Source of the DNA: Thermovirgaceae bacterium
Lineage (GTDB): Bacteria; Synergistota; Synergistia; Synergistales; Thermovirgaceae
Reading direction: 5' to 3'
Assembly (NCBI GenBank): GCA_040767805.1
Contig: JAXGNU010000006.1
Coordinates: 61,621 to 125,620, forward strand
DNA: 64,000 nucleotides
How positions within the stretch are numbered: position 1 is the first letter of the stretch; each line of letters opens with the position of its first letter. Below the pieces are notes generated by a model. The model searched no databases and was not told the DNA's origin. It saw nothing but the letters and a program-made list of their open reading frames with translations. Made by a program: the position numbers and the translations under genes. Of this stretch, positions 1-64,000 are shown piece by piece.

Positions 1-130
1 TGACCCAGGCGATGATCATCTTGTGGGCCTGCTTGGCCAACTCGGTGAACTGCCCGGGCCTGGCGTGGTCATTCCACCTCGTCATCGAGGCCGCCGAAAA
101 AAGGGTCTCCACCACGGCGGGCGTTATCAT
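1..130 (-). CDS. HD-domain protein, N-terminus only (runs off window edge)
   Basis: Manual translation from ATG130: MITPAVVETLFSAASMTRWNDHARPGQFTELAKQAHKMIIAWV; RWNDH..P/ELxKQAHK pattern of HD-domain proteins; GGGAGG RBS. Confidence 0.7.
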   Translation of the reverse strand, partial: MITPAVVETLFSAASMTRWNDHARPGQFTELAKQAHKMIIAWV

Positions 131-345
131 GGCCGGATCCTCCCTTGGGGGCGCCGCTCGCCCCGTCAACTGGTTCCCTAACATTATCATCCTGGGGGAT
201 GAGGAGGCAATGAAAAGGTCCGACGCCCCGAGGCTGCGAAAAAAGCGGGGTGTGCCCCTCGAGGGGGGATTACAAAGTCGCCCCCGGTAACGCCGGGGCC
301 GGGATCCGCACCTATCGCCGAGCAAGGACCCCTGGGAAGCGGCAC

Positions 346-1053
346 CTAGCCCCCTAGGTAGGCTCTCCGGATCTCCGGGTCCCGGGCAAGGTCCGGGCCG
401 GGCCCGCTCTTGACGAAAACCCCCGCCTCCAGGATGTACCCCCTGTCGCTTATCTCGAGAGCCTGGGTCGCGTTCTGTTCCACCATCAGCACCGTCACCC
501 CCTCGTCCCTGATGCGGGCGATGGTCTCCATGACGGCCTCCACCAGGAGGGGCGCCAAACCCAGGGTGGGCTCGTCCAGCAGCAGTATTTCGGGCCCGCT
601 CATGAGGGCGCGGGAGATGGCCAGCATCTGCTGCTCACCCCCGGAGAGGGTGCCCGAGCGCTGGGAGAGCCTCTCCCGCAGGATGGGGAAGAGTTCAAAG
701 CACCTTTCCATCTCCGCCTCGATCTCATCGCCGCCGGCCCTCCGGTAAGCGCCCATGAGGAGGTTCTCCCGGACGGTGAGGGCCGAGAAGAGCCGCCTCC
801 TCTCCGGGACCAGGGCGAGGCCCAGGGCCACCACCTCGTGGGGCTTCCTCGGCATGGGGCTCCCCTTGATGGCGACCCGGCCGCCGGAGGGGGGGACGAC
901 CCCCGCCAGGGTCCACATGATAGTGGACTTGCCGGCCCCGTTGGAGCCCACGATGGACACGATCTCCCCCTCCTCCACCGGGAAGGAGACCCCCTGGACG
1001 GCGTGGATCGTCCCGTAGTGGACGTGGAGGTCCTCGACGAGCAGCGCCTTCAT
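346..1053 (-). CDS. livF: Branched-chain amino acid ABC transporter ATPase
   Basis: GSNGAGKST Walker A, LSGGEQQM signature, LLLDEPTLGLAP, VEQN. Confidence 0.92.
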   Translation of the reverse strand: MKALLVEDLHVHYGTIHAVQGVSFPVEEGEIVSIVGSNGAGKSTIMWTLAGVVPPSGGRVAIKGSPMPRKPHEVVALGLALVPERRRLFSALTVRENLLMGAYRRAGGDEIEAEMERCFELFPILRERLSQRSGTLSGGEQQMLAISRALMSGPEILLLDEPTLGLAPLLVEAVMETIARIRDEGVTVLMVEQNATQALEISDRGYILEAGVFVKSGPGPDLARDPEIRRAYLGG

Positions 1054-1838
1054 CGCCGGCCCCTCCCCTTCCCGAGGTAGGCCGCCACCACGGCGGGGTC
1101 GGCCCTCACCTCATCGGGCGTCCCCCTGGCGAGAAGGGCGCCGAAGTTCATGACTACGATGGGGGAGCAGATGTTCATCACCAGGTCCATGTGGTGCTCG
1201 ATGAGGAGGATCGTCACCTGGAACCGCTCCCGGACCTCGGCGATGAGGTCGGCCAGGCCCCGGGTCTCCTCGGGGTTCATCCCCGCCGCCGGCTCGTCCA
1301 GGAGGAGGAGGGAGGGCTCCGTCGCCAGGGCCCTGGCGATCTCCAGCTTCCTCTGGAACCCGTAGGGGAGGTTGTCGGCCTGGGTCGAGGCGAACCTCTC
1401 AAGCCCCAGCACCTCGAGGAGCCCCAGGGCCCTTTCGCGGAGTTCCCTCTCCAGGCGCCGCGTCGACGGCGTCCCCAGGAGGGAGCCCAGGAAGCTGCAC
1501 CGCTCCCTCTGGAAGAGGGGCGTCAGGACGTTGTCCAGGCAGCTCCTCCTGTTGAAGAGGCGGATATTCTGGAAGGTCCTGGCTATCCCCCTTCGGACCA
1601 CCCTGTCGGGCCTCAGCCCCGTGATGCTCTCGCCCCTGAAGAGCACCGAGCCAGCCGTGGGCCGGTAGAGGCCGGTGACGATGTTGAACACCGTGGTCTT
1701 GCCTGCCCCGTTGGGCCCGATGATGCCGGTGATGCTCCCCTCGGCGACGTCGAAGGAGAGGGAATCCACGGCCCTTATGCCGTCGAAGTGCTTCGTGAGG
1801 CCCCGGACCGAGAAGAGGGGCGCCGCGGGGGCGTTCAC
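1050..1838 (-). CDS. livG: Branched-chain amino acid ABC transporter ATPase
   Basis: GTG start overlaps livM stop (GTGA); GPNGAGKTT, RTFQNIRLF, LPYGFQRKLE, DEPAAGMN. Confidence 0.9.
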   Translation of the reverse strand: MNAPAAPLFSVRGLTKHFDGIRAVDSLSFDVAEGSITGIIGPNGAGKTTVFNIVTGLYRPTAGSVLFRGESITGLRPDRVVRRGIARTFQNIRLFNRRSCLDNVLTPLFQRERCSFLGSLLGTPSTRRLERELRERALGLLEVLGLERFASTQADNLPYGFQRKLEIARALATEPSLLLLDEPAAGMNPEETRGLADLIAEVRERFQVTILLIEHHMDLVMNICSPIVVMNFGALLARGTPDEVRADPAVVAAYLGKGRGRR

Positions 1839-2698
1839 GGCCGCCTCCCCGCCGCCGGGCCCGTCTCCTTGCCCCAGAGCGACGATAATTCCCGGTAGCC
1901 CATGAGGCCCTGGGGCCGGTAGACCATGATCACCACCAGGAGCAGCCCGTAGGCCACGAGGCGCCACATCTGGGCCACCCTGAGGGCCTCGGGGAGGGCG
2001 ATGAAGACGAAGGAGGCTATCAGCGGTCCGGTGATGCTCCCCATCCCGCCGGCGATCACCGCCGCCAGCAGCTGGGTGGACTGGGTGAGGGTGAACATCA
2101 CCGGCTGGATGAAGGAGAGGAAGTGGGCCAGGAGTCCGCCGGAGAGGCCGCAGTAGACCGCGCTGACCACCAGGGAGAGCAGGCGGGTCCGGAAGAGCCG
2201 CACTCCGGACAACTCGGCCGCCACGGGGTCCTCCCGGACCGCCACGCAGGCCACGCCCCACCGGGAGCGCAGGAAGTTCCGCGCTACGACCACGCCGCCG
2301 GCCAGGCAGAGGAGCACCACCGGGAGGGTGGTGTAATTGTCGATACCCGGGAGCCCCCGGGCGCCGTTGGTGATTTCCAGGTTCTCCAGGATGACCCTCA
2401 GGGCCTCGCCGAAGCCGAGGATGGCTATGGCGAAGTAGTCGCTCCTCAGCTTCGCCCGCAGGGTGGGCACCCCGATGACGAGACTCACGGCGCCCGCCGC
2501 CGCCGCCCCCGCCGCCAGGGCCAGCGGGAAGGGCACGGGGTAGTAGTAGGTCAGGACGGCCGAGGTGTAGGCGCCGACGCCGACGAAGGCGGCGTGTCCG
2601 AAGGAGAACAGCCCCGTGAAGCCCGTGAATATGGAGAGGCCCAGCACGGCTATCATGTTTATGCAAGCCAGCGCCACGATGGAAAGGATGTAGTCCAC
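1835..2698 (-). CDS. livM: Branched-chain amino acid ABC permease
   Basis: GLFSFGHAAFVGVGAY, DYFAIAILGFGE, GGMGS; GTG start 2698. Confidence 0.9.
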   Translation of the reverse strand: MDYILSIVALACINMIAVLGLSIFTGFTGLFSFGHAAFVGVGAYTSAVLTYYYPVPFPLALAAGAAAAGAVSLVIGVPTLRAKLRSDYFAIAILGFGEALRVILENLEITNGARGLPGIDNYTTLPVVLLCLAGGVVVARNFLRSRWGVACVAVREDPVAAELSGVRLFRTRLLSLVVSAVYCGLSGGLLAHFLSFIQPVMFTLTQSTQLLAAVIAGGMGSITGPLIASFVFIALPEALRVAQMWRLVAYGLLLVVIMVYRPQGLMGYRELSSLWGKETGPAAGRRP

Positions 2699-2700
2699 GG

Positions 2701-3573
2701 CTAGACCTTGTCCTCGCTGTCGATGCCCATGAGGCCGTTGGGCCTCCAGACCAGGAAGGCGATGAGCAGGGTGAAGCTGAAGACGTCCCTGAGGACGCTC
2801 GACACGTAGGTGGAGACGAAGGTCTCCACCATCCCCAGGATGAGCCCGCCGGCCAGCGCCCCCGGGAGGCTCCCCAGCCCCCCGATGACGGCGGCTATGT
2901 AGGCCTTGTTGGTCACCCAGCCCATGGTGGGATAGACCAGGTACTTCACCCCCAGGAAGACGCCCGCCACCCCGGCGAAGCCCCCGGCGAGGAGGAAGAC
3001 GACGGCGATGAGCCTGTTGAGGTCCACCCCCATGAGGGAGCACATGGTCATGTCGCAGACGCCGGCGCGGATGGCGATGCCCGTCCGGGTCCGCCTGATG
3101 AAGAGGTGCAGCCCGAGGATGGCCAGCAGCGCGAAGAGGAAGGCGCCGCCGTCGAGAAGGCTGACGCTGCTCCCCCAGAGGTTCACCACCTGCCTCCCGA
3201 AGAACTCCGGGAAGGCGTAAAAGCGGGAGCCTATGGTGGCGTAGACCAGGTTCTCCAGGAAGACGGCGCACCCCATGGCGCTGATCATCAGGTAGAGGGA
3301 GGGGGCCTTGCGCCCCCTCAGGCTCGAGTAGGCCAGTTTCTCGTTCAGGACGGCTATGATGCCGGCCCCGGCCACGCTACCGGCCAGGACGAGGCCGAAG
3401 CCCAGGTTGAGCTTCGTGGCCAGGGCCAGCCCCACGTAGGCGCCGAGCATGATGACCGCGCCGTGGGCGAAGTTGCTGAAGTTCAGCACGCTGAAGACCA
3501 GCGAATAGCCCACGGCCATCAGGGCGTAGATGCCGCCGATGGAAAGACCCGTTATTACCGTCTGGAGGAACAC
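2701..3573 (-). CDS. livH: Branched-chain amino acid ABC permease
   Basis: YALMAVGYSL..NFAHG, GGLGSLPGA, RPNGLMG. Confidence 0.92.
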   Translation of the reverse strand: MFLQTVITGLSIGGIYALMAVGYSLVFSVLNFSNFAHGAVIMLGAYVGLALATKLNLGFGLVLAGSVAGAGIIAVLNEKLAYSSLRGRKAPSLYLMISAMGCAVFLENLVYATIGSRFYAFPEFFGRQVVNLWGSSVSLLDGGAFLFALLAILGLHLFIRRTRTGIAIRAGVCDMTMCSLMGVDLNRLIAVVFLLAGGFAGVAGVFLGVKYLVYPTMGWVTNKAYIAAVIGGLGSLPGALAGGLILGMVETFVSTYVSSVLRDVFSFTLLIAFLVWRPNGLMGIDSEDKV

Positions 3574-3600
3574 TCGCTCTTCACGCCGCCCTTTTCCCGG

Positions 3601-4755
3601 TTAGTCCACGGAGACGTACTTCTTGACGAACTTGAAGGTCCTGCCGGCCACGTCCACCTGCTGGATCACGGCGGGCTTGTCCAGCGGGTCGTGGTCCTCG
3701 GGGCTGATCGTCAGGACCCCGCTGGTCACCTTTATATCCTTGAGGTTCGCCAAGGCCTCGGCGACCTTCGCGCCGTCGGTGCTCTCCGCCGCCTTCATGG
3801 CCTCGACGATCATGATCAGGGCGTCCTGGGCCATGACAGGGTTGGGGAGTACGGGGTCTTCACCGAAGGCGGCCCGGTATTCGGCGACGAAGTCCTGGAT
3901 GTCGGGGTCGGCGAGGTCCGTCAGGTTGACAAAGTAGCCGCCGTCTATGGCGCTGCCGCCGAGGTCGATGAGGTCGGGGCTGCCCCAGTTGTCGGTGCCG
4001 AGGAGCGTGGCCTTTATGCCGATGTCCCTGGCTTGCTTGGCGGCCATGGCGGCCTCCTTCTGGCTCGTGGGGATGAAGATGACGTCGGGGGCCAGTTCCT
4101 TGATCTTCCCGAGCTGGGCCCGGTAGTCGAGCTCTTCCGTGCGGAAGGCCTCCTTGGCCACGATGGTGCCGCCCTTAGCGGCGAAGGCCTCCTCGAAGTA
4201 CTTCGCGAGCCACTGGCCGTAGTCGGAGCCCACGTCGTAGAGGATGGCCCCCTTCCTGGCCCCCAGGTCGGTGATGGCGAACCGCGCCGCCACGGTGCCC
4301 TGGAAGGGATCGATGAAGCAGGGGCGGAAGGCGAAGGGCCTGACCTTGCCGGTCTTCTGGTCGATCGTCACGTAGGGGTTGGTGGCCGTGGTGACCACCA
4401 TGGGTATGCCGGCCTTCTCGAGCACCGGGGCGGTGGCGATGGAGTTGCCGCTCTGGGCGGGGCCGATGACGGCCGCGACGCCGTCGGTGACGAGCCTCCT
4501 GGCGACGTTGACCGACTCCACGGCGTCGTTGCGGTTATCGTAGCGGACGAACTCGATCCTCTTCCCGAGGACCCCGCCGGCCTCGTTGATCTTCCCGGCC
4601 AGCATATCGAGGGCCCTGGCCTCGGACTGCCCCCACATGGAGGCGCCCCCCGTCAGGGAGACGGTGTGCCCTATCCTGATGACGTCGGCCGCCGGGGCTG
4701 TTCCTGCGAGGGCGACCAGGATAAGCGCTGCCAACAGTGCTGCGGTCCTTCTCAT
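3601..4755 (-). CDS. ABC substrate-binding protein, LivK/LivJ-like
   Basis: Signal peptide, IRIG..SLTGG, INEAGGVLG; first structural gene of the liv cluster. Confidence 0.9.
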   Translation of the reverse strand: MRRTAALLAALILVALAGTAPAADVIRIGHTVSLTGGASMWGQSEARALDMLAGKINEAGGVLGKRIEFVRYDNRNDAVESVNVARRLVTDGVAAVIGPAQSGNSIATAPVLEKAGIPMVVTTATNPYVTIDQKTGKVRPFAFRPCFIDPFQGTVAARFAITDLGARKGAILYDVGSDYGQWLAKYFEEAFAAKGGTIVAKEAFRTEELDYRAQLGKIKELAPDVIFIPTSQKEAAMAAKQARDIGIKATLLGTDNWGSPDLIDLGGSAIDGGYFVNLTDLADPDIQDFVAEYRAAFGEDPVLPNPVMAQDALIMIVEAMKAAESTDGAKVAEALANLKDIKVTSGVLTISPEDHDPLDKPAVIQQVDVAGRTFKFVKKYVSVD

Positions 4756-4812
4756 CTCTTACCCCTCCTTGGGTTTTGACCCGGTATCCCCCGGCGATAG
4801 CCTGACCGGGGG

Positions 4813-5586
4813 TCATTTCGGACGGTTCGTGACTTTTCGGCTCCCCAGGCCCGCGGGAAGGTCCCTTACGTGGTCCTTCCAGTAGGTGCTCACGTCCCTG
4901 ATGACGTTGTCGATGTGCCTTGTCATGGCGGCCTCGGCGGCCAAGGGGTCGCCGGCGGCGATCGCCTCGTAGACCGCCTCGTGGTCCGCCCCTACCCTGC
5001 TTCCCACCTTTGTCCTGATGTACTCGAAGAAGGAGGCCCCCTCGCCACTCTTGCGGATTATCCCTATGGCCGACTGGAGGACCTTGTTGCCCGAGATCCG
5101 GGCCACCTCTTCGTGGAACTCGCCGTCGGTGGAGGCCATGGGCTCCCCCCTGGCCAGTAGGGCGTTCTGCCTGTCCAGGATGTCCCTCAGGGCCGCCACG
5201 TCCCCAGCGGTCCGAAGCCTCGCCGCCAGGGCCGCCATCTCCCGCTCGATGGCCCTCCTGGCCACGAGTATCTCCAGGAGCATCTCCCTCTCGCGGGACT
5301 TCACGGCTTCGAGGAAGGCCCCGGTGGAGACGATCTGTTCCCTCTCGGACTGGAGAAGCGAGAGCCGTTCCTCCCCGGCGGCGGTGAGGAGACGGCCCTG
5401 GAAACCGACCCTGGTGGTGAAGCCCCTGCCGTCAAGGCCGCGGAGCAGGCGCCCCACGGAGGCCTCGCTGAGGTCCATACCGTTCTTAGCCAGTTCCTCC
5501 CGGATGGAGCCCGCCCCGAGGGGTTCCGCCGAAACCGAGAGAAGGTGAAGAACGAAGTACTCCTGCTCTGCGAATTCCTGTGCCAT
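4813..5586 (-). CDS. FCD-domain (FadR/GntR-like) regulator with N-terminal winged helix
   Basis: LSEASVGRLLR..D..G HTH; RRAIE, DGEFH, HEAVYEAI, MTRHI FCD motifs; GGAGGG RBS before ATG5586. Confidence 0.85.
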   Translation of the reverse strand: MAQEFAEQEYFVLHLLSVSAEPLGAGSIREELAKNGMDLSEASVGRLLRGLDGRGFTTRVGFQGRLLTAAGEERLSLLQSEREQIVSTGAFLEAVKSREREMLLEILVARRAIEREMAALAARLRTAGDVAALRDILDRQNALLARGEPMASTDGEFHEEVARISGNKVLQSAIGIIRKSGEGASFFEYIRTKVGSRVGADHEAVYEAIAAGDPLAAEAAMTRHIDNVIRDVSTYWKDHVRDLPAGLGSRKVTNRPK

Positions 5587-5862
5587 GGACCCTCCCGGAA
5601 TGTACCGCTCATCATTGATGACCGGCGACACTCACACCAGTTTATCGCCAGATCCCGTTTTGTCAAAGGCTTTCTTAGTCGGATCCTGGGTTCATTCCTT
5701 TCCTTCAGAGGTGAGAAATAAGGGTAAGTTACGCCCGATACCGGGCGGCCTAGTGAAGGCCGCCCCGGTGAAGAGGTAAAGACCAAAATGAAAAAAGGCC
5801 TTCGCAACCCCCTTCGTCGTGACAAGGGGGGCAAAGGCCCACGGAGCACGGAAGTTTACGGC

Positions 5863-7563
5863 CTAGCGCTCCCAGTAATGACAGCCCAAGCCCTCTTCCC
5901 TGGAACGGGCCCCCCATTCCGGCACGGGGGGGACGCACTCGTCCTCGGGGGGTACCACCAGTTCCAGCAGGGCCGGCCCCTTCCCTCCGAAGAAACCGGC
6001 GAGGGCCGAGGCCAGTTCTTCCCCCGTCGAAGCCCGGAAAAATTTGAGCCCGTAACTCCCGGCGAGGGCCCCGTAGTCGACCGCCCCCAGGTCGGTGGCG
6101 AAGTGGGGCTTGCCGTAACTGAAATAGTTCGTCGCCCTTATCCAGCCGAAACTGCCGTTGTTGAAGAGGACGATCTTGAGGTTCCTCCCCAGCCTGGCGG
6201 CGGTCTCCAGCTCCCCGGAGGTGAAGCCGAAGCTGCCGTCGCCTATGAAGTTAAGGACCGTCGTGCCGGGGCTCACGGCGTAGGTCGCCCCGATGGCGGC
6301 GCCGAGACCCCACCCCAGCGCCCCCATGGCGTAGTTGGTGGCGAAGTAGCGCCCTGCCTTGGGGACCCTCCAGAAGGCGGCGGGGTAGACGGCGCTCATC
6401 CCGGGGTCAGCGACCACCACGGAACCTTCGGGCATGGCGCCGGTCACCATCATGGTGGCCGATCGGGGGTCGAGGCAACCCCCCTCGGCCATGGGCTCCC
6501 CCTCGGCGGGGCGGCCCCGGAGCGGGGCCCCGCTCCCCTTCACCGGCAGTGCCAGGTCATCGGCGGCCTCGAGGATGGCCACCAGGGTGGCCTTCACATC
6601 CCCGTGAAGCAGGAGGCCGTCGCCGAAGGAGTTGCCCAAGTCGCCCTCGGATATGTTCAGGTGGATGAAGCGGACCCGCCCGGGCTCCCGGGGGAGTTTC
6701 CACCCGTCGGTGGCCACCGAGTCGGTGCTGCAGCCCACGTAGAAGACCAGCCCCGCCCCATCGAGGAAGGAGTTCGAGAAGTCCGTGCTCCCCCTGGAAC
6801 CGATCACGCCCACCGAAAGGGGGTGGAGTTCGCCGATGCTCCCCTTCCCGTTGATCGTCGTGGCCGTGGCGAGGCCGAACCTCTCGGCGACGCGCTCGAC
6901 CTCCTCCCAGGCCCTCGATGTGAGGACGCCCTGGCCGCAGACCATGACTCCCTTCTCACAGGCCGCAAGCCGGCGGGCGGCCTCGGCGACCTCCTCCCAG
7001 CAGGGCAGGGGCCGCGTCCCCGGGCACAGCCCGAAACGCTCCTGGGCAGGCGGCAGCGGCTGCCCGACCTCCTGGGCCAGCACGTCCTGGGGGAGCCTCA
7101 GGTGCACCGGGCCGGGGCATCCCGAGACGGCCACGCGGAAAGCCCTGCGGACCAGGAAGGGCACGTCGTCGCCGCGGTGGGCCGTGAGGCTCTCCTTCGC
7201 GAAGGGGGTGAAGAGCGACCCCTGCTCAAAGCCGGTGAGGGCGTTGCGCTTCTCCACCCCCAGGGGGATGTCCGTCGTCAGGACCACCAAGGGAATCGAG
7301 GACCGGCGGGCCTCGACGACGCCGGGCACCATGTGGGCCGCCCCGACACTCGGCCCCTCGCAGACGCCGGGGCGTCCGCTGACGCGGGCGTACCCGTCGG
7401 CCATGTACACCGCGTGGCGCTCGTCGCGGGCCATGACGTGGGTGACCTTTTCGAACCTCTTCCACTCGTCGTAAAGGCCCAGGGTCGTCTCGCCGGGGAG
7501 GCCGAAGACGTACTCCACCCCGTAGCGGTGGAGCATCTCCAGAAGTGCGCGGGCAGCGTTCAT
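5863..7563 (-). CDS. Thiamine-pyrophosphate-binding enzyme (acetolactate synthase-like family)
   Basis: VFGLPGE, RDERHAVYMADGYAR, GDGSF...NNG ThDP motif. Confidence 0.88.
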   Translation of the reverse strand: MNAARALLEMLHRYGVEYVFGLPGETTLGLYDEWKRFEKVTHVMARDERHAVYMADGYARVSGRPGVCEGPSVGAAHMVPGVVEARRSSIPLVVLTTDIPLGVEKRNALTGFEQGSLFTPFAKESLTAHRGDDVPFLVRRAFRVAVSGCPGPVHLRLPQDVLAQEVGQPLPPAQERFGLCPGTRPLPCWEEVAEAARRLAACEKGVMVCGQGVLTSRAWEEVERVAERFGLATATTINGKGSIGELHPLSVGVIGSRGSTDFSNSFLDGAGLVFYVGCSTDSVATDGWKLPREPGRVRFIHLNISEGDLGNSFGDGLLLHGDVKATLVAILEAADDLALPVKGSGAPLRGRPAEGEPMAEGGCLDPRSATMMVTGAMPEGSVVVADPGMSAVYPAAFWRVPKAGRYFATNYAMGALGWGLGAAIGATYAVSPGTTVLNFIGDGSFGFTSGELETAARLGRNLKIVLFNNGSFGWIRATNYFSYGKPHFATDLGAVDYGALAGSYGLKFFRASTGEELASALAGFFGGKGPALLELVVPPEDECVPPVPEWGARSREEGLGCHYWER

Positions 7564-7650
7564 CGAATACACCCTCTCCTTGGTTTCCTACTCCCCCTCC
7601 CCCGGCGGCTCCCGCGGGGAGGGGGGTGCGAAAAGCCGGGACCGGCGCTC

Positions 7651-8259
7651 TTAAAAGAGGCTCTTTCCCCACTGGTCGGAGAAGACCGTCTCCTCCAGTT
7701 CCTTCCTCACCCTGGGAGCCATCTCCTCTTCCCTGTCATCGGGAGGGAGCGTATCGGGGTCCCCCTCCTTGCCTATCACGAAGGCCGCCATGGGCCTGAA
7801 GCCCTCGGGCACCCCGAAGGCCGCCCGGACCCTGTCGCGGCTGAACCCCGCCATGACATGGACCGACCAGCCCATGGACTCGGCCTGGATTATCAGCTGG
7901 GCCATGGCGAGGCCGCAGTCGAGGCCGGACCAAGGGTTGGGTTTCTCGTTGTACTCGAAGGCCTCCCTCATGACCTGGAAGGCCAGCAGCGGGGTGTTGC
8001 GGACCCAGGCCGCGTTCGCCTCGGTCAGGCACCCCAGCGCCCTGGAAAAGGCCTCGGGGTCGTCCCTGGTGGTCACCAGGTACCTCCAGGGCTGGTTGTT
8101 GTAGCACGAAGGGGCCCACCGGGCGGCCTCGAACATCGATATCAGTTCGTCCTCGGTAGGGACCTCCAGTTTGAAGGCTTTGGGGCTCCATCGCTTGGCC
8201 AGGAGTTCCATTATGGGTCTACGCGTCTTGGCGGGCTCCCTGGACGTGTGCAAAGTCAT
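7651..8259 (-). CDS. Nitroreductase family protein
   Basis: RWSPKAF, EAARWAPSCYNNQPWRY, HVMAGF. Confidence 0.9.
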   Translation of the reverse strand: MTLHTSREPAKTRRPIMELLAKRWSPKAFKLEVPTEDELISMFEAARWAPSCYNNQPWRYLVTTRDDPEAFSRALGCLTEANAAWVRNTPLLAFQVMREAFEYNEKPNPWSGLDCGLAMAQLIIQAESMGWSVHVMAGFSRDRVRAAFGVPEGFRPMAAFVIGKEGDPDTLPPDDREEEMAPRVRKELEETVFSDQWGKSLF

Positions 8260-8424
8260 CACTCTTGTCCTCCTCTCAAGGTGCCGGTGAAATGATTTCC
8301 GTGCCGGGCGACCGGGATGATACCTGCCCATTTTAGCAAAAGGGGGGACCCGGGAGCCCACCCATTTCCCTGGGTTATAATGACCCTTGCAAGGGAGGAT
8401 ATCCCCAAAAGCAGGAGTGAGGTC

Positions 8425-9816
8425 ATGAAGTACGATGTGATCATAGTGGGGGCCGGGCCTTCGGGGCTCTTCGCCGCCCGGGAACTGGCGGCGGCGGGCA
8501 AAAAGGTGGCGATCCTGGACAAGGGGAAGGGCATAGAGGACAGGCATTGCCCCCTGAAGGAGGGAAAAAGCGACACCTGCGTCCACTGCAAGCCCTGCAA
8601 CGTCACCTCCGGTTGGGGCGGGGCCGGTTCCTTCAGCGACGGTAAGCTGACCCTCACCCCCGAGTTCGGCGGCAACCTGGAGCAGTACGTCGGCCGGGGG
8701 GAGCTGGTGGAACTCATAAACGTCGTGGACGGCATCTTCGTGAAGCACGGCGCCAGCCGGAAGGTTTTCTCCCCCGACCCGGTCTTCGCGAGGGACCTGA
8801 CCACGAGGGCCAACACCGTGGGCCTCAGGATCATCCCCGCCCGGATAAGGCACATGGGGACGGACCGGTCCAAGGAGATCCTCCAAAGCATGTACCTGGA
8901 GATATCGCCCACCTGCGACATCATGATGGAGACCCCGGCCGATTCCGTCGTGGTCAGGGACGGCAGGGCCGCGGGGGTGAGGCTCGCCGACGGGAGCGTG
9001 CTGGAGGCGGGGGCGGTGCTCCTTGCGCCGGGCCGCGAGGGTTCCCCCTGGATGGAAAGGACCGTCGCCTCCCTGGGGCTGGAGATTAAGTCCCTGCCGG
9101 TGGATATCGGGGTCAGGGTGGAGATCCCCGCGGGGATAGCCGAGGCCGTCACGGACCAGTTCTACGAGGTCAAGGCGATCCTGGACACTCCCACCTTCGA
9201 CGACCAGGTCAGGACCTTCTGCATGTGCCCCTACGGCGAGGTCACCACGGAGTACATGGAGCAGCACGATATCCTGACCGTGAACGGCCACAGCAACCGC
9301 GGCGGCGACGGGCGCACGGGCAACACCAACTTCGCCATCCTGGTGAGCACCGATTTCACCGAACCCTTCAAGGACCCCAACGGGTACGGCAGCCACATTG
9401 CCAGGCTGGCCAACATGCTGGGGGGCGGTGTCCTGGTCCAGCGCCTGGGCGACCTCAAGCAGGGGCGGCGGTCCACACCCGGCCGGATAGCCAGGGGCCT
9501 GGTGGAGCCCACGCTGAAGACCGCCGAGCCCGGCGACCTGTCCTTCGTCCTGCCCTACAGGCACCTCAAGGGGATACTGGAGATGATCCAGGCCCTGGAC
9601 ATGATCATGCCGGGTATCAACGGCAAGCACACCCTTCTCTACGGCGTGGAGGTGAAGTTCTACAGCCTGAAGCTCGCCTTGGGCAGCGACCTGATGACCA
9701 GCGTGCCGGGGCTCTTCGCCTCCGGCGACGGCGCCGGCGTGACCAGGGGGGTCATCCAGGCCTCGGCCAGCGGCATCGTGGCCGCGAGAGGAATATTAAA
9801 GGACCTTGGAACATGA
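8425..9816 (+). CDS. FAD-dependent oxidoreductase
   Basis: GAGPSG Rossmann motif, GWGGAGSFSDGKL, VRTFCMCP, GDGAGVTRG. Confidence 0.88.
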   Translation: MKYDVIIVGAGPSGLFAARELAAAGKKVAILDKGKGIEDRHCPLKEGKSDTCVHCKPCNVTSGWGGAGSFSDGKLTLTPEFGGNLEQYVGRGELVELINVVDGIFVKHGASRKVFSPDPVFARDLTTRANTVGLRIIPARIRHMGTDRSKEILQSMYLEISPTCDIMMETPADSVVVRDGRAAGVRLADGSVLEAGAVLLAPGREGSPWMERTVASLGLEIKSLPVDIGVRVEIPAGIAEAVTDQFYEVKAILDTPTFDDQVRTFCMCPYGEVTTEYMEQHDILTVNGHSNRGGDGRTGNTNFAILVSTDFTEPFKDPNGYGSHIARLANMLGGGVLVQRLGDLKQGRRSTPGRIARGLVEPTLKTAEPGDLSFVLPYRHLKGILEMIQALDMIMPGINGKHTLLYGVEVKFYSLKLALGSDLMTSVPGLFASGDGAGVTRGVIQASASGIVAARGILKDLGT

Positions 9817-9833
9817 ATCGGGAATCGCAAATC
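9812..9833 (+). repeat. Degenerate heptamer tandem repeat (CGTGAAT-type)
   Basis: catgaat cgggaat cgcaaat; inverted relative to the array at 9985. Confidence 0.65.
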
Positions 9834-9984
9834 GGAAAACCTCCCGCGAGTTCATCGCGGGGTAAACGATAGAACACGGCAAAGGATGGAACCTAAGCCC
9901 CAAGCATGCATCGAAGATGAAGTTCTTCAGATCGTCTTGGAAACAATCCTTAATTTCTTGTTTCAAGCCTGGTGTTTTGGGAAC

Positions 9985-9998
9985 CACGATTCACGACT
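9985..9998. repeat. Heptamer array (CACGATT-type), left part; IS110 target site
   Basis: cacgatt cacgaCT joins in register to tacgatt cacgatt tacg at 11307 when the IS is removed. Confidence 0.85.
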
Positions 9999-10014
9999 CG
10001 TATATTCTTTCGTC

Positions 10015-10200
10015 GGTTCTAAAATGAACCCTGTAAGGCAGTAGGTTTCGGGACGGCGAAGACCGATTTACGACTGAGGCCCTAGAGCCTGTTCGTAAGA
10101 TAGGTCTAGTCGTTCCCACCGAGAACGGACGGTATGCTTGGGGCCCGGTAAGCCCGCATTTACGAGGCCGTTCCCTGGGAACAATGCCGTCCCGACAAAC
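10015..10200 (+). ncRNA. IS110 bridge RNA (approximate ends)
   Basis: Guides match target and donor: 10064-10075, 10093-10099, 10128-10135, 10161-10166; perfect closing stem 10048-10057/10186-10195. Confidence 0.88.
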
Positions 10201-10234
10201 CAACTGTAGCATTTCCTACGGGGGTGTTGAAGCT

Positions 10235-11251
10235 ATGAACCAATGTTTTGTCGGGATCGACGTCAGCAAGAAGCAGATCCATGTCTGTGTCCTTGGCGAA
10301 AAGCCCCATCCCTACCCGAACTGCCTCACCGGGTTCCGGAAGATGATGAAAAGCCTCAGGGAGAAGAAACCCCATGGCGAAGAGACCTTCTTCCTCATAG
10401 GGATGGAGGCCACCGGTGTCTACCACCTCAAGCTCGCCACCTTCCTGAAGGACGAGCCCGATGTGGCCGTTTACGTCCTGAACCCCGCCCAGGTGAAGAG
10501 CTTCTTCAAGGCCTCCTTCCACAGGACCAAGACGGACGCCATAGACGCCTGCGGCATAGCTTCGTGCACGGAGTTCCTGGTCAAAAGGGACAAGGTCCGT
10601 GCCTTCGAGACCCCCGACAACGAGGTCGAACGGCTCAGGCAGCTCTGCCGCCGCCGGGAGGAGATCCTCTCCATGGTCCAGATGGAGAAAAACAGGATCG
10701 AAGCCTTGAAGGAGGTACCATCCCACTCCGGGGAAGTGGAAAGCTCCCTCCTGGAGCACCTGGAGTACCTGGAGCAGCGCCTTAAGGATATCGAAGAGAA
10801 GATCAAAGGACACATACGGAACTCACCGGGACTCAAAGAGCAGGTGGACCTCCTCAAGTCGATACCGGGCATTTCCGATACCGCTGCCGCCGGACTCATC
10901 AGCGAGATTCGCTGCGCCGAGCGGTTCGACAATGTCAAGGAGCTGGTCGCCTTCGCGGGATTAGCGCCGGCGGAAAGGACCTCCGGTACCTCCGTGAAGG
11001 GCAGGACCTGCATCTGCAAAACTGGTTCGTCCAGGCTGAGGAAGCACCTCTACATGCCCGCCCTGGTCGGCATAAGATACAACCCCCTGCTGAAAGAGTT
11101 CTACGAAAGACTGACGAACCGCAACAAGCCCAAGAAAGCCGCTCTCATAGCCTGCATGCGCAAACTGCTTCACATAATCTACGGGGTCCTGAAGAACAGA
11201 ACCGCCTTTGACCCCCTTTGGGCGAAGAACAGGTTCGCCATGGCCTGTTGA
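10235..11251 (+). CDS. IS110 recombinase/transposase
   Basis: DEDD motif GIDVSK, MEATG, KTDAIDA; catalytic-Ser motif RTSGTS; SIPGI; ACMRKLL. Confidence 0.95.
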   Translation: MNQCFVGIDVSKKQIHVCVLGEKPHPYPNCLTGFRKMMKSLREKKPHGEETFFLIGMEATGVYHLKLATFLKDEPDVAVYVLNPAQVKSFFKASFHRTKTDAIDACGIASCTEFLVKRDKVRAFETPDNEVERLRQLCRRREEILSMVQMEKNRIEALKEVPSHSGEVESSLLEHLEYLEQRLKDIEEKIKGHIRNSPGLKEQVDLLKSIPGISDTAAAGLISEIRCAERFDNVKELVAFAGLAPAERTSGTSVKGRTCICKTGSSRLRKHLYMPALVGIRYNPLLKEFYERLTNRNKPKKAALIACMRKLLHIIYGVLKNRTAFDPLWAKNRFAMAC

Positions 11252-11306
11252 AACAGATCGGCTTATGAGGGTTCATTATTTTCAAGGTTGACGGAAGACG
11301 GTATCT

Positions 11307-11324
11307 TACGATTCACGATTTACG
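11307..11324. repeat. Heptamer array, right part
   Basis: tacgatt cacgatt tacg. Confidence 0.8.
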
Positions 11325-11341
11325 CACAGGGAGGTCAGATC

Positions 11342-12073
11342 ATGAAAACCATTGGACTGATAGGCGGGCTGACCTGGGAATCCACCATCGAGTACTACCG
11401 CATCATCAACGAGGAGGTCGCCCGGAGGCTCGGCGGCGTTCACTCCGCCAGGATCCTGATGCACAGCTTCGACTTCCAGGACATCGACACCCTCATGCTG
11501 GCGGGTCGCTGGGAGGAGGTCGGGGCCAAGGCGGCCGAAGCCGGCCTTGGACTTGAAAGCCTCGGCGCCGACTTCCTGCTGATCTGCTCCAACACTATCC
11601 ACAAGGTGGCCGAGGTCGTCTCGGAGACGGTATCGGTCCCCCTGATCCACCTGGCCGACGTGACGGCCGAGGCCGTCAAGGAAAAGGGCGTTTGCAAGGT
11701 GGGCCTCCTGGGGACAATCTTCACCATGGAACACGACTTCTACAAGGGGCGGCTGGCCCAAAAGCACGGCCTGGAGGTCCTGATCCCGGAAAAGGAGGAC
11801 AGGGCCTTCGTGAGCAGGGTCATCGACGAGGAGCTCACCCTGGGCGAACTGAAGGAGGCTTCGAGGGCCCGCTTCCTGGGGATCATCGATGACCTGGCCC
11901 GCCGGGGCGCCGGGGGGGTCATCCTGGGCTGCACCGAGATCCCCCTGCTGGTGAAGCAACCTGACACGGCCGTCACCCTTTTCGACACGACGCGCCTGCA
12001 CTCCCTGGCGGCCGTCGAGGAGGCCCTCAAGGAGGACTGCCAGGTGCCTGACGACGGCGAGGAGAATCCTTGA
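11342..12073 (+). CDS. Asp/Glu racemase family amino-acid racemase (YgeA/RacX-like)
   Basis: IGLIGGLTWEST, CSNT, ILGCTEIP two-Cys motifs. Confidence 0.92.
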   Translation: MKTIGLIGGLTWESTIEYYRIINEEVARRLGGVHSARILMHSFDFQDIDTLMLAGRWEEVGAKAAEAGLGLESLGADFLLICSNTIHKVAEVVSETVSVPLIHLADVTAEAVKEKGVCKVGLLGTIFTMEHDFYKGRLAQKHGLEVLIPEKEDRAFVSRVIDEELTLGELKEASRARFLGIIDDLARRGAGGVILGCTEIPLLVKQPDTAVTLFDTTRLHSLAAVEEALKEDCQVPDDGEENP

Positions 12074-12148
12074 AAAACCGTGGTATCGGACGAAACTGGT
12101 CAGAAAAAAGGGATATTTCCCTTTCAAAGGGAAAATTACTAACCTATG

Positions 12149-12191
12149 CTGACTAATAAATTTGACCATTACTGACGAATTTTGGTATCCT
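12149..12191 (+). promoter_or_regulatory. hsp20 promoter overlapped by CtsR-like box
   Basis: TTGACC(12162)..TGGTATCCT; minus strand reads CGTCAGT-AAT-GGTCAAA (12161-12177). Confidence 0.55.
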
Positions 12192-12223
12192 CTCCCCAGG
12201 TAAGCAAAAGGAGGGGGTTTTTG

Positions 12224-12649
12224 ATGAGACAACTGGTTCCGTTCGGCAGGGGAATGAGCATATTCGACGAGATGGACGATCTCTTCAGGGGTTTCTCCGA
12301 CGCCATCAGGCCCATGACGCGCAGGTACGTTCCCGTCGATCTTTACGAGGAGAACGATGAAGTCGTCGTCAATATCGACGCACCCGGTTTCGACCCGTCC
12401 CAGATAGAGATCAAGACGTACTCCGACAGGGTGAACGTGAGTTCCAAGGTCGAAGAGAAGGCCGAGGAAGAGACCGGCAAGACATGGTACATGAGAAGGG
12501 GCGAGAGGACCATGAACCTCTGCGTGACCCTTCCCACCGAGGTGGACCCCGAGAGGTCCCAGGCCAGTTTCAAAAACGGGGTCATCTCACTGCGGCTCCC
12601 CAAGAGCAAAGCCGTACAGGGCCGCGTCCTGGAACTGAAGCAGGAATAA
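12224..12649 (+). CDS. Hsp20/alpha-crystallin small heat-shock protein
   Basis: PVDLYE, IDAPG, ASFKNGVISLRLPK. Confidence 0.92.
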   Translation: MRQLVPFGRGMSIFDEMDDLFRGFSDAIRPMTRRYVPVDLYEENDEVVVNIDAPGFDPSQIEIKTYSDRVNVSSKVEEKAEEETGKTWYMRRGERTMNLCVTLPTEVDPERSQASFKNGVISLRLPKSKAVQGRVLELKQE

Positions 12650-12701
12650 GGCCCGCCCTTTCACGGGTTGAGTGCTCCTTTTTTGAAAGATAAGGTTACT
12701 G

Positions 12702-12731
12702 GGGCGGCGGCTGACCCCGCCGCCCTTTTTT
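12702..12731 (+). terminator. Intrinsic terminator
   Basis: gggcggcgg/ccgccgccc stem plus T run. Confidence 0.8.
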
Positions 12732-12793
12732 CGATGGACCCATAGAAAAGACGCCGGCGATAGAGCCGGAAAAAGCCCAGGGGGGATGCGTTG

Positions 12794-14665
12794 ATGCCAG
12801 GGAAAGAGACCTTCCAGTTCCAGGCGGAGGCCAAGCAACTCCTGGACCTGATGATCCACTCCGTCTACTCCAACCGCGACATCTTCCTCAGGGAACTCGT
12901 ATCCAACGCCTCGGACGCGCTCGACAAGCTGCGCTTCGAGGCCCTGACCGATGAGAACCTCGCCCACCTCGCGGAGGACCTCCACATCCTCATCGAGGCC
13001 GACCCCGGGGCGCGGACGCTGACCGTCTCCGACAACGGCATCGGCATGACCCGGTCGGAACTGGTGGACTTCATCGGGACCATCGCCCGGTCGGGCACGA
13101 GGGAATACCTGGAACTACTGCAGGGCAAGGGCGCGGGCTCGTTCCCGGAGGAACTGATCGGCCAGTTCGGCATCGGCTTCTACTCCTCCTTCATGGTGGC
13201 CGACAGGGTCTCCCTGGTAACGCGGCGGGCCGGCGAGTCCGCGGCCTGGAAGTGGGATTCCGCCGGCGACGGGAACTACACCCTCGAGGAGACCTCCCGC
13301 GACGCCCAGGGGACTTCCGTGACGCTCCGCCTGAAAAAGGACGAGGAGGACGAGACCGCCAGGGATTACTCCGACCCCCCGGTGATCGGCGAGATAATCC
13401 GCCGTTACAGCGACTTCGTGGCCTGGCCGATCCGGATGAAGTCCGCCGACGGTTCCCTCGAGACCCTCAACTCCATGAAGGCCCTCTGGACGAGGCCCGA
13501 AGAGGAGGTCACCGGGGAGGAGTACGACGAGTTCTACAGGCACATCACCCACGACTGGAACAAACCGCTCAGGAGGGTCCTTTTCAAGGCCGAAGGAGGG
13601 ATGGAGTTCAGGGCGCTGCTGTACATCCCGCCCAGGGCGCCGCTGGAACTCTTCACGAGGGACCTCTTCAAGGGCGTCCAGCTCTACATCCGCCGGGTCT
13701 TCATCATGGACGACTGCCGCGAACTCGTGCCTGAGTACCTTCGGTTCCTCCGGGGCCTCGTGGACTCCGAGGACCTGCCCCTCAACATATCCAGGGAGAT
13801 GCTCCAGCAGAACCGGCAGGTGGAGACCATAAAGAGGAGCATCGCCAGGAAGGTCCTCGATTCCCTCTCGGCGATGTTGAAGGAGGACAGGGACGCCTAC
13901 CTGGCCTTCTGGGAGAACTTCGGAAAGGTCCTCAAGGAGGGGATCTTCTCCGACGGGAAGAACCGCGCCAGGATCCTCGAGGTCTCCCTCTTCGACACGA
14001 CAGGGCCCGAGGGCCCCGTGACCCTCGACGAGTACCTGGCCAGGATGCCCGAAGGCCAGGAGGAGATCTACTACATCACGGCTCCGAGCCTGACGGTGGG
14101 CAAAAACGCCCCGCACCTGGAAGCCTTCACCGAAAAGGGATACGAAGTTATCGTGCTCAGCGACCCCGTGGACGAAATATGGTCCCCGGCGGTGGAAGAC
14201 TACAAGGGCAAGAAGTTCACCTCCCTCTCGAGGGGGGCCGTCGAAGTCCCCTCGTCGGCGGAGGCGGGTGAAGATGTCGCCTCCGGTGAAGGCCTGGAGG
14301 CCCTCCTGGAGGACCTGGGCAAGGCCCTCTCGGGGGAAGTGAAGGAAGTCAGGGTCTCCGAACGCCTGAAGGCTTCGCCGTCGTGCCTCGTGGGTGAGGC
14401 CTTCGACCTCACGCCCCAGATGGAAGCCTTCCTCAGGGCGGCGGGGCAGGAGGTCCCCAGGGTGAAGAGGAACCTGGAGATAAACCCCTCCCACCCCCTG
14501 GTGATGAAACTGAAGGGCATCCATGACGCCGACCCCTCTGACCCGAGGGTAGCCAGGTTCGCCAGGGTCCTCTTCGGCCTCGCGACCCTCTCCGAGGGAG
14601 GAGGGCTGGACGACCCGGCGGCCTTCAGCCGCGAGGTCGCCGAACTGCTGTCGGAGCCGGTATAA
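12794..14665 (+). CDS. htpG: Hsp90 chaperone HtpG
   Basis: [36 protein letters not shown]. Confidence 0.96.
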
Positions 14666-14707
14666 TTAACTGGCCGTGCCGCCGGCACGGCCACATCCCC
14701 CAGGGAG

Positions 14708-14983
14708 GTGGACTCCGTGTCCAGGGCGTTCGTCGATGAAGACAGCGAGGTTCGTCTCAACCGCGAGAGGCTCGAGCGGGAGAGAAAGCTCCGCGACTGG
14801 CTTGCCATCCAGGAGAAAAAACTGGCCTTCCTGGAGTCCGACCCCAAGGCCGAGGACATGGACCAGGACTTGCGGGAGCGATGGCTGCGCGAGACGCGGG
14901 AAGATATCGAGCGGACCCGCAAACTGCTGGAGGAGTTCACCCTGGACGACGGGGAGCCTTCCGTCGCCCGGGGAGGCGCCTGA
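14708..14983 (+). CDS. Hypothetical charged helical protein
   Basis: GGGAGG near GTG start; stop overlaps next ATG (TGATG). Confidence 0.7.
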
Positions 14984-15357
14984 TGCTCTTCATCGTCCGC
15001 CTCGTCAGGCTGGTACTTCCCCTCGTTTTTGTCCTGCTGGCCTTTCGAGCCTTCTCGGACCTGTTCCGGCGATGGGCGGCCCAGGAGGAGCGCCGCGCCG
15101 CCGGGGGGCGCCGCTCCTACCCGCCCCCCCCGGGCGGGGGAAGGCCCCCCCGGGACCCCTACGAGGTCCTGGGCTGCTCACCGGGCGACAGCGACGAGAA
15201 GATCAGGAAAGCCTACCGGAGGCTGGTAGCCAAGTACCACCCCGACAAGTTCATCGGCCTCGACCTGGACAAGGAGTTCGTGGACCTTGCCGCCAAGAGG
15301 TTCCAGGAAGTCCAGGAGGCCTACGAGCATATCAGGCAGTACAGGGGATCCGCCTGA
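14983..15357 (+). CDS. Membrane-anchored J-domain protein (DjlA C-terminus-like)
   Basis: N-terminal TM segment; DPYEVLG, AYRRL..KYHPDK. Confidence 0.88.
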
Positions 15358-15389
15358 GGGCGCTCTCCCAAGAGAGGAGTGTCGATGGG

Positions 15390-15752
15390 ATGAAGAAAGG
15401 ATACCTGGTCATGGCGGCGTTCCTGGCGGTGGCGGTCTTCGCGGCCGGCCTTGCCGCGGCCGCCGGTTCTGAATTGAGGGTCACCCCGGAAGCCCAGGCC
15501 GAGATGGCCAACCTGGGGAGCGTCCTGACCCTGGCGCCGGAGACACTTTCCAGCGGCTGAGCCAGGGTGGTTGCCGCCACGGTCCGTGGCGGCGCCCCGG
15601 GGGACACGGCGGGCTTCAGGGCCGTCGAGGGTGAGGGGTTCCTGCTATGGGTGGACCGTTCCCTTCAATTTCGAGGTGAGGGCATCGACCTCGACGTGGG
15701 CTTCGCCGGCAGCAGGAAGGTCGTCTACGCCACGAACTATATCTCCCGGTGA
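15390..15752 (+). CDS. Putative secreted selenoprotein, HesB-like/CC-Se-motif-like, Sec at codon 57
   Basis: Two same-frame ORF pieces separated only by TGA 15558-15560 (SSG-U-ARV); SECIS-like hairpin follows; signal peptide. Confidence 0.8.
15561..15600 (+). promoter_or_regulatory. Bacterial SECIS-like element
   Basis: GCCGCCACG-GTC-CGTGGCGGC perfect stem 12 nt after UGA, G-led apical loop, imperfect lower stem. Confidence 0.8.
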
Positions 15753-15781
15753 GCGGGAGCCCGGGGCGGGAGGGGTCACCC

Positions 15782-16213
15782 ATGGCCGGAAAAAAGCCCA
15801 AGAGGGTCCCCGTCGACGGCTCAAGCGAGGAGGTCCCTGAGAGCGTCCTGGGCGGCCTCCTGCGGGAACTGGGGTTTTCCGGCCCCGACGAGGGCCCGCG
15901 GAAGACCCCGCCGCCCGGGCCGGAGGCGGCCCCCACCCCGGAGGGCGGGATCCCGGACCTGGCCGACGTGGGCAAGATCGTCCTCAGGGTCCAGAAAAAG
16001 GGGAGGGGCGGTAAGACCGTGACGACCCTCTCCACCCCCGGGGGAGGGTTTTCGCCGGGGGCGCTGGAGCCCCTCGCCAGGGAGATCCGCAGGGCCCTAG
16101 GCTGCGGGGCCAGGGTCGAGGACGGGTCGGTGGTCATCCAGGGCGATAACGCCGAGCGGGCCGAAAAGTGGCTCCTCCAGAGAGGAGCGAGGAGGGTCGT
16201 CAGGGGTTCCTGA
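15782..16213 (+). CDS. SUI1/YciH-family translation initiation factor
   Basis: KKGRGGKTVT, LGCGARV, IQGD. Confidence 0.88.
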   Translation: MAGKKPKRVPVDGSSEEVPESVLGGLLRELGFSGPDEGPRKTPPPGPEAAPTPEGGIPDLADVGKIVLRVQKKGRGGKTVTTLSTPGGGFSPGALEPLAREIRRALGCGARVEDGSVVIQGDNAERAEKWLLQRGARRVVRGS

Positions 16214-16720
16214 TCACGGGGGGGATCCCTGGGGCGCTTCTCCCCCGGCGAAAGCCGCGATCGCCTCCCCCTGCAGCCTCAGTATGAACACCTCGTCGTG
16301 CCTCAGCGCCCCGATCCTGTCGTAGTACTCCAGGGCCGGGGCGTTGTCCTTCATGCACCACCACTCGAACCTCCCGCACCCCCTCTGGACGGCGATGGCT
16401 GCCAGGCGCCGTAGAAGCGCCGTTCCCAGGCCCTTGCCGCGCCACTTTGGGCTTATGTAGAGGTCGTCCAGGTGGAGCCCCCTCTTGCCCAGGACCGTGG
16501 AGAAGGTCTGGTAGAAGACGGCGAAACCCACGCGCTCCCCTCCCACCGATGCCAGCAGGGTCTCCGCCGCCGGCGCCTCGCCGAAGAGCGCCTCCAGGAG
16601 CCCTTCCTCGGTGGCGGTCACCCTGTGCCCTATCCCCTCGTATTCCGCCAGCTCCCTGATGAACCGCAGGATCACCGGCACATCCCCGGGCGTCCCCTCC
16701 CGGATGGCGAAACGGCCCAT
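16214..16720 (-). CDS. GNAT acetyltransferase (SSAT-like)
   Basis: IRELAEYE, LDDLYI, RGKGLG, RFEWW. Confidence 0.9.
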   Translation of the reverse strand: MGRFAIREGTPGDVPVILRFIRELAEYEGIGHRVTATEEGLLEALFGEAPAAETLLASVGGERVGFAVFYQTFSTVLGKRGLHLDDLYISPKWRGKGLGTALLRRLAAIAVQRGCGRFEWWCMKDNAPALEYYDRIGALRHDEVFILRLQGEAIAAFAGGEAPQGSPP

Positions 16721-16796
16721 CGACTCCGCCCTTTTCCCCAAGGGTCATACCTCCCCGGTCATTTCAGGATCGCCGAACATTCCCCGCTGCCGAACC

Positions 16797-17297
16797 TCAC
16801 CGCTTCCGCTTCCCGTACCATTCCCTCAGCCGGGTGATCTCCGCCGGGACGGCCTCCCTCGCCGCCTCGCCGTCGAAGTCCGCCAGGGCCGCGACCCTGC
16901 CCAGGTGGTAGGGGTCGCGGCTCACGGGAAAGAAAGGTCCCCGGTAGACGATGAAGTCATCGTAAAGGACCCATTCGAGGAGCCCCGGCGCGAGGTCTTC
17001 CTCGGCGTTCAGCACCGGCCCGGGCCCGTACTTCAGCATCAGCGACGCCCCGCGCTCGTCGCCGATGAAGGCGAAGGAGTCGCCCTCGGCTTTAAGGGCC
17101 ACCAACAAAACGCCCCCCTCCCTGTCCACGAAGATATCGTGGAAGCCCCAGAAGGGGGGGTTGAAGACCAGGATCCTCTTTCCCTTCAGCCTTTCGAAGT
17201 ATTCCCCCAGGCGCGGGGCCCTCTCGGCCATGTCCTTGGGGGTGAGGGGCGGCCTCCTCCTCCCGAGGAGATGCCCCAGCAGCGCCAGGGGGTCCAT
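16797..17297 (-). CDS. Hypothetical protein
   Basis: Protein-like composition; closely follows the upstream gene. Confidence 0.65.
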   Translation of the reverse strand: MDPLALLGHLLGRRRPPLTPKDMAERAPRLGEYFERLKGKRILVFNPPFWGFHDIFVDREGGVLLVALKAEGDSFAFIGDERGASLMLKYGPGPVLNAEEDLAPGLLEWVLYDDFIVYRGPFFPVSRDPYHLGRVAALADFDGEAAREAVPAEITRLREWYGKRKR

Positions 17298-17301
17298 GGG
17301 G

Positions 17302-17862
17302 TCAATGGGCCAGGAAGTCGGCGAGCTTGCCCGAAAGCTCGTCCCAGGTCATCGGGAAGGTCATCACCGAAGCCAGCTTTATGCTGTTCTGCTTTTTCTT
17401 GTTCAGGCCCCCCATGAGGCCCTCCCTTGCCTGGTCGGTGGTGAAGAGGCTGTACCTGCGGTTCCCCCTGGTCTTGGTGATATCCACCAGGACCCACCGG
17501 AAGGACTCCGCCGCGAGGGTACTCCTGGCGGTGTTGAGCTGCAGGAGTTCCACCTCCGACCCCGAGCCGCTCTGGTCGCCTATCTCGACGACCCTCGGTT
17601 TCGCTCCCATGTACATCTTGAGGTTGAAGAAGACCGACCGGGTCCTCCCCTCCCGGCCGAGGAAAACGCCCAGGTCGAAGCCGAAGCCGGGCAGCAGGAA
17701 GAACTCCTCGATCATGCCGCCCTGCTGCAGTTCAGAGAGCACCTCGAGGACCTCGTGCAGGAAGCCCGTGCGGAAGCTCTCCTCCGGGTGGGCTCCCTTC
17801 AGGATCTCGGGCTCAGGGCTGTGTGCAGCCAAGACGATCATCTCCTTTTCGTTTAGGACCAT
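17302..17862 (-). CDS. Hypothetical protein
   Basis: Protein-like composition; G-rich RBS and TATAAT upstream. Confidence 0.7.
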   Translation of the reverse strand: MVLNEKEMIVLAAHSPEPEILKGAHPEESFRTGFLHEVLEVLSELQQGGMIEEFFLLPGFGFDLGVFLGREGRTRSVFFNLKMYMGAKPRVVEIGDQSGSGSEVELLQLNTARSTLAAESFRWVLVDITKTRGNRRYSLFTTDQAREGLMGGLNKKKQNSIKLASVMTFPMTWDELSGKLADFLAH

Positions 17863-18025
17863 GCCCCCCGCTTCCGGGGGGCGTTCTCCGGGAGCCTGTC
17901 CAGTCCAAGTGAATCCGATTATAACTCAAGGGGGGGAAAGGATGAAAAACCCCCCGCGGCATGGACTATACTAATAGGCCAGGTGGGACACGATAAAACG
18001 CCGACCAGCGAGGAGGTACTGCCCC

Positions 18026-19534
18026 ATGCTTTTTTCCAGGACCTTCATCCCGACCGCCAGGGAAGCCCCGAAAGGCCTTTCCGACCCGGCGGTGGCGCGC
18101 CTCGTGAGGGCGGGCTACGTGGTGGCCGACGCCGAGACGGGGGAATTGGACCTGCTACCCCTGGGATCGATGCTCTGGGAAAGGGTTTCGGACGCCTCCC
18201 GGAACCTTGCCCGGGAGGCCGGCATCCAGACGGTCGACTTCAACGAAATAGCGGGTGACTCCCTTTCGGTCGCCGCCAGGTACGTCAAGAGCTACCGGCA
18301 GCTGCCCCTGTCCTTCGCGTCCGGGAACCCCAGGAGGATCGATGCCTGCGGTTTCGCGGCCGGTTCGGAGGAGGCGGCGCTCCAGCGCGACGGGTTTCTC
18401 GACATCGCCCGGAAGATCTCCGGCGAGGCGGGCCTCTCCCCCCTCGACGGGCGGACCATCGAGGAGGCGAGGCGCTACGTCGCCCTTGCCGTCGACAAGG
18501 GGTCGTGGCACTCCAAGGAGGGGTTTGCCTGCTCCTCCTGCGACTGGTGCGGCGACGACGCCGCCCCGGCGAACCCGACGGTTCGGCTTACCGGCGAGGA
18601 GGCGCCCCTGCGGGAGGTAGAGACCCCCGGGGCGGACACCATCGCCGAGCTGTGCAGGCAACTGGGGATAACGCCCGACCGGACCCTGAAGACCCTCTTC
18701 TACGCGGCGGAACAGGGCGCCGACAAGGAGATCCTGGCCGTCCTCACCAGGGGCGATCACCAGGTAAATGACCGGAAGCTGTCCCATGCCCTTGGCGGCG
18801 TCGTGGTCCGCTTCGCCGACCCCCTCGAGATCAGGGAAGCCGTGGGCGACCTGGCCGGCTACCTGGGACCCGTCGACCTCCCCGCGGGCATCCGCGTCCT
18901 CGCCGACCGCCATATCGAGGGCAGCCCCAGCCTGGTCGCGGGAGCCAACAGGCCCGGGTTCCACCTGCTCAACGCCTGCTGGGGGAGGGACTACAGGGCT
19001 TCCGCCGCGGCGGACCTGGTCAGCCTGCAGGAGGGCTTTCCCTGCCCCTTTTGCGGCTCGCCCATAGCGGCGGCATACCTGAGGAGCATAGCCGTGGCCG
19101 TGACGGACCCGGGGCCGTCGCCGCTGACCTTCCAGGACGAAGGGGGCGTCCTGTCTAAGGCTCACCGCTGGGAGGGAACCTTCTGCGTCACCCCGCTGGC
19201 GCTCTCCCTGGCGGGGGGTGAAAGGATCCCGCCCCGGTTCGCGCCCCTGGACGTGCACGTCCTGGTGACGTCCATGAGAAACGATGACGCCGTCGGCCTG
19301 GGCAACATCCTGGCCGAAAGGCTGGAGGAGAGGGGCTTCAGCGTCCTGCTGGACGACCGGGACGAAAGGGCGGGCGTGAAATTCTCCGATGCCGAACTTT
19401 TAGGACTTCCCGTGACCGTCGTCGTCGGAAGGGAGGCCTCGGAGGGCGTCGTCGAGGCATGGAAGCCCGACGGGAACAGGGAGGAACTGCCCGCCGACGC
19501 CGTCGGGGAACTGGTCTCGCGGTGGACCCGGTAA
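18026..19534 (+). CDS. ProRS paralog with INS/YbaK editing and anticodon-binding domains and a degenerate catalytic core
   Basis: FIPTAREAP, KSYRQLP, VETPG..TI, TLKTL, GYLGP, GAN, DDRDERAGVKFSDAELLG; class II motifs 2 and 3 not recognisable. Confidence 0.8.
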   Translation: MLFSRTFIPTAREAPKGLSDPAVARLVRAGYVVADAETGELDLLPLGSMLWERVSDASRNLAREAGIQTVDFNEIAGDSLSVAARYVKSYRQLPLSFASGNPRRIDACGFAAGSEEAALQRDGFLDIARKISGEAGLSPLDGRTIEEARRYVALAVDKGSWHSKEGFACSSCDWCGDDAAPANPTVRLTGEEAPLREVETPGADTIAELCRQLGITPDRTLKTLFYAAEQGADKEILAVLTRGDHQVNDRKLSHALGGVVVRFADPLEIREAVGDLAGYLGPVDLPAGIRVLADRHIEGSPSLVAGANRPGFHLLNACWGRDYRASAAADLVSLQEGFPCPFCGSPIAAAYLRSIAVAVTDPGPSPLTFQDEGGVLSKAHRWEGTFCVTPLALSLAGGERIPPRFAPLDVHVLVTSMRNDDAVGLGNILAERLEERGFSVLLDDRDERAGVKFSDAELLGLPVTVVVGREASEGVVEAWKPDGNREELPADAVGELVSRWTR

Positions 19535-19640
19535 AACCGCCCAGGGGAGGATAGGCCATTTTACCCATCACCGCCGCCGGGGGCGCTGAATATAATGACC
19601 TCAACAGGGGTTCAAAGAAAAATACCCGGAGGTGGATGGG

Positions 19641-20042
19641 ATGAAAAAAAGAGCTGTTCTCCTGGCCCTCGCGGCCTTGTTAACCATTGGTACCGCGGCT
19701 TATGCCTACGGGGGGCCCTACGGCCGGTTCGGACCTGGAATGGATGGCGCTTCTTACGGCCGTTTCGGCGCGGGGATGGGCGGCGGCGCTTTCTGCGGCC
19801 CCAGGATGCACCAGAGGGGCGGCTACTTCAGGGACAGGGACGCCCGGAGGGTCGACTACCCCAAGGAGATCCTCGACAAGATGGCCGAACTCCAGCGGAC
19901 CCATCTCGAGATGAGGCTCGCCCTCACCCAGGAGAAGCCGGACCTGGAAAAGGCCAGGTCACTTTTCTCCAGGGCGCAGGAGATAAGGAACGAGATTTCC
20001 CTTTGGCGTTTTGAAAGTTACATCGAGTCGTTGAAGAAATAA
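19641..20042 (+). CDS. Periplasmic ZraP/Spy-like protein
   Basis: Signal peptide, Gly/Met-rich segment, helical PD-containing core. Confidence 0.65.
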   Translation: MKKRAVLLALAALLTIGTAAYAYGGPYGRFGPGMDGASYGRFGAGMGGGAFCGPRMHQRGGYFRDRDARRVDYPKEILDKMAELQRTHLEMRLALTQEKPDLEKARSLFSRAQEIRNEISLWRFESYIESLKK

Positions 20043-20062
20043 CGGTACCAACTCCTCCCTTC

Positions 20063-20090
20063 CGCGGGGCCCAAGGGCCCCGCGTTTTTT
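20063..20090 (+). terminator. Intrinsic terminator
   Basis: cgcggggccc/gggccccgcg stem plus T run. Confidence 0.85.
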
Positions 20091-20190
20091 ATTTTCCCTA
20101 GGTATACCCTGAAAAAGGAAGAAAAACGTGACAAATCATGAGAAACAAGGTATATTCTCCTTTAACCGTAATAGGCTATCCCTTCAAATA

Positions 20191-20241
20191 TTGCCTGATG
20201 AATATTGACCTATATAATTGTTAAGGTCAACATTAGTCAGG
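20191..20241 (+). promoter_or_regulatory. dnaK promoter with CtsR-like heptads
   Basis: TTGCCT-N16-TATAAT; TTGACC(20205)/GGTCAA(20225) inverted pair; GGTCAAC-ATT-AGTCAGG. Confidence 0.55.
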
Positions 20242-20285
20242 CTTTTGCGGGTCCTACCGCGAGAAAGCCTCAAGGGGGAATGTTC

Positions 20286-22172
20286 ATGTCTCGTACCGTC
20301 GGGATAGATCTCGGCACAACAAATTCAGTGGTGGCCGTCCTCGAAGGGGGCCATCCCACGGTCATACCCAACGCGGAGGGGAGCAGGACCACGCCGTCGG
20401 TGGTGGGTTTCACGAAGGACGGGGAGCGCCTGGTGGGCATCCTCGCCCGGAGACAGGCCGTCCTGAACCCCAAGGGGACCGTCTCCTCCATCAAGCGTTT
20501 CACGGGAAGGAACTACGACGAGGTCGGCGAGGAGATGAAGATCGTCCCCTACACCGTCGTCAAGGGGAACAACAACTCCGTCCGCGTCGAGGTGGACGGT
20601 AAGCAGTACGCCCCGGAAGAGATCAGCGCCCAGGTCCTCAGGAAGCTGGCCCAGGACGCTTCTTCCTGGCTCGGCGAAAAGGTCACCGACGCGGTCATAA
20701 CCGTTCCGGCCTACTTCAACGACGCCCAGCGCCAGGCCACCAAGAACGCCGGCAAGATAGCGGGGCTGAACGTGTTGCGGGTCGTCAACGAGCCGACGGC
20801 GGCGGCCCTGGCCTACGGCATGGATAAGAAGAACAACGAGACCGTCATGGTCTTCGACCTGGGCGGGGGGACCTTCGACGTCTCCATCCTGGATGTGGGA
20901 GAAGGCCTCTGCGAGGTGCGCTCCACCTCGGGCGACACCCACCTTGGCGGGGACGATTTCGACAAGCGCGTCGTCGACTGGCTCGCCGACGAGTTCAAGA
21001 ACCAGGAGGGCATCGACCTCAGGAACGACAGGCAGGCCCTGCAGCGGCTCTACGAGGCGGCCGAAAAGGCCAAGTGCGAACTGTCAAGCCGCACGAGCAC
21101 CGAGATCAGCCTGCCCTTCATCACCGCCGACGCCAACGGTCCGAAGCACCTGTCGTCCAACCTCACCAGGGCCAAGTTCGACGAACTCACGAGGCACCTC
21201 GTCGAGAGGACCCTGGAACCCATGAAGCAGGCCCTGAAGGACGCCAAGCTCGAGGCGGGCGATATCGACGAGGTCATCATGGTGGGCGGCTCCACGAGGA
21301 TCCCCGCCGTGCAGGAACTGGTGAAGCGTTTCACCGGGGGCAAGAACCTGAACATGACCGTCAACCCCGACGAGGTGGTGGCCGTGGGGGCCGCCGTCCA
21401 GGCCGGGATCATAAAGGGCGAGGTCAAGGACGTGCTCCTGCTGGATGTCACGCCCCTCTCCCTCGGCATCGAGACCCTCGGGGGCGTCATGACGAAGATC
21501 ATCGAGAGGAACACCACCATACCGGCCCGCCGGTCGGAGGTGTTCTCCACGGCCGAGGACAACCAGCCGGCGGTGGACGTGGTCGTGCTCCAGGGCGAGC
21601 GCGAGATGGCCAGGGACAACAGGAAACTGGGCAACTTCAAGTTGGAGGGGATCCGGCCGGCCCCCAGGGGGATACCCCAGATCGAGGTGACCTTCGACAT
21701 AGACGCCAACGGCATCCTCAACGTGTCCGCCCGGGACAAGGAGACCGGCAAGGAACAGAAGATCGCCATAAGCAACTCGACGAACCTGGACGAGAGCGAG
21801 ATAAACCGGATGGTCGACGACGCCCGGCTCCACGCCGAGGAGGACAAGAAGAGGCGTGCCTGGGTCGACGCAAGGAATGAACTCGAGGCCGCCTCCTACC
21901 AGGTGGAGAGGATGATAGGCGAACTCGGCGACCGTGCCCCGGCCCACGAGAAGGCCCGGGGCGAGGAACTCGTCCGGGAGGCCAAGGAGGCCATCTCCAA
22001 GGAGGAGGAGACCCCCAGGCTGCAGTCGCTGACGCAGGACCTGAAGCAGGCGGCGGCGGCGCTGGCCCAGCATGAAGGCCCCTCCCCTCATGAGGAGACC
22101 GGGGGACCGGCCCCCGAGGGCGGGCCCGGCAAGGAAGAGGATGTAATAGACGCCGAATTCAACGAAGGCTGA
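20286..22172 (+). CDS. dnaK: Chaperone DnaK
   Basis: [31 protein letters not shown]. Confidence 0.98.
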
Positions 22173-22248
22173 TGCCGTTGAAAAAGGGGGCGTGCCGTAG
22201 GCATGGCCGCGAGGTAAAGAGCGCCCCGGTCAGGGTGGAGGGGTTTCG

Positions 22249-23202
22249 ATGAAGTTCAGGGATTACTACGAGATCCTCGGGGTGCCGAGGGACGCGTCGC
22301 AGAAGGACATACAGAAGGCCTACAGGAAACTGGCGAGGAAGTACCACCCTGACGTCAACAAGGACGCCGACGCGGAGAACCGCTTCAAGGAGATCAACGA
22401 GGCCTACGAGGTGCTCCGCGACGCCGAAAAGAGGAAAAAGTACGACACCCTCGGGGCCAACTGGAAGAACGGACAGGACTTCTCCCCTCCCCCGGGCTGG
22501 GAGGGGTCCTTCCAGTTCGGCGGCGGGGGCGGCGGGGCTTTCAGCGACTTCTTCGAGGCCCTTTTCGGCAACCTGGGGGGGTTCACGACCATGGAGGGGC
22601 AGCCCTTCCGAGGCCGTTCCCTCCGCCGACGGGGGCGCGACCTGGAGTCCAAGATCGAGCTGACCCTCGATGAGCTGGCCGCCGGGGGGAAGAAACGGGT
22701 CGAGTTCGAGGTCCTGAGCCGGGGTCCCGACGGGAGGGCCCGAAGGAGCCGCAAGTCCCTCGAGGTGACCATTCCCAAGGGGGTGACCCAGGGCTCGAGG
22801 ATACGCCTGGCCGGCCAGGGCGAAGCTGGGAGCGGGGGCGGTCCCGCCGGCGACCTCTACCTGGAGGTCCACATCCGGAAGGACCCCTGTTTCGAGGTCG
22901 AGGGCCAGGACCTCCGCACCACCGTGGACATCGCCCCCTGGGACGCGGCCCTCGGCGGAAGCGTCCAGGTCCCCGTCCTGGGCGGTTCGGTGACGATGAA
23001 AATCCCGGCGGGGACCCAGAGCGGCCAGGTGCTGAGGATCAGGGGCAAGGGCCTGCCCGGCAGGGGGGACTGCCCCGGGAACATACTGGTCACCGTGAGG
23101 ATCGCCGTGCCCAGGAAGCTCACCGACAGGGAACGGGAGCTCTTCGAGGCGTTGAGAAATGAGTCGCCTTTCAAGCCGGAGATCAAGAAGCGCCGGGAAT
23201 AG
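22249..23202 (+). CDS. DnaJ-class chaperone without zinc finger (CbpA-like)
   Basis: J domain HPD, G/F region, DnaJ C-terminal domain, no CxxCxGxG repeats. Confidence 0.92.
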
Positions 23203-23241
23203 TCAAAAGTGTAGACCTGACCCCTCTGGAGGAGGTTGCCC

Positions 23242-25848
23242 ATGGATTTGAACAAATTGACCCTCAAGTCCCAGGAGGCGCTCTCGAGCGCCCAGAACAT
23301 CGCCGTGACCATGGGGCACACCGAGGTCGACGGGGAACACCTGCTGCTTTCGCTCCTGCGCCAGGAGGGCGGGCTTATCCCCCGGCTGCTGACCAGGATG
23401 GGCGCCCACCCGGAGGAGATCGCCCAAGAGACAGAGCGGGAGCTCTCCCGCAGGAGCAGGGTCTCGGGGCCGGGCGTCGAGCCGGGCAAGATCCACCTCT
23501 CCCTGAGGCTTTCGAAGCTTCTCGTCTTGGCCCAGGAGGACGCCTCACGGCTGAAGGACGAGTACGTTTCGGTGGAGCACCTGTTCATGAGGCTCCTCGA
23601 GGAGGGCGACGCCTCCGCCGCGGGGAGGGCCCTCGCCAGGGCCGGCATAACACCCCAGGCCTTCCTCGCCGTCCTGCAGGACGTCAGGGGCAGCCAGAGG
23701 GTCCAGAGCGCCGACCCCGAGGGCACCTACGAAGCCCTGGAGAGGTACGGCAGCGACCTGGTGGCCCTGGCGAGGTCGGGCAGGCTCGACCCCGTCATCG
23801 GCCGCGACGAGGAGATCCGCAGGGTGGTCAGAATCTTGAGCCGCAAGACGAAAAACAACCCCGTCCTCATCGGCGAACCGGGCGTGGGCAAGACGGCCAT
23901 CGTGGAGGGGCTCGCCCAGCGCATCGTCCGGGGGGACGTCCCCGAGGGGCTGAAGGACCGTTCCGTCTTCGCCCTCGACATGGGGGCCCTCCTGGCGGGG
24001 GCCAAGTACAGGGGCGAATTCGAGGAGCGCCTCAAGGCCGTGCTGAACGAGATCAAGGAGAGCGACGGCCGCATCCTGCTCTTCATAGATGAACTGCACA
24101 CCATCGTCGGCGCCGGCAAGGCCGAGGGGGCCATCGACGCCGGCAACATGCTCAAGCCCATGCTCGCCAGGGGCGAACTGCACTGCATCGGCGCCACCAC
24201 CGTCGACGAGTACCGCCAACACATCGAGAAGGACGCCGCCCTGGAGCGCCGCTTCCAGCCCGTCCTGGTGGAAGAGCCCACCGTGGAGGACACCATTTCC
24301 ATCCTGAGGGGGCTCAAGGAGCGTTACGAGGTCCACCACGGCGTCAGGATCCAGGACAACGCCCTGGTGGCCGCGGCGGTCCTGTCCAACCGGTACATCT
24401 CCGACCGTTTCCTCCCCGACAAGGCCATCGACCTCGTCGACGAGGCCTCGGCCCTCATACGCACCGAGATAGACTCCCTCCCGGCCGACCTCGACGCCGC
24501 CGCCCGCAGGGTGATGCAGATGGAGATCGAGGAGGCGGCCCTCTCAAGGGAAACCGACAAGGCCGGCAGGCGGAGGCTGGAATCCTTGAAAAAGGAGCTC
24601 CAAGACGCCCGCGCCGACACCGACGCCCTTAGGGCCCGTTACGAGGCGGAGAAACAGGCCATCGGCAAACTCCAGGGCCTGAGGGAACAGATCGAGAGCG
24701 TCAAAAGGGATATCGAGATGGCCGAGCGCGACTACGACCTCAACAGGGCCGCCGAACTCAAGCACGGCAAACTGCCCGACCTCGAGAGGAGGCTCGCCGC
24801 CGAGGAGGAGATGCTCGTCTCCAAGCAGGGCGGCGAAAAACTGCTCCGGGAGGAGGTCACCGCCGAGGAGATCTCCCGGATAGTGTCGCGGTGGACGGGC
24901 ATACCCGTGTCGAGGCTCCTCGAGGGAGAGAGGGAAAAACTGCTGCGCCTCGACGACATCCTCCACCAGCGGGTCATCGGGCAGGACGAGGCGGTCCGCC
25001 TGGTGGCCGACGCCGTCCTGCGGGCCCGTTCCGGAATTAAGGACCCGAAGAGGCCCGTGGGCTCCTTCATATTCCTGGGGCCCACCGGCGTGGGGAAGAC
25101 CGAACTGGCCAGGACCCTGGCGGAGGCCCTTTTCGACTCCGAGGAGAACATGGTCAGGATTGACATGTCGGAGTACATGGAGAAGCACTCCGTCTCGCGC
25201 CTCATCGGGGCGCCGCCGGGGTACGTGGGGTACGAGGAGGGGGGACAGCTCACCGAGGCCGTCAGGAGGAAACCCTACTCGGTGATACTCTTCGACGAGA
25301 TCGAGAAGGCCCACCACGATGTCTTCAACATCCTGCTGCAGATCCTCGACGACGGCAGGCTCACCGACAACCGGGGCCGCACGGTGAACTTCACGAACAC
25401 GATAATTATCATGACCAGCAACATCGGCGCCGCGGACCTCATGGAGGGCATAACCCCCTCGGGCGAGATCCCCGGGGCCGTCCAGGAGAGCGTCCTGCGG
25501 CAGGTGAGGGCCTCCTTCAGGCCCGAATTCCTCAACCGGGTGGATGACATCGTCCTCTTCAAGCCCCTCACCGTGGGGGAGATCGAGCAGATCGTAGACC
25601 TCCTGGCCGCGGGCCTCCAGAAGCGGCTGCGCGACCTGGGGATGACCCTGGAGGTAACGCCGGCCGCCAGGAACCACGTCGCCCGCGAGGGCTACGACCC
25701 GGTCTACGGCGCCAGGCCGCTCAAACGCTACATGAGCCGGGAGATCGAAACCCCCGTCGCCCGGCTGATGATCTCCCAGGCCCTGGGCGAGGGCTCGAAA
25801 ATCGTGGTGGACGAAAAGGAGGGGAAGCTGGCTGTGCGGGCTTCGTAG
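23242..25848 (+). CDS. clpB: ATP-dependent disaggregase ClpB
   Basis: Two AAA modules ([16 protein letters not shown]) and long middle coiled coil. Confidence 0.97.
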
Positions 25849-25869
25849 GCTTTCACCGCGGGGCCTCGC

Positions 25870-27240
25870 CTACTTTTTGAACCTGAAACCCCTTTCGAAG
25901 ACCTTGAGGCAGGCCTGGACGACCCTTTCATCGAAAAGGGTCCCGGCGCCGGCGCGGACCGTGTCGAGGGCCGTTTCAAGGGGGTAGGCCGGACGGAAGG
26001 GCCGGTGGGAAGCCATGGCCTCCACCACGTCGGCGACGGAGAGGATCCGTACCTCCGGGAGTATCTGGTTGCCCCTGAGGCCCCTCGGGTACCCGGAGCC
26101 GTCGAGGCGTTCATGGTGCTGGGATACGATCTGGGCGATGGGCCAGGGGAAGGAGATGCCCTTCAGCGTCTCGCTCCCGACCTCGGGGTGGCGTTTGACT
26201 ATCTCGTACTCCAGGGCCGTCAGCGTCGTGGGTTTATTTAGGATCTCCCCGGGGATATGGAGCTTGCCTATGTCGTGGATGAGGGCCGCCATCCACAGGC
26301 CTTTCAGGACATCCTCGGAAAGCCCCATCTCCTCGCCGATCGCGTAGGCCAGCTGGGCGACGCCCTCCTGATGGTCCGCCGTGTAGACGTCCCGGATCCT
26401 CATGGTCCCGGCGAGGACCCTCACCGTCTCGTCGAGCACCCTTTCGAGCCTTTCGCTGCTCACCCTGAGGGATTCCTCCATGCGCTTCCTGTCGGAGATA
26501 TCGCGCCCCACGGACTGGTACTCGACAAGGTTCCCCTCGCCGTCGAAGAGGGCCGTGTCAATCCACTGTTGCCAGCGGGCCTCGCCCGAGGGGAGGATCG
26601 TCAGTTCTTCGGAGACCTGGGTGGGGGACGCCGGGTCCAGTTTCTTCAATGTCCCCAGGATCTCTTCCCGGTATTCCTCCGGCATGTGGGGCGTCATGGA
26701 AGTGCCGACTATCTCATCGGGGGTGGTCTGGTAGTACTTGCAGTAGGCCTCGTTGGCGAAGGTCACCTTCCAGTCGGGGGAGTAGCGCACGATGACCTCC
26801 TGCTGCTGCTGGACGATAGCACGGTACTTTTCCTCGCTCCTCTGGAGCGCTTCCTCGGCCTTCTTGCGGTCGGTGATATCCCGGTACATGGCGTAGATCG
26901 CGACCCGCCGGCCTTCCACCACGATGGGCACCCCGAGGGCCATGACGTGGAACCGGGTGCCGTCCTTCCTCTGCCGGACCGTCTCGAACACGAACTCCTC
27001 CCCCAGGATGGCCCTTTGGGTTCGCTCCGCGGCTTCGAGGTTCAAACTCTCGTCGGTGGCGACCAGGCGGTCGAGGTCGTGACCGATCACTTCCTCCGGG
27101 GTGTAACCGAACATCTCGCAGAAGGCCCTGTTGGCCTTGTGCACAACCCCGTCAAGCCCCTGGATGACTACCCCCTCCGGGGAGTTCTCGAAAAGACCTT
27201 CGAAAAGGATGTCATAATCGGGGATCATCTCGAGCCGCAT
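25870..27240 (-). CDS. PAS-PAS-HD-GYP phosphodiesterase
   Basis: Two PAS/PAC domains; HDIGK, HHERLDGSGYP. Confidence 0.93.
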   Translation of the reverse strand: MRLEMIPDYDILFEGLFENSPEGVVIQGLDGVVHKANRAFCEMFGYTPEEVIGHDLDRLVATDESLNLEAAERTQRAILGEEFVFETVRQRKDGTRFHVMALGVPIVVEGRRVAIYAMYRDITDRKKAEEALQRSEEKYRAIVQQQQEVIVRYSPDWKVTFANEAYCKYYQTTPDEIVGTSMTPHMPEEYREEILGTLKKLDPASPTQVSEELTILPSGEARWQQWIDTALFDGEGNLVEYQSVGRDISDRKRMEESLRVSSERLERVLDETVRVLAGTMRIRDVYTADHQEGVAQLAYAIGEEMGLSEDVLKGLWMAALIHDIGKLHIPGEILNKPTTLTALEYEIVKRHPEVGSETLKGISFPWPIAQIVSQHHERLDGSGYPRGLRGNQILPEVRILSVADVVEAMASHRPFRPAYPLETALDTVRAGAGTLFDERVVQACLKVFERGFRFKK

Positions 27241-27433
27241 CGTCGTCGCCTCCTGGAAAAGGAGGATCCTTTATTCAGAGGATAGTATAACATGATGTAC
27301 ACTTTCTATAAACCGCCTGAAGGGAGCCCCGTTAACCCCGAAACCCGTGACCTTGATGCCCCCCCTCCCGGGGTGATATCATTTACCCGGCGGGGGATGC
27401 CAGCGACGACCCCTCCCGCCGGGAGGACTGTCC

Positions 27434-27598
27434 ATGGAAGAGAAGAGAGTCATCATTACGAACCTTGCCTGCACTTCAGACCTGTGCTCCCTGGTAGAGT
27501 ACGACATACAGGTGCTCAGGGACCTCATCGACAACATGGAGGCGGGATGGGTCGAGTCACAGACCATGGATTCAAAATGCTGCCAGGACCGCCCCTGA
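27434..27598 (+). CDS. Unannotated 54-aa small protein with 4 Cys
   Basis: GGGAGG RBS, upstream TTGATG..TATCAT promoter-like, downstream terminator. Confidence 0.65.
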   Translation: MEEKRVIITNLACTSDLCSLVEYDIQVLRDLIDNMEAGWVESQTMDSKCCQDRP

Positions 27599-27631
27599 GG
27601 TGAACCCTTCCTCCCCAGGCCCCGGATGAGG

Positions 27632-27664
27632 AAAGCCGGCTCTCCCAGGGAGGGCCGGCTTTTT
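27632..27664. terminator. Intrinsic terminator, possibly bidirectional
   Basis: aaagccggctctcc/ggagggccggcttttt. Confidence 0.8.
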
Positions 27665-27685
27665 CAGCCCCGGCCCCTTGGGACG

Positions 27686-28087
27686 TCAGAAGGCGAATAT
27701 CCCGAGGCAGAGGGTGCAGAACCCCGCGAGGTAGATGATGGAGGCCAGCCCTGTCATGAAGGGGCGTCCCTTTTCCATCAGCGAAAGGATCACCTTTCGG
27801 GCCTGGTCGTACCTGAAGAGGAAGCAGTAGGCCTTCACAAGCGAAAGGGTAATGAACAAGGTCATGATCCATGAGAGCGTCACCGGTGACGTGATCTGCA
27901 CGTACCAGGTAATGAGCGTCAGGAAGGCGGCGAAAGCACCGGCGGCCCAAAACCACACGGGCTGTTTTTCGGGGATGAGGACCTCGTTGAAGAGGTCGAT
28001 CCACCGCTGGCCCCTCAAGGCGATCACCGGCGCCAGGGAAACCATCATCGTCCCTAACAGGAGAGCAAGAAACCTAAAATAAAGCAT
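27686..28087 (-). CDS. Hypothetical membrane protein (about 4 TM)
   Basis: Hydrophobic segments; GGAG RBS. Confidence 0.75.
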   Translation of the reverse strand: MLYFRFLALLLGTMMVSLAPVIALRGQRWIDLFNEVLIPEKQPVWFWAAGAFAAFLTLITWYVQITSPVTLSWIMTLFITLSLVKAYCFLFRYDQARKVILSLMEKGRPFMTGLASIIYLAGFCTLCLGIFAF

Positions 28088-28254
28088 ACTCTCTTCATCT
28101 CCTCCCAGGTCATTTGTTGCCGGGTTGGGCATGGTCGCTAGGCGAATTCCCGCAGTCCGTCGCTATTGATATCATTATACCTAACTCGCCTGTTTTCCAG
28201 CGGGGCACTTTTTGAGTTCCCCTATCCCCCGCCGGAAGGACAGGCCCAGGGGAG

Positions 28255-31200
28255 TTGATGCTGTTGCGCCCGGTGAGAGGGTTCCTCCCGCTCTTCCTTT
28301 CCGTCCTCGTCGCGGCTTCGATCGTGGCATCCTGCGAGCCCGCCGCTTCGAGGGAGGACCCCTCGCTGCCCCACCCCGGTGACCCGGTGCCGGAGCAGTT
28401 AGCCTTCAGCGGGGAACCGCCCTCCCTGGAAGAGGTACGGGAAGCGTTCCTGAAAACCTACGGCGGCGACCCGGCCCTATGGCCGGAGGAGTTCCGCCAT
28501 ATCCACGAGGTCCAGGTGGCCTTCAACCGAAGGGCCCTTGCCAGCCCGAAATTCAAGGGACAGTTCGACCAGGAGGCCCTTGCTAAGATGAAGGCCCAGG
28601 AGACGGACCCCGCATCGTACTGGGCCCGGTGCCTCTTTGACGGCTGGGGCTTCGAGGAGTGGTTCAACGACGACCACCTGACGGTGCAGGGCGTCCCCAG
28701 GGGCTTGCTCGACCGCTTCCTGGCCGAGTTCTTCCCCCTGGCGTGGCAGGATATCAGGAGCATCATCCGGGTCGAGGAGTACATGCTCGACCTTCCCGAC
28801 AAGGGATTCGTCCCCTACAACCAATACGAGGGCAAGGTGCTCAAGCAGAAGAAGAGCGACGTCCAGACATACAACTCCCTTGTGGAGAAGGCCGTGGAGG
28901 GCTATGCCGCCGGCAACGATATCCCCATGCTGCTCCTGGTATCGGAAAGGACCGACACCAACTGGGTCGGCGACGAGGCCTTCGAGGCTTCCCTGGTGAA
29001 GCAGGGGAAAAAACTCTCCCAAAAAGCCCAGGATGGGTTGGACAGGATCGACGGGTTATTCCGCACCGCCTTCTACAGGGCCTGCCCGAGGCTCACCTTT
29101 TCCTGGAACGCCGAACCCTGGTCGGAGGATCACGTCCTTTTCGACGGGAACCCCGTCCAGGAGGGCCCGAACACCGATTACATCGGTAGGGCCACCCGGA
29201 TCGAGTATCCCTATATTGGCGAGAAGATCACCATCAAGGAACAAAAGGTGGTCTCCGGCCCGGCCCTGAGGCTCCAGTGGGGGACGTCCCCCACCCACTC
29301 GCCGGAGTACGACCGGGGGGCCGTGGTGGAGGAGGTCACCCCGAGGTACCTGGTGACCCGGAAGCAATACGGCGAGACCAGGGAGTTCATCCTCTCCCTG
29401 TACCTCGACGGTGTCTCCGGCTTCGGCTACGAAGTGTCCTTCGCGCCGGCCGAGGGCGCCCACCTCCCCCAGGCCGTCGAGGAAGGGATCATCGAGGCGG
29501 TCACCAGGGCTTTCCTCGAGGCCGCTGAGGAGTGCTTCGGCGCCCCCGGGGAAAAGGCGGCGGCCCCGGAGCCGATCCCGCGGGAGGAACCGCCCGCCCG
29601 GCCCGAGGAGGGGCCCGAGGACGGCAGCCACCCGAGGACGGTTACCCTGGAACCGGCGAAGGCGGAGGATATTTTCGTGGACGGGGAACACCCGGGAGGG
29701 ATTTCCTTCACGCTGTCCGTGCGGGAGGGCGACCGGCGGGTCCCCCAGGCGGAAGTGGCCATAAGCAAGCCCGAGGTGGGGACCGTCTCTTCCAGGAACG
29801 CCGAGGGGGGGGACGAGAAGTGGCTCCTCGTCAGGACGGACCCCCTGGGCGAGGTGACGGTCACCTACACGCCGCCGCCCCTGGCGGAGCTCAGGATGCT
29901 GGGCCCCAGCCAATGGGAGGTGCGCGTAGCCGCCGAGGATAGGGAGAGCGGGGCCGTCAATTCCGTCGCCTTCAAGGTGACCCGGCCCAGGGGGCTGGAG
30001 GCGGCCGTGGATCACCCCGTCTTCCCCGCCCTCGCCGGGTTCCTGAACACCCTCCGTTTCCGCTTTGACGGGAGGGGACCAGGGGATGGCAGGGGCGAAA
30101 AATACAGGGTCAAGATCACCGTCAGAAGCGGCAACGGCTCCCTCTCACCCGACCGGAGCGGATCGGGGGGCCAGAGCGCCTTCGCCATGGAAGTCGAAGC
30201 GGACAAGGACCATGTCCTGTATTACCGATGGTTTGGGCCTAGGGACCTCGCCGGCCCGGCGACGGAATCCATCCTGATCCAGGTGCCTGAACTGGAGCTG
30301 GAAGAGACCGTCACCTTTTCCGTGGGGGTGGACCTCGAGATCCATTCCGCCCAGCAGGAGCAACTGGAGCTGGAACAGCCCGGCCTCTTCGTCCCCCTCA
30401 AGATCTACGTCAAGGACGCGTTCCACCCCGATCTCGACATGGCCGAGTTTTTCGGTCCTTCCACCTCCGACCCGTGCTGGACATCAGCCAGGCGGATTTC
30501 AAACCGATCGACCCGGAAACCTCGACGTCGAGGCTGAACCTGACGGCGCTGCTGGACCACGTGAAGGGGGCCGCGCTCCCCCGCGGCGGAGTCCCCATCG
30601 AGCCGGAGACATGGTCCCTGGCGAAGGACGCCTGTTCCCGGTGGTTCCTCGTCGGTGGGCCCGCTCATGGAGGACCGATCCCCCCGAACGCCTTCCCCGG
30701 GATCATCCTGTGGGACTACGGCGACTACACGCTGAAAATGGTCATGAAGGTCCTGACCTCCAGGGGCTCCCGGCGGAACCCCTGGAACGGGCCATGACAA
30801 GGAACCTTCATGTCGGCCCCTTCGCCGCCGGCGACCGCAGAGGCGACCTCATCCTCCCGATGATACTGACCTTTTCGGCCCTGTTCCCGGGTGAAGACGC
30901 GAGGCAACTCTCCGTCCGGGGCAGGAGCCTCCTGCAAAAGGGGGACCTGGCGTCCGCCTCGGCCATGGTGGGTGAGTATTTTTCAAAACGGCTGTCATCG
31001 GTCTCACTCGGCGAGGAGACGGACCCCCAGGAAAGGGAGAGGCTCGAGTACCTCGTTTAAGGCCCACGGCCTCTCCGGGGCCGAACTGTCCAGCGCCACC
31101 CTGGAGGAATCCCTGTCCCAGGCGAAGCTCAACTTCCCGTGCGCCGCCGCCGGTGAGTACGCCGAGGTATTCCTCTCCCAGGGCTACGACCTCTGAAACT

Positions 31201-31596
31201 GGCCGATTCCCCCTCGGTCGACCACAAGGAGCACCGAGCTCGAGGTCCTGGAGATGATCAAGGGCTTCCTCGACGGGTACGGCGAGTACGGGATCCTGGC
31301 CCTGGCCAGGGAGAACATCCAGCTCCTGGCGATCTACGACGAATCGGGAGAAGTACTTTCCGAGTACCACGGCCAGGTCTTCGGCGGCGGCGGAGGAATC
31401 GAGGAGGGTTTTCTTCGGCAAGAATTCCGTGGTGGTACCCTTCCGGCTCGGGGAGAACCTGCTCATCAACCTCAGGAGCAAGGGGAAACCGGTGAACGCC
31501 ATCAAGATCCTTCCCAACGGCATCAATGTCCAGCGCCTCAGGGCTGAAGCCGGGGGTCGAGACCATAAGCGTCTATGGGATGTGGTCAGGCCCTAG
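28255..31596 (+). pseudogene. Large secreted/lipoprotein-like gene with fragmented 3' third
   Basis: Signal ending ASC; protein-like reading moves between frames near 30450, 30780, 31057 and 31400, with TGA at 31194. Confidence 0.65.
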
Positions 31597-31676
31597 CAAC
31601 GGGTGGAGTGGAACGCGAAAAGAGCGCCAGCCCTTGGCCGGCGCTCTTCCCTTAGGCACCCGGTGCCCTTGAGGCC

Positions 31677-31997
31677 TCACTTATAATCATCCCGGGCGGG
31701 CCAGAAGGCGTCGATCACGCGGCACTCGGTCAGACCCCTGGCCAGGTGCGGCACCCCCGAAGGAATCACCAGCACCGACCCCGGCCCAAGGGTCCACTTC
31801 TTTCCCTCGGCGGTCAACTCCAGCGTGCCCTCCACGACGTTGACCACCTGCTCATGCTCGTGGGAGTGTTCCGGCAGAGCGGCACCCTGCTCGATCACCC
31901 ACCACGCCATGGTCATGTGAGGAGAGTGGACGAACTTGCCGTGGACCCCCTTCACAACCTCCCTGGACTCCATCTTGCCCGTATCGGTGAACTCCAT
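31677..31997 (-). CDS. Cupin domain protein
   Basis: PEHSHEHEQ, IPSGVPH. Confidence 0.9.
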   Translation of the reverse strand: MEFTDTGKMESREVVKGVHGKFVHSPHMTMAWWVIEQGAALPEHSHEHEQVVNVVEGTLELTAEGKKWTLGPGSVLVIPSGVPHLARGLTECRVIDAFWPARDDYK

Positions 31998-32186
31998 GGC
32001 GTGACCTCCTATTCTGAATTTAAAGACCGACAGCGACAATGATAGCGGTTTCCCGCGATCATTTCCACGGCCGTCACGCCCTGGCCTAAAGGCGCACCGG
32101 GGGCACCAAAGAGCCAGGGGCGGGAGTCATTCCCGCCCCTCGGCTTTTTTACGGGATCGGATCAATTAAAAGGGGCGACCCGGACC

Positions 32187-33203
32187 TTATTCAGCCAGTG
32201 AATGGAGACGGACCTCGGTGTAAAGCTCTTCGCCGAGGAGGTCCTTCATTTTGGGCCACACTTCCCTGCGGACCTTGTCGGCGCAGGCTTTGAGTTCCTC
32301 GCTGGTCAGCATGACGATCTCCCAGCCGAAATCCTTCCTCAGGATCTCCCGGTAATCCTCGTCCTCGGTCTCGACCTGGTCCCAGCGCATGGCGGAGGCC
32401 TCGTTGGCGGCCTGCTGCATGATGGCCTGGATGTCCGCAGGAAGTTGGTCCCAGGCCCCCTTGTTTATGACGATCCAGTGCTGCTCGAAGTAGTCGTTGT
32501 ACTGGATCCAGACCTTGTTGACGTCCCGGAAGGACCAGGCCTGGAAGGGAGGCCCTCCCATCTGCCCGTCGACGATGCCCGTCTGGATGCCGCTGTAGAC
32601 CTCGGCGTAGGGGATCGGGGTCGAGATGTACCCCAGCGCCCCGTAGGTCATGGAGCAGGCAGCCAGGGGCATGACCCGGACCTTCATGTTCTTGGGAACG
32701 TTGGGGTCACCGGGGGACGGGGGCATGGACCTCAGGGAGACGCCGGCCATCCCTATGGGGTACACCGCGAGGGGCTGGATGCCGTGGTCGAGCCAGAGGC
32801 CCTTGATGAGCCCGAAGGCCCAACCGCCGGAAGCGTAGGCTTTCTTGGCCTCCTCGATATCGTTGACGACGAAGGGCATGTAGTAGGCGAAGTTCAGCCT
32901 CGGGTCGTACTGGGCGTTGGCGATCTGGAAGCCCATCTCGACGACGCCGCGGGAGATGAGCTCGAAGGTCTCAGTCCAGTCACCGAGCTGGTTGGCTGGG
33001 AAAATATTGATCTTGACCTGGCCCTTGGTTCTCTCGAAGACCTGGTCGGCGAACCAGTGGCCCGTCTTGTCGTAATCGGTGTCCGCCGGGTGGGGGTGAC
33101 CCATCTTGAAGGTCCACTTCGGTGCCGCTGCCGCGGCGGTTCCCATCGAAAGCACCAGGGCCGCCACGAGCACTAACACTAACACTCTCCTCATCTTGAA
33201 CAC
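32187..33203 (-). CDS. dctP: TRAP substrate-binding protein
   Basis: Signal peptide, IFPANQLG, KVRV, YAEVYSGIQTGIVDG. Confidence 0.92.
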   Translation of the reverse strand: MFKMRRVLVLVLVAALVLSMGTAAAAAPKWTFKMGHPHPADTDYDKTGHWFADQVFERTKGQVKINIFPANQLGDWTETFELISRGVVEMGFQIANAQYDPRLNFAYYMPFVVNDIEEAKKAYASGGWAFGLIKGLWLDHGIQPLAVYPIGMAGVSLRSMPPSPGDPNVPKNMKVRVMPLAACSMTYGALGYISTPIPYAEVYSGIQTGIVDGQMGGPPFQAWSFRDVNKVWIQYNDYFEQHWIVINKGAWDQLPADIQAIMQQAANEASAMRWDQVETEDEDYREILRKDFGWEIVMLTSEELKACADKVRREVWPKMKDLLGEELYTEVRLHSLAE

Positions 33204-33347
33204 CTCCTAGAAGGATACAGGAAAAGGTTTCCAAGCCTTTTCACTCTGCGTGCCTCTCACTCTTCAGCTCCTTCAAGCCGGACGCTTGCCCTGCTGAATC
33301 CTGCCACCCCCCTTCGGGTTATGTTTTTGAAAAAAGGCTTCCCATAC

Positions 33348-34649
33348 TTACTGGATCCCCATCACCAGCCGCGGGAGCCACATGGAAAGGCTCGGGATGT
33401 AGGTCGTCAGCAGGATCACCGGCAACTGGGCGAATACCATGAACTTGAGCGCCGGCTTGAAGTACTCGTCTATCGAAGCGCCGCCTATCCTGCCGGCTAG
33501 GTAAAGGATCGGCGCGCAGGGCGGTGTGACGTTGCCCAGCCCGAGGTTGGTCCCCATGATGGCGGCAAAGTGAACGGGGTGGACCCCAATGGCGACCATC
33601 AGCGGAAGGAGGAGCGGGGCCGAGAGCATGGTGCCGCTGAAGTCGTCCATCAGCATCCCTATGATCAGCAGAAAGACGTTCACCAGCAGGAGCAGGACCA
33701 TCTTGTTGTTGGAGATGGTCATCATGAAGTCGGCCAGTTGCTGCGGTATGCGCTGCATGGTGTAGACCTTCGCCAGGATGGACACGAAGAAGAGCATCAG
33801 GACGCAGACCCCCGTCGTGGTCGAGGAGTCCACCAGCGCGCGTCCCAGCACCTTGGGGGTCAATTCCCTATGGACCAGGAAACCCACCAGTATCCCGTAG
33901 AAGACGGCGATGGCCGCCGATTCGGTGGGGGTCGTTATCCCGCCGTAGATGCCGCCCAGGATGATGACGGGCATGAGCAGGCTCCAGATGCCACGCTTCG
34001 TGGCACTGCCTATCAATTGGACCTTCTGGAAGAAGGGCACCTGGGGTTCGACCCGGACGGTCTTTAACCTCTTCACCTCGAACCAGTTGACGACGCACAT
34101 CAGTATTGTGGTCAGTATCCCGGGAATGACCGTCGCCAGGAAGCAGGCCGCCACCGACTGCTGGGTGACCCACGCGTAGAGGATCATCGGGACGCTGGGC
34201 GGTATCAGCTGGCCCAGCACCGATGCGCACCCCACCAGGGCCACCGAATAGTACCGGGGATACCCGAGCTTCTCGAGGCGGGGGATCATTATCCCCCCGA
34301 TGCAGGCTACGGCCGAGGAGCAGGTCCCCGATATGGCCCCGAAGATCGCGCAGGCCACGATGGTGGCCGCCCCCATGCCGCCCCTCATGCGCCCCAGGAA
34401 AGCCTGGGCGAAGTCGGTGAGGCGCTCGGCAATGCCCGAGGAGGACATGAGGGATCCCGCCATGATGAAGAAAGGGACCGAGAGGAGCGTCAGCGAGTTG
34501 AGGGCGTAATAGCCGCCGGGGAGAAGGAAGGAGAAGCTGAAGTCGTAGACGATGCCCATGTATATGGCCGCGGTCATGAAGCAGAACGGGACGGGGAGCC
34601 CCGCGACGATCAGGCCGATCAGGATGGCAAGGTTGATGGCTATCACCAT
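33348..34649 (-). CDS. dctM: TRAP large permease
   Basis: VPFFIMAG, FGAISG, IPPS, TPTESA. Confidence 0.94.
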   Translation of the reverse strand: MVIAINLAILIGLIVAGLPVPFCFMTAAIYMGIVYDFSFSFLLPGGYYALNSLTLLSVPFFIMAGSLMSSSGIAERLTDFAQAFLGRMRGGMGAATIVACAIFGAISGTCSSAVACIGGIMIPRLEKLGYPRYYSVALVGCASVLGQLIPPSVPMILYAWVTQQSVAACFLATVIPGILTTILMCVVNWFEVKRLKTVRVEPQVPFFQKVQLIGSATKRGIWSLLMPVIILGGIYGGITTPTESAAIAVFYGILVGFLVHRELTPKVLGRALVDSSTTTGVCVLMLFFVSILAKVYTMQRIPQQLADFMMTISNNKMVLLLLVNVFLLIIGMLMDDFSGTMLSAPLLLPLMVAIGVHPVHFAAIMGTNLGLGNVTPPCAPILYLAGRIGGASIDEYFKPALKFMVFAQLPVILLTTYIPSLSMWLPRLVMGIQ

Positions 34650-34671
34650 TTTTTACCACCCCCGCTCCTCT

Positions 34672-35250
34672 TCAGTCGCCGCCCCGGTCAGCGGGGCAAA
34701 TGGCCGGGGCGTCCACGGGCTGGCAGGTATCGTCGCCGGGCGCATCGAGGGGGAGCCTCCCGACGGCCTGGAGGGAATAATCGGCCAGTTCAACGCAGAA
34801 ATAAAAGAACATCAGGATGGCCCCCACGAAGATGCTGACCTGGGAGTAGATCATGGGGATCATGAGCGTGGGCGAGAGCTGCCTCTTGGTGTAGCCCCAC
34901 ACGGTGTAGCCCCAGCCCCAGTAGATCATCATCGCCGAGAGGATCACGCAGGCGGCGGAGATCGCCACCTTGACCCATATCAGTTTCCTGGGGTCCTTGA
35001 CGGCGGCCTGCATCAGGTCCGCCTTGATGTGGGACCTGTCGGCGGTGCCCCAGGAGGCCCCCATGAAATAAAGCCAGAAGCCCACCATGGTGGCCAGCTC
35101 CTCGACGCCCATCAAGGGCTTGACAAAGACGTACCTGAGGAGGACCTGGATGAGGACTAGGGCGAGGATGCTTATGGACGTGACGATCATAATGATCTTC
35201 TGCAGGGTGGCGAGGACCCTCCAGAACCTCGTTTCCATTATCGCTAGCAC
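34672..35250 (-). CDS. dctQ: TRAP small permease
   Basis: QVLLRY, EEL, SHIKAD; 4 TM. Confidence 0.9.
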   Translation of the reverse strand: MLAIMETRFWRVLATLQKIIMIVTSISILALVLIQVLLRYVFVKPLMGVEELATMVGFWLYFMGASWGTADRSHIKADLMQAAVKDPRKLIWVKVAISAACVILSAMMIYWGWGYTVWGYTKRQLSPTLMIPMIYSQVSIFVGAILMFFYFCVELADYSLQAVGRLPLDAPGDDTCQPVDAPAICPADRGGD

Positions 35251-35323
35251 GGGCCGGTCCCTCCCTTCGTGAGCAGTAGCAGTTTAAAGAAGAAATTATA
35301 TAAGATGATATCACATGGCCTGT

Positions 35324-36466
35324 TCATAGGCTCAGCTCCTGGGAACTCCTGTCGATGTAGACCCTGGGTACCCTTTTGCTTATCAGCGACGGCGGGACGC
35401 AGATCAGGGTCCCCATCTTTTCGGCGACCTCCTCCAGGGTGATCTCCTCCCCGCCCTGCCTGCCTATGAGGACCACCTCGTCACCCACGGACGCCTCGGG
35501 CACGGCCGTCACGTTCACCATCATCTGGTCCATGCAGATGCGCCCCACGACGGGACAACGGACGCCCCCCACGAGCACATCCGCCCCCTTGTTCCATAAT
35601 TCCCTGTAGTAGCCGTCGGCGTAACCTACGGGCAATTGGGCGATGAGTTCATGCCCAGCCGTCACGTAATCGAGCCCGTAACTGACCCCCGTCCCCGGGG
35701 GGAGTTCGCGGACCAGGCCAAGGGCGGTCTTGAACTCGAAGCAGGGTTTGACGGCGATGGAGCGCTTTACTTCGGGCGTAGGGTACATGCCCGCGATGAT
35801 GTGGCCGGGCCTGACGGCATCGAGGGCCATCTCGGGGGCCTCCAGCGTGGCCGCCGAGTTGCAGCAGTGGCGGACCCGGAACGTTATCCCCCTGGCGGAG
35901 AGTTTATCCAGGTCGTCCAGGAAGCGCCGGTATTGTACCCAGGTGTAGGAGAGGTCCCCCGAATCGGCGAGGGCGAAGTGGGTAAAGACGCCTTCGGCCT
36001 CAACGCCCGGAAGGGCGACGATATCCTCGACGGCCGCAAGGAACTTGTCGGTGGTGAAACCGATGCGCCCCAGGCCGGTGTCGATCTTGATATGCACCAG
36101 GGCTTTTTTGTCCTGCCTCACCGCTTCCGCCGAGAGCGCCCTGGCCATCATCGGGTCGGTAATGGCCGCCCGGATGCCCAGGCGGACGTATTCCCCCGCG
36201 ACGGAATAGGGGGAAGTACCCAGGACGAGGACGGGGCTCGTTATCCCCCCATCCCTCAACTCGATGGCCTCATCGGGGGTCGCCACGGCGAAAAAGTCCG
36301 CGCCGGCTCCCCGAAGCGCCCAGGCCGCCTGGATAACGCCCAGGTTGTAGGCGTTGGCCTTCACCACCGCGATCACCCTGGCGCCCTTGACGTGCTCCCT
36401 TATGAGCCTGTAGTTGTAACGGAGATTATCGAGGCTTACTTCCATCCTAGTGGGCCGCCATCCCAT
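35324..36466 (-). CDS. alr: Alanine racemase family PLP enzyme
   Basis: AVVKANAY, HIKIDTGLGRIG, GYADG, GRICMDQ. Confidence 0.88.
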   Translation of the reverse strand: MGWRPTRMEVSLDNLRYNYRLIREHVKGARVIAVVKANAYNLGVIQAAWALRGAGADFFAVATPDEAIELRDGGITSPVLVLGTSPYSVAGEYVRLGIRAAITDPMMARALSAEAVRQDKKALVHIKIDTGLGRIGFTTDKFLAAVEDIVALPGVEAEGVFTHFALADSGDLSYTWVQYRRFLDDLDKLSARGITFRVRHCCNSAATLEAPEMALDAVRPGHIIAGMYPTPEVKRSIAVKPCFEFKTALGLVRELPPGTGVSYGLDYVTAGHELIAQLPVGYADGYYRELWNKGADVLVGGVRCPVVGRICMDQMMVNVTAVPEASVGDEVVLIGRQGGEEITLEEVAEKMGTLICVPPSLISKRVPRVYIDRSSQELSL

Positions 36467-36508
36467 CGGGACATCCTTCCTTTCTTTTTCAAAGTAAGGG
36501 CAAAGCCC

Positions 36509-37942
36509 TTAACCCAAGCCCGAAAACCTCACGCCCTCCGCCGCCAGGAGCTCCAGCGCTCTTTCCCTGTCGAGCCTGGCGTCCTCGCAAAGGAAATCGA
36601 GGTCGACCCCGGTTATTTCCTTGTCCTCCCCAAGGCTCTTGCAGGCATTCTTGATATAGGAACCCCGCAGCCTGTCCAGGTCCACCTCGGCGGCGGTCAC
36701 CTGCCCGGGTTCCAAAGGGATCACTATGTTCTCCCCGGGCCTTTCCATCGAGGGGTCCCCCCGGAAGACCTCGACGCCCATCTTCCTCGCGAAGGCGATC
36801 TGCGCGTAGGGGTGCTTGCCCGCGCCGGTGTACTCCGTCTCGTTGACGACGATCACCTCGTCCTCGCCCATGGTACGGGCCAGCGCGAAGGCCGCCGCCA
36901 GGGAGGTGTTCCCGGCGGGCCCCCTTTCGAGGCCCTCCAGTTGGGCCAGGGCTTCGGTCATGTAGAAGACCGACCCCTGGGTGACGGTCACGTACCGGTC
37001 CAGGTAGCGGAGCACCCTGGCGGCGTTCCTGGGGACATCGGAGCGGTCGGGCTGGACGGCGAAGGGGATGCCGAACCCCGTATGCCCCGTGGTGAAGGAT
37101 TTGCGGTTGAAATCCCTGTCGGAGGCCATGTGGAGCCCCTCGAGGTTGACGCTGGCGCCGATGATCAGGGTTTCGGGGCTTCCGGCCTTCAGCACACCCC
37201 TGGCGGTACCGGTGGTGAGGCCGCCCCCTGCGTGGGTACTGACGATGGCGTCGGGCGGCCGCCCCGCCAGTTCCCCGGCCTGTTCCACGATCTCCACGCC
37301 GAGGGTCTCGATGCCTGCGATGGAAAAGGGGGTGTAAAGGGAGGCGTTGAAAAAGCCCGTCTCTTCCAGGACCAGCAGGAAGACGTAAAAAAGCTCGGGC
37401 CCGACGGACAGCTGGAGCACCTCGGCACCGTAGGCCTCGCAGGCGCGCCCCTTCTCGGCAATTTCCGGCTGCTCGAAGCCCCGGCTGTCGAATACTTCCT
37501 GGACGATAATGCAGGGCAGATTTTCCCTCGCGGCTTGGCTGGCCACGGCGGCACCGTAGTTACCGCTGGTGGCGGCCGAGACCCCGGGGTAGCCCTTTTC
37601 CAGGGCGCGGTGGACCGAGAGGGAGGCCCTCCGGTCCTTGAAGGAGCGGGCGGGGTTGTTGGCCTCGTCCTTGACGAAGATCCTGGCCCCCCTGCCGGGT
37701 TCGGAGAACTTCCTGGCCAGGGCGGTGAGGTTCTTCAACTCCAGGAGGGGGGTATCGCCGACGTTGGATTTCTTCTGGATCCTTTTTACTTCGTCGAGGG
37801 TGTAGCCGGTCTCTTCCATCAAGCGTTCATAGTCGAAGGCCAGGACTCCGGTGGTAAAAGAACCGTAGTCAATGCCCACGGAACGCCTCATGATCTCGCC
37901 CCTTCGGGCCATAACGGAGGAATAATCTTCAGGCTTTTTCAC
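36509..37942 (-). CDS. ortB: 2-amino-4-oxopentanoate thiolase beta subunit
   Basis: SFKDRRA, ATSGNYGAAVA, TTGHTGFG, ETEYTGAGKHP. Confidence 0.92.
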   Translation of the reverse strand: MKKPEDYSSVMARRGEIMRRSVGIDYGSFTTGVLAFDYERLMEETGYTLDEVKRIQKKSNVGDTPLLELKNLTALARKFSEPGRGARIFVKDEANNPARSFKDRRASLSVHRALEKGYPGVSAATSGNYGAAVASQAARENLPCIIVQEVFDSRGFEQPEIAEKGRACEAYGAEVLQLSVGPELFYVFLLVLEETGFFNASLYTPFSIAGIETLGVEIVEQAGELAGRPPDAIVSTHAGGGLTTGTARGVLKAGSPETLIIGASVNLEGLHMASDRDFNRKSFTTGHTGFGIPFAVQPDRSDVPRNAARVLRYLDRYVTVTQGSVFYMTEALAQLEGLERGPAGNTSLAAAFALARTMGEDEVIVVNETEYTGAGKHPYAQIAFARKMGVEVFRGDPSMERPGENIVIPLEPGQVTAAEVDLDRLRGSYIKNACKSLGEDKEITGVDLDFLCEDARLDRERALELLAAEGVRFSGLG

Positions 37943-38249
37943 GATCGGTCACTTCTCCGCGGAGGATCTTTCTCAATTCAGGGCCCACCGGCCGGAGTTC
38001 CGGCGGCGGCGGGCCGAACCCGATATCGTAGGCCGGCTCCCGTCCGACCAGCCTGCCCCTCAACCTGCGCCCGGCGGGCGTCTCTACGGTGACCTCCTCC
38101 CCGGGCTCGGCGAGATCATCCACGAGGGTGCCCCTGACGGTCATCTCCAGGGGCACCGCCGCCGTATCTGTCGGAACCCGGGGGGCCCGTTCGCCGACCT
38201 CGAGGATCACCCGGTGGACCTGCACCCTGTCTCCTTTTTCGGCCTTGAT
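37929..38249 (-). CDS. ortA: 2-amino-4-oxopentanoate thiolase alpha subunit (start uncertain: ATC38249 or GTG38225)
   Basis: KGDRVQVH..L..GERAP.VP.DT..VPLEM.V.G; adjacent to ortB. Confidence 0.88.
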   Translation of the reverse strand: MKAEKGDRVQVHRVILEVGERAPRVPTDTAAVPLEMTVRGTLVDDLAEPGEEVTVETPAGRRLRGRLVGREPAYDIGFGPPPPELRPVGPELRKILRGEVTDREKA

Positions 38250-38419
38250 GGGAAATCACCCCCTCCTGTAGATGAGTTTTTTCATGGGCTGAATACTTCG
38301 AAAAGTTTGAAGGAATTAAACTATCAGACTAATATACTATACATGTCGTCACCTCGTGTCAAAAGGGATAAACCCATTACAAACCCCTGGACGGATCCGG
38401 AAGGAGGACTTGGAAGGAA

Positions 38420-39409
38420 TTGAAAAAATTTGCCGAAAAAATCGACCTGGCTGTCCTTCCCACACCGATACACCCCGCCGGCAGGCTTTCCTCCCTGCTC
38501 GGGAGCGGGAAAGTGCTGCTGAAAAGGGACGACTTGACCGGCATCGCCCTTTCGGGGAACAAGGTGAGGAAGCTGGAATACTGCGCCGCCGACGCCCTTG
38601 CCCGCGGAGCCGACTTGATCATAACCTGCGGAGGACCCCAGTCAAACCACGCAAGGGCCACCGCGGCCGTGGCGGCCAAACTCGGCCTGGGGTGCCACCT
38701 GGTCCTCAACGGGAGCCCCGGCGCGCCCCCCGACGGCAACCTGTTCCTGGATCTCCTCTTCGGCGCCAGGGTGACCTTCGCACCCGTCCCCGACCTCAGG
38801 GATCAGGACGAGGCCATGGAAGAGGTCGCCGGGGAGTACCGCTCCCGGGGACTGAGGCCTTACACGATACCCCTGGGCGCGTCCGACGCGCTGGGATCAC
38901 TGGGTTACGTAGACGCCATGGGGGAGATCGCCGAACAGGTCGGCCGGTCGGGTCCGGCCCCGGACCGGATCGTCTTCTCCTGCGGCTCCGGCGGGACCCT
39001 TGCGGGGATCGTGGCCGGATGCCTTGTCCACGGGCTGGACTGCAAGGTGACGGCCATGAGCGTGGCCTTCCCCGGATCCTGGCTCGACGGAAAGGTAGCG
39101 GAAGTCTTTTCCGACCTCCGGGAAAGGTTCATCCCCGGCCTGCCCGATCACCGCGGCAAGTACGAAGTCGTCGACGGGTACATCGGCGAGGGCTATGGGA
39201 AGGCCTCCCCCGATCTTATCGACTTCATCAAGGAGGCGGCTTCCCTCGAGGCTGTCCTTTTGGACCCGACCTACACGGGGAAAGCCCTGTTCGGGCTGAA
39301 AAAGGAGATCGAGAGGGGCGGCATCAGCGCTGACGAACGGATCCTTTTCATCCACACCGGCGGGGTCTTCGGCCTGTTCCCCTTCAGGGACAGGTTCCGC
39401 ATGGAATGA
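38420..39409 (+). CDS. D-cysteine desulfhydrase/ACC deaminase family protein
   Basis: KRDDLTG..SGNKVRKLE, QSNHAR, LDPTYTGKA, HTGG. Confidence 0.92.
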   Translation: MKKFAEKIDLAVLPTPIHPAGRLSSLLGSGKVLLKRDDLTGIALSGNKVRKLEYCAADALARGADLIITCGGPQSNHARATAAVAAKLGLGCHLVLNGSPGAPPDGNLFLDLLFGARVTFAPVPDLRDQDEAMEEVAGEYRSRGLRPYTIPLGASDALGSLGYVDAMGEIAEQVGRSGPAPDRIVFSCGSGGTLAGIVAGCLVHGLDCKVTAMSVAFPGSWLDGKVAEVFSDLRERFIPGLPDHRGKYEVVDGYIGEGYGKASPDLIDFIKEAASLEAVLLDPTYTGKALFGLKKEIERGGISADERILFIHTGGVFGLFPFRDRFRME

Positions 39410-39528
39410 GGGGGCGGTAAGCGGCGGGCCAGGCTTTCAAGGATGGAATAAAAAGGTGCCGGGGGCGCGATGACCCCGGCACCTAGCTCCGCCTGTAGCG
39501 CTGCCTTGTATCAGACCGGCGCGGTCCT

Positions 39529-40329
39529 TTACAGGGCCAGCGGGACCACGGCCTTGGGCTCGATGACCCTGAAGGAGAAGGATTCGGCCATGAAGAGCTG
39601 GACCTTGTCGCCCGTGGAGCACTCGAAGCCGATGGAAAAATCCTGTCCCAGGGTGAGCTCGAAGTCGCCTCCCCTGGCGGAGACCAGGAAGCCGCCTTCC
39701 AGTTCCGGCGCGAGGATGATCCCGCCGTCGAAAAGGGAGGTGATCCTCTTCCTGAGGGGGTAACCCTCGCCGGCGACATCGACGGCCTTCCAGAGCTGCG
39801 GCCCGGCGACGAGGGTGTAGGGTCCCTCGATGGAACTCTTCTGGAAGAACACGAGCCCCTCGGAGACCCCGGCCATGATGCTCCTCGGATTTTCAATGGT
39901 GACGGGGATCTGGTGGTCCTCCCCCGCCTGGGCCAGCCCGACGATGCAGCCGGGCTCAAAACCGTTGTAGAGGGCGTTTTCTTCGAAGGAAGCGATCTTT
40001 TCAGCGGCCCTTATCAGGGAGTCCAGTTCGAGGTCCTTGACCCCCCGGGCCACGTTATCGAGCTCCCAGGTGTCCATCTCGAAGAAGGAGCGGGTCTCCA
40101 CGAGGGGCTGTACCACGTGAACCCCCCAGCGCACTTCCTCCCTGCCCTCGCTCGCCGAGACATCGAGCCTGCCCGTGGAGACCACGGCGTGGTCCCACCC
40201 GAAGGGCCCCAGCACGTCCACGAACTTCCTGCCGGAAAGCCTGCTCTTCAGGACTTTGATCGCCTGTTCGTCTATTTCCTGCCAGGCGGCATCGCTTATG
40301 GGGGATATGGAACGCTTCAGGATGTCCAT
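39529..40329 (-). CDS. Family 1 encapsulin shell protein
   Basis: MDILKR..SPI, GRKFVDVLGPFG, GGDFELTLGQDFSIG. Confidence 0.95.
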   Translation of the reverse strand: MDILKRSISPISDAAWQEIDEQAIKVLKSRLSGRKFVDVLGPFGWDHAVVSTGRLDVSASEGREEVRWGVHVVQPLVETRSFFEMDTWELDNVARGVKDLELDSLIRAAEKIASFEENALYNGFEPGCIVGLAQAGEDHQIPVTIENPRSIMAGVSEGLVFFQKSSIEGPYTLVAGPQLWKAVDVAGEGYPLRKRITSLFDGGIILAPELEGGFLVSARGGDFELTLGQDFSIGFECSTGDKVQLFMAESFSFRVIEPKAVVPLAL

Positions 40330-40357
40330 CCTTTTTCCCTCCTTTCCCTTTCGTAGC

Positions 40358-40720
40358 CTATCCCTTGAGGCTTCCTATGCCCAGGCTGCCTCCGGAGGAG
40401 GATCTCTTGGGAGCCTGCTCCCCGGCGACGGCCGCTTCCTCCACTTCCGTGATGGGAGCCTCGGTGAAAAGGAAGGTCCTCAAGGCGTGGTCGAAGGGCG
40501 GCATTTTCCTCCGGAGCCACTCGAGCATCATCGCCGCGTGCTCGATCTCCTCATCCCTGTTGTGAACGACTATGTCCCTGATGGTGCTGTCCTTGGTGGT
40601 GACGGCCCGCTGGTGGTACCAGTCGATGGCCTCGATCTCCTCCTTGAGGCTGTTCAAGGCCCTGCTGATGTCCCTGTCCTCGGCGGCCAGTTCCTCGACC
40701 GGTTCGTGGTAGCCGGACAT
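40358..40720 (-). CDS. Encapsulated ferritin-like protein
   Basis: EEIEAIDWYHQR, HNRDEEIEHAAM; C-terminal cargo peptide GSLGIGSLKG. Confidence 0.95.
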   Translation of the reverse strand: MSGYHEPVEELAAEDRDISRALNSLKEEIEAIDWYHQRAVTTKDSTIRDIVVHNRDEEIEHAAMMLEWLRRKMPPFDHALRTFLFTEAPITEVEEAAVAGEQAPKRSSSGGSLGIGSLKG

Positions 40721-41024
40721 TCTCGTATCCTCCTTTCGGGATCCAGGTTGTAAGGGGGTCCTCGGCCGGGCCCCCGTCTTTCACCGGGTAACATGGTACC
40801 ATCACGGCCCCGGCGGCACAACAGCCGCTTGGAACCCGCAAACCTGGGGGCAGGGCCTTGAATGGAGCGTTCGGGCGCCTCACCGGGAAGGACTCCCCTC
40901 ACCCTTTACGCTTCACCCAACGGCATCCCGCACCGGCGGCCCCGACCTTCATCTTCGCCGCACCCGCAACGGGGTGGGTTTCCTGTTATCATGCTGCTGT
41001 ATCCCGCGATGGAAGGTGAGAAGA

Positions 41025-42125
41025 ATGAAGTGGAAAGAGAAAATGCCGGCGCCCGTGAGGGACAAGACCTTCGCCGAGTACGGTTCTTCCAGGGAAGAGA
41101 GGCCCGTCCTGGTGGACTGCGCCCTGGGGACCAACCCGCTGGGCTCCCCTCCCTGGGCGAAGGAGTACATCAAGTCAGGGAGCCTTCCGGACCCGGGCGG
41201 CTACCCCGGCGACGACCTACCCCTGCGGAAAGCCCTGTCCGACTCCTGGAACGGCGCCTTTTTCCCCGATGAGATCGTCACCGGCACGGGCTCCATCGGC
41301 CTGATCATAAGCCTGGCGGGGGCCTTTTGCGCACCGGGAGCCACGGTCCTGGGCATCGCGCCCCAGTTCCCCGACGGGCCCATGCACTTCCAGTTCGCCG
41401 GGGCGTCCTACCGGTACCTGCCGCTCACACCCCCGGAGTTCGACCTGGATATTTCCCGCCTCCTGGGTGAGATGACCGGCGATGAATCCCTGGTGTATGT
41501 AGACCGCCCCCACAACCCCACGGGGCAGGTCCCTCCCCTGGCCGAGATGGCCCTGCTGGCCGAGGAGTGCCAAAAAGGGGGATCGCTCCTGGTCATCGAC
41601 GAGGCCTACGGCGATTTCCTCCCGCCCGGGGAGTCGGCCCTCAACCTGGCCTCGCCCTCGGTGGTGGTCCTCCGTTCCTTCTCCAAGGGCCGCGGCCTGG
41701 CCGGGCTGCGCGCCGGCTACTGCGTGATCCGCGACGAAGAGGCCAGGAAGTACCTGCGAAAGGTGGCGCCACCCTTCTCGGTCGGCTCCCTGGCGATGGA
41801 GATGGCCAGGGCGTCCCTTCTCGACGCCGATTATGTCGCCCGCTCCAGGGAGATCGTGAGGGAGGTCAAGGCCAGGGTCCTCCAGGTCCTGGAAAGGACC
41901 GGGGGCATCACCGTGGCCGAGACGGACCCGGAAGTGCCCATCCTCCTGGCCACCTGGGTAGAGGGCCCGTTGGACCTCTACGAGGCCCTGATGGAACAGG
42001 GCATCAGGACCGAGCCGGGAACCTGCTTTTCGGGCCTCGGCCCAGAGAGCGTCCGGCTAAGGGTCCCGGCCCCCGGAGAGCTGGAGACTTTTGAAAGACT
42101 CTGGAAGAGGGCCTTTGAAGAATAA
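41025..42125 (+). CDS. Class I/II PLP aminotransferase (HisC-like)
   Basis: PHNPTG, IDEAY, LRSFSK..GLAGLRAGY. Confidence 0.9.
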   Translation: MKWKEKMPAPVRDKTFAEYGSSREERPVLVDCALGTNPLGSPPWAKEYIKSGSLPDPGGYPGDDLPLRKALSDSWNGAFFPDEIVTGTGSIGLIISLAGAFCAPGATVLGIAPQFPDGPMHFQFAGASYRYLPLTPPEFDLDISRLLGEMTGDESLVYVDRPHNPTGQVPPLAEMALLAEECQKGGSLLVIDEAYGDFLPPGESALNLASPSVVVLRSFSKGRGLAGLRAGYCVIRDEEARKYLRKVAPPFSVGSLAMEMARASLLDADYVARSREIVREVKARVLQVLERTGGITVAETDPEVPILLATWVEGPLDLYEALMEQGIRTEPGTCFSGLGPESVRLRVPAPGELETFERLWKRAFEE

Positions 42126-42150
42126 AGGCAACCTTGACCTGGCCCCGCGT

Positions 42151-42383
42151 TTGACAAGGGCAGGCCGCTGGTATAGACTCCCATAGATACTTCGTTTTTT
42201 AATAATCGATCGCCTCGGAGGGAGGGTGACCCGTGCGAAGAATGAATGACTTTTTCGGCTGCTATTTTTACGGCTATTACTTTTACTTCGCCTTGGGGTC
42301 CCCCTCCTGGCGCGGTTGAGCCGTACTCTTCCGCAACGAACCGGGAAAAAGGGACCCCTAAAAAAGGGGTCCCTTTCTTTTTT
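42151..42383 (+). promoter_or_regulatory. Leader cassette 1: promoter plus Tyr/Phe attenuator
   Basis: TTGACA-N17-TAGACT; antiterminator 42295-42358; terminator 42348-42383. Confidence 0.85.
42233..42319 (+). CDS. Leader peptide, Tyr/Phe-rich, 28 aa
   Basis: MRRMNDFFGCYFYGYYFYFALGSPSWRG; GGAGGG RBS. Confidence 0.85.
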   Translation: MRRMNDFFGCYFYGYYFYFALGSPSWRG

Positions 42384-42491
42384 GGGGAGGTGGTGCCAGG
42401 AGAAGGCCAGGAACGAAAGCGCCGGCGGGCATTAAAGGGCCGCCCTGTAACGGGGCGGGCAGACAACCAGACACAGGAGGTGTCGAACGAA

Positions 42492-43634
42492 ATGAGCGAC
42501 CCCGTTGTGAACCGGGGTTTCTTCAGCAAGTTCATGGGCTCTTCCTTCTACAAGAAGTTCATCCTTCCCGGCCTTATTTCCCAGTCCGTCGTCATCGCCG
42601 GGGGTTACGGCACGGGCCGTGAACTCGTCGAGTACTTCGGTAACTTCGGCAGCCTCGGCGGCATCCTGGGCATGGCGCTGGTGACCACGGTCCTGTGGGC
42701 CATCGTCTACGCCGTGAGTTTCGAATTCGCCCGGACCTTCAAGGTCTACGACTACCGCAGCTTTTTCAAGGAGCTCATCGGGCCCGGCTGGATGCTCTAC
42801 GAGGTCTGCTACATAATCCTCCTCCTCATCATCCTCGGCGTGGTCGGCGCCACTTCGGGGAGCGTCTTCAAGCAGGCCTTCGGGCTGCCGCCCCTGGTGG
42901 GGGCCGCCCTCTTCCTGGCGGGCGTCGTCACGCTGACCTTCTTCGGCAGCTACGTCATCGAGGTCGCCCTCTCGTGGTGGTCCTTTGTCCTCTACGCCGT
43001 CTTCCTGCTCTTCCTCTTGGTGGGGCTCTCCAAGGTGGGGGGACAGATAAGCGCGAACCTGGCTTCCGGGGACATCCGTGAAGGCTGGGCCCTGGGAGGG
43101 TTCAAGTACGCCTTCTACAACCTCGCTACCCTTTCGGCCGTCCTTTTCGCACTCCGCTCCATCGAGACCAGGAAGGAAGCCTTCATATCGGGGGCGATGG
43201 CGTCGATCCTAACGATCCTCCCGGGCTTCTTCCTCTACCTAGTCCTGATGGGCTTCTACCCCGGCATACTCGAGGTGGAACTGCCGACTTACACCATCCT
43301 GTCCCAGATCGCTCCCTGGCTGCTGCCGATCTTCCTGGTGGTCCTCTTCGGGACGATGATCGAGACGGCCGCCGGGTTCATCCACTCCGTCAACGAGAGG
43401 CTCAACTCTTGGATGGTGGACCGCAAGGGCAAGGAGCTCTCCAACGCCGGCCGCGGCCTTGTCGGCGGAGCGATGGCCCTCATCGGTCTCGGCGTCGCCT
43501 CCTTCGGCCTCATCGGCCTCATCGCCAGGGGCTACGGGACCATCAGCTGGGCCTTCTTCCTCTTCCACGGCGTGGCCCTCTTCACGATCGGCCTGTACAA
43601 GATGAACAAGAAGAAGCCCGGGAGCGCCGCCTGA
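42492..43634 (+). CDS. YkvI-like amino-acid transporter (paralog A)
   Basis: SVVIAGGYGTGRELVEYF; about 10 TM. Confidence 0.85.
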   Translation: MSDPVVNRGFFSKFMGSSFYKKFILPGLISQSVVIAGGYGTGRELVEYFGNFGSLGGILGMALVTTVLWAIVYAVSFEFARTFKVYDYRSFFKELIGPGWMLYEVCYIILLLIILGVVGATSGSVFKQAFGLPPLVGAALFLAGVVTLTFFGSYVIEVALSWWSFVLYAVFLLFLLVGLSKVGGQISANLASGDIREGWALGGFKYAFYNLATLSAVLFALRSIETRKEAFISGAMASILTILPGFFLYLVLMGFYPGILEVELPTYTILSQIAPWLLPIFLVVLFGTMIETAAGFIHSVNERLNSWMVDRKGKELSNAGRGLVGGAMALIGLGVASFGLIGLIARGYGTISWAFFLFHGVALFTIGLYKMNKKKPGSAA

Positions 43635-43766
43635 AGCTCCGGGGAGACGCAACGGACCAGGACCCACCCAGGCCTGGAACAAAAGGAATAGCTTCGGAAG
43701 CGGCCCGGCGACCTGTCCGGGCCGTTTTCCCTTGACGCTGTCCGGTCACAAATTGTCCCCTTTCCC

Positions 43767-43996
43767 TTGACAAGACAGGGGCATTAGTATAGTCTTCCCA
43801 AAACGTCAAGTCTTTCATAATGCACATTTTTAAAAGGGAGGGAGACCGATGGGCGTGGAGAAGGGCTGCTTTGGCCGGCTTATGAGCATTATTATCCTCC
43901 TTTCCGCCTTGGGGTCCCCCTCCTGGCGCGGTTGAGCTGTACTCTTCCGCAGCGAACCGGGATAAGGGGACCCCAAAAGGGGTCCCCTTATTTTTT
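43767..43996 (+). promoter_or_regulatory. Leader cassette 2: promoter plus Ile/Leu attenuator
   Basis: TTGACA-N17-TAGTCT; same scaffold; terminator 43962-43996. Confidence 0.85.
43849..43935 (+). CDS. Leader peptide, Ile/Leu-rich, 28 aa
   Basis: MGVEKGCFGRLMSIIILLSALGSPSWRG; GGAGGG RBS. Confidence 0.85.
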   Translation: MGVEKGCFGRLMSIIILLSALGSPSWRG

Positions 43997-44100
43997 GGGG
44001 GTGATGACCAGGAAGAAGCGGGATGGCCGAGGACTGGAGTGTAGGGAGAATTGTCCTTTGTCTGGAAGGGGCAGAGGGCGAAGAAAAGGAGGGAGTACTT

Positions 44101-44424
44101 TTGGAGAAACGGGAGTATTACAGCAGGGATTACGATTTCGCCGAGATCGAGATTGACCCGAGGTTCCTTCAATGCCGGAAGGAGATGATCATTTCCTTCT
44201 CAACCTGGCTGGCCTTTACCGCTATTTCCATTGCGGTGGCCTATAGCCTGGGGAAAGGCCCCGTGGAAAAGTATAAGTACGTCCTGGGACTCCCGCAATG
44301 GTGGTTCGCCGTAATAGTCGTCTCCGTGGTCTTTACGTTCATCGTCATTTTCCTTTCCCTTTTCGTTTTCCAGGACATGGAACTGTCCGATACCGCCGGG
44401 ACCGGCGGGGAGAAAAAAGGGTAA
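44101..44424 (+). CDS. YhdT/DUF997-like small membrane protein
   Basis: DPRF.QC.KE, GLPQWW, FQDMEL; 2 TM; precedes PanF-like gene. Confidence 0.82.
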   Translation: MEKREYYSRDYDFAEIEIDPRFLQCRKEMIISFSTWLAFTAISIAVAYSLGKGPVEKYKYVLGLPQWWFAVIVVSVVFTFIVIFLSLFVFQDMELSDTAGTGGEKKG

Positions 44425-44454
44425 AACCCTTTCCGCAGGAAGAGGTGACATGGC

Positions 44455-45957
44455 ATGGAATGGGAGTTATCTTCAGCAACCCGTACGGTGATCCTCATAA
44501 CCTTCATCGTTTATTCGATAGCCCTTCTGGTCGTCGGTTTTTATTCAAAGCGGAGGATGGACAAGACCGCCCTGGACAAGTTCGTGGAAGAGTTCTATAC
44601 CGGCGGGCGAGGCATGGGGGCCCTGGTCATCGCCCTCATGATCGCGGCGGGGTTATGCAGCGCCGGTACTTTTCTCGGGGGCCCCGGCCTGGGGTACAGC
44701 GTAGGTTTGACGTGGGTCATGGTGCTTTTCGCCCAGAATTTTATGAATTTCTATATCCTCGGCGAGATCGGGAAAAAAGTGGGCATCGTGGCCCGCCGGA
44801 TAAACGCCCAGTCCTACCTTGATCTTTTCGTCTACCGGTACAACCACAACAAGATGGTGGGGCTGATCGGCGTCGCAGGCATCGTGATCTTCCTGGGCAG
44901 TTATGTCGTGGCGCAGTTCGTCGGCGGCGCCCGCCTCTTCGAGTCAATGACGGGACAGCCCTACTGGCTCGGGCTCACTATCTTCGCCCTGGTGGTGCTG
45001 TTCTACGCGGCCTTCGGGGGCATAAGGGGCGTTTCAGCGGCGATCGTGATCCAGGGGCTCGTTATGACCGCCGCGGTGCTGGCGCTCTTCATCGGGGGGC
45101 TCCGGTTCCTCCTCCCCCTGGAATCGTCGGTGAGAAGCATCGCGGAAATGAATCCGGCGCTGGTAACCCCCTGGACCTGGGCGCCCGGCTACCAGTTCTC
45201 CATGTGGGTGGTTTTCGGGCTCGTGATGATCGGTCTGCCCCACGGAGCCATGGGGTGCCTCGTCTACAAGGACACGAAGGCCATGCACCGGGCCATCGTG
45301 ATCGGCACCATCTTCGTGGTCCTTTGGACCTTCGCCCTGGTCTGGATGGGGCACATGACGAAGGCCGTCTTCCCGAACCTCGCCGTGCCGGACCACGCCA
45401 TCCCCACGCTGGCAATGAGGGTTTTGCCACCCTGGCTGGCGGGCGTCACCCTGGCGGGTGTGGCCGGAGCGATACAGTCGACCATCGGGGCGATGGTCAT
45501 CGTCATCAGTTCGACCCTCGTGAAGGACGCCTACCAGGCCTATATCAACCCCAAGGCTGAACCAGCCAAGCTGAAGAAGGTCACTACCTGGTCAACCGTG
45601 GCGATCTGCGTCGCGATCTTCCTCGGCGCCCTGTTCCCGCCGCACGCCCTGGAATGGATAGTGGTCTTCGCCGTCGGCGGGCTGGCCTCGGCTTTCTTCT
45701 GGCCGCTGATCCTCGGCCTTTACTGGATGAGGACCAACGAGTACGGGGCGGCCGCAGGGATGGCCGGCGGCATGGCGACCTACATCATCGGCGCTGGGAA
45801 GTATCTCCCCATCACTTTCGGGATGAACGCGATCGTGGTCTCGCTGGTGGTCTCCCTGGCCCTGACCGTCGGCATCAGCCTCATGACCCCGAAGACGCCG
45901 AAGGGGATCATCATGACCTGGTTTGGGAGGGAATACCCGAAAAAGGTACCGGCCTAA
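44455..45957 (+). CDS. Sodium:solute symporter (PanF-like)
   Basis: EFYTGGRGMG, SAGTFLGGPG, QFVGGARL. Confidence 0.9.
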   Translation: MEWELSSATRTVILITFIVYSIALLVVGFYSKRRMDKTALDKFVEEFYTGGRGMGALVIALMIAAGLCSAGTFLGGPGLGYSVGLTWVMVLFAQNFMNFYILGEIGKKVGIVARRINAQSYLDLFVYRYNHNKMVGLIGVAGIVIFLGSYVVAQFVGGARLFESMTGQPYWLGLTIFALVVLFYAAFGGIRGVSAAIVIQGLVMTAAVLALFIGGLRFLLPLESSVRSIAEMNPALVTPWTWAPGYQFSMWVVFGLVMIGLPHGAMGCLVYKDTKAMHRAIVIGTIFVVLWTFALVWMGHMTKAVFPNLAVPDHAIPTLAMRVLPPWLAGVTLAGVAGAIQSTIGAMVIVISSTLVKDAYQAYINPKAEPAKLKKVTTWSTVAICVAIFLGALFPPHALEWIVVFAVGGLASAFFWPLILGLYWMRTNEYGAAAGMAGGMATYIIGAGKYLPITFGMNAIVVSLVVSLALTVGISLMTPKTPKGIIMTWFGREYPKKVPA

Positions 45958-46010
45958 GCCGGACGGTGAAGCCATCGCCCGGGCCATTCAAGCAAGGAGG
46001 TTAGTCGTGA

Positions 46011-47612
46011 ATGTATGATCTGCTGGTGAAAAATGCGAAGTTGTACGACGGCTGCGGCGGCCCATGGTTCAAAGGGGACCTCGCGGCCAAGGACGGCAGG
46101 ATCGCCGCGATCGGGAGATTGAAGAACGCCGAGGGCCGCACCGTCATCGATGCCGAGGGGAAGGCCCTTTCGCCGGGCTTCATCGACGCCCATACTCATC
46201 TCGATTTCGTCTGCGCTTCGGTCAACAACGCGGCGAGCAAGGTCACCCAGGGGGTTACCACCGAGATCGCGGGCAACTGCGGGCTCTCGCTCATCCCGGT
46301 GAGGCCCGAGACCATCGAGGAGCTCAAGCGGTACCTGGCCCCCTTCATACCCCAGGACGTGAACCTTTCCTGGAAGTGGAGGTCCCTGGGGGACTGGTTC
46401 GACTGCGTCGATGAAAGGGGCAACTCGACCAACGTGGCCTCCCTGGTCGGACACGGGACCCTCCGGATCTACGCCATGGGTTTCGCCGACAGGAAGCCCA
46501 GCGGGCAAGAGATGGCCGAGATGAAGAGGGCCCTGGCCCAGACCATGGAAGAGGGCGCCCTGGGGCTTTCGACGGGGCTCATCTACCCGCCCGGGTGTTA
46601 CTCGGACACGGATGAACTTTGTGAACTATGCGAGGTCGTCGCTGAACACGGCGGTCTTTACGTGACCCACATGCGGAACGAGGGCCCCGAACTGCTGCAG
46701 TCCGTCGAGGAGGCCCTGGAGATCGGGAGGAGAAGCGGATGCCCGGTGCATATTTCCCATCACAAGTCATCGGGTAGGCAGAATTACGGGCTGGTGTCAC
46801 GATCGCTGCAGATGATGGAGGACGCCCGGGCGGAGGGGATCGACGTTACTTGCGATGTCTATCCCTACACGGCGGGGTCCACCCTCATAAGCAGCCTGCT
46901 CCCCAAGTGGGTCCACGAAGGCGGCGTGGGGCGCATGCTTGAGAGGCTGAAGGACCCCGCGTCCAGGCGGAGGATCGCCGACGAACTGGACCGGGTCATC
47001 CCGGGCTGGGAAAACCTGGCGAAGGGCTGCGGCTGGGAGAACATCCTCATCTGCTCCTGCGAGAAGGAACCGTCCTATGAAGGGAAGACCGTCACGGAGA
47101 TCGCCAACGGGAGAGGCACCTCACCGGAGGAGGCACTCTTCGACGTGATCCTGGAGACCGAGGGCAAGGCCACCATCGCGCTCTTCATGATGGACGAGAA
47201 GGATTGCTCGACGGTCCTCGCCCACCCGCTCTCCATGGTGGGCTCCGACGGGTTCGCCAGTTCTTTCAGCGGGGTCCTTTCCAAGGGCAAGCCCCACCCC
47301 CGTTCCTTTGGAACCTTCCCCCGCGTCCTGGGCAAGTACGTCAGGGAAGAGGGCCTCATGTCCCTGGAAAGGGCCGTCTGGAAAATGACGGGCTTCGCGG
47401 CCCAGCGGTTCGGCCTTAAGGACCGGGGTTTCCTGAGGGAAGGGATGGCCGCCGACTTGGTCGTTTTCGACCCCCTCGAGATCATCGACAACGCGACCTA
47501 CAAGGAGCCCCGTCAACAGGCCGAGGGTATCGATTACGTGATCCTGGGCGGGGAGGTCGTCGTAGACCACAAGGTGTATAACGGGAAAACCCTCGGAAGA
47601 TCCCTGAGGTGA
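46011..47612 (+). CDS. N-acyl-D-amino-acid deacylase (D-aminoacylase)
   Basis: PGFIDAHTH, GNCG, THMRNE, ISHHK, GSDG, HPRSFGTFPR. Confidence 0.92.
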   Translation: MYDLLVKNAKLYDGCGGPWFKGDLAAKDGRIAAIGRLKNAEGRTVIDAEGKALSPGFIDAHTHLDFVCASVNNAASKVTQGVTTEIAGNCGLSLIPVRPETIEELKRYLAPFIPQDVNLSWKWRSLGDWFDCVDERGNSTNVASLVGHGTLRIYAMGFADRKPSGQEMAEMKRALAQTMEEGALGLSTGLIYPPGCYSDTDELCELCEVVAEHGGLYVTHMRNEGPELLQSVEEALEIGRRSGCPVHISHHKSSGRQNYGLVSRSLQMMEDARAEGIDVTCDVYPYTAGSTLISSLLPKWVHEGGVGRMLERLKDPASRRRIADELDRVIPGWENLAKGCGWENILICSCEKEPSYEGKTVTEIANGRGTSPEEALFDVILETEGKATIALFMMDEKDCSTVLAHPLSMVGSDGFASSFSGVLSKGKPHPRSFGTFPRVLGKYVREEGLMSLERAVWKMTGFAAQRFGLKDRGFLREGMAADLVVFDPLEIIDNATYKEPRQQAEGIDYVILGGEVVVDHKVYNGKTLGRSLR

Positions 47613-47669
47613 CACGGAGGGCCTTTCCTGCCGGGTTTTCCTCGTCCGGCGCCGGGATCGGCAAGGCTA

Positions 47670-47900
47670 TTGACAAGGGTTCGACGCTGGTATAAAGTGC
47701 GCTGAAGGCAACACATTTCATAATGCATATTTTCTAAAGGAGGGAACCCGGTGAGTGTAAAGAACGGCTCCTTCGGCCGACTTATAAACATTATTATTCT
47801 CCTTTCCGCCTTGGGGTTCCCCTCCTGGCGCGGTTGAGCCGTACTCTTCCGCAACAAACCGGGATAGAGGGACCCCTTAAAAGGGGTCCCTTTCTTTTTT
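47670..47900 (+). promoter_or_regulatory. Leader cassette 3: promoter plus Ile/Leu attenuator
   Basis: TTGACA-N17-TAAAGT; same scaffold; terminator 47866-47900. Confidence 0.85.
47751..47837 (+). CDS. Leader peptide, Ile/Leu-rich, 28 aa
   Basis: MSVKNGSFGRLINIIILLSALGFPSWRG; AAGGAGGG RBS. Confidence 0.85.
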   Translation: MSVKNGSFGRLINIIILLSALGFPSWRG

Positions 47901-48006
47901 CTATTGAGGAGGTGACGCCGCGGGAAACGACAAGAGTCCATGAGTCGGGAACCACCCGTTCCGATCGGATGGGGAAAAAAGCAAAACCCAGGAGGTGTCG
48001 AGTGAA

Positions 48007-49221
48007 ATGAGAGGTCAAGAAAGGGACCGCGGGTTTTTCAGCAAAATGATGGGTTCTTCCTTCTACAAGAAGTTCATCCTTCCCGGCCTTATATCCCAGT
48101 CCGTCGTCATCGCCGGGGGTTACGGTACGGGCCGTGAACTCGTCGAGTACTTCGGCAATTTCGGCAGCCTCGGGGGCATCCTGGGCATGGCCCTGGTGAC
48201 CACGACCCTGTGGGCCGTGGTCTACGCCGCCAGCTATGAATTCGCCAGGACCTTCAAGGTTTACGACTACCGGGGATTCTTCAAGGAACTTCTCGGGCCG
48301 GGCTGGATGCTCTACGAGGTGTGTTACCTCGTGCTCCTACTTATCGTCCTCGGCGTCGTCGGGGCCGCCTCGGGAAGCATCTTCAAGCAGGCCTTCGGGC
48401 TGCCGCCCCTGGTGGGGGCCGCCCTCTTCCTGGCGGGCGTCGTCACGCTGACCTTCTTCGGCAGCTACGTCATCGAGGTCGCCCTCTCGTGGTGGTCCTT
48501 TGTCCTCTACGCCGTCTTCCTGCTCTTCCTCTTCGTGGGGCTGGCCAAGGTGGGGGGCCAGATAAGCGCGAACCTGGCTTCCGGGGACATCCGGGAAGGC
48601 TGGGCCCTGGGAGGTTTCAAGTATGCCTTTTATAACCTGGGCACCCTCCCGGCCGTACTCTTCGCCCTCAATTACATCGAGACCAGGAGAGAGGCCATCA
48701 TCTCGGGTGTATTGACGTCGGTCCTGACGATCCTCCCCGGTTTCTTCCTCTACCTGGTCCTGATGGGCTTCTACCCCGGCATACTCGAGGCGGAACTGCC
48801 CGCGTACACCATATTGTCCCAGATAGCCCCCTGGCTGCTGCCGATCTTCCTGGTGGTCCTCTTCGGGACGATGATCGAGACGGCCGTCGGCTTCATCCAC
48901 GCCGTGAACGAACGGGTCAACTCCTGGATGGTGGACCGGAGGAACACGGAACTGACCAAGGCCAACCGCGGCGTCCTCGGGGGCGTCATGGGCCTGATCG
49001 GGCTCGGCGTGGCCTCCTTCGGCCTCATCGGCCTCATTGCCAAGGGCTACGGCACCATCAGCTGGGGCTTTTTCCTGCTCCACGGGGTGGGCCTCTTCAC
49101 GATAGGCCTGTACAAGATGAGCAAAAAGGGCGGGAAGGCGTCCGCCCGATCCCGCGGCGAGGGGAGGTTGTCCGCTGATGGATTGGAGATCCCTGGCCGG
49201 GTTGACCGACAGGAATATTGA
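48007..49221 (+). CDS. YkvI-like amino-acid transporter (paralog B)
   Basis: Close paralog of 42492-43634. Confidence 0.85.
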   Translation: MRGQERDRGFFSKMMGSSFYKKFILPGLISQSVVIAGGYGTGRELVEYFGNFGSLGGILGMALVTTTLWAVVYAASYEFARTFKVYDYRGFFKELLGPGWMLYEVCYLVLLLIVLGVVGAASGSIFKQAFGLPPLVGAALFLAGVVTLTFFGSYVIEVALSWWSFVLYAVFLLFLFVGLAKVGGQISANLASGDIREGWALGGFKYAFYNLGTLPAVLFALNYIETRREAIISGVLTSVLTILPGFFLYLVLMGFYPGILEAELPAYTILSQIAPWLLPIFLVVLFGTMIETAVGFIHAVNERVNSWMVDRRNTELTKANRGVLGGVMGLIGLGVASFGLIGLIAKGYGTISWGFFLLHGVGLFTIGLYKMSKKGGKASARSRGEGRLSADGLEIPGRVDRQEY

Positions 49222-50569
49222 AAAAAGCTGCGCCGTCATCGAAGGTGAAGAGAGGGTGATACCCGGGGCCGTGTCGATAAAGTACTTTCCCATGGCCATC
49301 GAAAAGGCCCGGGGCTCCCTCGTCTGGGACGCCGACGGGAACAGGTACATCGACTTCCTGACCAGCGCCGCCGTCTATAACGCGGGCCACTGTCACCCCG
49401 CGGTGGTCCAGGCCGTCAAGGAGCAAGTGGAACGGCTCCAGAATTACACGATGGTCTATTTCTACAACGACCGGCCGGTCAGGCTGGCCGAACTCCTTAT
49501 CTCCACCACCCCCGGGGATGTCCCTAAAAAGGCCGTCTTCGGCTTCTCCGGGTCCGACGGCGTCGACGCCGCCATAAGGGCCGCCCGCGCTTTCACCGGG
49601 AGGAGGAAGATCCTCAGCTTCAAGGGATCCTACCACGGCATGACCACGGCCGCCCTTTCGGTGACGGGCATCGTCAGCGACGAGACCAAGAAGGACGTCT
49701 GCCTCGACCCCCACGTGATCTTCGCCGAGTATCCCGATCCCTACCGCAACTCCTGGGGGATCGACGGCTATACCGATCCCGAAGCCCTTTCGGCCAAGGC
49801 GATGGAGTCCATCGCGGAGCTCCTCGAAAAACACCGGGGCGATGTGGCGGCCGTCCTGATCGAACCCGCCCAGGGTGACGGGGGGATGATCTTCCCCCCG
49901 GGGGAATTCATGGCCAGGCTCAGGGAGGTCACGGAAGGGGAAGGGATAGTGCTCATCGACGAGGAGGTCCAGACCGGAATGGGCCGCAGCGGGCGCTGGT
50001 GGGCCATCGAACACTTCGGCGTGGTCCCCGACCTCATCGTCACCGCCAAGGCGCTGGGCGGCGGGCTCCCCATTTCCGCCGTCGTGGGCAGAGCCGAGAT
50101 CCTCGACGCCGTCCCGTCACCGCTGTTCGCCTACACCCACGCCGGCCACGCCGTCAGTTGCGCTTCGGCGGAGGCGATGATCAAGGTCGTGCGGGACGAG
50201 GGGCTCGCCGCCGCCGCCGAGGAAAAGGGGGAGGTCCTTGCCGACTGGTTCAGGTCGAGGGCCGAGCGGTATCCCTTCATCGGGGACATCCGCCAGAAGG
50301 GGCTGCTTATGGGTGTCGAGGTGGTATCGGACAGGGAAAAGAAGACACCCGACAAGGCCATGGCAATGAAGATATCCTGGGCCGCCTGGGAGAGGGGCCT
50401 CATCCTGATCACCTTCGGAAAACACGGGAACGTGGTGCGGCTGGCCCCGCCGCTCAACATCCCCGACGAACTCCTCCAGGAAGCCCTGGGGATAATGGAT
50501 GCCTCCCTCGAGGACGCGGCGTCAGGAAACGTGCCCGCAGCCATCCTGCCGCTCCTCAAGGGCTGGTAG
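49178..50569 (+). CDS. Class III PLP enzyme, probable amino-acid racemase/Ile 2-epimerase
   Basis: SGSDG, SYHG, IEPAQGDGG, EEVQTGMGR, AKALGGG. Confidence 0.8.
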   Translation: MDWRSLAGLTDRNIEKSCAVIEGEERVIPGAVSIKYFPMAIEKARGSLVWDADGNRYIDFLTSAAVYNAGHCHPAVVQAVKEQVERLQNYTMVYFYNDRPVRLAELLISTTPGDVPKKAVFGFSGSDGVDAAIRAARAFTGRRKILSFKGSYHGMTTAALSVTGIVSDETKKDVCLDPHVIFAEYPDPYRNSWGIDGYTDPEALSAKAMESIAELLEKHRGDVAAVLIEPAQGDGGMIFPPGEFMARLREVTEGEGIVLIDEEVQTGMGRSGRWWAIEHFGVVPDLIVTAKALGGGLPISAVVGRAEILDAVPSPLFAYTHAGHAVSCASAEAMIKVVRDEGLAAAAEEKGEVLADWFRSRAERYPFIGDIRQKGLLMGVEVVSDREKKTPDKAMAMKISWAAWERGLILITFGKHGNVVRLAPPLNIPDELLQEALGIMDASLEDAASGNVPAAILPLLKGW

Positions 50570-50629
50570 CAACAACCCAACTCCTTCTTCTCCATGGGAA
50601 GCGGCCCGGCGACCTGCCCGGGCCGTTTT

Positions 50630-51451
50630 CTACCACCCCACCCCGCCGATGCCGGAGAGGAACGCTCCCAGCCCCTTCCTGTAGGCTTCGCCGGTCAGGA
50701 TGAAGCCCCCGTTGTGGTCGCCTCTTATCTCGAGGAAGTCCTTAGGGCCGGTGACCGCTTCGTAGAGCTTCTCGCCGTGGGAGAAGGGGATGATCTCGTC
50801 GTCGCGGCTGTGGACCACCAGCACCGGGCAGCGGATGCCGCCGAGGATGCTCTCCGTGGGGTACTCGCTTTTCAGGAGGCGGCGGACCGGGAAGAAGCGG
50901 GCGACTTTCTTCGCCATATCAGCGAGAGAGGTAAAACTCGACTCCAGCACCAGGGCCCCCGGAGACTTCTCCAGCGCGACCCGCGCCGCGACGGCCCCCC
51001 CGAGGGACCTTCCGAAGACTACCACGCGATCGCGGGTGTAGCCCCTTTCCACCAGGAAGTCGAAGGCCGCCCTGCCGTCCCGGTAGAGGCCCTCCTCGGA
51101 GGGGCGCCCCTCGCTCTTGCCGTAACCCCGGTAGTCGAAGATGAGGACATCGAGCCCCAGGTCGTGGAATATCATGATCGATTCGAGCCTGTGGGAGATA
51201 TTACCCGCGTTGCCGTGGAAAAAAAGGAGGGCCCTCCCGGAGGGGTCCGCCGCTGGGATGAACCAGCCGTGAAGGCGCACCCCGTCGGAGGCCTCGAAGG
51301 AGATGTTTTCAAAACCAAGGCCGACCCGCGAGGGGGTGGCGGTGATCTCACCCCAGGGCTGGTAGATCATCTTGTCCTGCAGGCAGTATATCCCTGCGCA
51401 GAAGGCCCCGTAAATTATGACGATCCATAAGGCGACCTTGGGCAGGTTCAT
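50630..51451 (-). CDS. Alpha/beta hydrolase
   Basis: FHGNAGN, DYRGYG, GRSLGG. Confidence 0.92.
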   Translation of the reverse strand: MNLPKVALWIVIIYGAFCAGIYCLQDKMIYQPWGEITATPSRVGLGFENISFEASDGVRLHGWFIPAADPSGRALLFFHGNAGNISHRLESIMIFHDLGLDVLIFDYRGYGKSEGRPSEEGLYRDGRAAFDFLVERGYTRDRVVVFGRSLGGAVAARVALEKSPGALVLESSFTSLADMAKKVARFFPVRRLLKSEYPTESILGGIRCPVLVVHSRDDEIIPFSHGEKLYEAVTGPKDFLEIRGDHNGGFILTGEAYRKGLGAFLSGIGGVGW

Positions 51452-52068
51452 GGCCACGAGGCGAGGTCCCGGTAAACCATGGCGTGGGCCAGGAAGGTCA
51501 CGGGTACGGTGATCAGCAGCCCAAGGCCAAGGGGTACGGCCCCAAGGATATTCAATCCAATGACGGAAAGCAGCAGAAGGAAAAGTTCCAGCCCGAGGCC
51601 CCGGGTCATCGCCCAGGAGGCCTTGAAGGCGTCGATGGGCCCCATCCCCCGGTCGATGATCAGGTAGGGCGTGAACTGGAACCGGATGGCTACGTAGACG
51701 CCGGGTACCACGAAAAGGGCCATCCCCACGCTGACGAGGGAGAACAAAAGGAAGGTCCCAACTATGTAAGGGATGACCAGGGGCTTCATCCCCTTCAGCC
51801 GCTCCATGTCGAAGGCGCCCCTGTCCAGGAAGGACAGGCTGACCACGATGATGACCATGGCAGCCAGGCCCCTGAGGGACCAGAGGGCGAGCTCCAGGAA
51901 AAGCCTCGAAGGATCCGCCCCGGCCGGTGGGATCTTTCCCACGAGTGCGCCAAGGATCGCCAGGGGGATGCCCAATACCACCAGTAGGACGATGAAGAAA
52001 AGGGTGTTCCGCCTGAAGGTCCTCCAGCCAAAGGCCAGGGAGTCCCTGATCCGCACCCTGCCGGCCAT
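51448..52068 (-). CDS. Integral membrane protein
   Basis: VPG, SW.MTRG, GLLITVP; multiple TM. Confidence 0.8.
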   Translation of the reverse strand: MAGRVRIRDSLAFGWRTFRRNTLFFIVLLVVLGIPLAILGALVGKIPPAGADPSRLFLELALWSLRGLAAMVIIVVSLSFLDRGAFDMERLKGMKPLVIPYIVGTFLLFSLVSVGMALFVVPGVYVAIRFQFTPYLIIDRGMGPIDAFKASWAMTRGLGLELFLLLLSVIGLNILGAVPLGLGLLITVPVTFLAHAMVYRDLASWP

Positions 52069-52111
52069 GACAACCTCCTCCGGGCGAATGGACTGCCCCC
52101 TGGATAATTTT

Positions 52112-53194
52112 TCAGACCCTTGCGTACACCCGGGCCGCCTCCTGCCCGCCCATCACCCTGAGAGCTCCCTCCGCCAGCGCTCTCATCTCGTCCTCGCCGG
52201 GGAAGAGCAGGATGGGGGCGATGAAGGAGACTCTCCCCGAGACCGCCTTGACGAAGGCCTCGCTTAAGGCGAGCCCCCCGGTCAGGACCACCGCGTCCAC
52301 CTCGCCCGAGAGGACGGCGGCCCGGCAGCAGATCTCGCGGGCGACCTGGTAGGCCATGGCCTCGAAGACGAGCCGTGCCTTCTCATCGCCGCCGGCCATC
52401 CTTTTCTCGACCTCCCGGAGGTCGTTGGTGCCGAGGTGGGCCACCAGCCCTCCCCCGCCCACCATTTTTTTCACCAGGTCTTCGAGCTTTATGCCCGTGG
52501 AGAAAACAAACCTGACCAGTTCGCCCGCCGGCAGGGAGCCCGCCCTCTCGGGTGCGAAGGGTCCCTCGCCGTCGAGGGCGTTGTTGACATCGACGACCCT
52601 CCCGCCGCGGTGGGCCCCCACGGATATGCCTCCCCCCATGTGGGCCACGATGAGGTTCGCCTCGTCGTAGGCCTTGCCGAGTTCACTCGAGGCCCTTCGG
52701 GCGACGGCCTTCTGGTTCAGCGCGTGAAAGACGGACCGCCTCTGGATCTCGGGGATCCCCGAGAGGCGGGCCTCCTCGATCAGTTCATCCACGACGACGG
52801 GGTCGACGATAAAGGCGGGGCGGCCGCCGGCCTCGTCGGCTATCCTCTTCGCCAGGGGCCCCCCCAGGTTGCTCGCGTGGGAGCCGTAGCGGCAGCTCCT
52901 GAGGTCCTCGAGCATCCCGTCGCCCACCTCGTAAGTCCCGCCGGGGATGGGGCGGAGAAGGCCGCCCCTCCCCACCACGGCGTCGAGTTCCGCCGTCTTC
53001 GTACCCTTCTCCCCCAGCGCCCGGTGGATCTCATCGAGCCTGAACTGCTCCTGGGCGGGGATGCTGGGGAACTCCCTGATCCGGTCCGCGTCGTACCGCT
53101 GGGTGTCGGACCAGACCTCCTCCGGGCCCCTGAAGAGCGCCACCTTGGTGCTGGTGGAACCGGGGTTGATGGCAAGGATAGCGGGGCGCTTCAT
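52112..53194 (-). CDS. buk: Butyrate/branched-chain acyl kinase
   Basis: INPGSTSTK, HASNLG, HALNQKA, HMGGG. Confidence 0.95.
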   Translation of the reverse strand: MKRPAILAINPGSTSTKVALFRGPEEVWSDTQRYDADRIREFPSIPAQEQFRLDEIHRALGEKGTKTAELDAVVGRGGLLRPIPGGTYEVGDGMLEDLRSCRYGSHASNLGGPLAKRIADEAGGRPAFIVDPVVVDELIEEARLSGIPEIQRRSVFHALNQKAVARRASSELGKAYDEANLIVAHMGGGISVGAHRGGRVVDVNNALDGEGPFAPERAGSLPAGELVRFVFSTGIKLEDLVKKMVGGGGLVAHLGTNDLREVEKRMAGGDEKARLVFEAMAYQVAREICCRAAVLSGEVDAVVLTGGLALSEAFVKAVSGRVSFIAPILLFPGEDEMRALAEGALRVMGGQEAARVYARV

Positions 53195-53212
53195 CCTTGG
53201 TCCCGGCGGAAA

Positions 53213-54133
53213 CTACCTGTCCTGGTAAGCCGCCAGCACGACGGCCGACGCTATCGAGAGAAGCTTCGTCTCCGGCGAATCGGACCTGCTGGTGAGCACC
53301 ACGGGGGCCTTCGCCCCGAGGACCAGGCCGGCGGTCTTGTTCTCGGCGAAATAGACGATGGCCTTGGCCAGCATGTTGCCCGCCTCGATATCGGGGACGT
53401 GAAGGATGTCGGCCTTGCCCGCCACTTCGGAGACTATCCCCTTGTGCTTGGCCGACTCCTCGCTTATGGCGTTATCCAGCGCCAGGGGGCCGTCGATGAC
53501 GCACCCCTTGATCTGCCCCCGGCGGTTCATCTGGGTCAGGGCCGCTGCGTCGATGGTGCAGGGCATATCCTGGTTGACCACCTCGACGGCGGCGAGGGCC
53601 GCCACCTTGGGCGTGTCGATGCCGAAGGCGTGGGCCAGGTTGACGGTGTTGTTTATGAGGTTGACCTTCGTCTGGAAGTCGGGGGCTATGTTGAAGGCCG
53701 GGTCGCAGATGAAGAAGACCCTGTCGTAACCCTTCACCTGGTGGAGGTAGACGTGGGAGAGGGTCCCACCGCTGCGGAGCCCGACTTCCTTGTTGAGGAC
53801 GCCCCTCAAAAAGTTGGCCGTGGAGATCATGCCCTTCATGAGGATATCGGCCTTGCCGGAGGAGACCAGCTTGACGGCCTCGATCCCGACCTCCCCCTGC
53901 CCGCCCCTTACGTCCACCACCTGGTAGTTCGAAAGGTCTATGCCCATCGGGTCGGTCACTTTCTTCAATTTGTCGGCATCACCGACCAGGAAGGCGTCGG
54001 CCACCCCCTCCTTGCGGGCGTTCTCGACGGCCTCCATGACGTCGGCGTCCTCGGCGAGGGCCACGGCTACCTTCTTGGGACCCACTTCCTTGGCGTAGGC
54101 GAGCAGTTCGACCAGCGACGTGATCCTTTTCAT
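53213..54133 (-). CDS. ptb: Phosphate butyryltransferase
   Basis: LMKG, DGPLALDNA, PDIEAGN, LTSRSD. Confidence 0.93.
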   Translation of the reverse strand: MKRITSLVELLAYAKEVGPKKVAVALAEDADVMEAVENARKEGVADAFLVGDADKLKKVTDPMGIDLSNYQVVDVRGGQGEVGIEAVKLVSSGKADILMKGMISTANFLRGVLNKEVGLRSGGTLSHVYLHQVKGYDRVFFICDPAFNIAPDFQTKVNLINNTVNLAHAFGIDTPKVAALAAVEVVNQDMPCTIDAAALTQMNRRGQIKGCVIDGPLALDNAISEESAKHKGIVSEVAGKADILHVPDIEAGNMLAKAIVYFAENKTAGLVLGAKAPVVLTSRSDSPETKLLSIASAVVLAAYQDR

Positions 54134-54226
54134 CGATGAAACCTCCTTGGTTTATTATTCCTGGTATATATTTAACATTAAACGAGCGGCGGTTCAAGGA
54201 ACGGGGGAGAAAAGGTCTCCCCGGCC

Positions 54227-55132
54227 TCACGCCTTCGACAGCACGGCCCCGAAGGCGATGGAGAGCAGCTTGGTCTCGGCGTTGTCGAAACGGCTGGTCA
54301 TCACGATGGGCTTACGGGCGCCGACGACGACGCCGGCTCCCCTACCGCCCGACATGTAGAGCATGACCTTGCCCATGAGGTTGCCCGCCTCGATGTCGGG
54401 GACCAGGAGGATGTCGGCCCGCCCGGCCACCTCGGACACGATACCCTTGTGCCTCGCCGCCTCTTCGCTCACGGCGTTGTCGAGGGCGAGGGGGCCGTCG
54501 ACGAGGCAACCCTTGATCTGACCCCTCCGGTTCATCTGGGTCAGCACCGCAGCGTCGACGGTGCATGGCATGTCCTGGTTGACCGTCTCGACGGCGGCAA
54601 GGGCCGCGACCCTGGGACACTCGACGCCGAGCCTGTGGTAGCATTCCACGGCGTTCTCGATTATCGCCTTCTTTGCCTCCAGGTCGGGGTACATCGACAT
54701 GCCCCCGTCGGTCAGGCAGAAGACCCTCCCCATCCTGGGGATCTCGAAGAGGAAGACGTGGGAGAGGAGGGAACCTGAACGGAGCCCCCACTCCTTGTTC
54801 AAGACGGCCTTCAGCAGGGTGGCGGTCTTGACGTTGCCCTTCATCAGCAGGTCCGCCTCACCCGAGGAAACGGCCTTCACGGCCAGTTCCGCTGCCCTGC
54901 CCTCGTCAGCCTCCTGGACGACCGCCCAGGAGGAGGTATCAATGGAAAACTCCGAGGCGACCTTTTCTATCCTCGCCCTGTCCCCGAAGAGTATGGGCGA
55001 GGCGACGCCCTTCTCCCGAGCCTCGGCGACGGCCTCGAGGATATCCTCCCCGTGGGGCGCGGCCACCGCCAGGACCACGGCCTTGCCGGACCGGCTTCGT
55101 TCTACCAGGAAATCGAGCGTTTCAAACGGCAT
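54227..55132 (-). CDS. Phosphate acyltransferase (Ptb paralog)
   Basis: Same motifs, but MTSRFD. Confidence 0.9.
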   Translation of the reverse strand: MPFETLDFLVERSRSGKAVVLAVAAPHGEDILEAVAEAREKGVASPILFGDRARIEKVASEFSIDTSSWAVVQEADEGRAAELAVKAVSSGEADLLMKGNVKTATLLKAVLNKEWGLRSGSLLSHVFLFEIPRMGRVFCLTDGGMSMYPDLEAKKAIIENAVECYHRLGVECPRVAALAAVETVNQDMPCTVDAAVLTQMNRRGQIKGCLVDGPLALDNAVSEEAARHKGIVSEVAGRADILLVPDIEAGNLMGKVMLYMSGGRGAGVVVGARKPIVMTSRFDNAETKLLSIAFGAVLSKA

Positions 55133-55136
55133 CCCT

Positions 55137-56225
55137 TCATGCCCTCCCCGACAGGTTCTCGCTATAGACCAGGGCTTCTTCTTCCCCCGAGAGGACCCTC
55201 AGGGCCCCCTGGGCGAGAGCCCTCATCTCGTCCTCGCCCGGGTAGACCAGCACCGGGGCTATCCACTGGACACTCGATGTGACCAGTTCGACAAAGCCCA
55301 CGTCGCGGGCGATGCCCCCGGTGAGGATCACGGCGTCGACCTCGCCGGAGAGGGCCGCCGCGAAGGAGGCTATTTCCTTGGCCACCTGGAGCGCCATGGC
55401 CCTGAAGACAAGGCCGGCCCTCTCTTCCCCCGCCTCGACCCTGGCGTCGACTTCCCTCATGTCGCTCGTGCCGAGGTAGGCCTTCAGGCCGCCGTCGCCC
55501 ACGAGCCGCCTTCGAAGGCTTGCCATGGTGTAGTCGCCGCTGTAGCAGAGGCGGGCCAGGTCCCCCGCGGGGAGGCCTCCCGCCCTCTCGGGGGAGAAGG
55601 GGCCGAACTCGTTGGCGTTGTTGAGGTCCACCATCCTACCATGGCGGTGGGCGCATACCGTTATGCCCCCGCCCAGGTGGGCGACCAGGCAATCGAGCTC
55701 GTCCCAGGGCCTCTCGAGGTCCCTGGCGGCCATCCTGACGGCCGCCTTGATATTGAGGGCGTGCCCGAGGGACCTCTTGGGCAATTCCGGCAGGCCCGTC
55801 AGCCGGGAAAGATCGTCCAGTTCGTCCACGGCGACGGGGTCGACGATGAAGGCCGGTATCCCCCTGGGTTGGGCGATGGCCTCGGCGATGATCCCGCCAA
55901 GGTTCGAGGCGTGCTCCCAGGGCTTGCCCCGCCAGAGGTCCCGCAGGACGTCCTCATCGACCCTGTAGGTTCCGCCGGGGATGGGTTCGAGGAGTCCCCC
56001 CCGCCCGACCACGGCATCGAGGGCGTCGAGGTCGCTCCCGTTGGCCCTGGCGGCCTCCTCGATGGTCTCCATTCTGAATTGGTACTGGTCCGCCAGCTTC
56101 GGGAAGGAGGATATCACCGACGGGTCGTGATCCACCGTAACCTGCCATCGCCGCTCTTCGCCCGAGAACCAGGCTATCTTGGTGCTCGTCGAGCCGGGGT
56201 TGACAGCGAGTATCTCCGGGTCCAT
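55137..56225 (-). CDS. buk: Butyrate kinase paralog
   Basis: VNPGSTSTK, HASNLG, HLGGG. Confidence 0.92.
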   Translation of the reverse strand: MDPEILAVNPGSTSTKIAWFSGEERRWQVTVDHDPSVISSFPKLADQYQFRMETIEEAARANGSDLDALDAVVGRGGLLEPIPGGTYRVDEDVLRDLWRGKPWEHASNLGGIIAEAIAQPRGIPAFIVDPVAVDELDDLSRLTGLPELPKRSLGHALNIKAAVRMAARDLERPWDELDCLVAHLGGGITVCAHRHGRMVDLNNANEFGPFSPERAGGLPAGDLARLCYSGDYTMASLRRRLVGDGGLKAYLGTSDMREVDARVEAGEERAGLVFRAMALQVAKEIASFAAALSGEVDAVILTGGIARDVGFVELVTSSVQWIAPVLVYPGEDEMRALAQGALRVLSGEEEALVYSENLSGRA

Positions 56226-56362
56226 CGCTTCGAGCTCCGCCTCCTTTGAAGGGGATATAGGCCGTTCATGGGAATTATACACTTCTTCAAACCCTGAAAC
56301 CCGGCCGGATGGAGTATACTGTTCCCCGTCTCAAAAGACAAAATACTGGGGGGTCCACCTTC

Positions 56363-57190
56363 ATGGCCCTGTGCTTTACCGATGGTGTCTTCAAACATTC
56401 CGGCGAGGCCTCGCTGCCCCTTTCCGACTTCGCCTTCCAGAGGGGCGTCGCCGTGTTCGAAAGCATCAGGACCTACGATGGGAGGCCCATGGCCCTCACC
56501 CCCCACCTGGAAAGGCTCGCCGCCTCCGCCGCCGGGTCGAGGATCGCCATGCCCGTACCCATCGAGGAAATGAAGAACATAATAAGGGAGGGCATAGGCC
56601 TGGTCGGCGGCGAGGTCAGCGTCCGGCCCTACATCACCGGCGGCGATGCCCTGGACCGCGAACGCGGCTTCACCAGGCCCCGACTTTTCATACTCTTCGA
56701 GCCCCTCGTCCCCTTCCCCGAAGAGAATTACCGGGAGGGTGTCGCCCTGTTCCCCGACGACTCGTCGAGGCCCCTGGCCGGCATAAAAAGCGTCAACTAC
56801 CTGGAAAGCTTCCTCCCCCTCGCCGGGGACCACGAAGCGGTGGAGGTCCTCTACTGCCCGGGAGGGGAAATAACCGAATCCTCCCATAGCAACGCCTTCA
56901 TGCTCCTCGGGGGGAAGATCCTTACCGCCCCCGAAGACAGGGTCCTGCCCGGGACCATGAGGGCGATGGCCCTCGAGGTCGCCGGGGAAGCGGGCTTCCC
57001 CGTCGAGGAGAGGTGCCCCTTGACCGTCGAACTCCCCCTCTGCGAGGAGTTCTTCATCACCGGCAGCGTGAAGGAGATCCTCCCCGTCGTCAGGGTGGGG
57101 AGGACGATCATCGGCGGCGGCAAGCCGGGGCCGGTATCATCGCACCTGAGGAGGCTTTACCTCCAGGACCTGGACCGCTGGCTGGAGTAA
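56363..57190 (+). CDS. Class IV PLP aminotransferase, likely D-amino-acid transaminase
   Basis: QRGVAVFE, HLERL, KSVNY, ESSHSN, LPGTMR, GSVKE. Confidence 0.85.
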   Translation: MALCFTDGVFKHSGEASLPLSDFAFQRGVAVFESIRTYDGRPMALTPHLERLAASAAGSRIAMPVPIEEMKNIIREGIGLVGGEVSVRPYITGGDALDRERGFTRPRLFILFEPLVPFPEENYREGVALFPDDSSRPLAGIKSVNYLESFLPLAGDHEAVEVLYCPGGEITESSHSNAFMLLGGKILTAPEDRVLPGTMRAMALEVAGEAGFPVEERCPLTVELPLCEEFFITGSVKEILPVVRVGRTIIGGGKPGPVSSHLRRLYLQDLDRWLE

Positions 57191-57194
57191 GGAC

Positions 57195-57224
57195 CGTGAA
57201 TCGGGAATCGTTGGTCGTGAATCG
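57195..57224 (+). repeat. Heptamer tandem repeat (CGTGAAT-type)
   Basis: cgtgaat cgggaat cgttggt cgtgaat cg. Confidence 0.75.
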
Positions 57225-57388
57225 GAAAGGCCAGATCTTGAATCACCGGGATACCCTGTTATAAACCGAGTATTTTTTTGTACCCTTACGATCTGGATCC
57301 GGTTGTAACTCGCTGAGGCCGAATCTTACAACAAGGACTCGCCCCGTCGTTGAAAAACTTCGGTGCGAAATAACCCGACTTTCTTTTT

Positions 57389-58298
57389 GGTGATTACTCC
57401 CTATCTGGCACAAGAGGTATAAAGTCACATATATACTGACAGAGAACATTGAATATTTCGTTTCGTCGGTTATTGTACCGGAACTCGAGTTCTTTCAGGT
57501 AATAAGGGAACCAGGTCCTTGAAACACCATGGTGCTTGATAAGGCGCTCCTTGGCAAAGCTCCAGAAGCCTTCAAGGCCGTTGATGTAGACTTTGCCGCT
57601 GGCATAGACCCTTTTGCCGTGATCGACCTTGAGGTGCCTGTATCCGCAGAACATAAGGGAATCATAGACCTTGAACTTGTCCGTGTAGACTATGCTTCCG
57701 CGGCGCACCTTCCTGACGGTCATTCCCAGAAGGGTTTCGGCCCTTACGTTCGGGACGGCCTCCACATGGACAAGTCCGTCCCTTTCCAGAATGCCGAAGA
57801 CCGGGACCTTGCCGGAGGCGCCGCGGCCGCGTCTGCCTTTACGTTTGCCGCCGAAATAGGATTCATCTATTTCCACCTCGCCGCCCAGAAGCTTTTGGGC
57901 ATCGGGTGCATGGGCCAGAATGGCCCCTCTAAGAACCATTACGGCCCTGTGGGCGACCTTGTATGAAACGGACAGCTGTTGGGCGATCTTCCGGGATGAA
58001 AGCTCCAGTTCGAAGAGCTTTATAAGCCGAAGCCACTGTCCGCAGTCAAGGTCAACCAGATTTATCCACCTTCCGGAGAAGTCATGGAAGGTATAACCGC
58101 AACGGGAACATCGACGTCTACCGTCAGTAAGCCTGTAAAGTTTTCTTTGTCTGCATTTAGGACAAAATCTTTGTTGGTTTTTCCAGCAAAATCCCAACAT
58201 GAATTTCCTGGCTGCAGACTCGGTACGGATCAAGTGTTCATAGGCTTTGAGGTCCATGGCACCATCCTAATACCAGTGCCAAATAGGGTGCAATCACC
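57389..58298 (-). mobile_element. Complete IS1595-family element, 910 bp
   Basis: 23-bp TIRs, 20/23 identical (57389-57411, 58276-58298); 8-bp TSD TTCTTTTT (57381-57388, 58299-58306). Confidence 0.93.
57394..58257 (-). CDS. IS1595-family transposase
   Basis: CPKC..CSRC zinc ribbon, VEIDESY, YTD, INGLEGFW, YLKELEFRYN. Confidence 0.95.
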   Translation of the reverse strand: MDLKAYEHLIRTESAARKFMLGFCWKNQQRFCPKCRQRKLYRLTDGRRRCSRCGYTFHDFSGRWINLVDLDCGQWLRLIKLFELELSSRKIAQQLSVSYKVAHRAVMVLRGAILAHAPDAQKLLGGEVEIDESYFGGKRKGRRGRGASGKVPVFGILERDGLVHVEAVPNVRAETLLGMTVRKVRRGSIVYTDKFKVYDSLMFCGYRHLKVDHGKRVYASGKVYINGLEGFWSFAKERLIKHHGVSRTWFPYYLKELEFRYNNRRNEIFNVLCQYICDFIPLVPDRE

Positions 58299-58352
58299 TT
58301 CTTTTTTCCCTCACCGTTGATCCCCTACGTTTTTCGCCCTTTGGTTCAGGGC

Positions 58353-59078
58353 TCAAGATCCTTGATTTACGATTTTGCCTATCTCCTCCAGGGTCGCCAC
58401 TATATCGCCGCGGATGACCGCGTCGGCCATGGAGTCCAACCTGGTGGGCGTCATGTTGATGATGAATAGTTTCGCCCCCGCCCTCTTCGCCAGCATGGGG
58501 TAGGCGTTGGCGGGCGATACCTCCAGGGAGGAACCCAGGACCAGGAAGGAGGAGGCCGTCCCCGAGAGGTCTTCGGCGGCCTCCATGGGACCTTCGGGGA
58601 GCATCTCCCCGAAGAGGACCACCCCGGGCCTCAGGGGACCCCCGCAGTCGGGGCAGTCGTCCCGCTCGAGGAAAAGCCCGCTGTCGAAGGACGCCCGGCA
58701 GCGGGCGCAACTGACCTTCCTGAGGTTCCCGTGGAGTTCATGGACTTCCCTGGAACCCGCCGCCTGGTGAAGCCCGTCGACGTTCTGGGTGATAATGCCC
58801 TTCAGGAGCCCCCGGGATTCCCAATCCGCCAGCACCCGGTGCCCCCGGTTGGGCTCGACCCCCCGGAGCATCCTTATCCTGTGCCGGTAGAACTCCACGA
58901 ATTCGTCGCGGTTATTCTCCATGGCGGAGACGGAGGCCAGGATCCGCGGGTCCTTTTGCCTCCACAAACCGTCGGCGCCCCTGAAGTCGGGAAGCCCCGA
59001 AGCCGTGCTCATGCCCGCCCCCGATAGGACGACAAGGTCACCGGCGGCGATACTTTCAGCGATGAAGTCCAAGCCCAT
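58353..59078 (-). CDS. cobB: Sir2-family NAD-dependent deacylase
   Basis: GAGMSTASGLPDFR, TQNVDGLH, LHG, two CxxC. Confidence 0.93.
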   Translation of the reverse strand: MGLDFIAESIAAGDLVVLSGAGMSTASGLPDFRGADGLWRQKDPRILASVSAMENNRDEFVEFYRHRIRMLRGVEPNRGHRVLADWESRGLLKGIITQNVDGLHQAAGSREVHELHGNLRKVSCARCRASFDSGLFLERDDCPDCGGPLRPGVVLFGEMLPEGPMEAAEDLSGTASSFLVLGSSLEVSPANAYPMLAKRAGAKLFIINMTPTRLDSMADAVIRGDIVATLEEIGKIVNQGS

Positions 59079-59094
59079 GCCGCTCGCTCCCTTC

Positions 59095-59958
59095 TCAGAT
59101 ATTCCTGGCCCTGAAGACGAGCACTATCCCCGAGAGGATCACCGCCATGGCGGAGACGGAAATGAACGAAACAGACTCCCCCGCGAAGAGAACCCCCAAA
59201 ACCGTAGCTATGATGGGGTTGGACAGGGTATAGCTCGTAGCCAAGGCCGGGCTCACCGTCCTCAGTAGGTAACGGTAAAGGGTGAATCCAATGATTGAAG
59301 AAAAGACCACCAAATGGAACAAGCCCATCGATGCTTTAGCTGTAAGCGGCCAGGAGATTCTCTCTCCGGTAAGGGTAGAGACGACAAGCAATAAAATCCC
59401 CCCCGCTATCATCTCCGTGGCGGAAGCTATGGGTTTACCCAGGCTTTTGAAGCGGTTGTTGAGGACCGATCCGAGGGACCAGATGACCGAGGCCGCCAGG
59501 ATCACCGAGGCGCCCATGGGGTTGCCGCTTATGCCCTTGTCTAAGTTGAGAAGGGCTACGCCGATGATGCCTGTCCCCAGGCCGACCCACTCCAAGGGAG
59601 GCGGCATCTTCTCCCAGACGCCGGTGAAGAGCACCGTCCATAAAGGGGTACTAGCCAACAGCATCGCCGAAAGCCCTGAAGCTACCCACTGCTGTCCCAC
59701 GCAGAGAAGACCAGCACCCCCCAAAAATAGCAGGGCTCCCACGATGAAGGAATCGATCCACCCCCGGAGGGATAGTCTCTCGTCACCCTTAAGTCGGAGG
59801 AAGACGTAAAGGGAGGCTCCCGCCAGAAGAAAGCGGACAGCGTTAAGCATGAAGGGTGGAAAGCTTTCAAGGCAAAAACGGTTGGCAAGAAAAACGGAAC
59901 CCCACACCGCATAGAGGATGAGTACCTTGTACCTTGCCAGGGCACTATCCTGTCCCAA
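59095..59958 (-). CDS. EamA/DMT transporter (YedA-like)
   Basis: YAVWGS, PPF..RF, NP; 10 TM. Confidence 0.88.
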   Translation of the reverse strand: MGQDSALARYKVLILYAVWGSVFLANRFCLESFPPFMLNAVRFLLAGASLYVFLRLKGDERLSLRGWIDSFIVGALLFLGGAGLLCVGQQWVASGLSAMLLASTPLWTVLFTGVWEKMPPPLEWVGLGTGIIGVALLNLDKGISGNPMGASVILAASVIWSLGSVLNNRFKSLGKPIASATEMIAGGILLLVVSTLTGERISWPLTAKASMGLFHLVVFSSIIGFTLYRYLLRTVSPALATSYTLSNPIIATVLGVLFAGESVSFISVSAMAVILSGIVLVFRARNI

Positions 59959-60046
59959 CGCAACCCCTCCCCGGGAAATGGTCTTCGGTTTGCCCGACCC
60001 TCCCATTGTAACGCTTTGGGGAGGCGCTACCACCCCCGGGGTGAGG

Positions 60047-60616
60047 CTACCGCCGGCCGCCTTCGCCCCTCACGGCCAGCCTCAGCCTCGCCCCGACCCT
60101 CGAAGCCAGGGCGGCGGTGCCGGCCATCTTGAGGATATCACCGGCGATGAAAGGGATCACGCCGAACTCTAAAACCTGCCCCACGGTCGCTTCCTTGCCG
60201 GCGAGGTAGTTGAGGTTCAGGAAGAGCACGAAGCCCCCCGCGATGTATATCACCACCGTACCGGCGAGGCACGCCGCCAGGTACAGCAGGAAGGAGGGGT
60301 TCTTCGACCTTTCCGATATGAAGCCGATGACCCATGCGCCGGCGATAAAGCCCAGCAGGTAGCCGAAGGTGGGGTGCAGGATGTACTGGGGTCCCCCCCC
60401 GCCGGTGAAAACGGGAAGGCCCACCAGCCCCATGCCGAGGTAGAGGGCCTGGGCCAGGGCCCCGGCCCGCGACCCGAGGAGCGTGCCCGACAGGAACACG
60501 AAAAGGGTCTGCAGGGTGATCGGCACGGGCGGGAAGGGTATCCGGATGAAGGCCCCCACGGCGGTCAGGACCGCGAAGAGGGCCGACAGGGTCATGGTCC
60601 TGACGGGAAAGCGCAC
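60047..60616 (-). CDS. bioY: Biotin ECF S-component
   Basis: PVPITLQT, GLPVF, PTFGYLLGF, PFIAGD..K. Confidence 0.94.
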   Translation of the reverse strand: MRFPVRTMTLSALFAVLTAVGAFIRIPFPPVPITLQTLFVFLSGTLLGSRAGALAQALYLGMGLVGLPVFTGGGGPQYILHPTFGYLLGFIAGAWVIGFISERSKNPSFLLYLAACLAGTVVIYIAGGFVLFLNLNYLAGKEATVGQVLEFGVIPFIAGDILKMAGTAALASRVGARLRLAVRGEGGRR

Positions 60617-60629
60617 GATCCACCTCCAT

Positions 60630-60657
60630 CGTCAACCTATACTAAACTTGGTTGACA
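60630..60657. promoter_or_regulatory. BirA operator
   Basis: GTCAACC-N12-GGTTGAC palindrome directly upstream of the bioY RBS; fits TGT(C/T)AAC-N14-GTT(G/A)ACA. Confidence 0.8.
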
Positions 60658-60815
60658 TAGCATGGAGAGATTTTACAGCCGGCGGGGGCAAATGACAAGG
60701 AAGGGCGCCGACCGGGGGCAATGCCGCCTTGGTCACTTCGTGGGGCAACGAATGCCTTTCACCGTGACCCTGCGGGGTACGGCGGGGGTACAGTGCCGTG
60801 CCTGGAACAGTTCGT

Positions 60816-62303
60816 TTATTTCGAGGTCGAGGAATAGAGGAATTTTCCCGGGACCTCCCCGGGGATAATCATTTCCAGGTCCGCCACCCTCCCGTCCCTC
60901 TCCACGGCCACGCTTATGGTCTTCCCCGAATTTTTCATGATGATGACCTTGAAATCCTCCAGGGACCCGTCGGCACAGAACTTCACCCCCCCGGCGGAGA
61001 GGACCCTGTCTCCTTCTCTCAAACCGAGGCTCTCGCCGAAGGAGCCCTTGGAAAGGACGAGAAGGTGAAAGGGGTCCCCGGTGGTAGTTACCGCGCCCAA
61101 TGCGAAGGGTGTCGGACGCTTTTCCAGGCCCAGGCCGTACCTCACGTCCCTCGGCATCTTCCCGTTTAAAACCGCCGACAGGCCGTACAGCTCCTGGATG
61201 TCGGGAAACCCCAAGAGCAGCACTTCCCTTTTTATGTTGTAGGCGGCCTTGGCCAGCTTATTCAAGTGCTGGGGCTCGGCCCCCCAATCCTCGGTCCGTT
61301 GCCCCTGGATCACGGCCTGGATGAAATAATTTCCCATGGCCACCTGGTTTTGGCCGGCCTCCTGCAGGTTCTTCATGACCTTGTCGCGGAGCGGGTCACC
61401 GGAGGTGATCCCTCCCAGCTTCCTGAGGGCCGTTTCGAGCCTCACCTGGTGATCGTAAAAGGCCTGGGGCACCCCTTGAATAAAACCTGTACCGCCAGTC
61501 GCTACCTCGGCCCAAAGGTAGACGCTTTCGTGGTTGAAAAGGACGGCCAGGAAATCGAGAATGGCCTGGTCGGCCTCCTCCGAAAGGCCCGTATCCGGCT
61601 CGACGGGCGGGGAACCGGCCGACGGGGCGGCCACCCCGGCCTGTTGCCCGGGGGCTGATCCGAACACCATAACGGCTATGAAGGCCGAGGGTATGAGGAC
61701 CCGCCCTCCCGGAGTTTCTATCACGACACCGGTGACGTTCCCCTTCTTGTCAAGGGCGGGCGCGCCGCTGTTGCCCCACGGCGCCTCACCCGACAGGATG
61801 TACCTTTCGATTTTTCCCGCCCCCTGGCGGACCTCTGCTACGGAGAGCTTGATGAACCCGAAGACCCCGTCCCTGGTGGCACCGCAATGGACCATCGCAC
61901 CCCGGGCGATCTCGGCCGGCTCGAGGGAAAGGCCCTCCCCGCCTTTGACCGGAGCGTCTATAAGGGCCAGGCCCCTTTCCCCGTCGACGGCCAAGACCCC
62001 TGGGGAAAGGACCTCGGAGCCATCCTGGAAGTGCAGGGTTATCCTGGCTGCGTCGTTCAAAAGGCGGGCGTCCGTCACGGCCCTGTCGCCATCGCCCACA
62101 ACGAAGGCCATGCCCGTGTTCACCCCGCCGCTTTTCGTCTCGACCCTCAGGGCCGCCATGGACTGGACGGCCTTAGAAAAGGCGACGGCATCCACCTGCG
62201 CCTGGGCGGTCTCCGCCCGGCGGTCCGGGTATAGGGACCACCCCAGGAACAGGAAAAGGAAAAGCATTACCCGACCGGAACGCCCCTTCGCCACCTCCAC
62301 CAC
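60816..62303 (-). CDS. Secreted trypsin-like plus PDZ protein, probably inactive
   Basis: GNSGAP; TDAR where TNAH is expected; C-terminal GLREGD..VERDG PDZ. Confidence 0.7.
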   Translation of the reverse strand: MVEVAKGRSGRVMLFLFLFLGWSLYPDRRAETAQAQVDAVAFSKAVQSMAALRVETKSGGVNTGMAFVVGDGDRAVTDARLLNDAARITLHFQDGSEVLSPGVLAVDGERGLALIDAPVKGGEGLSLEPAEIARGAMVHCGATRDGVFGFIKLSVAEVRQGAGKIERYILSGEAPWGNSGAPALDKKGNVTGVVIETPGGRVLIPSAFIAVMVFGSAPGQQAGVAAPSAGSPPVEPDTGLSEEADQAILDFLAVLFNHESVYLWAEVATGGTGFIQGVPQAFYDHQVRLETALRKLGGITSGDPLRDKVMKNLQEAGQNQVAMGNYFIQAVIQGQRTEDWGAEPQHLNKLAKAAYNIKREVLLLGFPDIQELYGLSAVLNGKMPRDVRYGLGLEKRPTPFALGAVTTTGDPFHLLVLSKGSFGESLGLREGDRVLSAGGVKFCADGSLEDFKVIIMKNSGKTISVAVERDGRVADLEMIIPGEVPGKFLYSSTSK

Positions 62304-62539
62304 TCCTCCTTGTACCCAGCCCTGTCGCCGGGTGCGGCAAAGACGCCGCCAGGAATATTTTACATCGAACCGAAAGAGAAGCAGGGAAGCTCAAAAAGGG
62401 AAACCCCTTTTCCCCCAAGGGGGGTGAAGAGCCGGACCGGGCGCCATTCCATTTTCGCGCCGGTAAGGGTAATAATAAGGACACGGCCAGCGCCACGGAC
62501 GCCCCTGGCAAGGCCGGCGAGAAAGGAGAGCGTAACGCC

Positions 62540-63211
62540 ATGATAACCGCGTCGGCGGCTTTTGGAACGAGTTACCCGGGGACCTTTTTCGGGTTTATGG
62601 TCATCGATGGCATCCTGAACGACCCGGGAAACCCGGCCTTCGAAGAGAGAAAAGCGGCGATGGAGGAGGAACTTCGCCGCCGGCACCGGGGAAAGACCCG
62701 GAAGGACATCTCTCGGGAGGACCCCTTCGAGGCCTACGAGAGGTACTTCCGGAAGTTCGGCCAGGGCTACCCGGTGCTCCACCAGGTGGAGACGGTAGCC
62801 CTCAAGGGGAAATCCCTCTCGTCGCCGTCACCCCTCGTAGCCGCCGCCTTCATGGCGGAACTGGGGAACGGCCTTCTCACGGCCGGGCATGACCTGGACA
62901 AGGTGTCCCTCCCCCTTCTCCTGGATGTCTCCAGGGGCGGGGAAACCTACCGGGCCATGGGCGGGAGACCCCGGAGCCTACCGAAGGGCGATATGTTCCT
63001 ATTGGACCGAGAGGGCGTCCTCTCGAGCATCATCTACGGGCCCGATGACAGGAGCTACATCACCCCGGGAACGACCCGCGCCCTCTTTTCGGTCTACGGG
63101 GTACCTTCCATCCCCGCCGGGCGGATAAGGGCGCACCTGGAGGAGATCGGGGAACTCGTCTCCCTGCTTAGCCCGGGGGCCCTTCGGAAAGAACCGGTCA
63201 TCCTGGGCTAG
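62540..63211 (+). CDS. Stand-alone B3/B4 (PheRS editing-like) domain protein
   Basis: AY..YFRKF, SPLV, AGHDLD, IIYGPD. Confidence 0.75.
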   Translation: MITASAAFGTSYPGTFFGFMVIDGILNDPGNPAFEERKAAMEEELRRRHRGKTRKDISREDPFEAYERYFRKFGQGYPVLHQVETVALKGKSLSSPSPLVAAAFMAELGNGLLTAGHDLDKVSLPLLLDVSRGGETYRAMGGRPRSLPKGDMFLLDREGVLSSIIYGPDDRSYITPGTTRALFSVYGVPSIPAGRIRAHLEEIGELVSLLSPGALRKEPVILG

Positions 63212-63226
63212 GGGCGGCCCGCCCCC

Positions 63227-63931
63227 TCATTCCGGCAGGTCGACCCGCCCGTGGTCGGCGTCGAGCCAAAAAGTCGCGGTCCTAGCCCCCAGGTTTTCCC
63301 GGACCGCTCCGTCGATGAAGCCGAGGGCCTCCCGCAGTTCCTCATCCCTTTCGGGGGCGAGGCTTTCCATGCAAAGCAGCGCCCGCCTCGTGCCGCGGGT
63401 GAGCTTCGTCCTGTCGGCCTCGCGCCAGTTCCAGCACCGGCAGATGGCCCCCGCGTCGTCCATGTAGGCGAGCTCACCCTCCCGGGGAGGATCCTCCTCC
63501 TCGGCGCCGAGGGGCAAAAAGGGCTCGCCGCCCCGGGCCGCCGCCAGGCGGATGTCGCCCACGACCGCGTCGAGGTCCTCCGCGCCGCAGGGGAAGAGGA
63601 ACTTGAGGGACGTCACGTTGTAAAGGTCCACTAGGGGATTTATCGACGGGGGGCAACTGTCCTTCACGGCCCTCTTCGCGAGCCCCTCAACGGAAGAGCG
63701 ATAACCCTTCGGGGCGCCGAAGGCCCGGTAAGCCTCCCGCCAGGGGATGAAATAGGGGCTCTTGGCGAAGGGCACTTCTCCGAGCCGCGCGGCCGCCTCC
63801 CGGCAGGCCCGCTCCAGCATCCCCGTCCCGTCCCAGGGGACGGCGTTGTCCATATCCTCGATGACCAGGCCGCAGACCCGGGCCTGGGGGAAAAGGATGA
63901 AGATTTTCTTGTCTATCACGAACTCCCGCAT
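63227..63931 (-). CDS. Stand-alone B3/B4 domain protein
   Basis: WREAYRAFG, SSVE.L, INPLVDLYN, CRCWNWRE. Confidence 0.88.
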   Translation of the reverse strand: MREFVIDKKIFILFPQARVCGLVIEDMDNAVPWDGTGMLERACREAAARLGEVPFAKSPYFIPWREAYRAFGAPKGYRSSVEGLAKRAVKDSCPPSINPLVDLYNVTSLKFLFPCGAEDLDAVVGDIRLAAARGGEPFLPLGAEEEDPPREGELAYMDDAGAICRCWNWREADRTKLTRGTRRALLCMESLAPERDEELREALGFIDGAVRENLGARTATFWLDADHGRVDLPE

Positions 63932-64000
63932 TGCCTCGTTCTCCCTCCCGCGGGTCGATGATCGCCCATCATGCAGGGGCGCCGGCCCTCTTCATACCGT

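Follow-up and report, generated by a model that had tools for sequence, protein, structure and literature searches.

The DNA analysed here (the window, a stretch of 64,000 nucleotides) holds at positions 9999 to 11304 a segment that raises two related questions: is it a working mobile element, and can the RNA that would direct its insertion be read from its ends? A sequence-only reading had proposed an IS110 element with a decodable bridge RNA, and our analysis agrees with this at the level of the protein family, the ends, the RNA fold and the guide matches. The element belongs to the known IS110/IS621 kind of insertion sequence, is intact and has moved recently. Positions 9999-11304 very probably make up an autonomous IS110-group element that operates as IS621 does. 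It is a fresh family member in a known system, with no new mechanism, its novelty being judged from protein searches only.

An intact recombinase between unequal ends

The recombinase gene (10235-11251; all features described here lie on the forward strand) encodes a protein of 338 amino acids in which an N-terminal DEDD RuvC-like domain is followed by a coiled coil and a C-terminal Tnp domain. The protein matches the Pfam families DEDD_Tnp_IS110 (PF01548; 2.1e-25) and Transposase_20 (PF02371; 1.4e-24), both above the curated cut-offs. In a phmmer search of the PDB, residues 5-327 match the ISCro4 transposase (1.5e-42) and the IS621 transposase (2.5e-41), and D9, E58, D101, D104 and S250 align identically with D11, E60, D102, D105 and S241 of IS621. 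The open reading frame is intact and the five IS621 catalytic residues are conserved, as expected from the earlier claim of an intact recombinase ortholog; that the recombinase is also programmable is what family membership would suggest. One 86% sibling aside, the closest database relatives are 47% identical. A likely ribosome-binding site, GGGGGTG, is located at 10220-10226. Another in-frame ATG lies upstream at 10184, where it is overlapped by the 3' strand of an outer RNA stem (see below), and is probably not the start codon.

The element body is 1306 bp long (1308 bp when one core is counted), as supported by a second copy that is 100% identical and by an empty-site joint. A CT core dinucleotide precedes it at 9997-9998 and a further copy of the core follows at 11305-11306. 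CT is present at both junctions of both full copies and, as is characteristic of the IS110 group, the shared core replaces a target duplication; the empty-site joint, which includes two ambiguous letters, supports both positions. The left end (LE, 9999-10234) is non-coding and would encode the bridge RNA (fold z = -4.32). At 236 nt, it is far longer than the right end (RE, 11252-11304), which at 53 nt closes with the left donor arm ACGGTAT (11298-11304); this inequality, too, is an IS110-group trait. With regard to terminal inverted repeats, the two ends, CGTATATT and GACGGTAT, are by inspection not inverted copies of each other.

Site-specific insertion into a heptamer repeat

The target of the element is a dispersed heptamer tandem repeat. 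The left target flank (LT, 9987-9996) reads CGATTCACGA and lies within a heptamer tandem array, its final 7 nt, TTCACGA, being the canonical LT; the right target flank (11307-11325) starts with TACGA (RT) and continues with the heptamer units TTCACGA and TTTACGC. The genome from which the window derives contains three matches to the element, namely two full copies and one truncated copy. The second full copy (G000:C4:41060-42369) is 100% identical over 1310 bp, and both full copies occupy the same target motif, with ACGATTCACGA-CT on the left and CT-TACGATT on the right; the same 11 nt adjoins the two copies on the left. The third copy consists of 331 bp from the right end and is followed on that side by TACGG. 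Its truncation junction, at 10976, is seen again in X4 contigs, and its end falls inside an array. Insertion has thus been site-specific at two places, possibly three. Copies with different ends or unrelated targets had been named as the finding that would count against the assignment; the other copies had identical ends and the same target motif.

The truncated copy was also considered as the product of a core-centred bridge event, an explanation that was rejected because the other half-site resembles neither donor nor target. Read on the bottom strand, its junction is GGTC-CT-CGTGAA, which fits the donor guide RDG (see below) with one wobble.

One copy lies in the 23S-5S spacer, and inverted arrays occur some 100-200 bp from the target units, which are direct repeats. 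A literature search for bridge-RNA IS110 elements with a heptamer target found nothing, and none of the matches listed in a search for IS110 insertion in the 23S-5S spacer was on topic by title.

The stretch is contained in 20 of the 24 listed public runs (6 of these on record as RNA), and our population evidence comes from the Logan contigs of four runs, X15, X17, X4 and X8, where contigs from RNA libraries may be DNA. The empty site is seen in a contig of X17, which joins 9996 to 11305 and skips 1308 positions, with two ambiguous letters and 36 letters on the shorter side. Contigs of X4 have additional, different right flanks beside the element, and in other runs the flanks of variant copies agree with those of the window copy. 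No go-back (circle) joint was found among the contigs of the four runs, from which rare junctions are not readable.

Two other features of these contigs were considered and rejected. Contig depth in X15 is 51.8 over the element compared to 3-7 on the flank, which we do not take as expression since several copies of the element contribute to it and DNA can be present in RNA libraries. Variant copies in X15 and X17 carry A>G at 10070, within the target guide LTG, and at 10097, within the target guide RTG; as a guide change this is not significant (2 of 16-20 differences in about 30 guide bases), and both variants are still wobble-compatible with the same site.

A predicted two-module RNA and its guides

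The predicted fold of the left end begins with a 5' stem-loop (GGTTC-TAAAAT-GAACC, 10015-10030), followed by a perfect outer stem of 10 bp in which TCGGGACGGC (10048-10057) pairs with 10186-10195. This stem encloses a target-binding loop module (10060-10107), with a basal stem (10060-10064/10103-10107) and an apical stem-loop (10077-10090), and a donor-binding loop module (10112-10182), with an outer stem (10112-10118/10176-10182), an inner stem (10123-10128/10168-10173) and an apical stem at about 10139-10156. The sequence-only reading had described both the perfect 10-bp stem around the two loops and the placement of each guide pair within a stem, internal loop and stem; our fold reproduces them, with guides on both strands of the internal loops between basal and apical stems. 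RNAalifold, applied to six lineage members, gives 31 pairs, 12 of which have compensatory changes. In a larger alignment of 33 distinct rows, itself fitted to the covariance model, the paired fraction of cells is 86.4%, and changes on both sides are seen in 24 of 25 pairs, a result reached by 0 of 500 shuffles. An Rfam 15 scan of 9500-11800 with E up to 1 matched no family.

The target guides occupy the two strands of the first loop. LTG (UUUACGA-CU, 10067-10075) has the sequence of LT plus the core, and would pair with the bottom strand at 7 of 7 positions and the core, with one U.G wobble. The guide had earlier been drawn longer, with CGATTTACGACT at 10064-10075 set against CGATTCACGACT at 9987-9998. 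The match of 11 in 12 stands, the single difference being an RNA U opposite a bottom-strand G, but the canonical guide covers only 9 nt; the match beyond it runs to 10064, with C10064 located in the basal stem and G10065-A10066 in a linker. RTG (UCGUA-AG, 10093-10099) is complementary to the core plus TACGA on the top strand and, as previously read, TCGTAAG is the exact reverse complement of CTTACGA (11305-11311). The window element and its relatives share this first-loop pairing, in which the 5' strand reads bottom-strand LT plus core and the 3' strand reads top-strand core plus RT. By the IS621 position rule, AU at 10100-10101 would be the target-loop handshake guide; it is complementary to the AT of GGTAT, the last two donor bases before the core, and the AGAT at the RTG/handshake position is invariant in 6 of 6 lineage members. 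LTG and RTG are also complementary to each other (6 bp, -5.8 kcal/mol), and for this reason the minimum-free-energy fold closes the target loop, as predicted for the free RNA.

The donor guides match the element's own ends. LDG (GACGGUAU, 10128-10135) is identical to the final 8 nt of the element, and RDG (AUUUACG-AG, 10158-10166) is complementary to CT-CGTATAT at 8 of 9 positions, 6 of them contiguous. The earlier identification of GACGGTAT at 10128-10135 with 11297-11304 holds over all 8 positions, except that LDG leaves the core unpaired, its next two bases being GC and not CT. Across the lineage, the first core position of LDG is C in only 4 of 6 members and the second core base is paired in 0 of 6. 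The shorter RDG of the earlier reading, TACGAG (10161-10166), does complement CTCGTA (9997-10002). By the IS621 position rule, the donor-loop handshake guide would be GC at 10167-10168, with G mismatched to A (LT position 7) and C paired to G (position 6). The handshake as a whole therefore consists of target-loop AU against donor AT, where both bases pair, and donor-loop GC against target GA, with one pair and one G.A mismatch. This lineage has an RDG with UACG-AG and an LE with CGTA, whereas most relatives have UACA-AG with TGTA; RDG and LE have changed together in this lineage relative to the other relatives.

The unpaired core in LDG, where GC stands against CT, and the opposition of G10167 to A could indicate that the copies in this genome are crippled relics of a bridge-RNA element that no longer move efficiently, as could the missing circle joint in the contigs of the four runs and the truncation of one of the three copies. 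We regard this as improbable in view of the complete identity of the two full copies over 1310 bp, the empty site and extra insertion sites in other samples, and the intact open reading frame and catalytic residues. Moreover, the failure of LDG to pair the second core base extends to all six lineage members. In the IS621 system, as described in passages of PMC11208160 and PMC11208158, each handshake guide, located 3' of RTG or RDG, base-pairs with the opposite substrate at positions 6-7; LDG there pairs just 8 nt, and the imperfect wild-type handshake is active.

Guides follow their own flanks across relatives

To estimate how often such guide matches would occur by chance, we shuffled 10010-10234 by dinucleotides 20,000 times and accepted wobble pairs. 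A run of at least 12 for LTG was found in 25 shuffles, at least 7 for RTG in 2755, at least 9 for LDG in 366 and at least 6 for RDG in 7845. All four guides (at least 8, 6, 7 and 6) occurred in the same shuffle in 24 of 20,000 cases, whatever their order and their placement in loops. A guide of 6-7 nt is thus weak evidence by itself, while the full set is unlikely to occur by chance. The evidence that decides the matter is that of the other copies and the relatives.

A covariance model built from this lineage (R1) gave 73 matches, 39 in 96 loci and 34 in 82 sources. Every match has the orientation of the recombinase gene, and the matches that were inspected are located immediately 5' of the open reading frame; the one match in the 64-kb window is in the LE. 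R1 reaches many proteobacterial IS110 left ends, and in three enterobacterial loci its matches are weak (E 0.12-0.2), with the best match at the expected place. Anchor columns were available for 61 of the 73 matched RNAs, and the other 12 were left out. For 37 of the 61, the left boundary could be set 25-80 nt upstream from RDG alone; the remaining 24, with a boundary outside this range or no RDG match, were left out of the LT count. When each LTG is compared with its own left flank, 22 of 32 distinct LTGs pair at 7 of 7 positions, and the mean of 6.375 (3.53 when permuted) is reached in 0 of 10,000 permutations. The corresponding test for RTG, in 54 loci with the right boundary set from LDG alone, gives a mean of 4.53 of 6 for 32 distinct RTGs compared to 2.62 permuted, again reached in 0 of 10,000 permutations. 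The guide columns track each element's own flanks across the relatives.

The sibling L113, which is 86-87% identical to the window element, illustrates this at single positions. At LTG position 7 it has U instead of the A of the window element, and its flank has T instead of A; in its RTG, G replaces A, and in the flank C replaces T. The L113 insertion site has two mismatches to its own LTG and sits exactly one heptamer from its own perfect site.

These data also bear on the view that the structured LE is mainly a cis-regulatory leader, serving translation control or as an antisense target, and that the flank and end matches are incidental, with the target repeat resembling a hairpin arm. We consider this very unlikely: the same columns follow unrelated flanks in the relatives, guide and flank show compensatory changes in L113, and the donor guide and the end changed jointly in this lineage. 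What would fit a leader is that the outer stem covers the upstream in-frame ATG, that a hairpin lies near the ribosome-binding site, that short matches are frequent in shuffles and that LTG and RTG pair with each other.

Proposed mechanism and significance

Judged from sequence only, candidate -10 boxes are present near the start of the LE (TATATT, 10001-10006; TATTCT, 10003-10008), and an outward-facing -35 element, TTGACG, lies within the RE (11288-11293). The junction TTGACG-N17-TATTCT noticed earlier would be formed from these positions; a 15-nt spacer would instead give TATATT as the -10, and the left flank offers an alternative -35 partner (TTGGGA, 9977-9982, 18-nt spacer). In 6 of 6 lineage members with RE sequence, TTGAC precedes the donor end by 11-13 nt.

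In the mechanism we propose, the excised circle would have its right and left ends joined across one CT, rebuilding a sigma-70-type promoter (TTGACG, 17 nt, TATTCT). From this promoter, a bridge RNA of about 180 nt (about 10015-10195) would be transcribed, and the recombinase gene farther downstream would be expressed as well. Two modules would form in the RNA: a target loop with UUUACGA-CU and UCGUA-AG, and a donor loop with (G)ACGGUAU and AUUUACG-AG, whose guides would pair with ACGGTAT-CT-CGTATAT, the joined ends of the element itself. Acting as a tetramer, the DEDD/Tnp recombinase would carry out strand exchange at the CT core, and the circle would enter a rare CTTACGA unit of the dispersed heptamer tandem repeat with no target duplicated beyond the shared CT. 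RNA transcription, circle formation, the strand-exchange chemistry and programmability are taken from work on IS621 and would apply here by analogy.

It is possible, though doubtful, that the lineage has specialised on short tandem direct repeats, with the closed target loop serving as a gate whose opening requires the recombinase or a matching target. The target guides are mutually complementary, and the free loop closes, because LT and RT are copies of each other in the tandem repeat. In guide self-pairing, the lineage holds ranks 1, 2, 4, 6 and 7 of 56; L086 and L087, of the same lineage, sit in a repeat different from the heptamer array. A periodic target could also allow register slips, as in the placement of L113 one heptamer off and the truncated copy ending in an array. 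If true, the lineage would be a natural system for studying bridge recombinases on repeated targets with self-pairing guides.

The element leaves knowledge of the mechanism unchanged. Bridge recombinases are, however, under development as programmable tools for DNA insertion, excision and inversion, and an orthologue can be taken directly into tests when its ends, its core, its target and all four guides are unambiguous to read, as they are here. It is distant from IS621, has a naturally long RTG (7 nt) and comes from an uncultured anaerobic-digester lineage. For host biology, it is an example of site-specific insertion in which a dispersed heptamer repeat, with a site in the 23S-5S spacer among others, provides a safe place to land.

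Comparison with known systems

The IS1111 group shares the recombinase superfamily and the RNA-guided logic of seekRNA, but assignment of this element to it, with a guide in the right end, is hardly credible given that IS1111 elements, in the parts of the sources that describe them, have their guide in a right end that is the longer one and have subterminal inverted repeats, neither seen here, where the RE has only 53 nt against 236 nt for the LE and the RNA model matches the LE only. Among solved structures, the best match is the ISCro4 transposase (PDB 9t56), a comparison at the protein level only.

The closest parallel is IS621 of E. coli, and the earlier recognition of its bridge architecture is confirmed by the two modules with guides that match the target and the element's own ends. 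In the passages that describe it (Durrant et al. 2024, PMC11208160; Hiraizumi et al. 2024, PMC11208158), IS621 resembles the present element in its protein plan, where a coiled coil accompanies a DEDD RuvC-like domain and a Tnp domain with a catalytic serine, in its CT core, in its long LE and short RE, and in an LE-encoded RNA of about 180 nt, as predicted here, composed of a 5' stem-loop, a target loop and a donor loop. The 5' strand of either loop reads the bottom DNA strand and the 3' strand the top; LTG has 9 nt including the core, RDG is discontiguous, and a handshake dinucleotide lies directly 3' of RTG. IS621 likewise has a promoter rebuilt across the RE-LE junction, predicted here from the hexamers only, and inserts into a dispersed intergenic repeat. 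The two elements differ in protein sequence (phmmer E 2.5e-41 over residues 5-327), in the length of RTG (7 nt here, 4 nt in IS621), in an LDG that here lacks any core pairing, and in the target module (48 nt here, 65 nt in IS621). In addition, a 10-bp outer stem surrounds both modules here, of which those passages make no mention, and insertion is into a heptamer tandem repeat, where IS621 uses a REP palindrome.

Other IS110-family elements with a comparable habit are ISPpu10 and ISPpu9 of Pseudomonas putida, which target one conserved intergenic repeat that is present in many copies (preprint bioRxiv 10.64898/2026.03.19.712850). For ISPpu10, the stem-loop of the target is described there as a second specificity determinant, whereas the target units of the present element are direct repeats.

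Element anatomy and boundaries

The insertion sequence at window 9999-11304, lying between two CT cores, carries an ORF (10235-11251) for a 338-aa protein with DEDD_Tnp_IS110 and Transposase_20 domains. The best solved relatives of this recombinase are the ISCro4 (1.5e-42) and IS621 (2.5e-41) transposases, and its residues D9, E58, D101, D104 and S250 align identically with D11, E60, D102, D105 and S241 of IS621, the catalytic residues as numbered in PMC11208158. Position 10235, with GGGGGTG located 9-15 nt upstream, is the likely start codon because an upstream in-frame ATG at 10184 falls within the outer stem described below and because similarity to relatives starts at residue 5. The 90% cluster to which the protein belongs comprises 60 sequences; beyond it there is one cluster at 86%, after which identity drops to 47%. 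In the host phylum, recombinase matches reaching E 1e-20 or better come from 17 of 268 genomes (the window's own included), and the top five are 40-49% identical.

Three matches to the element occur in the window's own assembly, which has 29 contigs and is 80.6% complete. The second copy (C4:41060-42369; positions 1501-2810 of its extracted locus, L002) is 100% identical across 1310 bases and sits between ...CTTACGATTCACGA-CT and CT-TACGATTAACG, sharing with the window copy 11 flank bases on the left and 7 on the right. This copy interrupts the 23S-5S rRNA spacer, in the orientation opposite to that of the rRNA genes (LSU rRNA 3' end at L002 2856, 5S gene at L002 1208-1323, both minus). The spacer measures 1532 nt, of which the element makes up 1308 and heptamer arrays most of the remainder; a 5S RNA co-transcribed with 23S would need to cross the element antisense. 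The third match (C2:126000-126330, locus L003) comprises only the last 331 bases of the element; its right flank is TACGGTTTACGG, and on the left it breaks off at element position 980 (window 10976), next to ...CGATTCACGATTCACG. The truncation edge adjoins a heptamer array, reading ...TTCACGATTCACG and then AGGACC, and on the bottom strand the junction coincides exactly with a CT that precedes CGTG. A core-centred bridge event was considered as the origin of the truncated copy and rejected, as no convincing half-site explains the junction.

Contigs of four public sequencing runs were aligned to window 9800-11500. One 118-letter contig from run X17 connects 9996 to 11305 with 2 ambiguous letters at the joint, omitting 1308 bases; this joint is the exact empty site, and a second contig holds a variant empty allele. 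Contigs from run X4 contain the C4 flank, two more right flanks and the truncation junction at 10976, so that the truncated copy is no artefact of a single assembly. Together, the flanks of the copies and the empty-site joint fix the extent of the element at 9999-11304 plus one CT. The sequence-only reading had named copies with different ends or unrelated targets as evidence against itself; instead, copies and empty site agree.

Guide matches in the window

The four guides that had been read from the left end are all present. The left target guide (LTG) at 10064-10075, CGATTTACGACT, matches the flank at 9987-9998, CGATTCACGACT, at 11 of 12 positions, the sole mismatch being a U that would oppose a bottom-strand G, and the right target guide (RTG) TCGTAAG (10093-10099) is the reverse complement of CTTACGA at 11305-11311. 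On the donor side, the left donor guide (LDG) at 10128-10135, GACGGTAT, is identical to 11297-11304, and the right donor guide (RDG) TACGAG (10161-10166) is complementary to CTCGTA at 9997-10002; extended to 9 nt (10158-10166), it complements CTCGTATAT at 8 of 9 positions. The proposed outer stem, a perfect 10 bp between 10048-10057 and 10186-10195, encloses both modules. Joining right end to left end over one CT would, as predicted, read TTGACG, 17 nt, TATTCT. Another promoter-like sequence, TTGGGA, 18 nt, TATATT (9/12), spans the left flank and element start at 9977-10006 and could drive low-level expression without excision, from the integrated state at the window locus.

When 10010-10234 was shuffled 20,000 times with dinucleotides preserved and wobble pairs counted, a 12-nt guide run was attained 25 times, a 9-nt donor guide run 366 times, a 7-nt run 2755 times and a 6-nt run 7845 times; short guides singly thus prove little. 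All four runs jointly (at least 8, 6, 7 and 6 nt) occurred in 24 shuffles, with neither order nor loop placement required, and the set is unlikely to have arisen by chance.

A conserved, predicted two-module RNA

None of 200 shuffles of the left end folds as well as the native sequence (z = -4.32). When the leaders of five of the close relatives are aligned with the window, the six members have a common first module (a basal stem, an 11-nt 5' loop strand, a 4-bp apical stem-loop and a 3' loop strand of about 12 nt) followed by a larger second module of the same design. RNAalifold predicts 31 pairs over the whole, 12 with compensatory changes. A 123-position covariance model with 25 pairs matches at 39 places among 96 loci and, in a second set of 82 sources, at 34; all matches are on the recombinase strand, and those inspected stop some tens of bases short of the ORF. 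The model's single match in the 64-kb window is at the element. In the second set (82 sources), 86.4% of cells are paired and 24 of 25 pairs vary on both sides, exceeding 500 of 500 shuffles and every slid control, in an alignment that was fitted to the model and therefore favours the structure.

Guides follow flanks across relatives

In 61 of 73 matched RNAs, guides were read off at a set spacing from the apical stems (the other 12 lacked anchor columns), and boundaries were placed by donor guides alone (right by LDG, left by RDG). In 37 of the 61, the left boundary precedes the model start by 25-80 nt (62 nt in the window). Among the 32 distinct LTGs from those 37 RNAs, 22 pair 7/7 with their own left flank, and the mean pairing of 6.375, against 3.53 with flanks permuted, is reached in 0 of 10,000 permutations. 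The 32 distinct RTGs (54 loci) average 4.53 of 6 against 2.62 (0 of 10,000).

Close pairs of elements display the same correspondence. The 86-87% identical sibling on metagenome contig L113, with LTG GUUCACGU-CU and RTG UGCGUG-AG, is flanked by TTTCCGT-CT on the left and CT-CACGTC on the right; compared with the window copy, LTG position 7 changes from A to U with the flank from A to T, and an RTG change from A to G accompanies T to C in the flank. Loci L086 and L087 differ by one LTG base (GCG versus GUG), and their flanks differ likewise. The L113 site has two mismatches to its own LTG, and the guide-predicted site TCACGT-CT-CACGCA lies exactly 7 nt downstream in the right flank, one repeat unit away. 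An element variant in X15 and X17 contigs (16-20 differences from the window copy) has single A>G changes at 10070 (LTG) and 10097 (RTG); both remain wobble-compatible with the same target, and the variant RTG would perfectly fit CT-CACGA units.

Relatives hardly vary in the donor end ACGGTAT-CT or in the LDG; the window lineage combines CT-CGTA with RDG UACG-AG, and most relatives CT-TGTA with UACA-AG.

Heptamer arrays as landing sites

The assembly contains 22 arrays of at least three NNNACGR heptamers, among whose units TTCACGA (36) and TTTACGA (23) are the most frequent. For six unrelated control cores, 0-6 arrays were counted, and for a CGT core 20, which we take to be NNNACGR arrays seen on the opposite strand. 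Arrays of TTCACGA/TTTACGA units are 3-9 units long (for example C7:4568-4630, C6:41408-41470, window 9985-9998 and 11307-11325), and at the places inspected a second array is often some 100-200 bp away in inverted orientation. These arrays serve as landing sites of the element, which needs a CT-bearing unit, CTTACGA, following a TT(C/T)ACGA unit. One unoccupied site matches the LTG perfectly without wobble (TTTACGA-CT-TACGA, on the minus strand at C4:40903-40916); it is inverted and 144 bp away from the C4 copy. Five more sites have 2 mismatches each. The L087 element, from another genome, sits in a different repeat, ...CTCTGTGTCCCCTGTGGTGAAAAAGG..., which has three or more occurrences in a 4-kb stretch and reads CC in uninterrupted copies and CT at insertion junctions.

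Comparison with IS621

A left end of 236 nt and a right end of 53 nt is the IS110-group arrangement, which differs from that of IS1111. The invariant AGAU 3' of the RTG, the complement of AT-CT, corresponds to core plus two-base handshake guide, as in IS621. The RTG is 7 nt here and 4 nt in IS621, and whereas the IS621 LDG pairs 8 nt, this element's LDG pairs no core base, because GC comes next after it. Among the six lineage members, the first core position of the LDG is C in four and the second is U in none; the donor-loop handshake base G10167 opposes A. A 10-bp stem closes the entire two-loop unit of the window element, and L113, L086, L087 and L088 have stems of other sequence at that position, as judged by eye. 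The LTG and RTG are also mutually complementary (6 bp, -5.8 kcal/mol), and the free RNA is therefore predicted to close its target loop. In such self-pairing, L113 ranks 1, L086 2, L085 4, the window 6 and L087 7 among 56 distinct loops, because their targets are short direct repeats.

Targeting of a dispersed repeat resembles the REP habit of IS621 and ISPpu elements (PMC11208160; bioRxiv 10.64898/2026.03.19.712850), although the repeat differs. The defining features tested, both of the IS110 group and of an IS621-type bridge RNA, were found, except that the handshake rule holds by half and that direct homology to described bridge RNAs amounts to weak hits at enterobacterial loci, with no Rfam family matched. 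The sequence-only reading was right: judged by its sequence, the element is an IS110-group member with an IS621-type bridge RNA, a known system. Orthologues of this kind are predicted in thousands in PMC11208160, and the element may already be among them.

Follow-up and report, generated by a model that had tools for sequence, protein, structure and literature searches.

Three related RNA cassettes as probable leader-peptide attenuators of amino-acid uptake and salvage genes in a Thermovirgaceae bacterium

Three intergenic cassettes repeat one layout between positions 42151 and 47900 of the window, the 64,000-nucleotide stretch of Thermovirgaceae bacterium DNA analyzed here (GCA_040767805.1, JAXGNU010000006.1:61621-125620), which raises the question of what these cassettes sense and how they act on the genes that follow. 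Each cassette is very probably a ribosome-mediated (leader-peptide) transcription attenuator, as judged from sequence and RNA folding models, and the attenuators most likely switch on genes for uptake and D-amino-acid salvage under shortage of Tyr/Phe or Ile/Leu. The attenuation mechanism itself is textbook, and the RNA motif has been published previously under a different reading.

All three cassettes lie on the plus strand and have the same order of elements: promoter, Shine–Dalgarno (SD) sequence, a 28-codon upstream open reading frame (uORF) ending in ALG(S/F)PSWRG before the stop codon, antiterminator, and terminator. The 25-nt core GGGGTCCCCCTCCTGGCGCGGTTGA at 42295-42319, 43911-43935, and 47813-47837 has 0, 0, and 1 mismatches, respectively, with 0 occurrences expected from 100 dinucleotide shuffles. 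The features listed in a preliminary description of this DNA were all found in place, including its TTGACA-N17 promoters, for which the -10 hexamer giving the 17-nt spacing is TAGACT, TAGTCT, or TAAAGT and not the TATAGA just upstream. RNA-library contigs, which carry no 3'-end information, span the cassette region.

Cassette 1 begins with the promoter TTGACA-17-TAGACT (42151-42179; promoter scan, 10/12 matches). The SD sequence GGAGGGAGGG together with GACCC (42217-42232) forms segment 1, the predicted partner of the uORF 3' end in the minimum free energy (MFE) fold. The uORF, MRRMNDFFGCYFYGYYFYFALGSPSWRG, starts with GTG and comprises 28 codons plus TGA (42233-42319); its sensor block, codons 7-19 (42251-42289), holds five Tyr and five Phe codons in 13. 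Segment 2, GGGGTCCCCCTCCTGGCGCGG (42295-42315), lies within the uORF and is assigned from folds and covariation as both the antiterminator 5' arm and the partner of the SD region, with which 13 of its nucleotides pair in the full-length fold. The antiterminator 3' arm (CCGC, CCGGGA, and GGGACCCC; 42331-42358), also placed by folds and covariation, ends in the GGGACCCC block that doubles as the 5' arm of the intrinsic terminator found by the scan (42348-42383), which has a 12-bp stem (42348-42376; hairpin -21.4 kcal/mol) plus TTTCTTTTTT.

The promoter of cassette 2, TTGACA-17-TAGTCT (43767-43795), was identified by eye, as its second hexamer falls below the scan threshold. Its uORF, MGVEKGCFGRLMSIIILLSALGSPSWRG, starts with ATG and has 28 codons plus TGA (43849-43935), with the sensor codons ATT ATT ATC CTC CTT (IIILL) at 43888-43902. 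Segment 2, inner hairpin, antiterminator 3' arm, and terminator were placed by folding at 43911-43996 (antiterminator -42.1 and terminator -26.5 kcal/mol); the terminator stem occupies 43964-43989 and the U tract ends at 43996, the scan having recovered the inner 5 pairs only. Similarly, cassette 3 has the promoter TTGACA-17-TAAAGT (47670-47698; promoter scan), the uORF MSVKNGSFGRLINIIILLSALGFPSWRG with start GTG and 28 codons plus TGA (47751-47837), and the sensor codons ATT ATT ATT CTC CTT (IIILL) at 47790-47804. The corresponding structural elements, supported by folds and the scan, lie at 47813-47900, with a 12-bp terminator stem at 47866-47893 and a U tract ending at 47900. Cassettes 2 and 3 share 20/28 leader residues (counted by eye), yet the operons downstream are unrelated.

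The downstream genes, likewise on the plus strand, fit a role in uptake and D-amino-acid salvage. Cassette 1 precedes ykvI-1 (42492-43634), which encodes a YkvI-family membrane protein of 380 aa, a putative amino-acid permease, so annotated from relatives named "YkvI family membrane protein" (NCBI, JGI); a Pfam search gave no match for it. Cassette 2 precedes a DUF997 (YhdT-like) small membrane protein (44023-44424; Pfam PF06196, E 4.4e-17), which may in fact begin at the TTG near 44103, a PanF-type sodium:solute symporter (44455-45957; PF00474, NCBIfam TIGR02119 panF at 384 bits with a cut-off of 328), and a D-aminoacylase-like amidohydrolase (46011-47612; PF07969, PDB D-aminoacylase 1m7j, E 2.5e-100). 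Cassette 3 precedes ykvI-2 (48007-49221), another YkvI-family membrane protein, and a BAR-like amino-acid racemase (broad-specificity racemase homologue) of class-III aminotransferase fold (49178-50569). The two YkvI proteins are 85.5% identical (BLASTP), so distinct substrates matching the Tyr/Phe and Ile/Leu sensors are not evident. By predicted function, the two permeases, the symporter, the D-aminoacylase, and the racemase support a program of uptake and D-amino-acid salvage, as had been proposed, but the accompanying phrase "rather than biosynthesis" does not hold for the scaffold as a whole, which outside the window precedes the biosynthesis genes ilvH, ilvC, leuA-like, and panB.

The alternative structures are well defined. 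RNAalifold on 14 relatives pairs GGGGTCCC (42295-42302) with 42351-42358, TCCTGG with CCGGGA, and GCGG with CCGC, exactly the pairings first named for cassette 1. The UCC>UUC (S>F) change, said to preserve pairing, does so by placing a U.G pair in the antiterminator helix; pair 88:143 is CG in seven relatives and UG in seven. In an alignment of 41 sequences, 96.2% of antiterminator cells are paired (83.5 +/- 0.7 in shuffles), and 15/18 pairs show compensatory two-sided changes, a level reached by 0/500 shuffles, with slid controls at 38-61% and the alignment fitted to the model; since related sequences are not independent, these and all other counts overstate the support. In the nascent-RNA fold, the partner of segment 2 lies 3' of the stop codon in 105/105 elements, and the terminator is present in the full-length MFE fold of 102/105, so that each state forms as the model needs. 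When none of segments 2-4 is occupied, 38/42 elements have their thermodynamic minimum in the terminator state; the antiterminator must therefore act kinetically, a behavior assumed from the parallel with trp.

A further pairing, overlooked in the preliminary description, is predicted between the SD region and the uORF 3' end, where it would serve as an anti-antiterminator. The SD:segment-2 helix occurs in the full-length MFE of 72/105 elements and is missing from 33/105, notably in the Phe/PaaK subgroup. Its duplex averages -20.1 kcal/mol, compared with -14.7 when the SD flanks are shuffled, and it beats the flank-shuffled controls in 53/105 elements and is no better in 52/105. Furthermore, two orthologous pairs combine UCC>UUC in segment 2 with GACC>AACC next to the SD: genomes G000/G002 against G003 for cassette 1, and G000 against G002 for cassette 2.

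The uORF is retained well beyond this locus. Exactly 28 codons and the same ending are kept in 14/14 close relatives from five genera, and a start-to-stop reading frame ending inside the structure is found in all 105 elements examined. A strict test, demanding a GGAGG, GAGG, or GGAG SD and at least 20 codons, is passed by 89/105 elements, compared with 7% of dinucleotide shuffles and 6/105 reverse complements. Leader codon content, counted in the 12 residues preceding segment 2, tracks the downstream gene across the phylum. For instance, leaders before the acetolactate synthase (ALS) small subunit gene (ilvH) contain 7-11 I/L/V and at most one F/Y/W (12/12), while those before PaaK-like ligases contain 3-6 F/Y/W and at most two I/L/V (9/9). 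Six Val are found before panB (2/2), 7-8 Ile before ACT-small/ilvC (4/4), five Leu before a leuC-like gene, and 5-6 Phe before SBP_bac_3 (2/2). Covariation, uORF conservation, both folds, and this match of codons to genes together argue for the ribosome-mediated attenuation logic originally suggested.

The scaffold is phylum-wide in Synergistota, where covariance model R2 matches 86/151 genomes with up to 11 copies each. No Rfam family (riboswitch, T-box, or other) reached its gathering score in window positions 41000-49000 or in 12 related loci; Phe_leader (RF01859), whose gathering score is 55 bits, gave 24.0 and 20.8 and aligned over the terminator only. The family had been thought undescribed, but by coordinates, taxonomy, and gene context, it matches the PBC-10 motif reported from Thermovirga lienii, other Synergistia, and metagenomes, with 53-58 examples in the parts of the report devoted to it (Stav et al., 2019; BMC Microbiol 19:66, PMC6429828). 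In genome G007, contig C1, our models match 318927-319035, inside the PBC-10 range 318758-319077, and 345939-346046, inside the range 345639-346300 of MRC-9, which the paper lists apart from PBC-10 and without an assigned function (Stav et al., 2019). PBC-10 is absent from Rfam 15. As far as those sections go, every PBC-10 example points in the direction of the gene that follows; the motif combines a terminator with alternative structures, occurs in several copies per genome, and precedes amino-acid transporters, ilvH, and phenylacetate-CoA ligase (Stav et al., 2019). The present elements share its restriction to Synergistia, its cis position with terminator and alternative structure, its ilvH, paaK, and transporter targets, and its several copies per genome.

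Stav et al. "cautiously" proposed PBC-10 as a protein-binding RNA on the strength of a palindrome close to the P1 stem, and passages on the motif in main-text section 15 and the supplement speak of protein binding and mention no uORF or sensor codons (Stav et al., 2019). On that account, a dimeric RNA-binding protein on the near-palindromic GGGGUCCCC/GGGACCCC would set the terminator, the uORF being incidental. One regulator of many operons would account for the common scaffold, and segment 2 is nearly invariant over approximately 30 nt in five genera, beyond the needs of pairing alone. However, this invariance can be attributed to the need both to pair with two partners and to encode the peptide, three constraints that overlap, and a single protein cannot explain either the target-matched sensor blocks (I/L/V-ilvH, Val-panB, Leu-leuC-like, and Phe/Tyr-paaK-like) or the SD and reading frame that so exceed the shuffled controls. 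No candidate protein gene was linked to the elements at the loci examined, and protein-mediated antitermination is, on balance, very improbable.

Nascent-peptide arrest of the TnaC/SecM type is very improbable as well. Here, the C-terminal ALGSPSWRG or GSPPG would stall the ribosome according to a ligand or EF-P status and not tRNA charging. PPG and PPS are EF-P-dependent pause motifs, one or the other is encoded in many relatives, and a pause there would lie on segment 2; the invariance of the C-terminal peptide among the close relatives points the same way. Nevertheless, the reading frame across the GGUCCCC core differs among subfamilies, giving GSPSW, GSPPG, and GGPPSGG, which indicates conservation at the level of RNA and not peptide, a stall on segment 2 would promote termination and not induction, and the exchange of hydrophobic blocks in step with the target genes would be left unaccounted for. 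A reading of the uORFs as genes for functional hydrophobic micro-proteins, akin to membrane or lipoprotein peptides, with the hairpin merely their terminator and the downstream genes expressed independently, is hardly credible: the peptides are hydrophobic and in several relatives the run ends in a lipobox-like L-I-(S/T)-C-G, but other relatives have W, S, V, or G in place of its Cys, the peptide is conserved only in composition and in its RNA-constrained tail, a promoter scan found no second promoter between terminator and gene in the window, and the covarying alternative antiterminator would have no role.

Under ribosome-mediated attenuation, we infer uORF translation, stalling, its timing, and the response to amino acids as follows. 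Transcription would start approximately 45 nt upstream of the strong SD, and a ribosome would load on the nascent RNA and translate the 28-codon uORF. When charged tRNA is ample, the ribosome would reach the UGA, located in the inner hairpin's loop, and cover most of segment 2 (GGGGUCCCCCUCCUGGCGCGG), upon which segments 3 and 4 would form the terminator and transcription would end. This masking, deduced from positions, would be partial because a ribosome at the UGA is estimated from standard footprints to expose about 7 nt, GGGGUCC. When charged tRNA is scarce (Tyr/Phe for cassette 1; Ile/Leu for cassettes 2 and 3), the ribosome would stall at codons 7-19 or 14-18, 12-24 nt upstream of segment 2, thus leaving it free to pair with segment 3 once made; the antiterminator would act as a kinetic trap, keeping the terminator from forming and letting polymerase read into the genes. 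With no ribosome, the SD region (GGAGGG..ACCC) would pair with segment 2 and the terminator would form, making OFF the default. A counter-point to the attenuation model is that, in the predicted structure, a stalled ribosome would sit within the loop of the SD:segment-2 helix, which would have to stay open meanwhile.

The regulon would then be one of hydrophobic amino-acid salvage: the YkvI permeases may import L- or D-forms, the PanF-like symporter and D-aminoacylase may import and deacylate N-acyl-D-amino acids, and the racemase may turn D-forms into L-forms. The chances are about even that one homologous, modular scaffold, PBC-10 plus MRC-9, is the general amino-acid-sensing device of Synergistota; T-boxes fill the corresponding role in Firmicutes. 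On this reading, segment 2 would be an anti-SD mimic sequestering the leader's own SD, which would make the switch readable only co-transcriptionally, and retargeting would need only the rewriting of approximately 10 sensor codons and the movement of a promoter-to-terminator cassette of approximately 240 nt ahead of new operons. Leader codon content would then offer a direct substrate read-out for orphan genes: YkvI would be an Ile/Tyr/Phe permease that also takes D-forms passed to the racemase, and the symporter and D-aminoacylase would constitute an N-acyl-D-Leu/Ile salvage route.

Textbook leader-peptide attenuators of enterobacteria include trpL, pheL, ilvL/ivbL, leuL, and hisL. The present elements resemble them in having an SD and a short reading frame rich in regulatory codons, a stop codon before or inside the antiterminator, segments predicted to pair as 2:3 and 3:4 and, in a part of the elements, as 1:2, and a terminator more stable than the antiterminator, which makes control kinetic. 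In contrast, there is no sequence relation to them, as the sub-threshold Phe_leader scores reflect, and segment 1 is here the uORF's own SD region and not coding sequence. The enterobacterial leaders are also mutually unrelated, whereas here a single homologous scaffold is used for many amino acids and stands before more than 10 kinds of target, including permeases and salvage enzymes. A leader-peptide attenuator candidate listed before amino-acid transporters in another phylum (2019, Table S1b) is a precedent for attenuator-controlled uptake. The operon of cassette 3 has the same gene pair, a YkvI transporter and then a broad-specificity racemase, as PH0137 (YkvI)-PH0138 (BAR) of Pyrococcus horikoshii, where, in the portion of the account that covers this pair, expression is under the repressor DARP and rises without L-Ile and the BAR enzyme has substrates that include Met, Leu, Ile, and Phe (PMC13628549). 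The gene pair is governed in P. horikoshii by a protein repressor that, in that portion, binds L-Ile or D-allo-Ile; here it would be governed by a leader peptide predicted to sense charged tRNA and to be blind to the D-form.

The three leader elements of the window (cassettes 1, 2 and 3) very probably act as ribosome-mediated, leader-peptide transcription attenuators, a reading that comparative evidence supports well. The layout that the preliminary description had claimed for all three is confirmed by the sequence of 41800-48300 and by an alignment of the three regions. The TTGACA-N17 promoters lie at 42151-42179 and 47670-47698 in cassettes 1 and 3 (consensus scan, 10/12 matches each) and, located by eye, at 43767-43795 in cassette 2. 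Each cassette has a GGAGGG Shine-Dalgarno (SD) sequence and an upstream open reading frame (uORF) of 28 codons plus TGA, encoding MRRMNDFFGCYFYGYYFYFALGSPSWRG at 42233-42319, MGVEKGCFGRLMSIIILLSALGSPSWRG at 43849-43935, and MSVKNGSFGRLINIIILLSALGFPSWRG at 47751-47837. The terminators occupy 42348-42383 and 47866-47900 in cassettes 1 and 3 (consensus scan, 12-bp stems) and 43964-43996 in cassette 2 (full stem by eye). A 25-nt core common to the cassettes occurs three times in the window, with none expected from 100 shuffles, and a 96-nt core matched only cassettes 1-3 in a BLAST search of the own assembly (1.65-Mb genome, 80.6% complete).

Two further sequence features accompany this layout. 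Extended SD-like words, GGGGAGGTGGTG, GGGGGTGATGA, and GAGGAGGTGA, stand directly 3' of the terminator U tracts (42384-42395, 43997-44007, and 47906-47915, respectively), approximately 100 nt upstream of the gene's real SD and ATG and with no usable start codon behind them; in other genera, the word is GGGGGTGATC, which is almost fully complementary to the 3' end of 16S rRNA. Between the -10 box and the SD, TTTCATAATGCA(C/T)AT is kept in cassettes 2 and 3 (43813-43827 and 47716-47730) and in the YkvI leaders of four other genera, and is absent from cassette 1; other subfamilies have AATATTCAGACA directly 3' of the -10 box in its place. The conserved word between the -10 box and the SD could be a second control site or a 5'-end signal.

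No Rfam family accounts for the cassettes. At a permissive E cut-off of 10, a scan of 41000-49000 gave 18 matches, all well short of their gathering scores; for Phe_leader, the scores were 24.0 and 20.8 bits against a gathering score of 55, with the terminator alone aligned. Similarly, twelve related loci had no Rfam match at the gathering level. The core was matched in nine of 19 genomes of the same family (5/7 genera). These yielded 14 distinct elements, each with a uORF of 28 codons whose peptide ends in A(L/S)G(S/F)PSWR(G/R)*, while the middle of the peptide varies among YFYGYYFYF, IIILL, and GII(L/R)Y. A pattern scan of genome contigs yielded, among the matches listed, mostly chance matches in GC-rich genomes, and four of 29 retained candidates were real (L054, L062, L066, and L098, all Synergistota). 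Covariance model R1, which takes its sequences from the 14 elements and its structure from the antiterminator, matched 26 of the 151 genomes sampled in the phylum, and a second model (R2), rebuilt from 41 matches, extended the relatives to 86/151 genomes and 39/53 genera, with more than 219 matches overall and as many as 11 copies in one genome (G138). In 60 further loci, R2 found 64 matches, of which 63 were analyzed after one duplicated place was dropped; together with 42 earlier elements, they form a set of 105.

The own genome carries five R2 copies: cassettes 1-3, C4:125619-125735, and C15:10392-10497. The last (minus strand, locus L191) encodes the leader MRASVPQGSNAMMIAILVLALTLDFGSPPGTPTG* upstream of a leuA/cimA-like gene (HMGL-like plus LeuA_dimer). 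Tandem Ile-rich scaffold pairs approximately 240 nt apart occur in two sampled genomes, G138 and G148 (L181, 217-332 and 458-571; L188, 222-336 and 462-642), with an 83-aa ACT-domain ORF 3' of the first copy and ilvC 3' of the second.

The uORF frame is conserved in these relatives, as an attenuator would require. A start-to-stop frame ending inside the structure is present in 105/105 elements, and 89 of them pass a strict test (GGAGG, GAGG, or GGAG no more than 18 nt upstream, a length of 20 codons or more, and a stop within the expected interval) that is passed by 7% of dinucleotide shuffles and 6/105 reverse complements. The conserved GGUCCCC(U)CC is read as GSPSW, GSPPG, or GGPPSGG, depending on the subfamily; since the same nucleotides are read differently, the C-terminal "motif" reflects RNA constraint rather than a conserved peptide. 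A lipobox reading of the group-B peptides was ruled out, as Cys is not conserved. In a subgroup ending ...GSPPGAAVAL* with Ile/Val/Leu-rich leaders, a conserved ORF of 51-54 aa follows 45-82 nt after the U tract, with its own SD and ATG, an invariant C-terminus WRGPFEG(Y/F)R*, and then an AddB-like gene; the small protein had no match in Pfam. Its loci are L172:484-636 (the C4 copy of the own genome, outside the window), L170:1663-1824, L153:1257-1418(-), L155:1689-1850, L160:1300-1455(-), and L233:376-531.

The proposed alternative pairing was recovered by RNAalifold, which predicted the same antiterminator from an unfitted alignment of 14 elements. In 41 sequences aligned to R1, a fit that biases the result in favor of the antiterminator, 96.2% of its cells are paired against 83.5 +/- 0.7 in shuffles, and both partners have changed in 15/18 pairs, a count reached by 0/500 shuffles (7.1 +/- 1.4); sliding one arm lowers pairing to 38-61%. 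Both states appear when the 105 elements are folded: in nascent RNA ending just before the terminator 3' arm, segment 2 (the uORF 3' end, which is the antiterminator 5' arm) pairs with RNA beyond the stop codon in 105/105, and the terminator forms in 102/105 full-length untranslated RNAs. When none of segments 2-4 is blocked, 38/42 elements have the terminator state as their minimum, so that the antiterminator would have to act as a kinetic trap. In the trp attenuator, the terminator is likewise the minimum and the antiterminator a kinetic trap.

A further predicted helix, absent from the preliminary description, would pair the SD region with segment 2 (GGAGGG..ACCC with GGGU.CCCCUCC). Folding and duplex controls are its basis: it appears in 72/105 full-length folds and is the minimum-free-energy state of cassettes 1 and 2, and its mean duplex energy is -20.1 kcal/mol, which shuffling of the SD flanks alone weakens to -14.7. 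In 53/105 elements (27/42 of the first set), it beats 95% of the flank shuffles. The Ser-to-Phe change in the uORF ending does keep pairing through a U.G in the antiterminator, as had been claimed, and is also compensated in the SD helix, where UCC stands with GACC and UUC with AACC. This compensation occurs in two orthologous pairs, namely, cassette 1 of the own genome and G002 versus G003, and cassette 2 of the own genome versus G002.

The claim that the family is undescribed did not hold, as the RNA motif was published as PBC-10 by Stav et al. (2019), who analyzed Thermovirga lienii and, in the accessible text, report 53-58 examples in Synergistia and metagenomes (PMC6429828). That text describes a terminator together with alternative structures and perhaps a pseudoknot, often in several copies per genome, upstream of amino-acid transporters, ilvH, and phenylacetate-CoA ligase; MRC-9 is given as a separate motif with function "?" (PMC6429828). 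R1/R2 matches in the sampled genome G007 fall inside the published coordinates of PBC-10 (contig C1) and also inside those of MRC-9 (PMC6429828). The G007 element in the PBC-10 coordinates has the uORF MARAQKLQRTIYVDGFYFYYFTGVGPPQRFDA* upstream of a ligase-like gene. A G007 member of the WRGPFEG(Y/F)R subgroup lies inside the MRC-9 coordinates. The PBC-10 description, in the accessible text, makes no mention of a uORF (PMC6429828). Our searches found no later literature mentioning PBC-10 and none reading the motif as a leader-peptide attenuator; on attenuation, leader peptides, or uORFs in Synergistetes, they returned only work of the Stav group and a HisR study without a Synergistetes attenuator.

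On account of its palindrome, PBC-10 was named "cautiously" as a protein-binding candidate in the accessible text (PMC6429828), and the sensor codons bear on this alternative. Composition was counted in the 12 residues before segment 2, in a tally that leaves out six more ALS-type loci and approximately 40 elements with family-less or unresolved first ORFs. Leaders of the acetolactate synthase small subunit (12/12) have 7-11 I/L/V and at most one F/Y/W, those of PaaK-like AMP-ligases (9/9) have 3-6 F/Y/W and at most two I/L/V, and six Val precede panB (2/2). Likewise, 7-8 Ile precede the small ACT protein or ilvC (4/4), III plus Met the threonine-dehydratase-like genes (3/3), and 5-6 Phe SBP_bac_3 (2/2), while single leaders have five Leu (leuC-like aconitase family), four Leu (leuA/cimA-like, the own-genome C15 copy), and F4 Y2 W1 (SSF symporter). 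Codon content thus tracks gene family, and no other finding speaks as strongly for a leader peptide and against one protein ligand for all elements. In other genera, YkvI genes (eight by BLASTP) have mixed Ile, Tyr, and Phe leaders (FIYGIILY, IFIISYYFISF, LYVYFIYFIIF), whereas the window's genus has a duplicated YkvI pair split into a Tyr/Phe and an Ile/Leu leader.

The sensor runs (43888-43902, 47790-47804, and 42251-42289) prefer codons rare in the window, which has 63% GC. ATT, TTT, and TAT make up 6% of Ile, 16% of Phe, and 26% of Tyr codons in 33 long window ORFs, some of which may be spurious, and fill 5/6 Ile, 3/5 Phe, and 2/5 Tyr positions in the runs. A possible role of this bias is to slow decoding or to keep the sensor region unstructured.

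Downstream of cassette 1, ykvI-1 stands alone with its own terminator-like hairpin near 43700. A long form from GTG 42390 (413-416 aa, some gene callers) was rejected because the frame is closed in cassette 3 and the SD and ATG at 42492 and 48007 are common to both copies. Cassette 2 precedes three genes encoding a DUF997/YhdT-like protein, a symporter scoring above the NCBIfam panF cut-off (384 vs 328 bits), and an amidohydrolase; among solved structures, the best relatives of the last are D-aminoacylases (E 2.5e-100). Cassette 3 precedes ykvI-2, which is 85.5% identical to ykvI-1, and a BAR-like amino-acid racemase gene; neither Pfam nor NCBIfam offers a model for YkvI, and the name is taken from source annotations. 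In Pyrococcus horikoshii, the accessible text reports a YkvI-BAR pair induced when D-allo-Ile replaces L-Ile, with a BAR enzyme acting on Met, Leu, Ile, Phe, and others (PMC13628549). Together with this precedent, the homologies of the YkvI-BAR pair, panF-type symporter, and D-aminoacylase relatives make the suggested role in uptake and D-amino-acid salvage well founded, and the neighboring gene leads us to infer N-acyl-D-amino acids as substrates of the PanF-like carrier. In the own genome, whose 80.6% completeness allows nothing firm on auxotrophy, biosynthesis genes gave a weak partial KARI_N match (26.5 bits) and a partial PDT match, and PaaK was not found.

Contigs of close strains from three RNA-library runs of three studies (X15, X16, and X17) cover leaders and genes. 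For instance, an X16 contig (record 8, 42317-42564) spans terminator 1 into ykvI-1 and an 83-nt X15 contig (record 2) ends at 42383, but contigs assembled from a threefold repeat, whose depths add up and whose ends follow repeat borders, show neither termination nor read-through. A joint 47873>43971 is a repeat artefact. In two runs, contigs skip 73 nt of the spacer that separates terminator 2 from the DUF997 gene (44010-44084), which suggests a strain-level indel there.

The attenuator reading would turn a published motif of uncertain mechanism, PBC-10 with the separately given MRC-9, into a testable leader-peptide attenuator family present in no fewer than 86 of the 151 Synergistota genomes sampled, with an unusual evolutionary pattern of many swapped sensors on one scaffold. 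It also predicts substrates for the YkvI permeases, an uncharacterized family, and for a salvage route of PanF-like symporter, D-aminoacylase, and racemase in digester bacteria that ferment amino acids. New are the mechanistic re-reading of PBC-10, a predicted first helix that sequesters the SD, the wide range of sensors swapped on one scaffold, and the particular salvage regulon of the window. The RNA motif is already published and the mechanism is classical, so the contribution is to annotation and evolution and adds no new principle. Uptake genes under attenuator control are likewise not new because uORF-12, a candidate aromatic attenuator of Firmicutes, is listed upstream of transporters (Table S1, PMC6429828).

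Follow-up and report, generated by a model that had tools for sequence, protein, structure and literature searches.

The transporter gene at the centre of this study, found in a member of the Synergistota, is preceded by a leader-peptide attenuator (leader A) whose short reading frame carries a dense run of phenylalanine and tyrosine codons. Its anatomy and conservation identify leader A as a real attenuator of a known mechanistic kind, and its codons are a functional lead for the orphan YkvI family, to which homologues of the transporter are assigned. On balance we favour a reading in which the attenuator senses a shortage of Phe and Tyr, the transporter (paralog A) imports both amino acids, and paralog A and its sister copy, paralog C, arose by a genus-level duplication in which the sensor was split. 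The leader codons, together with the genes around the transporter, give good grounds for inferring the part of this reading that concerns aromatic import.

The DNA comes from Thermovirgaceae bacterium GCA_040767805.1 (contig JAXGNU010000006.1). The window is the whole 64,000-nt stretch analysed, and all coordinates are given within it. The features of the island, all on the + strand, are as follows.

40974-42125, +: HisC/CobD-like class I/II aminotransferase (Pfam PF00155, E 4e-39)
42151-42179, +: predicted sigma-70-like promoter of the leader A transcript (TTGACA, 17 nt, TAGACT; 10/12 in a consensus scan)
42219-42232, +: Shine-Dalgarno region of leader A (GGAGGGAGGG...)
42233-42319, +: leader peptide ORF A (GTG start, 28 codons, UGA stop)
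42251-42289, +: sensor run, leader A codons 7-19 (10/13 Phe or Tyr)
42295-42310, +: region 2, the antiterminator 5' arm (GGGGUCCCCCUCCUGG), from nascent-RNA folds and alignment pair counts
42341-42358, +: region 3, the antiterminator 3' arm (CCGGGA...GGGACCCC), from the same two sources
42348-42386, +: intrinsic terminator A (12-bp stem, 5-nt loop, CUUUUUU tail)
42492-43634, +: transporter paralog A, 380 aa (homologue names of the YkvI family; predicted LeuT/APC fold)
43849-43935, +: leader B, Ile/Leu sensor (own terminator, ending at about 43997)
44023-47612, +: three-gene operon behind leader B
44023-44424, +: DUF997 small membrane protein (leader B operon)
44455-45957, +: PanF-like sodium:solute symporter (leader B operon)
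46011-47612, +: D-aminoacylase homologue (leader B operon; solved relative 1m7j, D-aminoacylase, E 2.5e-100)
47751-47837, +: leader C, Ile/Leu sensor (terminator ending at about 47900)
48007-49221, +: transporter paralog C, 404 aa
49178-50569, +: amino-acid racemase homologue (Pfam PF00202; close homologue of a solved broad-specificity amino-acid racemase)

Anatomy of leader A and the predicted switch

The leader A ORF has a ribosome-binding site and a start codon, with GGAGGGAGGG lying 6 nt 5' of the GTG at 42233 in a layout common to 15 aligned leaders, and leaders B and C each have a TTGACA box at the matching place in the alignment. Terminator A, a GC-rich 12-bp stem followed by a U tail, lies 105 nt upstream of the transporter start codon (ATG, 42492). 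A longer 462-aa frame in the ORF list (42246-43634) was rejected as an open-frame artefact, the real start being the ATG at 42492 behind AGGAGG.

Codons 7-19 of leader A read F F G C Y F Y G Y Y F Y F. The count of ten Tyr or Phe codons in 13, five of each, which had been made in the initial annotation, agrees exactly with the translation of 42233-42319. The accompanying remark that many of these codons end in U gains little from the numbers: TTT or TAT occupies five of the ten sensor positions (P = 0.08), measured against TTT at 22% and TAT at 29% in 1080 long ORFs of this genome of 60.7% GC. Among 3,306,048 six-frame windows of the 1.65-Mb genome, the run is the sole 13-codon window with at least ten Phe or Tyr codons, for which the binomial expectation is 4.5e-4; the two next-best windows (9/13) both overlap it. 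Five other places in the genome reach 8/13 and have no leader-like look. That the ORF is a functionless chance frame has a vanishingly small probability. Its small size is all that could be cited in favour of such an origin, against which stand the uniqueness of the run among 3.3 million windows and the many genomes in which the ORF is kept along with its promoter, Shine-Dalgarno site, stop and terminator, a conservation that refutes it.

In the switch that we propose, RNA polymerase would start about 40 nt 5' of the leader and a ribosome would translate the 28-codon ORF. With ample Phe-tRNA and Tyr-tRNA, the ribosome would reach the UGA at 42317 and cover or melt region 2 (42295-42310), so that the terminator (42348-42386) could form and transcription would end ahead of the transporter. 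A shortage of either charged tRNA would stall the ribosome within the Phe/Tyr run (42251-42289) and leave region 2 free to pair with region 3 (42341-42358), which would block the terminator and allow read-through into 42492-43634.

The arrangement of the RNA elements is consistent with such a switch. Region 2 lies inside leader A codons 21-26, region 3 overlaps the 5' arm of the terminator, and the UGA (42317-42319) sits 7 nt past region 2. Sensor codons 7-16 lie upstream of region 2 by 15 nt or more and codons 17-19 are nearer; a ribosome stalled at these last three codons would hide part of region 2. In full-length RNA the minimum-energy fold is always the terminator form; the switch must therefore be kinetic, and it can be judged only from nascent-transcript folds. 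In nascent RNA, ahead of the synthesis of region 4, the antiterminator is predicted to form in all three leaders of the island, at -35.4 (A), -41.9 (B) and -32.9 kcal/mol (C). Across 15 related leaders, pairing holds for 88.9% of the antiterminator cells and falls to 43-60% once the partners are shifted by 1-3 columns. Changes on both sides occur in only two of the 21 antiterminator pairs of the family alignment, and shuffles fail to separate the antiterminator on covariation. Other sequences in two further Synergistota clades give the same alternative pairing, in which the last part of the leader ORF joins the terminator 5' arm, as judged by folds of individual sequences rather than by a formal covariation test.

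In the minimum-energy fold of the full-length RNA, region 2 is paired with the Shine-Dalgarno site of leader A, and a tentative figure of 76.7% of cells supports this pairing on the 15-sequence alignment. This helix is a possible anti-antiterminator. With regard to expression, a 996-nt metatranscriptome contig, which may stem from carried-over DNA, bridges leader, terminator and gene, and one RNA-run contig extends over 42219-43190. Four of 22 runs (X1, X2, X3 and X5) were examined, as assembled contigs, which are uninformative on levels, transcript ends and uncovered stretches such as 43775-43975 in the RNA runs.

Enterobacterial amino-acid operon attenuators include the Phe leaders of pheA and pheST and the leaders of leu, ilvGMEDA, his and trp. 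Leader A resembles them in having a short translated ORF with regulatory codons and a terminator with an overlapping antiterminator, between which the position of the ribosome would decide; the general mechanism is summarised in the accessible text of PMC9413887. It differs from them in its occurrence in the Synergistota and its lack of an Rfam match, in joining two amino acids in one sensor (three in relatives), in regulating a transporter instead of a biosynthetic operon, and in carrying within region 2 an anti-SD-like CCUCC able to pair with its own Shine-Dalgarno site.

Conservation and spread of the leader scaffold

Two more genomes of the genus have orthologues of leader A. Across all three genomes (including G002 and G003) the Phe/Tyr run is preserved with a single change, Tyr to Phe, while the N-terminal codons diverge. 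The sensor DNA is identical in G000 and G003; synonymous changes that would prove selection on codon meaning are therefore lacking for this copy.

The scaffold is widespread. It was detected with a covariance model in 65 of 121 Synergistales genomes, and leaders B and C of the same island share it while carrying Ile/Leu codons. A Leu-rich copy precedes leuA-leuC-leuD-leuB in the same genome and thus serves as an internal control for leader codons as a label, and in another genome a Leu-rich copy lies before leuC and a Phe-only copy before an amino-acid ABC binding protein. An Ile/Leu/Val copy is found about 300 nt before AddB-like (addBA-like) genes in G000 and four others (at least five genomes), so the codon label is not always a substrate label. 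The gap between this leader and the addB-like gene on contig C4 held no convincing small gene and no Rfam match.

These data also bear on whether the Phe/Tyr run acts as a sensor of tRNA charging at all, or whether the leader encodes a membrane-inserted or arrest peptide, or a U-rich RNA serves as a protein-binding site. The leaders do resemble signal peptides in their basic N-terminus and hydrophobic core, conservation of the sensor in three genomes holds at the nucleotide level, and the copy before addBA is at odds with amino-acid logic. Against such functions, the classical ilv and leu leaders of E. coli match these leaders in hydrophobicity, the C-terminal residues of the leaders are unconserved between clades save where they encode region 2, sensor RNAs that differ widely nevertheless keep in-frame hydrophobic or aromatic codons, and Leu-rich copies precede leu operons. 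We regard a non-sensing role as improbable.

Within the transporter family, leaders were found at 19 of the 33 Synergistota loci with upstream sequence, and all 19 are rich either in Phe/Tyr plus Ile or in Trp/Phe/Tyr. Single-copy relatives have mixed Phe/Tyr/Ile or Trp/Phe/Tyr leaders; the leader therefore labels a starvation signal, which is not necessarily an exclusive substrate. The earlier proposal that the leader acts as a substrate label thus holds in part: the Leu-rich copy before leuACDB speaks for it, and the mixed leaders of relatives and the addBA-like cases speak against it. Upstream of 46 non-Synergistota homologues, no leader passed our filter, which requires a Shine-Dalgarno site together with a hydrophobic ORF 8-45 aa long; leaders of another make-up would escape it.

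No Rfam family reached its gathering score in the window or at eight related loci, the models of the Phe, Leu, His, Thr and Trp leaders included. A T-box motif scan of 83 loci (all 80 related loci and L001-L003) found none adjoining the transporter and two weak matches elsewhere. The literature searched holds no earlier description of a leader-peptide attenuator in the Synergistota, for which these leaders add a large family absent from Rfam. Vitreschak, Rodionov, Gelfand, Wels and others have reportedly predicted transporter specificity from T-box specifier or attenuator codons by comparative genomics. Our reading of leader A follows the same reasoning, taking the regulatory codon to specify which amino acid, when scarce, induces the transporter; in the literature searched, we found no report of codon-based specificity prediction for the YkvI family or the Synergistota.

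The transporter and its paralog

The family label of paralog A derives from the names that NCBI and JGI attach to homologues sharing 52-74% identity with it, either "YkvI family membrane protein" or "uncharacterized membrane protein YkvI". We take this family to be of the COG3949 type and to belong to the APC superfamily in TCDB. Paralog A has no Pfam match even at an E of 10 and no NCBIfam match; at least 1489 homologues, among the candidates scored, match it at an E of 0.001 or less. A search of the literature by family name, as far as the sources were accessible in text, found no transport experiment for the YkvI family, and the leader codons give a concrete substrate hypothesis for these widespread proteins.

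Structure prediction indicates that paralog A is a LeuT-fold secondary transporter. Its AlphaFold2 model (pLDDT 75.9, pTM 0.77) matched 27 solved chains at an E of at most 0.001 in Foldseek, all of them LeuT-fold carriers (MhsT, AgcS, LAT1, ApcT and others), with query-normalised TM-scores of 0.51-0.63 against 4us3, 6yu6, 6cse, 8j8m and 3gia. Breaks in the model helices at 38-41 and 205-212 match those expected of TM1 and TM6. Paralog A thus shares its predicted fold with MhsT, a hydrophobic-amino-acid transporter, and other APC-superfamily carriers, from which it differs in sequence (11-17% identity) and in having about 10-11 helices in 380 residues.

Paralogs A and C are 86% identical, and both are present in G000 and G002. 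The tree joins them as sisters (SH-aLRT 100) and places the pair amid single-copy genes whose leaders are mixed; the tips L018 and L025, wrongly extracted ORFs with very long branches, were ignored. They arose when an ancestral unit, a mixed-sensor leader with a transporter (plus the racemase), was duplicated within the genus, after which the sensor was divided between a Phe/Tyr version in A and an Ile/Leu version in C. The pair is a natural experiment in which a multi-amino-acid sensor has been divided between duplicates, and it offers a route to specificity residues.

Divergence of regulation need not imply divergence of transport. There is an appreciable, if lesser, chance that the attenuator is real and that paralog A retains a broad hydrophobic range (Phe, Tyr, Ile, Leu, Met, Val), the leader marking demand and not specificity. 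At 86% identity to C, paralog A may keep the broad substrate range of the ancestor; the TM1 region, with its glycine-rich break, is identical in the two, and single-copy relatives run one transporter under a mixed Phe/Tyr/Ile leader. Weighing against unchanged specificity, paralog A has 19 derived substitutions and C has 14, counted at positions otherwise fixed in seven outgroups, and four of those in A cluster at or just after the predicted TM6 break (G212A, P215S, N222R and Y223S). The branch of A is also the longer one (0.14 vs 0.09). Both features are compatible with a specificity shift. The reading that we favour, in which paralog A would import Phe and Tyr, as L-forms and perhaps D-forms, asks only that these be among its substrates, with or without other hydrophobic ones.

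A broader and more speculative view, which we offer tentatively, is that the YkvI family comprises importers of hydrophobic and aromatic amino acids, D-forms included, which might act with the racemase and the HisC-like aminotransferase as a salvage module called upon by a shortage of charged tRNA. The leader codons would then read out the substrate range of each transporter throughout the Synergistales (Trp/Phe/Tyr in one clade, Phe/Tyr/Ile in another), and the recent duplication in this genus would have split both sensor and specificity, with the four TM6 substitutions in A deciding between aromatic and branched-chain selectivity.

Neighbouring genes and the D-amino-acid context

The aminotransferase said in the initial annotation to lie just upstream is present at 40974-42125 and is of class I/II and HisC/CobD type. 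It scores below the NCBIfam equivalog cut-offs for hisC and CobD, and its best solved relative is 4r2n, a "putative phenylalanine aminotransferase" (E 1e-23). Loci of both Synergistota and Clostridia keep a HisC-like gene adjoining the transporter, and in single-copy relatives the conserved cluster consists of a HisC-like aminotransferase, the transporter and a broad-specificity amino-acid racemase homologue. In the island, the aminotransferase lies upstream of the leader promoter in a separate transcription unit and is therefore outside the control of the attenuator. The paralog A unit is monocistronic and has no racemase of its own; from the gene layout, paralog C is co-transcribed with the racemase homologue.

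The suggestion that D-forms might also be imported gains indirect support from this co-transcription, from the control of a D-aminoacylase homologue by leader B, and from Pyrococcus horikoshii, in which a YkvI-family gene is co-regulated with a racemase according to the accessible text of PMC13628549 (FEBS J 2026). That text describes a racemase with ten amino-acid substrates, among them Met, Leu, Ile and Phe, the gene for which adjoins the YkvI-family gene; L-Ile represses both, and PH0137 is proposed as a D-amino-acid importer. The BAR cluster PH0137-PH0138-PH0140 is thus like our system in placing a putative YkvI-family transporter beside a broad-specificity racemase and in the rise of its expression when an L-amino acid (Ile) is absent; it differs in belonging to an archaeon and, in the part of the report available, in having no aromatic-specific copy described (PMC13628549). 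The gene context in this way ties the transporter to a D-amino-acid utilisation module recently described in Pyrococcus.

The same neighbourhood raises the question of whether paralog A carries, in place of free Phe or Tyr, some precursor or derivative from which the neighbouring enzymes would make the L-amino acids under a real attenuator; aromatic 2-oxo acids, N-acyl-D-amino acids, small peptides and D-isomers alone would be candidates. The conserved HisC-like aminotransferase, the racemase and D-aminoacylase homologues under sister leaders in the same island, and the role proposed for PH0137 in the accessible text on P. horikoshii (PMC13628549) would fit such a cargo. We consider it unlikely, as paralog A is monocistronic, the aminotransferase lies beyond the reach of the attenuator and the closest folds are those of amino-acid carriers. 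A point against the import of Phe and Tyr by paralog A, which we favour, is that the genome has chorismate synthase, prephenate dehydratase and prephenate dehydrogenase, so that import is not the sole route to these amino acids.

Architecture of leader A and its probable switch

Transporter A is preceded by a short leader ORF whose features, together with those of two paralogous leaders in the window, are as follows.

42151-42179, +, promoter-like site TTGACA-17-TAGACT of leader A
42233-42319, +, leader A ORF by translation, 28 codons, GTG start, UGA stop
42251-42289, +, sensor run, leader A codons 7-19, F F G C Y F Y G Y Y F Y F
42348-42386, +, terminator hairpin past the leader A stop, 12-bp GC-rich stem and U tail
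42492-43634, +, transporter paralog A, 380 residues
43849-43935, +, paralogous leader B, Ile/Leu-rich sensor
47751-47837, +, paralogous leader C, Ile/Leu-rich sensor

The Tyr/Phe-rich run described in the initial annotation was confirmed: 10 of the 13 codons at positions 7-19 are Phe or Tyr, five of each. Among 3,306,048 thirteen-codon windows in six frames of the whole genome (1,654,126 bases, GC 60.7%), this run is the only one with at least 10 Phe/Tyr codons, and the two windows with nine both overlap it. The binomial expectation for at least 10 is 4.5e-4 windows, given that Phe and Tyr together make up 5.95% of the codons of 1080 long ORFs. That many of these codons end in U was borne out weakly (5/10, P = 0.08; background in long ORFs, TTT 22% and TAT 29%). 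In the sister leaders the Ile codons are more strongly biased; ATT accounts for three of the four in leader C, versus a genome-wide share of 10.7% among Ile codons (P = 0.004).

Leader A has a strong Shine-Dalgarno site ahead of its GTG, and the transporter ATG, with AGGAGG in front, lies 105 nt past the terminator. Two further copies of the last 30 bases of the leader A ORF lie in the window, an exact one at 43906 and one with a single mismatch at 47808; by chance none would be expected. Leaders A, B and C share the promoter, the Shine-Dalgarno site, the last nine codons, the next 60 bases and the terminator, and B and C part from A in the sensor.

When the nascent leader A RNA is folded ahead of transcription of the distal part of the terminator, a long antiterminator forms, in which GGGGUCCC (42295-42302) pairs with GGGACCCC (42351-42358) and UCCUGG (42305-42310) with CCGGGA (42341-42346), capped by a small hairpin (-35.4 kcal/mol; B, -41.9; C, -32.9). 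Because its 3' arm is also the 5' arm of the terminator, the two structures are mutually exclusive. The 5' arm lies inside leader codons 21-26, with the stop codon 7 nt further on, so a ribosome arriving at the stop has to cover it; a ribosome stalled at sensor codons 7-16 would leave it free. The minimum-energy fold of the complete RNA is always the terminator form, with the leader Shine-Dalgarno site paired to the antiterminator 5' arm, and the choice between structures must therefore be kinetic, as in classical attenuators.

In 15 related leaders, 88.9% of antiterminator cells are paired versus 43-60% when partners are slid by one to three columns; both sides have changed in only 2 of 21 pairs, and a shuffle control of covariation failed to set the antiterminator apart. 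Two other Synergistota clades, with differing leader sequences, have the same alternative pairing of the last leader codons with the terminator 5' arm. We regard leader A as very probably a leader-peptide attenuator, the mechanism itself being textbook. RNA evidence was taken from assembled contigs of public RNA runs. A 996-nt contig of a metatranscriptome, from a relative about 96% identical, extends from 42219 through leader and terminator to 43190, which fits a read-through transcript, with DNA carry-over another possible source.

Sensor codons and downstream genes across Synergistales

A covariance model of the leader scaffold matched 65 of 121 sampled Synergistales genomes, among them every one of the other 18 in the window's family. 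Two further copies occur in the window's own genome (G000), on contigs C15 and C4; these are listed with a copy from another Synergistales genome (G049).

G000 contig C15:10390-10543, -, Leu-rich leader copy with Ile, Val and Met; precedes leuA, leuC, leuD, leuB
G049 contig C14:86646-86810, leader on the shared scaffold, six Phe codons within an eight-codon window; located ahead of a family-3 amino-acid ABC binding protein
G000 contig C4:125548-125737 (L130:149-338), +, Ile/Leu/Val leader with promoter TTGACA-17-TATACT and terminator

The proposal that the leader labels the transporter's substrate held in part. The C15 copy, which no Rfam model matches, looks like a leu attenuator of the classical type. 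G049 has both a Leu-rich copy ahead of leuC and the Phe-rich copy, the latter probably placing an ABC amino-acid importer under Phe control. Such copies provide internal controls for interpreting sensor codons as a label. The C4 copy is a counter-example, lying about 310 nt upstream of AddB-like and AddA/UvrD-like genes (helicase-nuclease), and similar copies stand 290-325 nt ahead of AddB-like genes in four further genomes of the family. No obvious small gene or known RNA was found in the gap between the C4 leader and the AddB-like gene. In these five genomes a branched-chain sensor stands ahead of recombination nuclease genes, a pairing in which the codon label does not fit the gene's function.

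Duplication history of paralogs A and C

The leader is present at 19 of 33 Synergistota loci of the transporter family with upstream sequence and was not found, by the filter used, at the other 14. The sensors of single-copy Thermovirgaceae genes are mixed, combining Phe, Tyr and Ile and in some cases Leu as well. The sensor type is Tyr/Phe/Ile in an Acetomicrobium-like clade and Trp/Phe/Tyr in a third clade (record titles including Aminobacteriaceae and Aminivibrio). Small conserved upstream ORFs of another sort, which may be a different kind of leader, occur at four scaffold-less Synergistota homologues (L023, L024, L026, L036); those of L024 and L036 encode 16-17 aa with two or three Phe codons.

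Paralogs A and C, both present in G000 and in G002 of the same genus, are sisters in the protein tree (SH-aLRT 100), nested within single-copy genes whose leaders are mixed, and another genome of the genus (G004) has a single copy with a mixed leader. A mixed-sensor ancestral unit was thus duplicated and its sensor divided between the copies. The branch to A is the longer (0.13 + 0.013 versus 0.06 + 0.028 for C), and the number of derived substitutions at positions fixed in seven outgroups is 19 for A and 14 for C. Four changes in A (G212A, P215S, N222R, Y223S) fall at and just past the predicted TM6 break. An A-type leader also lies at the end of a contig in G003, of the same genus, where the Phe/Tyr run is intact and the N-terminal codons have diverged; across G000, G002 and G003 the only change in the run is Tyr to Phe, in G002.

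Transporter A and its D-amino-acid context

No Pfam or NCBIfam model matches transporter A. Among 8000 candidates scored, 1489 were homologues at E <= 0.001, the closest coming from Synergistota/Thermovirgaceae metagenome bins; several with 52-74% identity carry the source name 'YkvI family membrane protein'. An AlphaFold2 model (18-sequence alignment, pLDDT 75.9, pTM 0.77) matched LeuT-fold carriers (27 solved chains at E <= 0.001, query-normalised TM-score up to 0.63), including MhsT bound to Val, Leu or 4-F-Phe, AgcS, LAT1, ApcT and CodB. Helices of the model break at residues 38-41 (G-Y-G-T) and 205-212; by comparison with such carriers, these breaks may correspond to the unwound segments of TM1 and TM6 at which the substrate site is formed. 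A full-text search judged by titles and abstract openings, with few subscription journals covered, returned no transport report for YkvI proteins. We lean towards the inference that transporter A imports Phe and Tyr; that it is specific for these two seems doubtful.

The HisC-like aminotransferase noted upstream is real (40974-42125, HisC/CobD type, scoring under equivalog cut-offs), and its best solved relative, a 'putative phenylalanine aminotransferase', scores no better than E 1e-23. HisC-like gene, leader, transporter and a class-III 'aminotransferase' form a conserved Thermovirgaceae cluster, and the order HisC-like gene, class-III enzyme, transporter is also found at 10 Clostridia loci. 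At 16 loci a convergent HisC-like gene comes after the transporter and the class-III enzyme is absent; all six loci with Trp/Phe/Tyr leaders are of this kind. Paralog A is monocistronic, with no racemase of its own. Transporter C is 24 residues longer at the C-terminus, and the start of a racemase homologue overlaps its last 44 bases (49178-49221).

Leader B heads an operon in the window:

43849-47612 with leader, DUF997 protein, PanF-like sodium:solute symporter and D-aminoacylase homologue (E 2.5e-100 against 1m7j)

This content suggests N-acyl-D-amino acid uptake and deacylation under Ile/Leu shortage. The leader of the equivalent G003 operon (L096) has the codons Met, Phe, Met, Ile, Ile, Leu. 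Genes for chorismate synthase, prephenate dehydratase, prephenate dehydrogenase and dihydroxy-acid dehydratase are present in the genome, and obligate auxotrophy is unlikely.

According to PMC13628549, a Pyrococcus horikoshii amino-acid racemase gene lies behind PH0137, a putative YkvI-family transporter, and the pair is repressed by an FFRP regulator with L-Ile and induced by D-allo-Ile. The module and its logic (on at L-amino-acid shortage) therefore recur with a different sensor. Literature searches on leader-peptide attenuation in Synergistetes and on aromatic amino acid transporter attenuators, with subscription journals mostly outside coverage, returned no description of this leader element. 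What is new is the attenuator family, its use to label an orphan family of transporters linked with a racemase module, and a mixed sensor divided between recent duplicates.

Just upstream of the island lie genes for a PLP enzyme of the D-cysteine desulfhydrase / D-cysteate sulfo-lyase family (38420-39409, +) and an encapsulin (Linocin_M18) shell protein (39529-40329, -).
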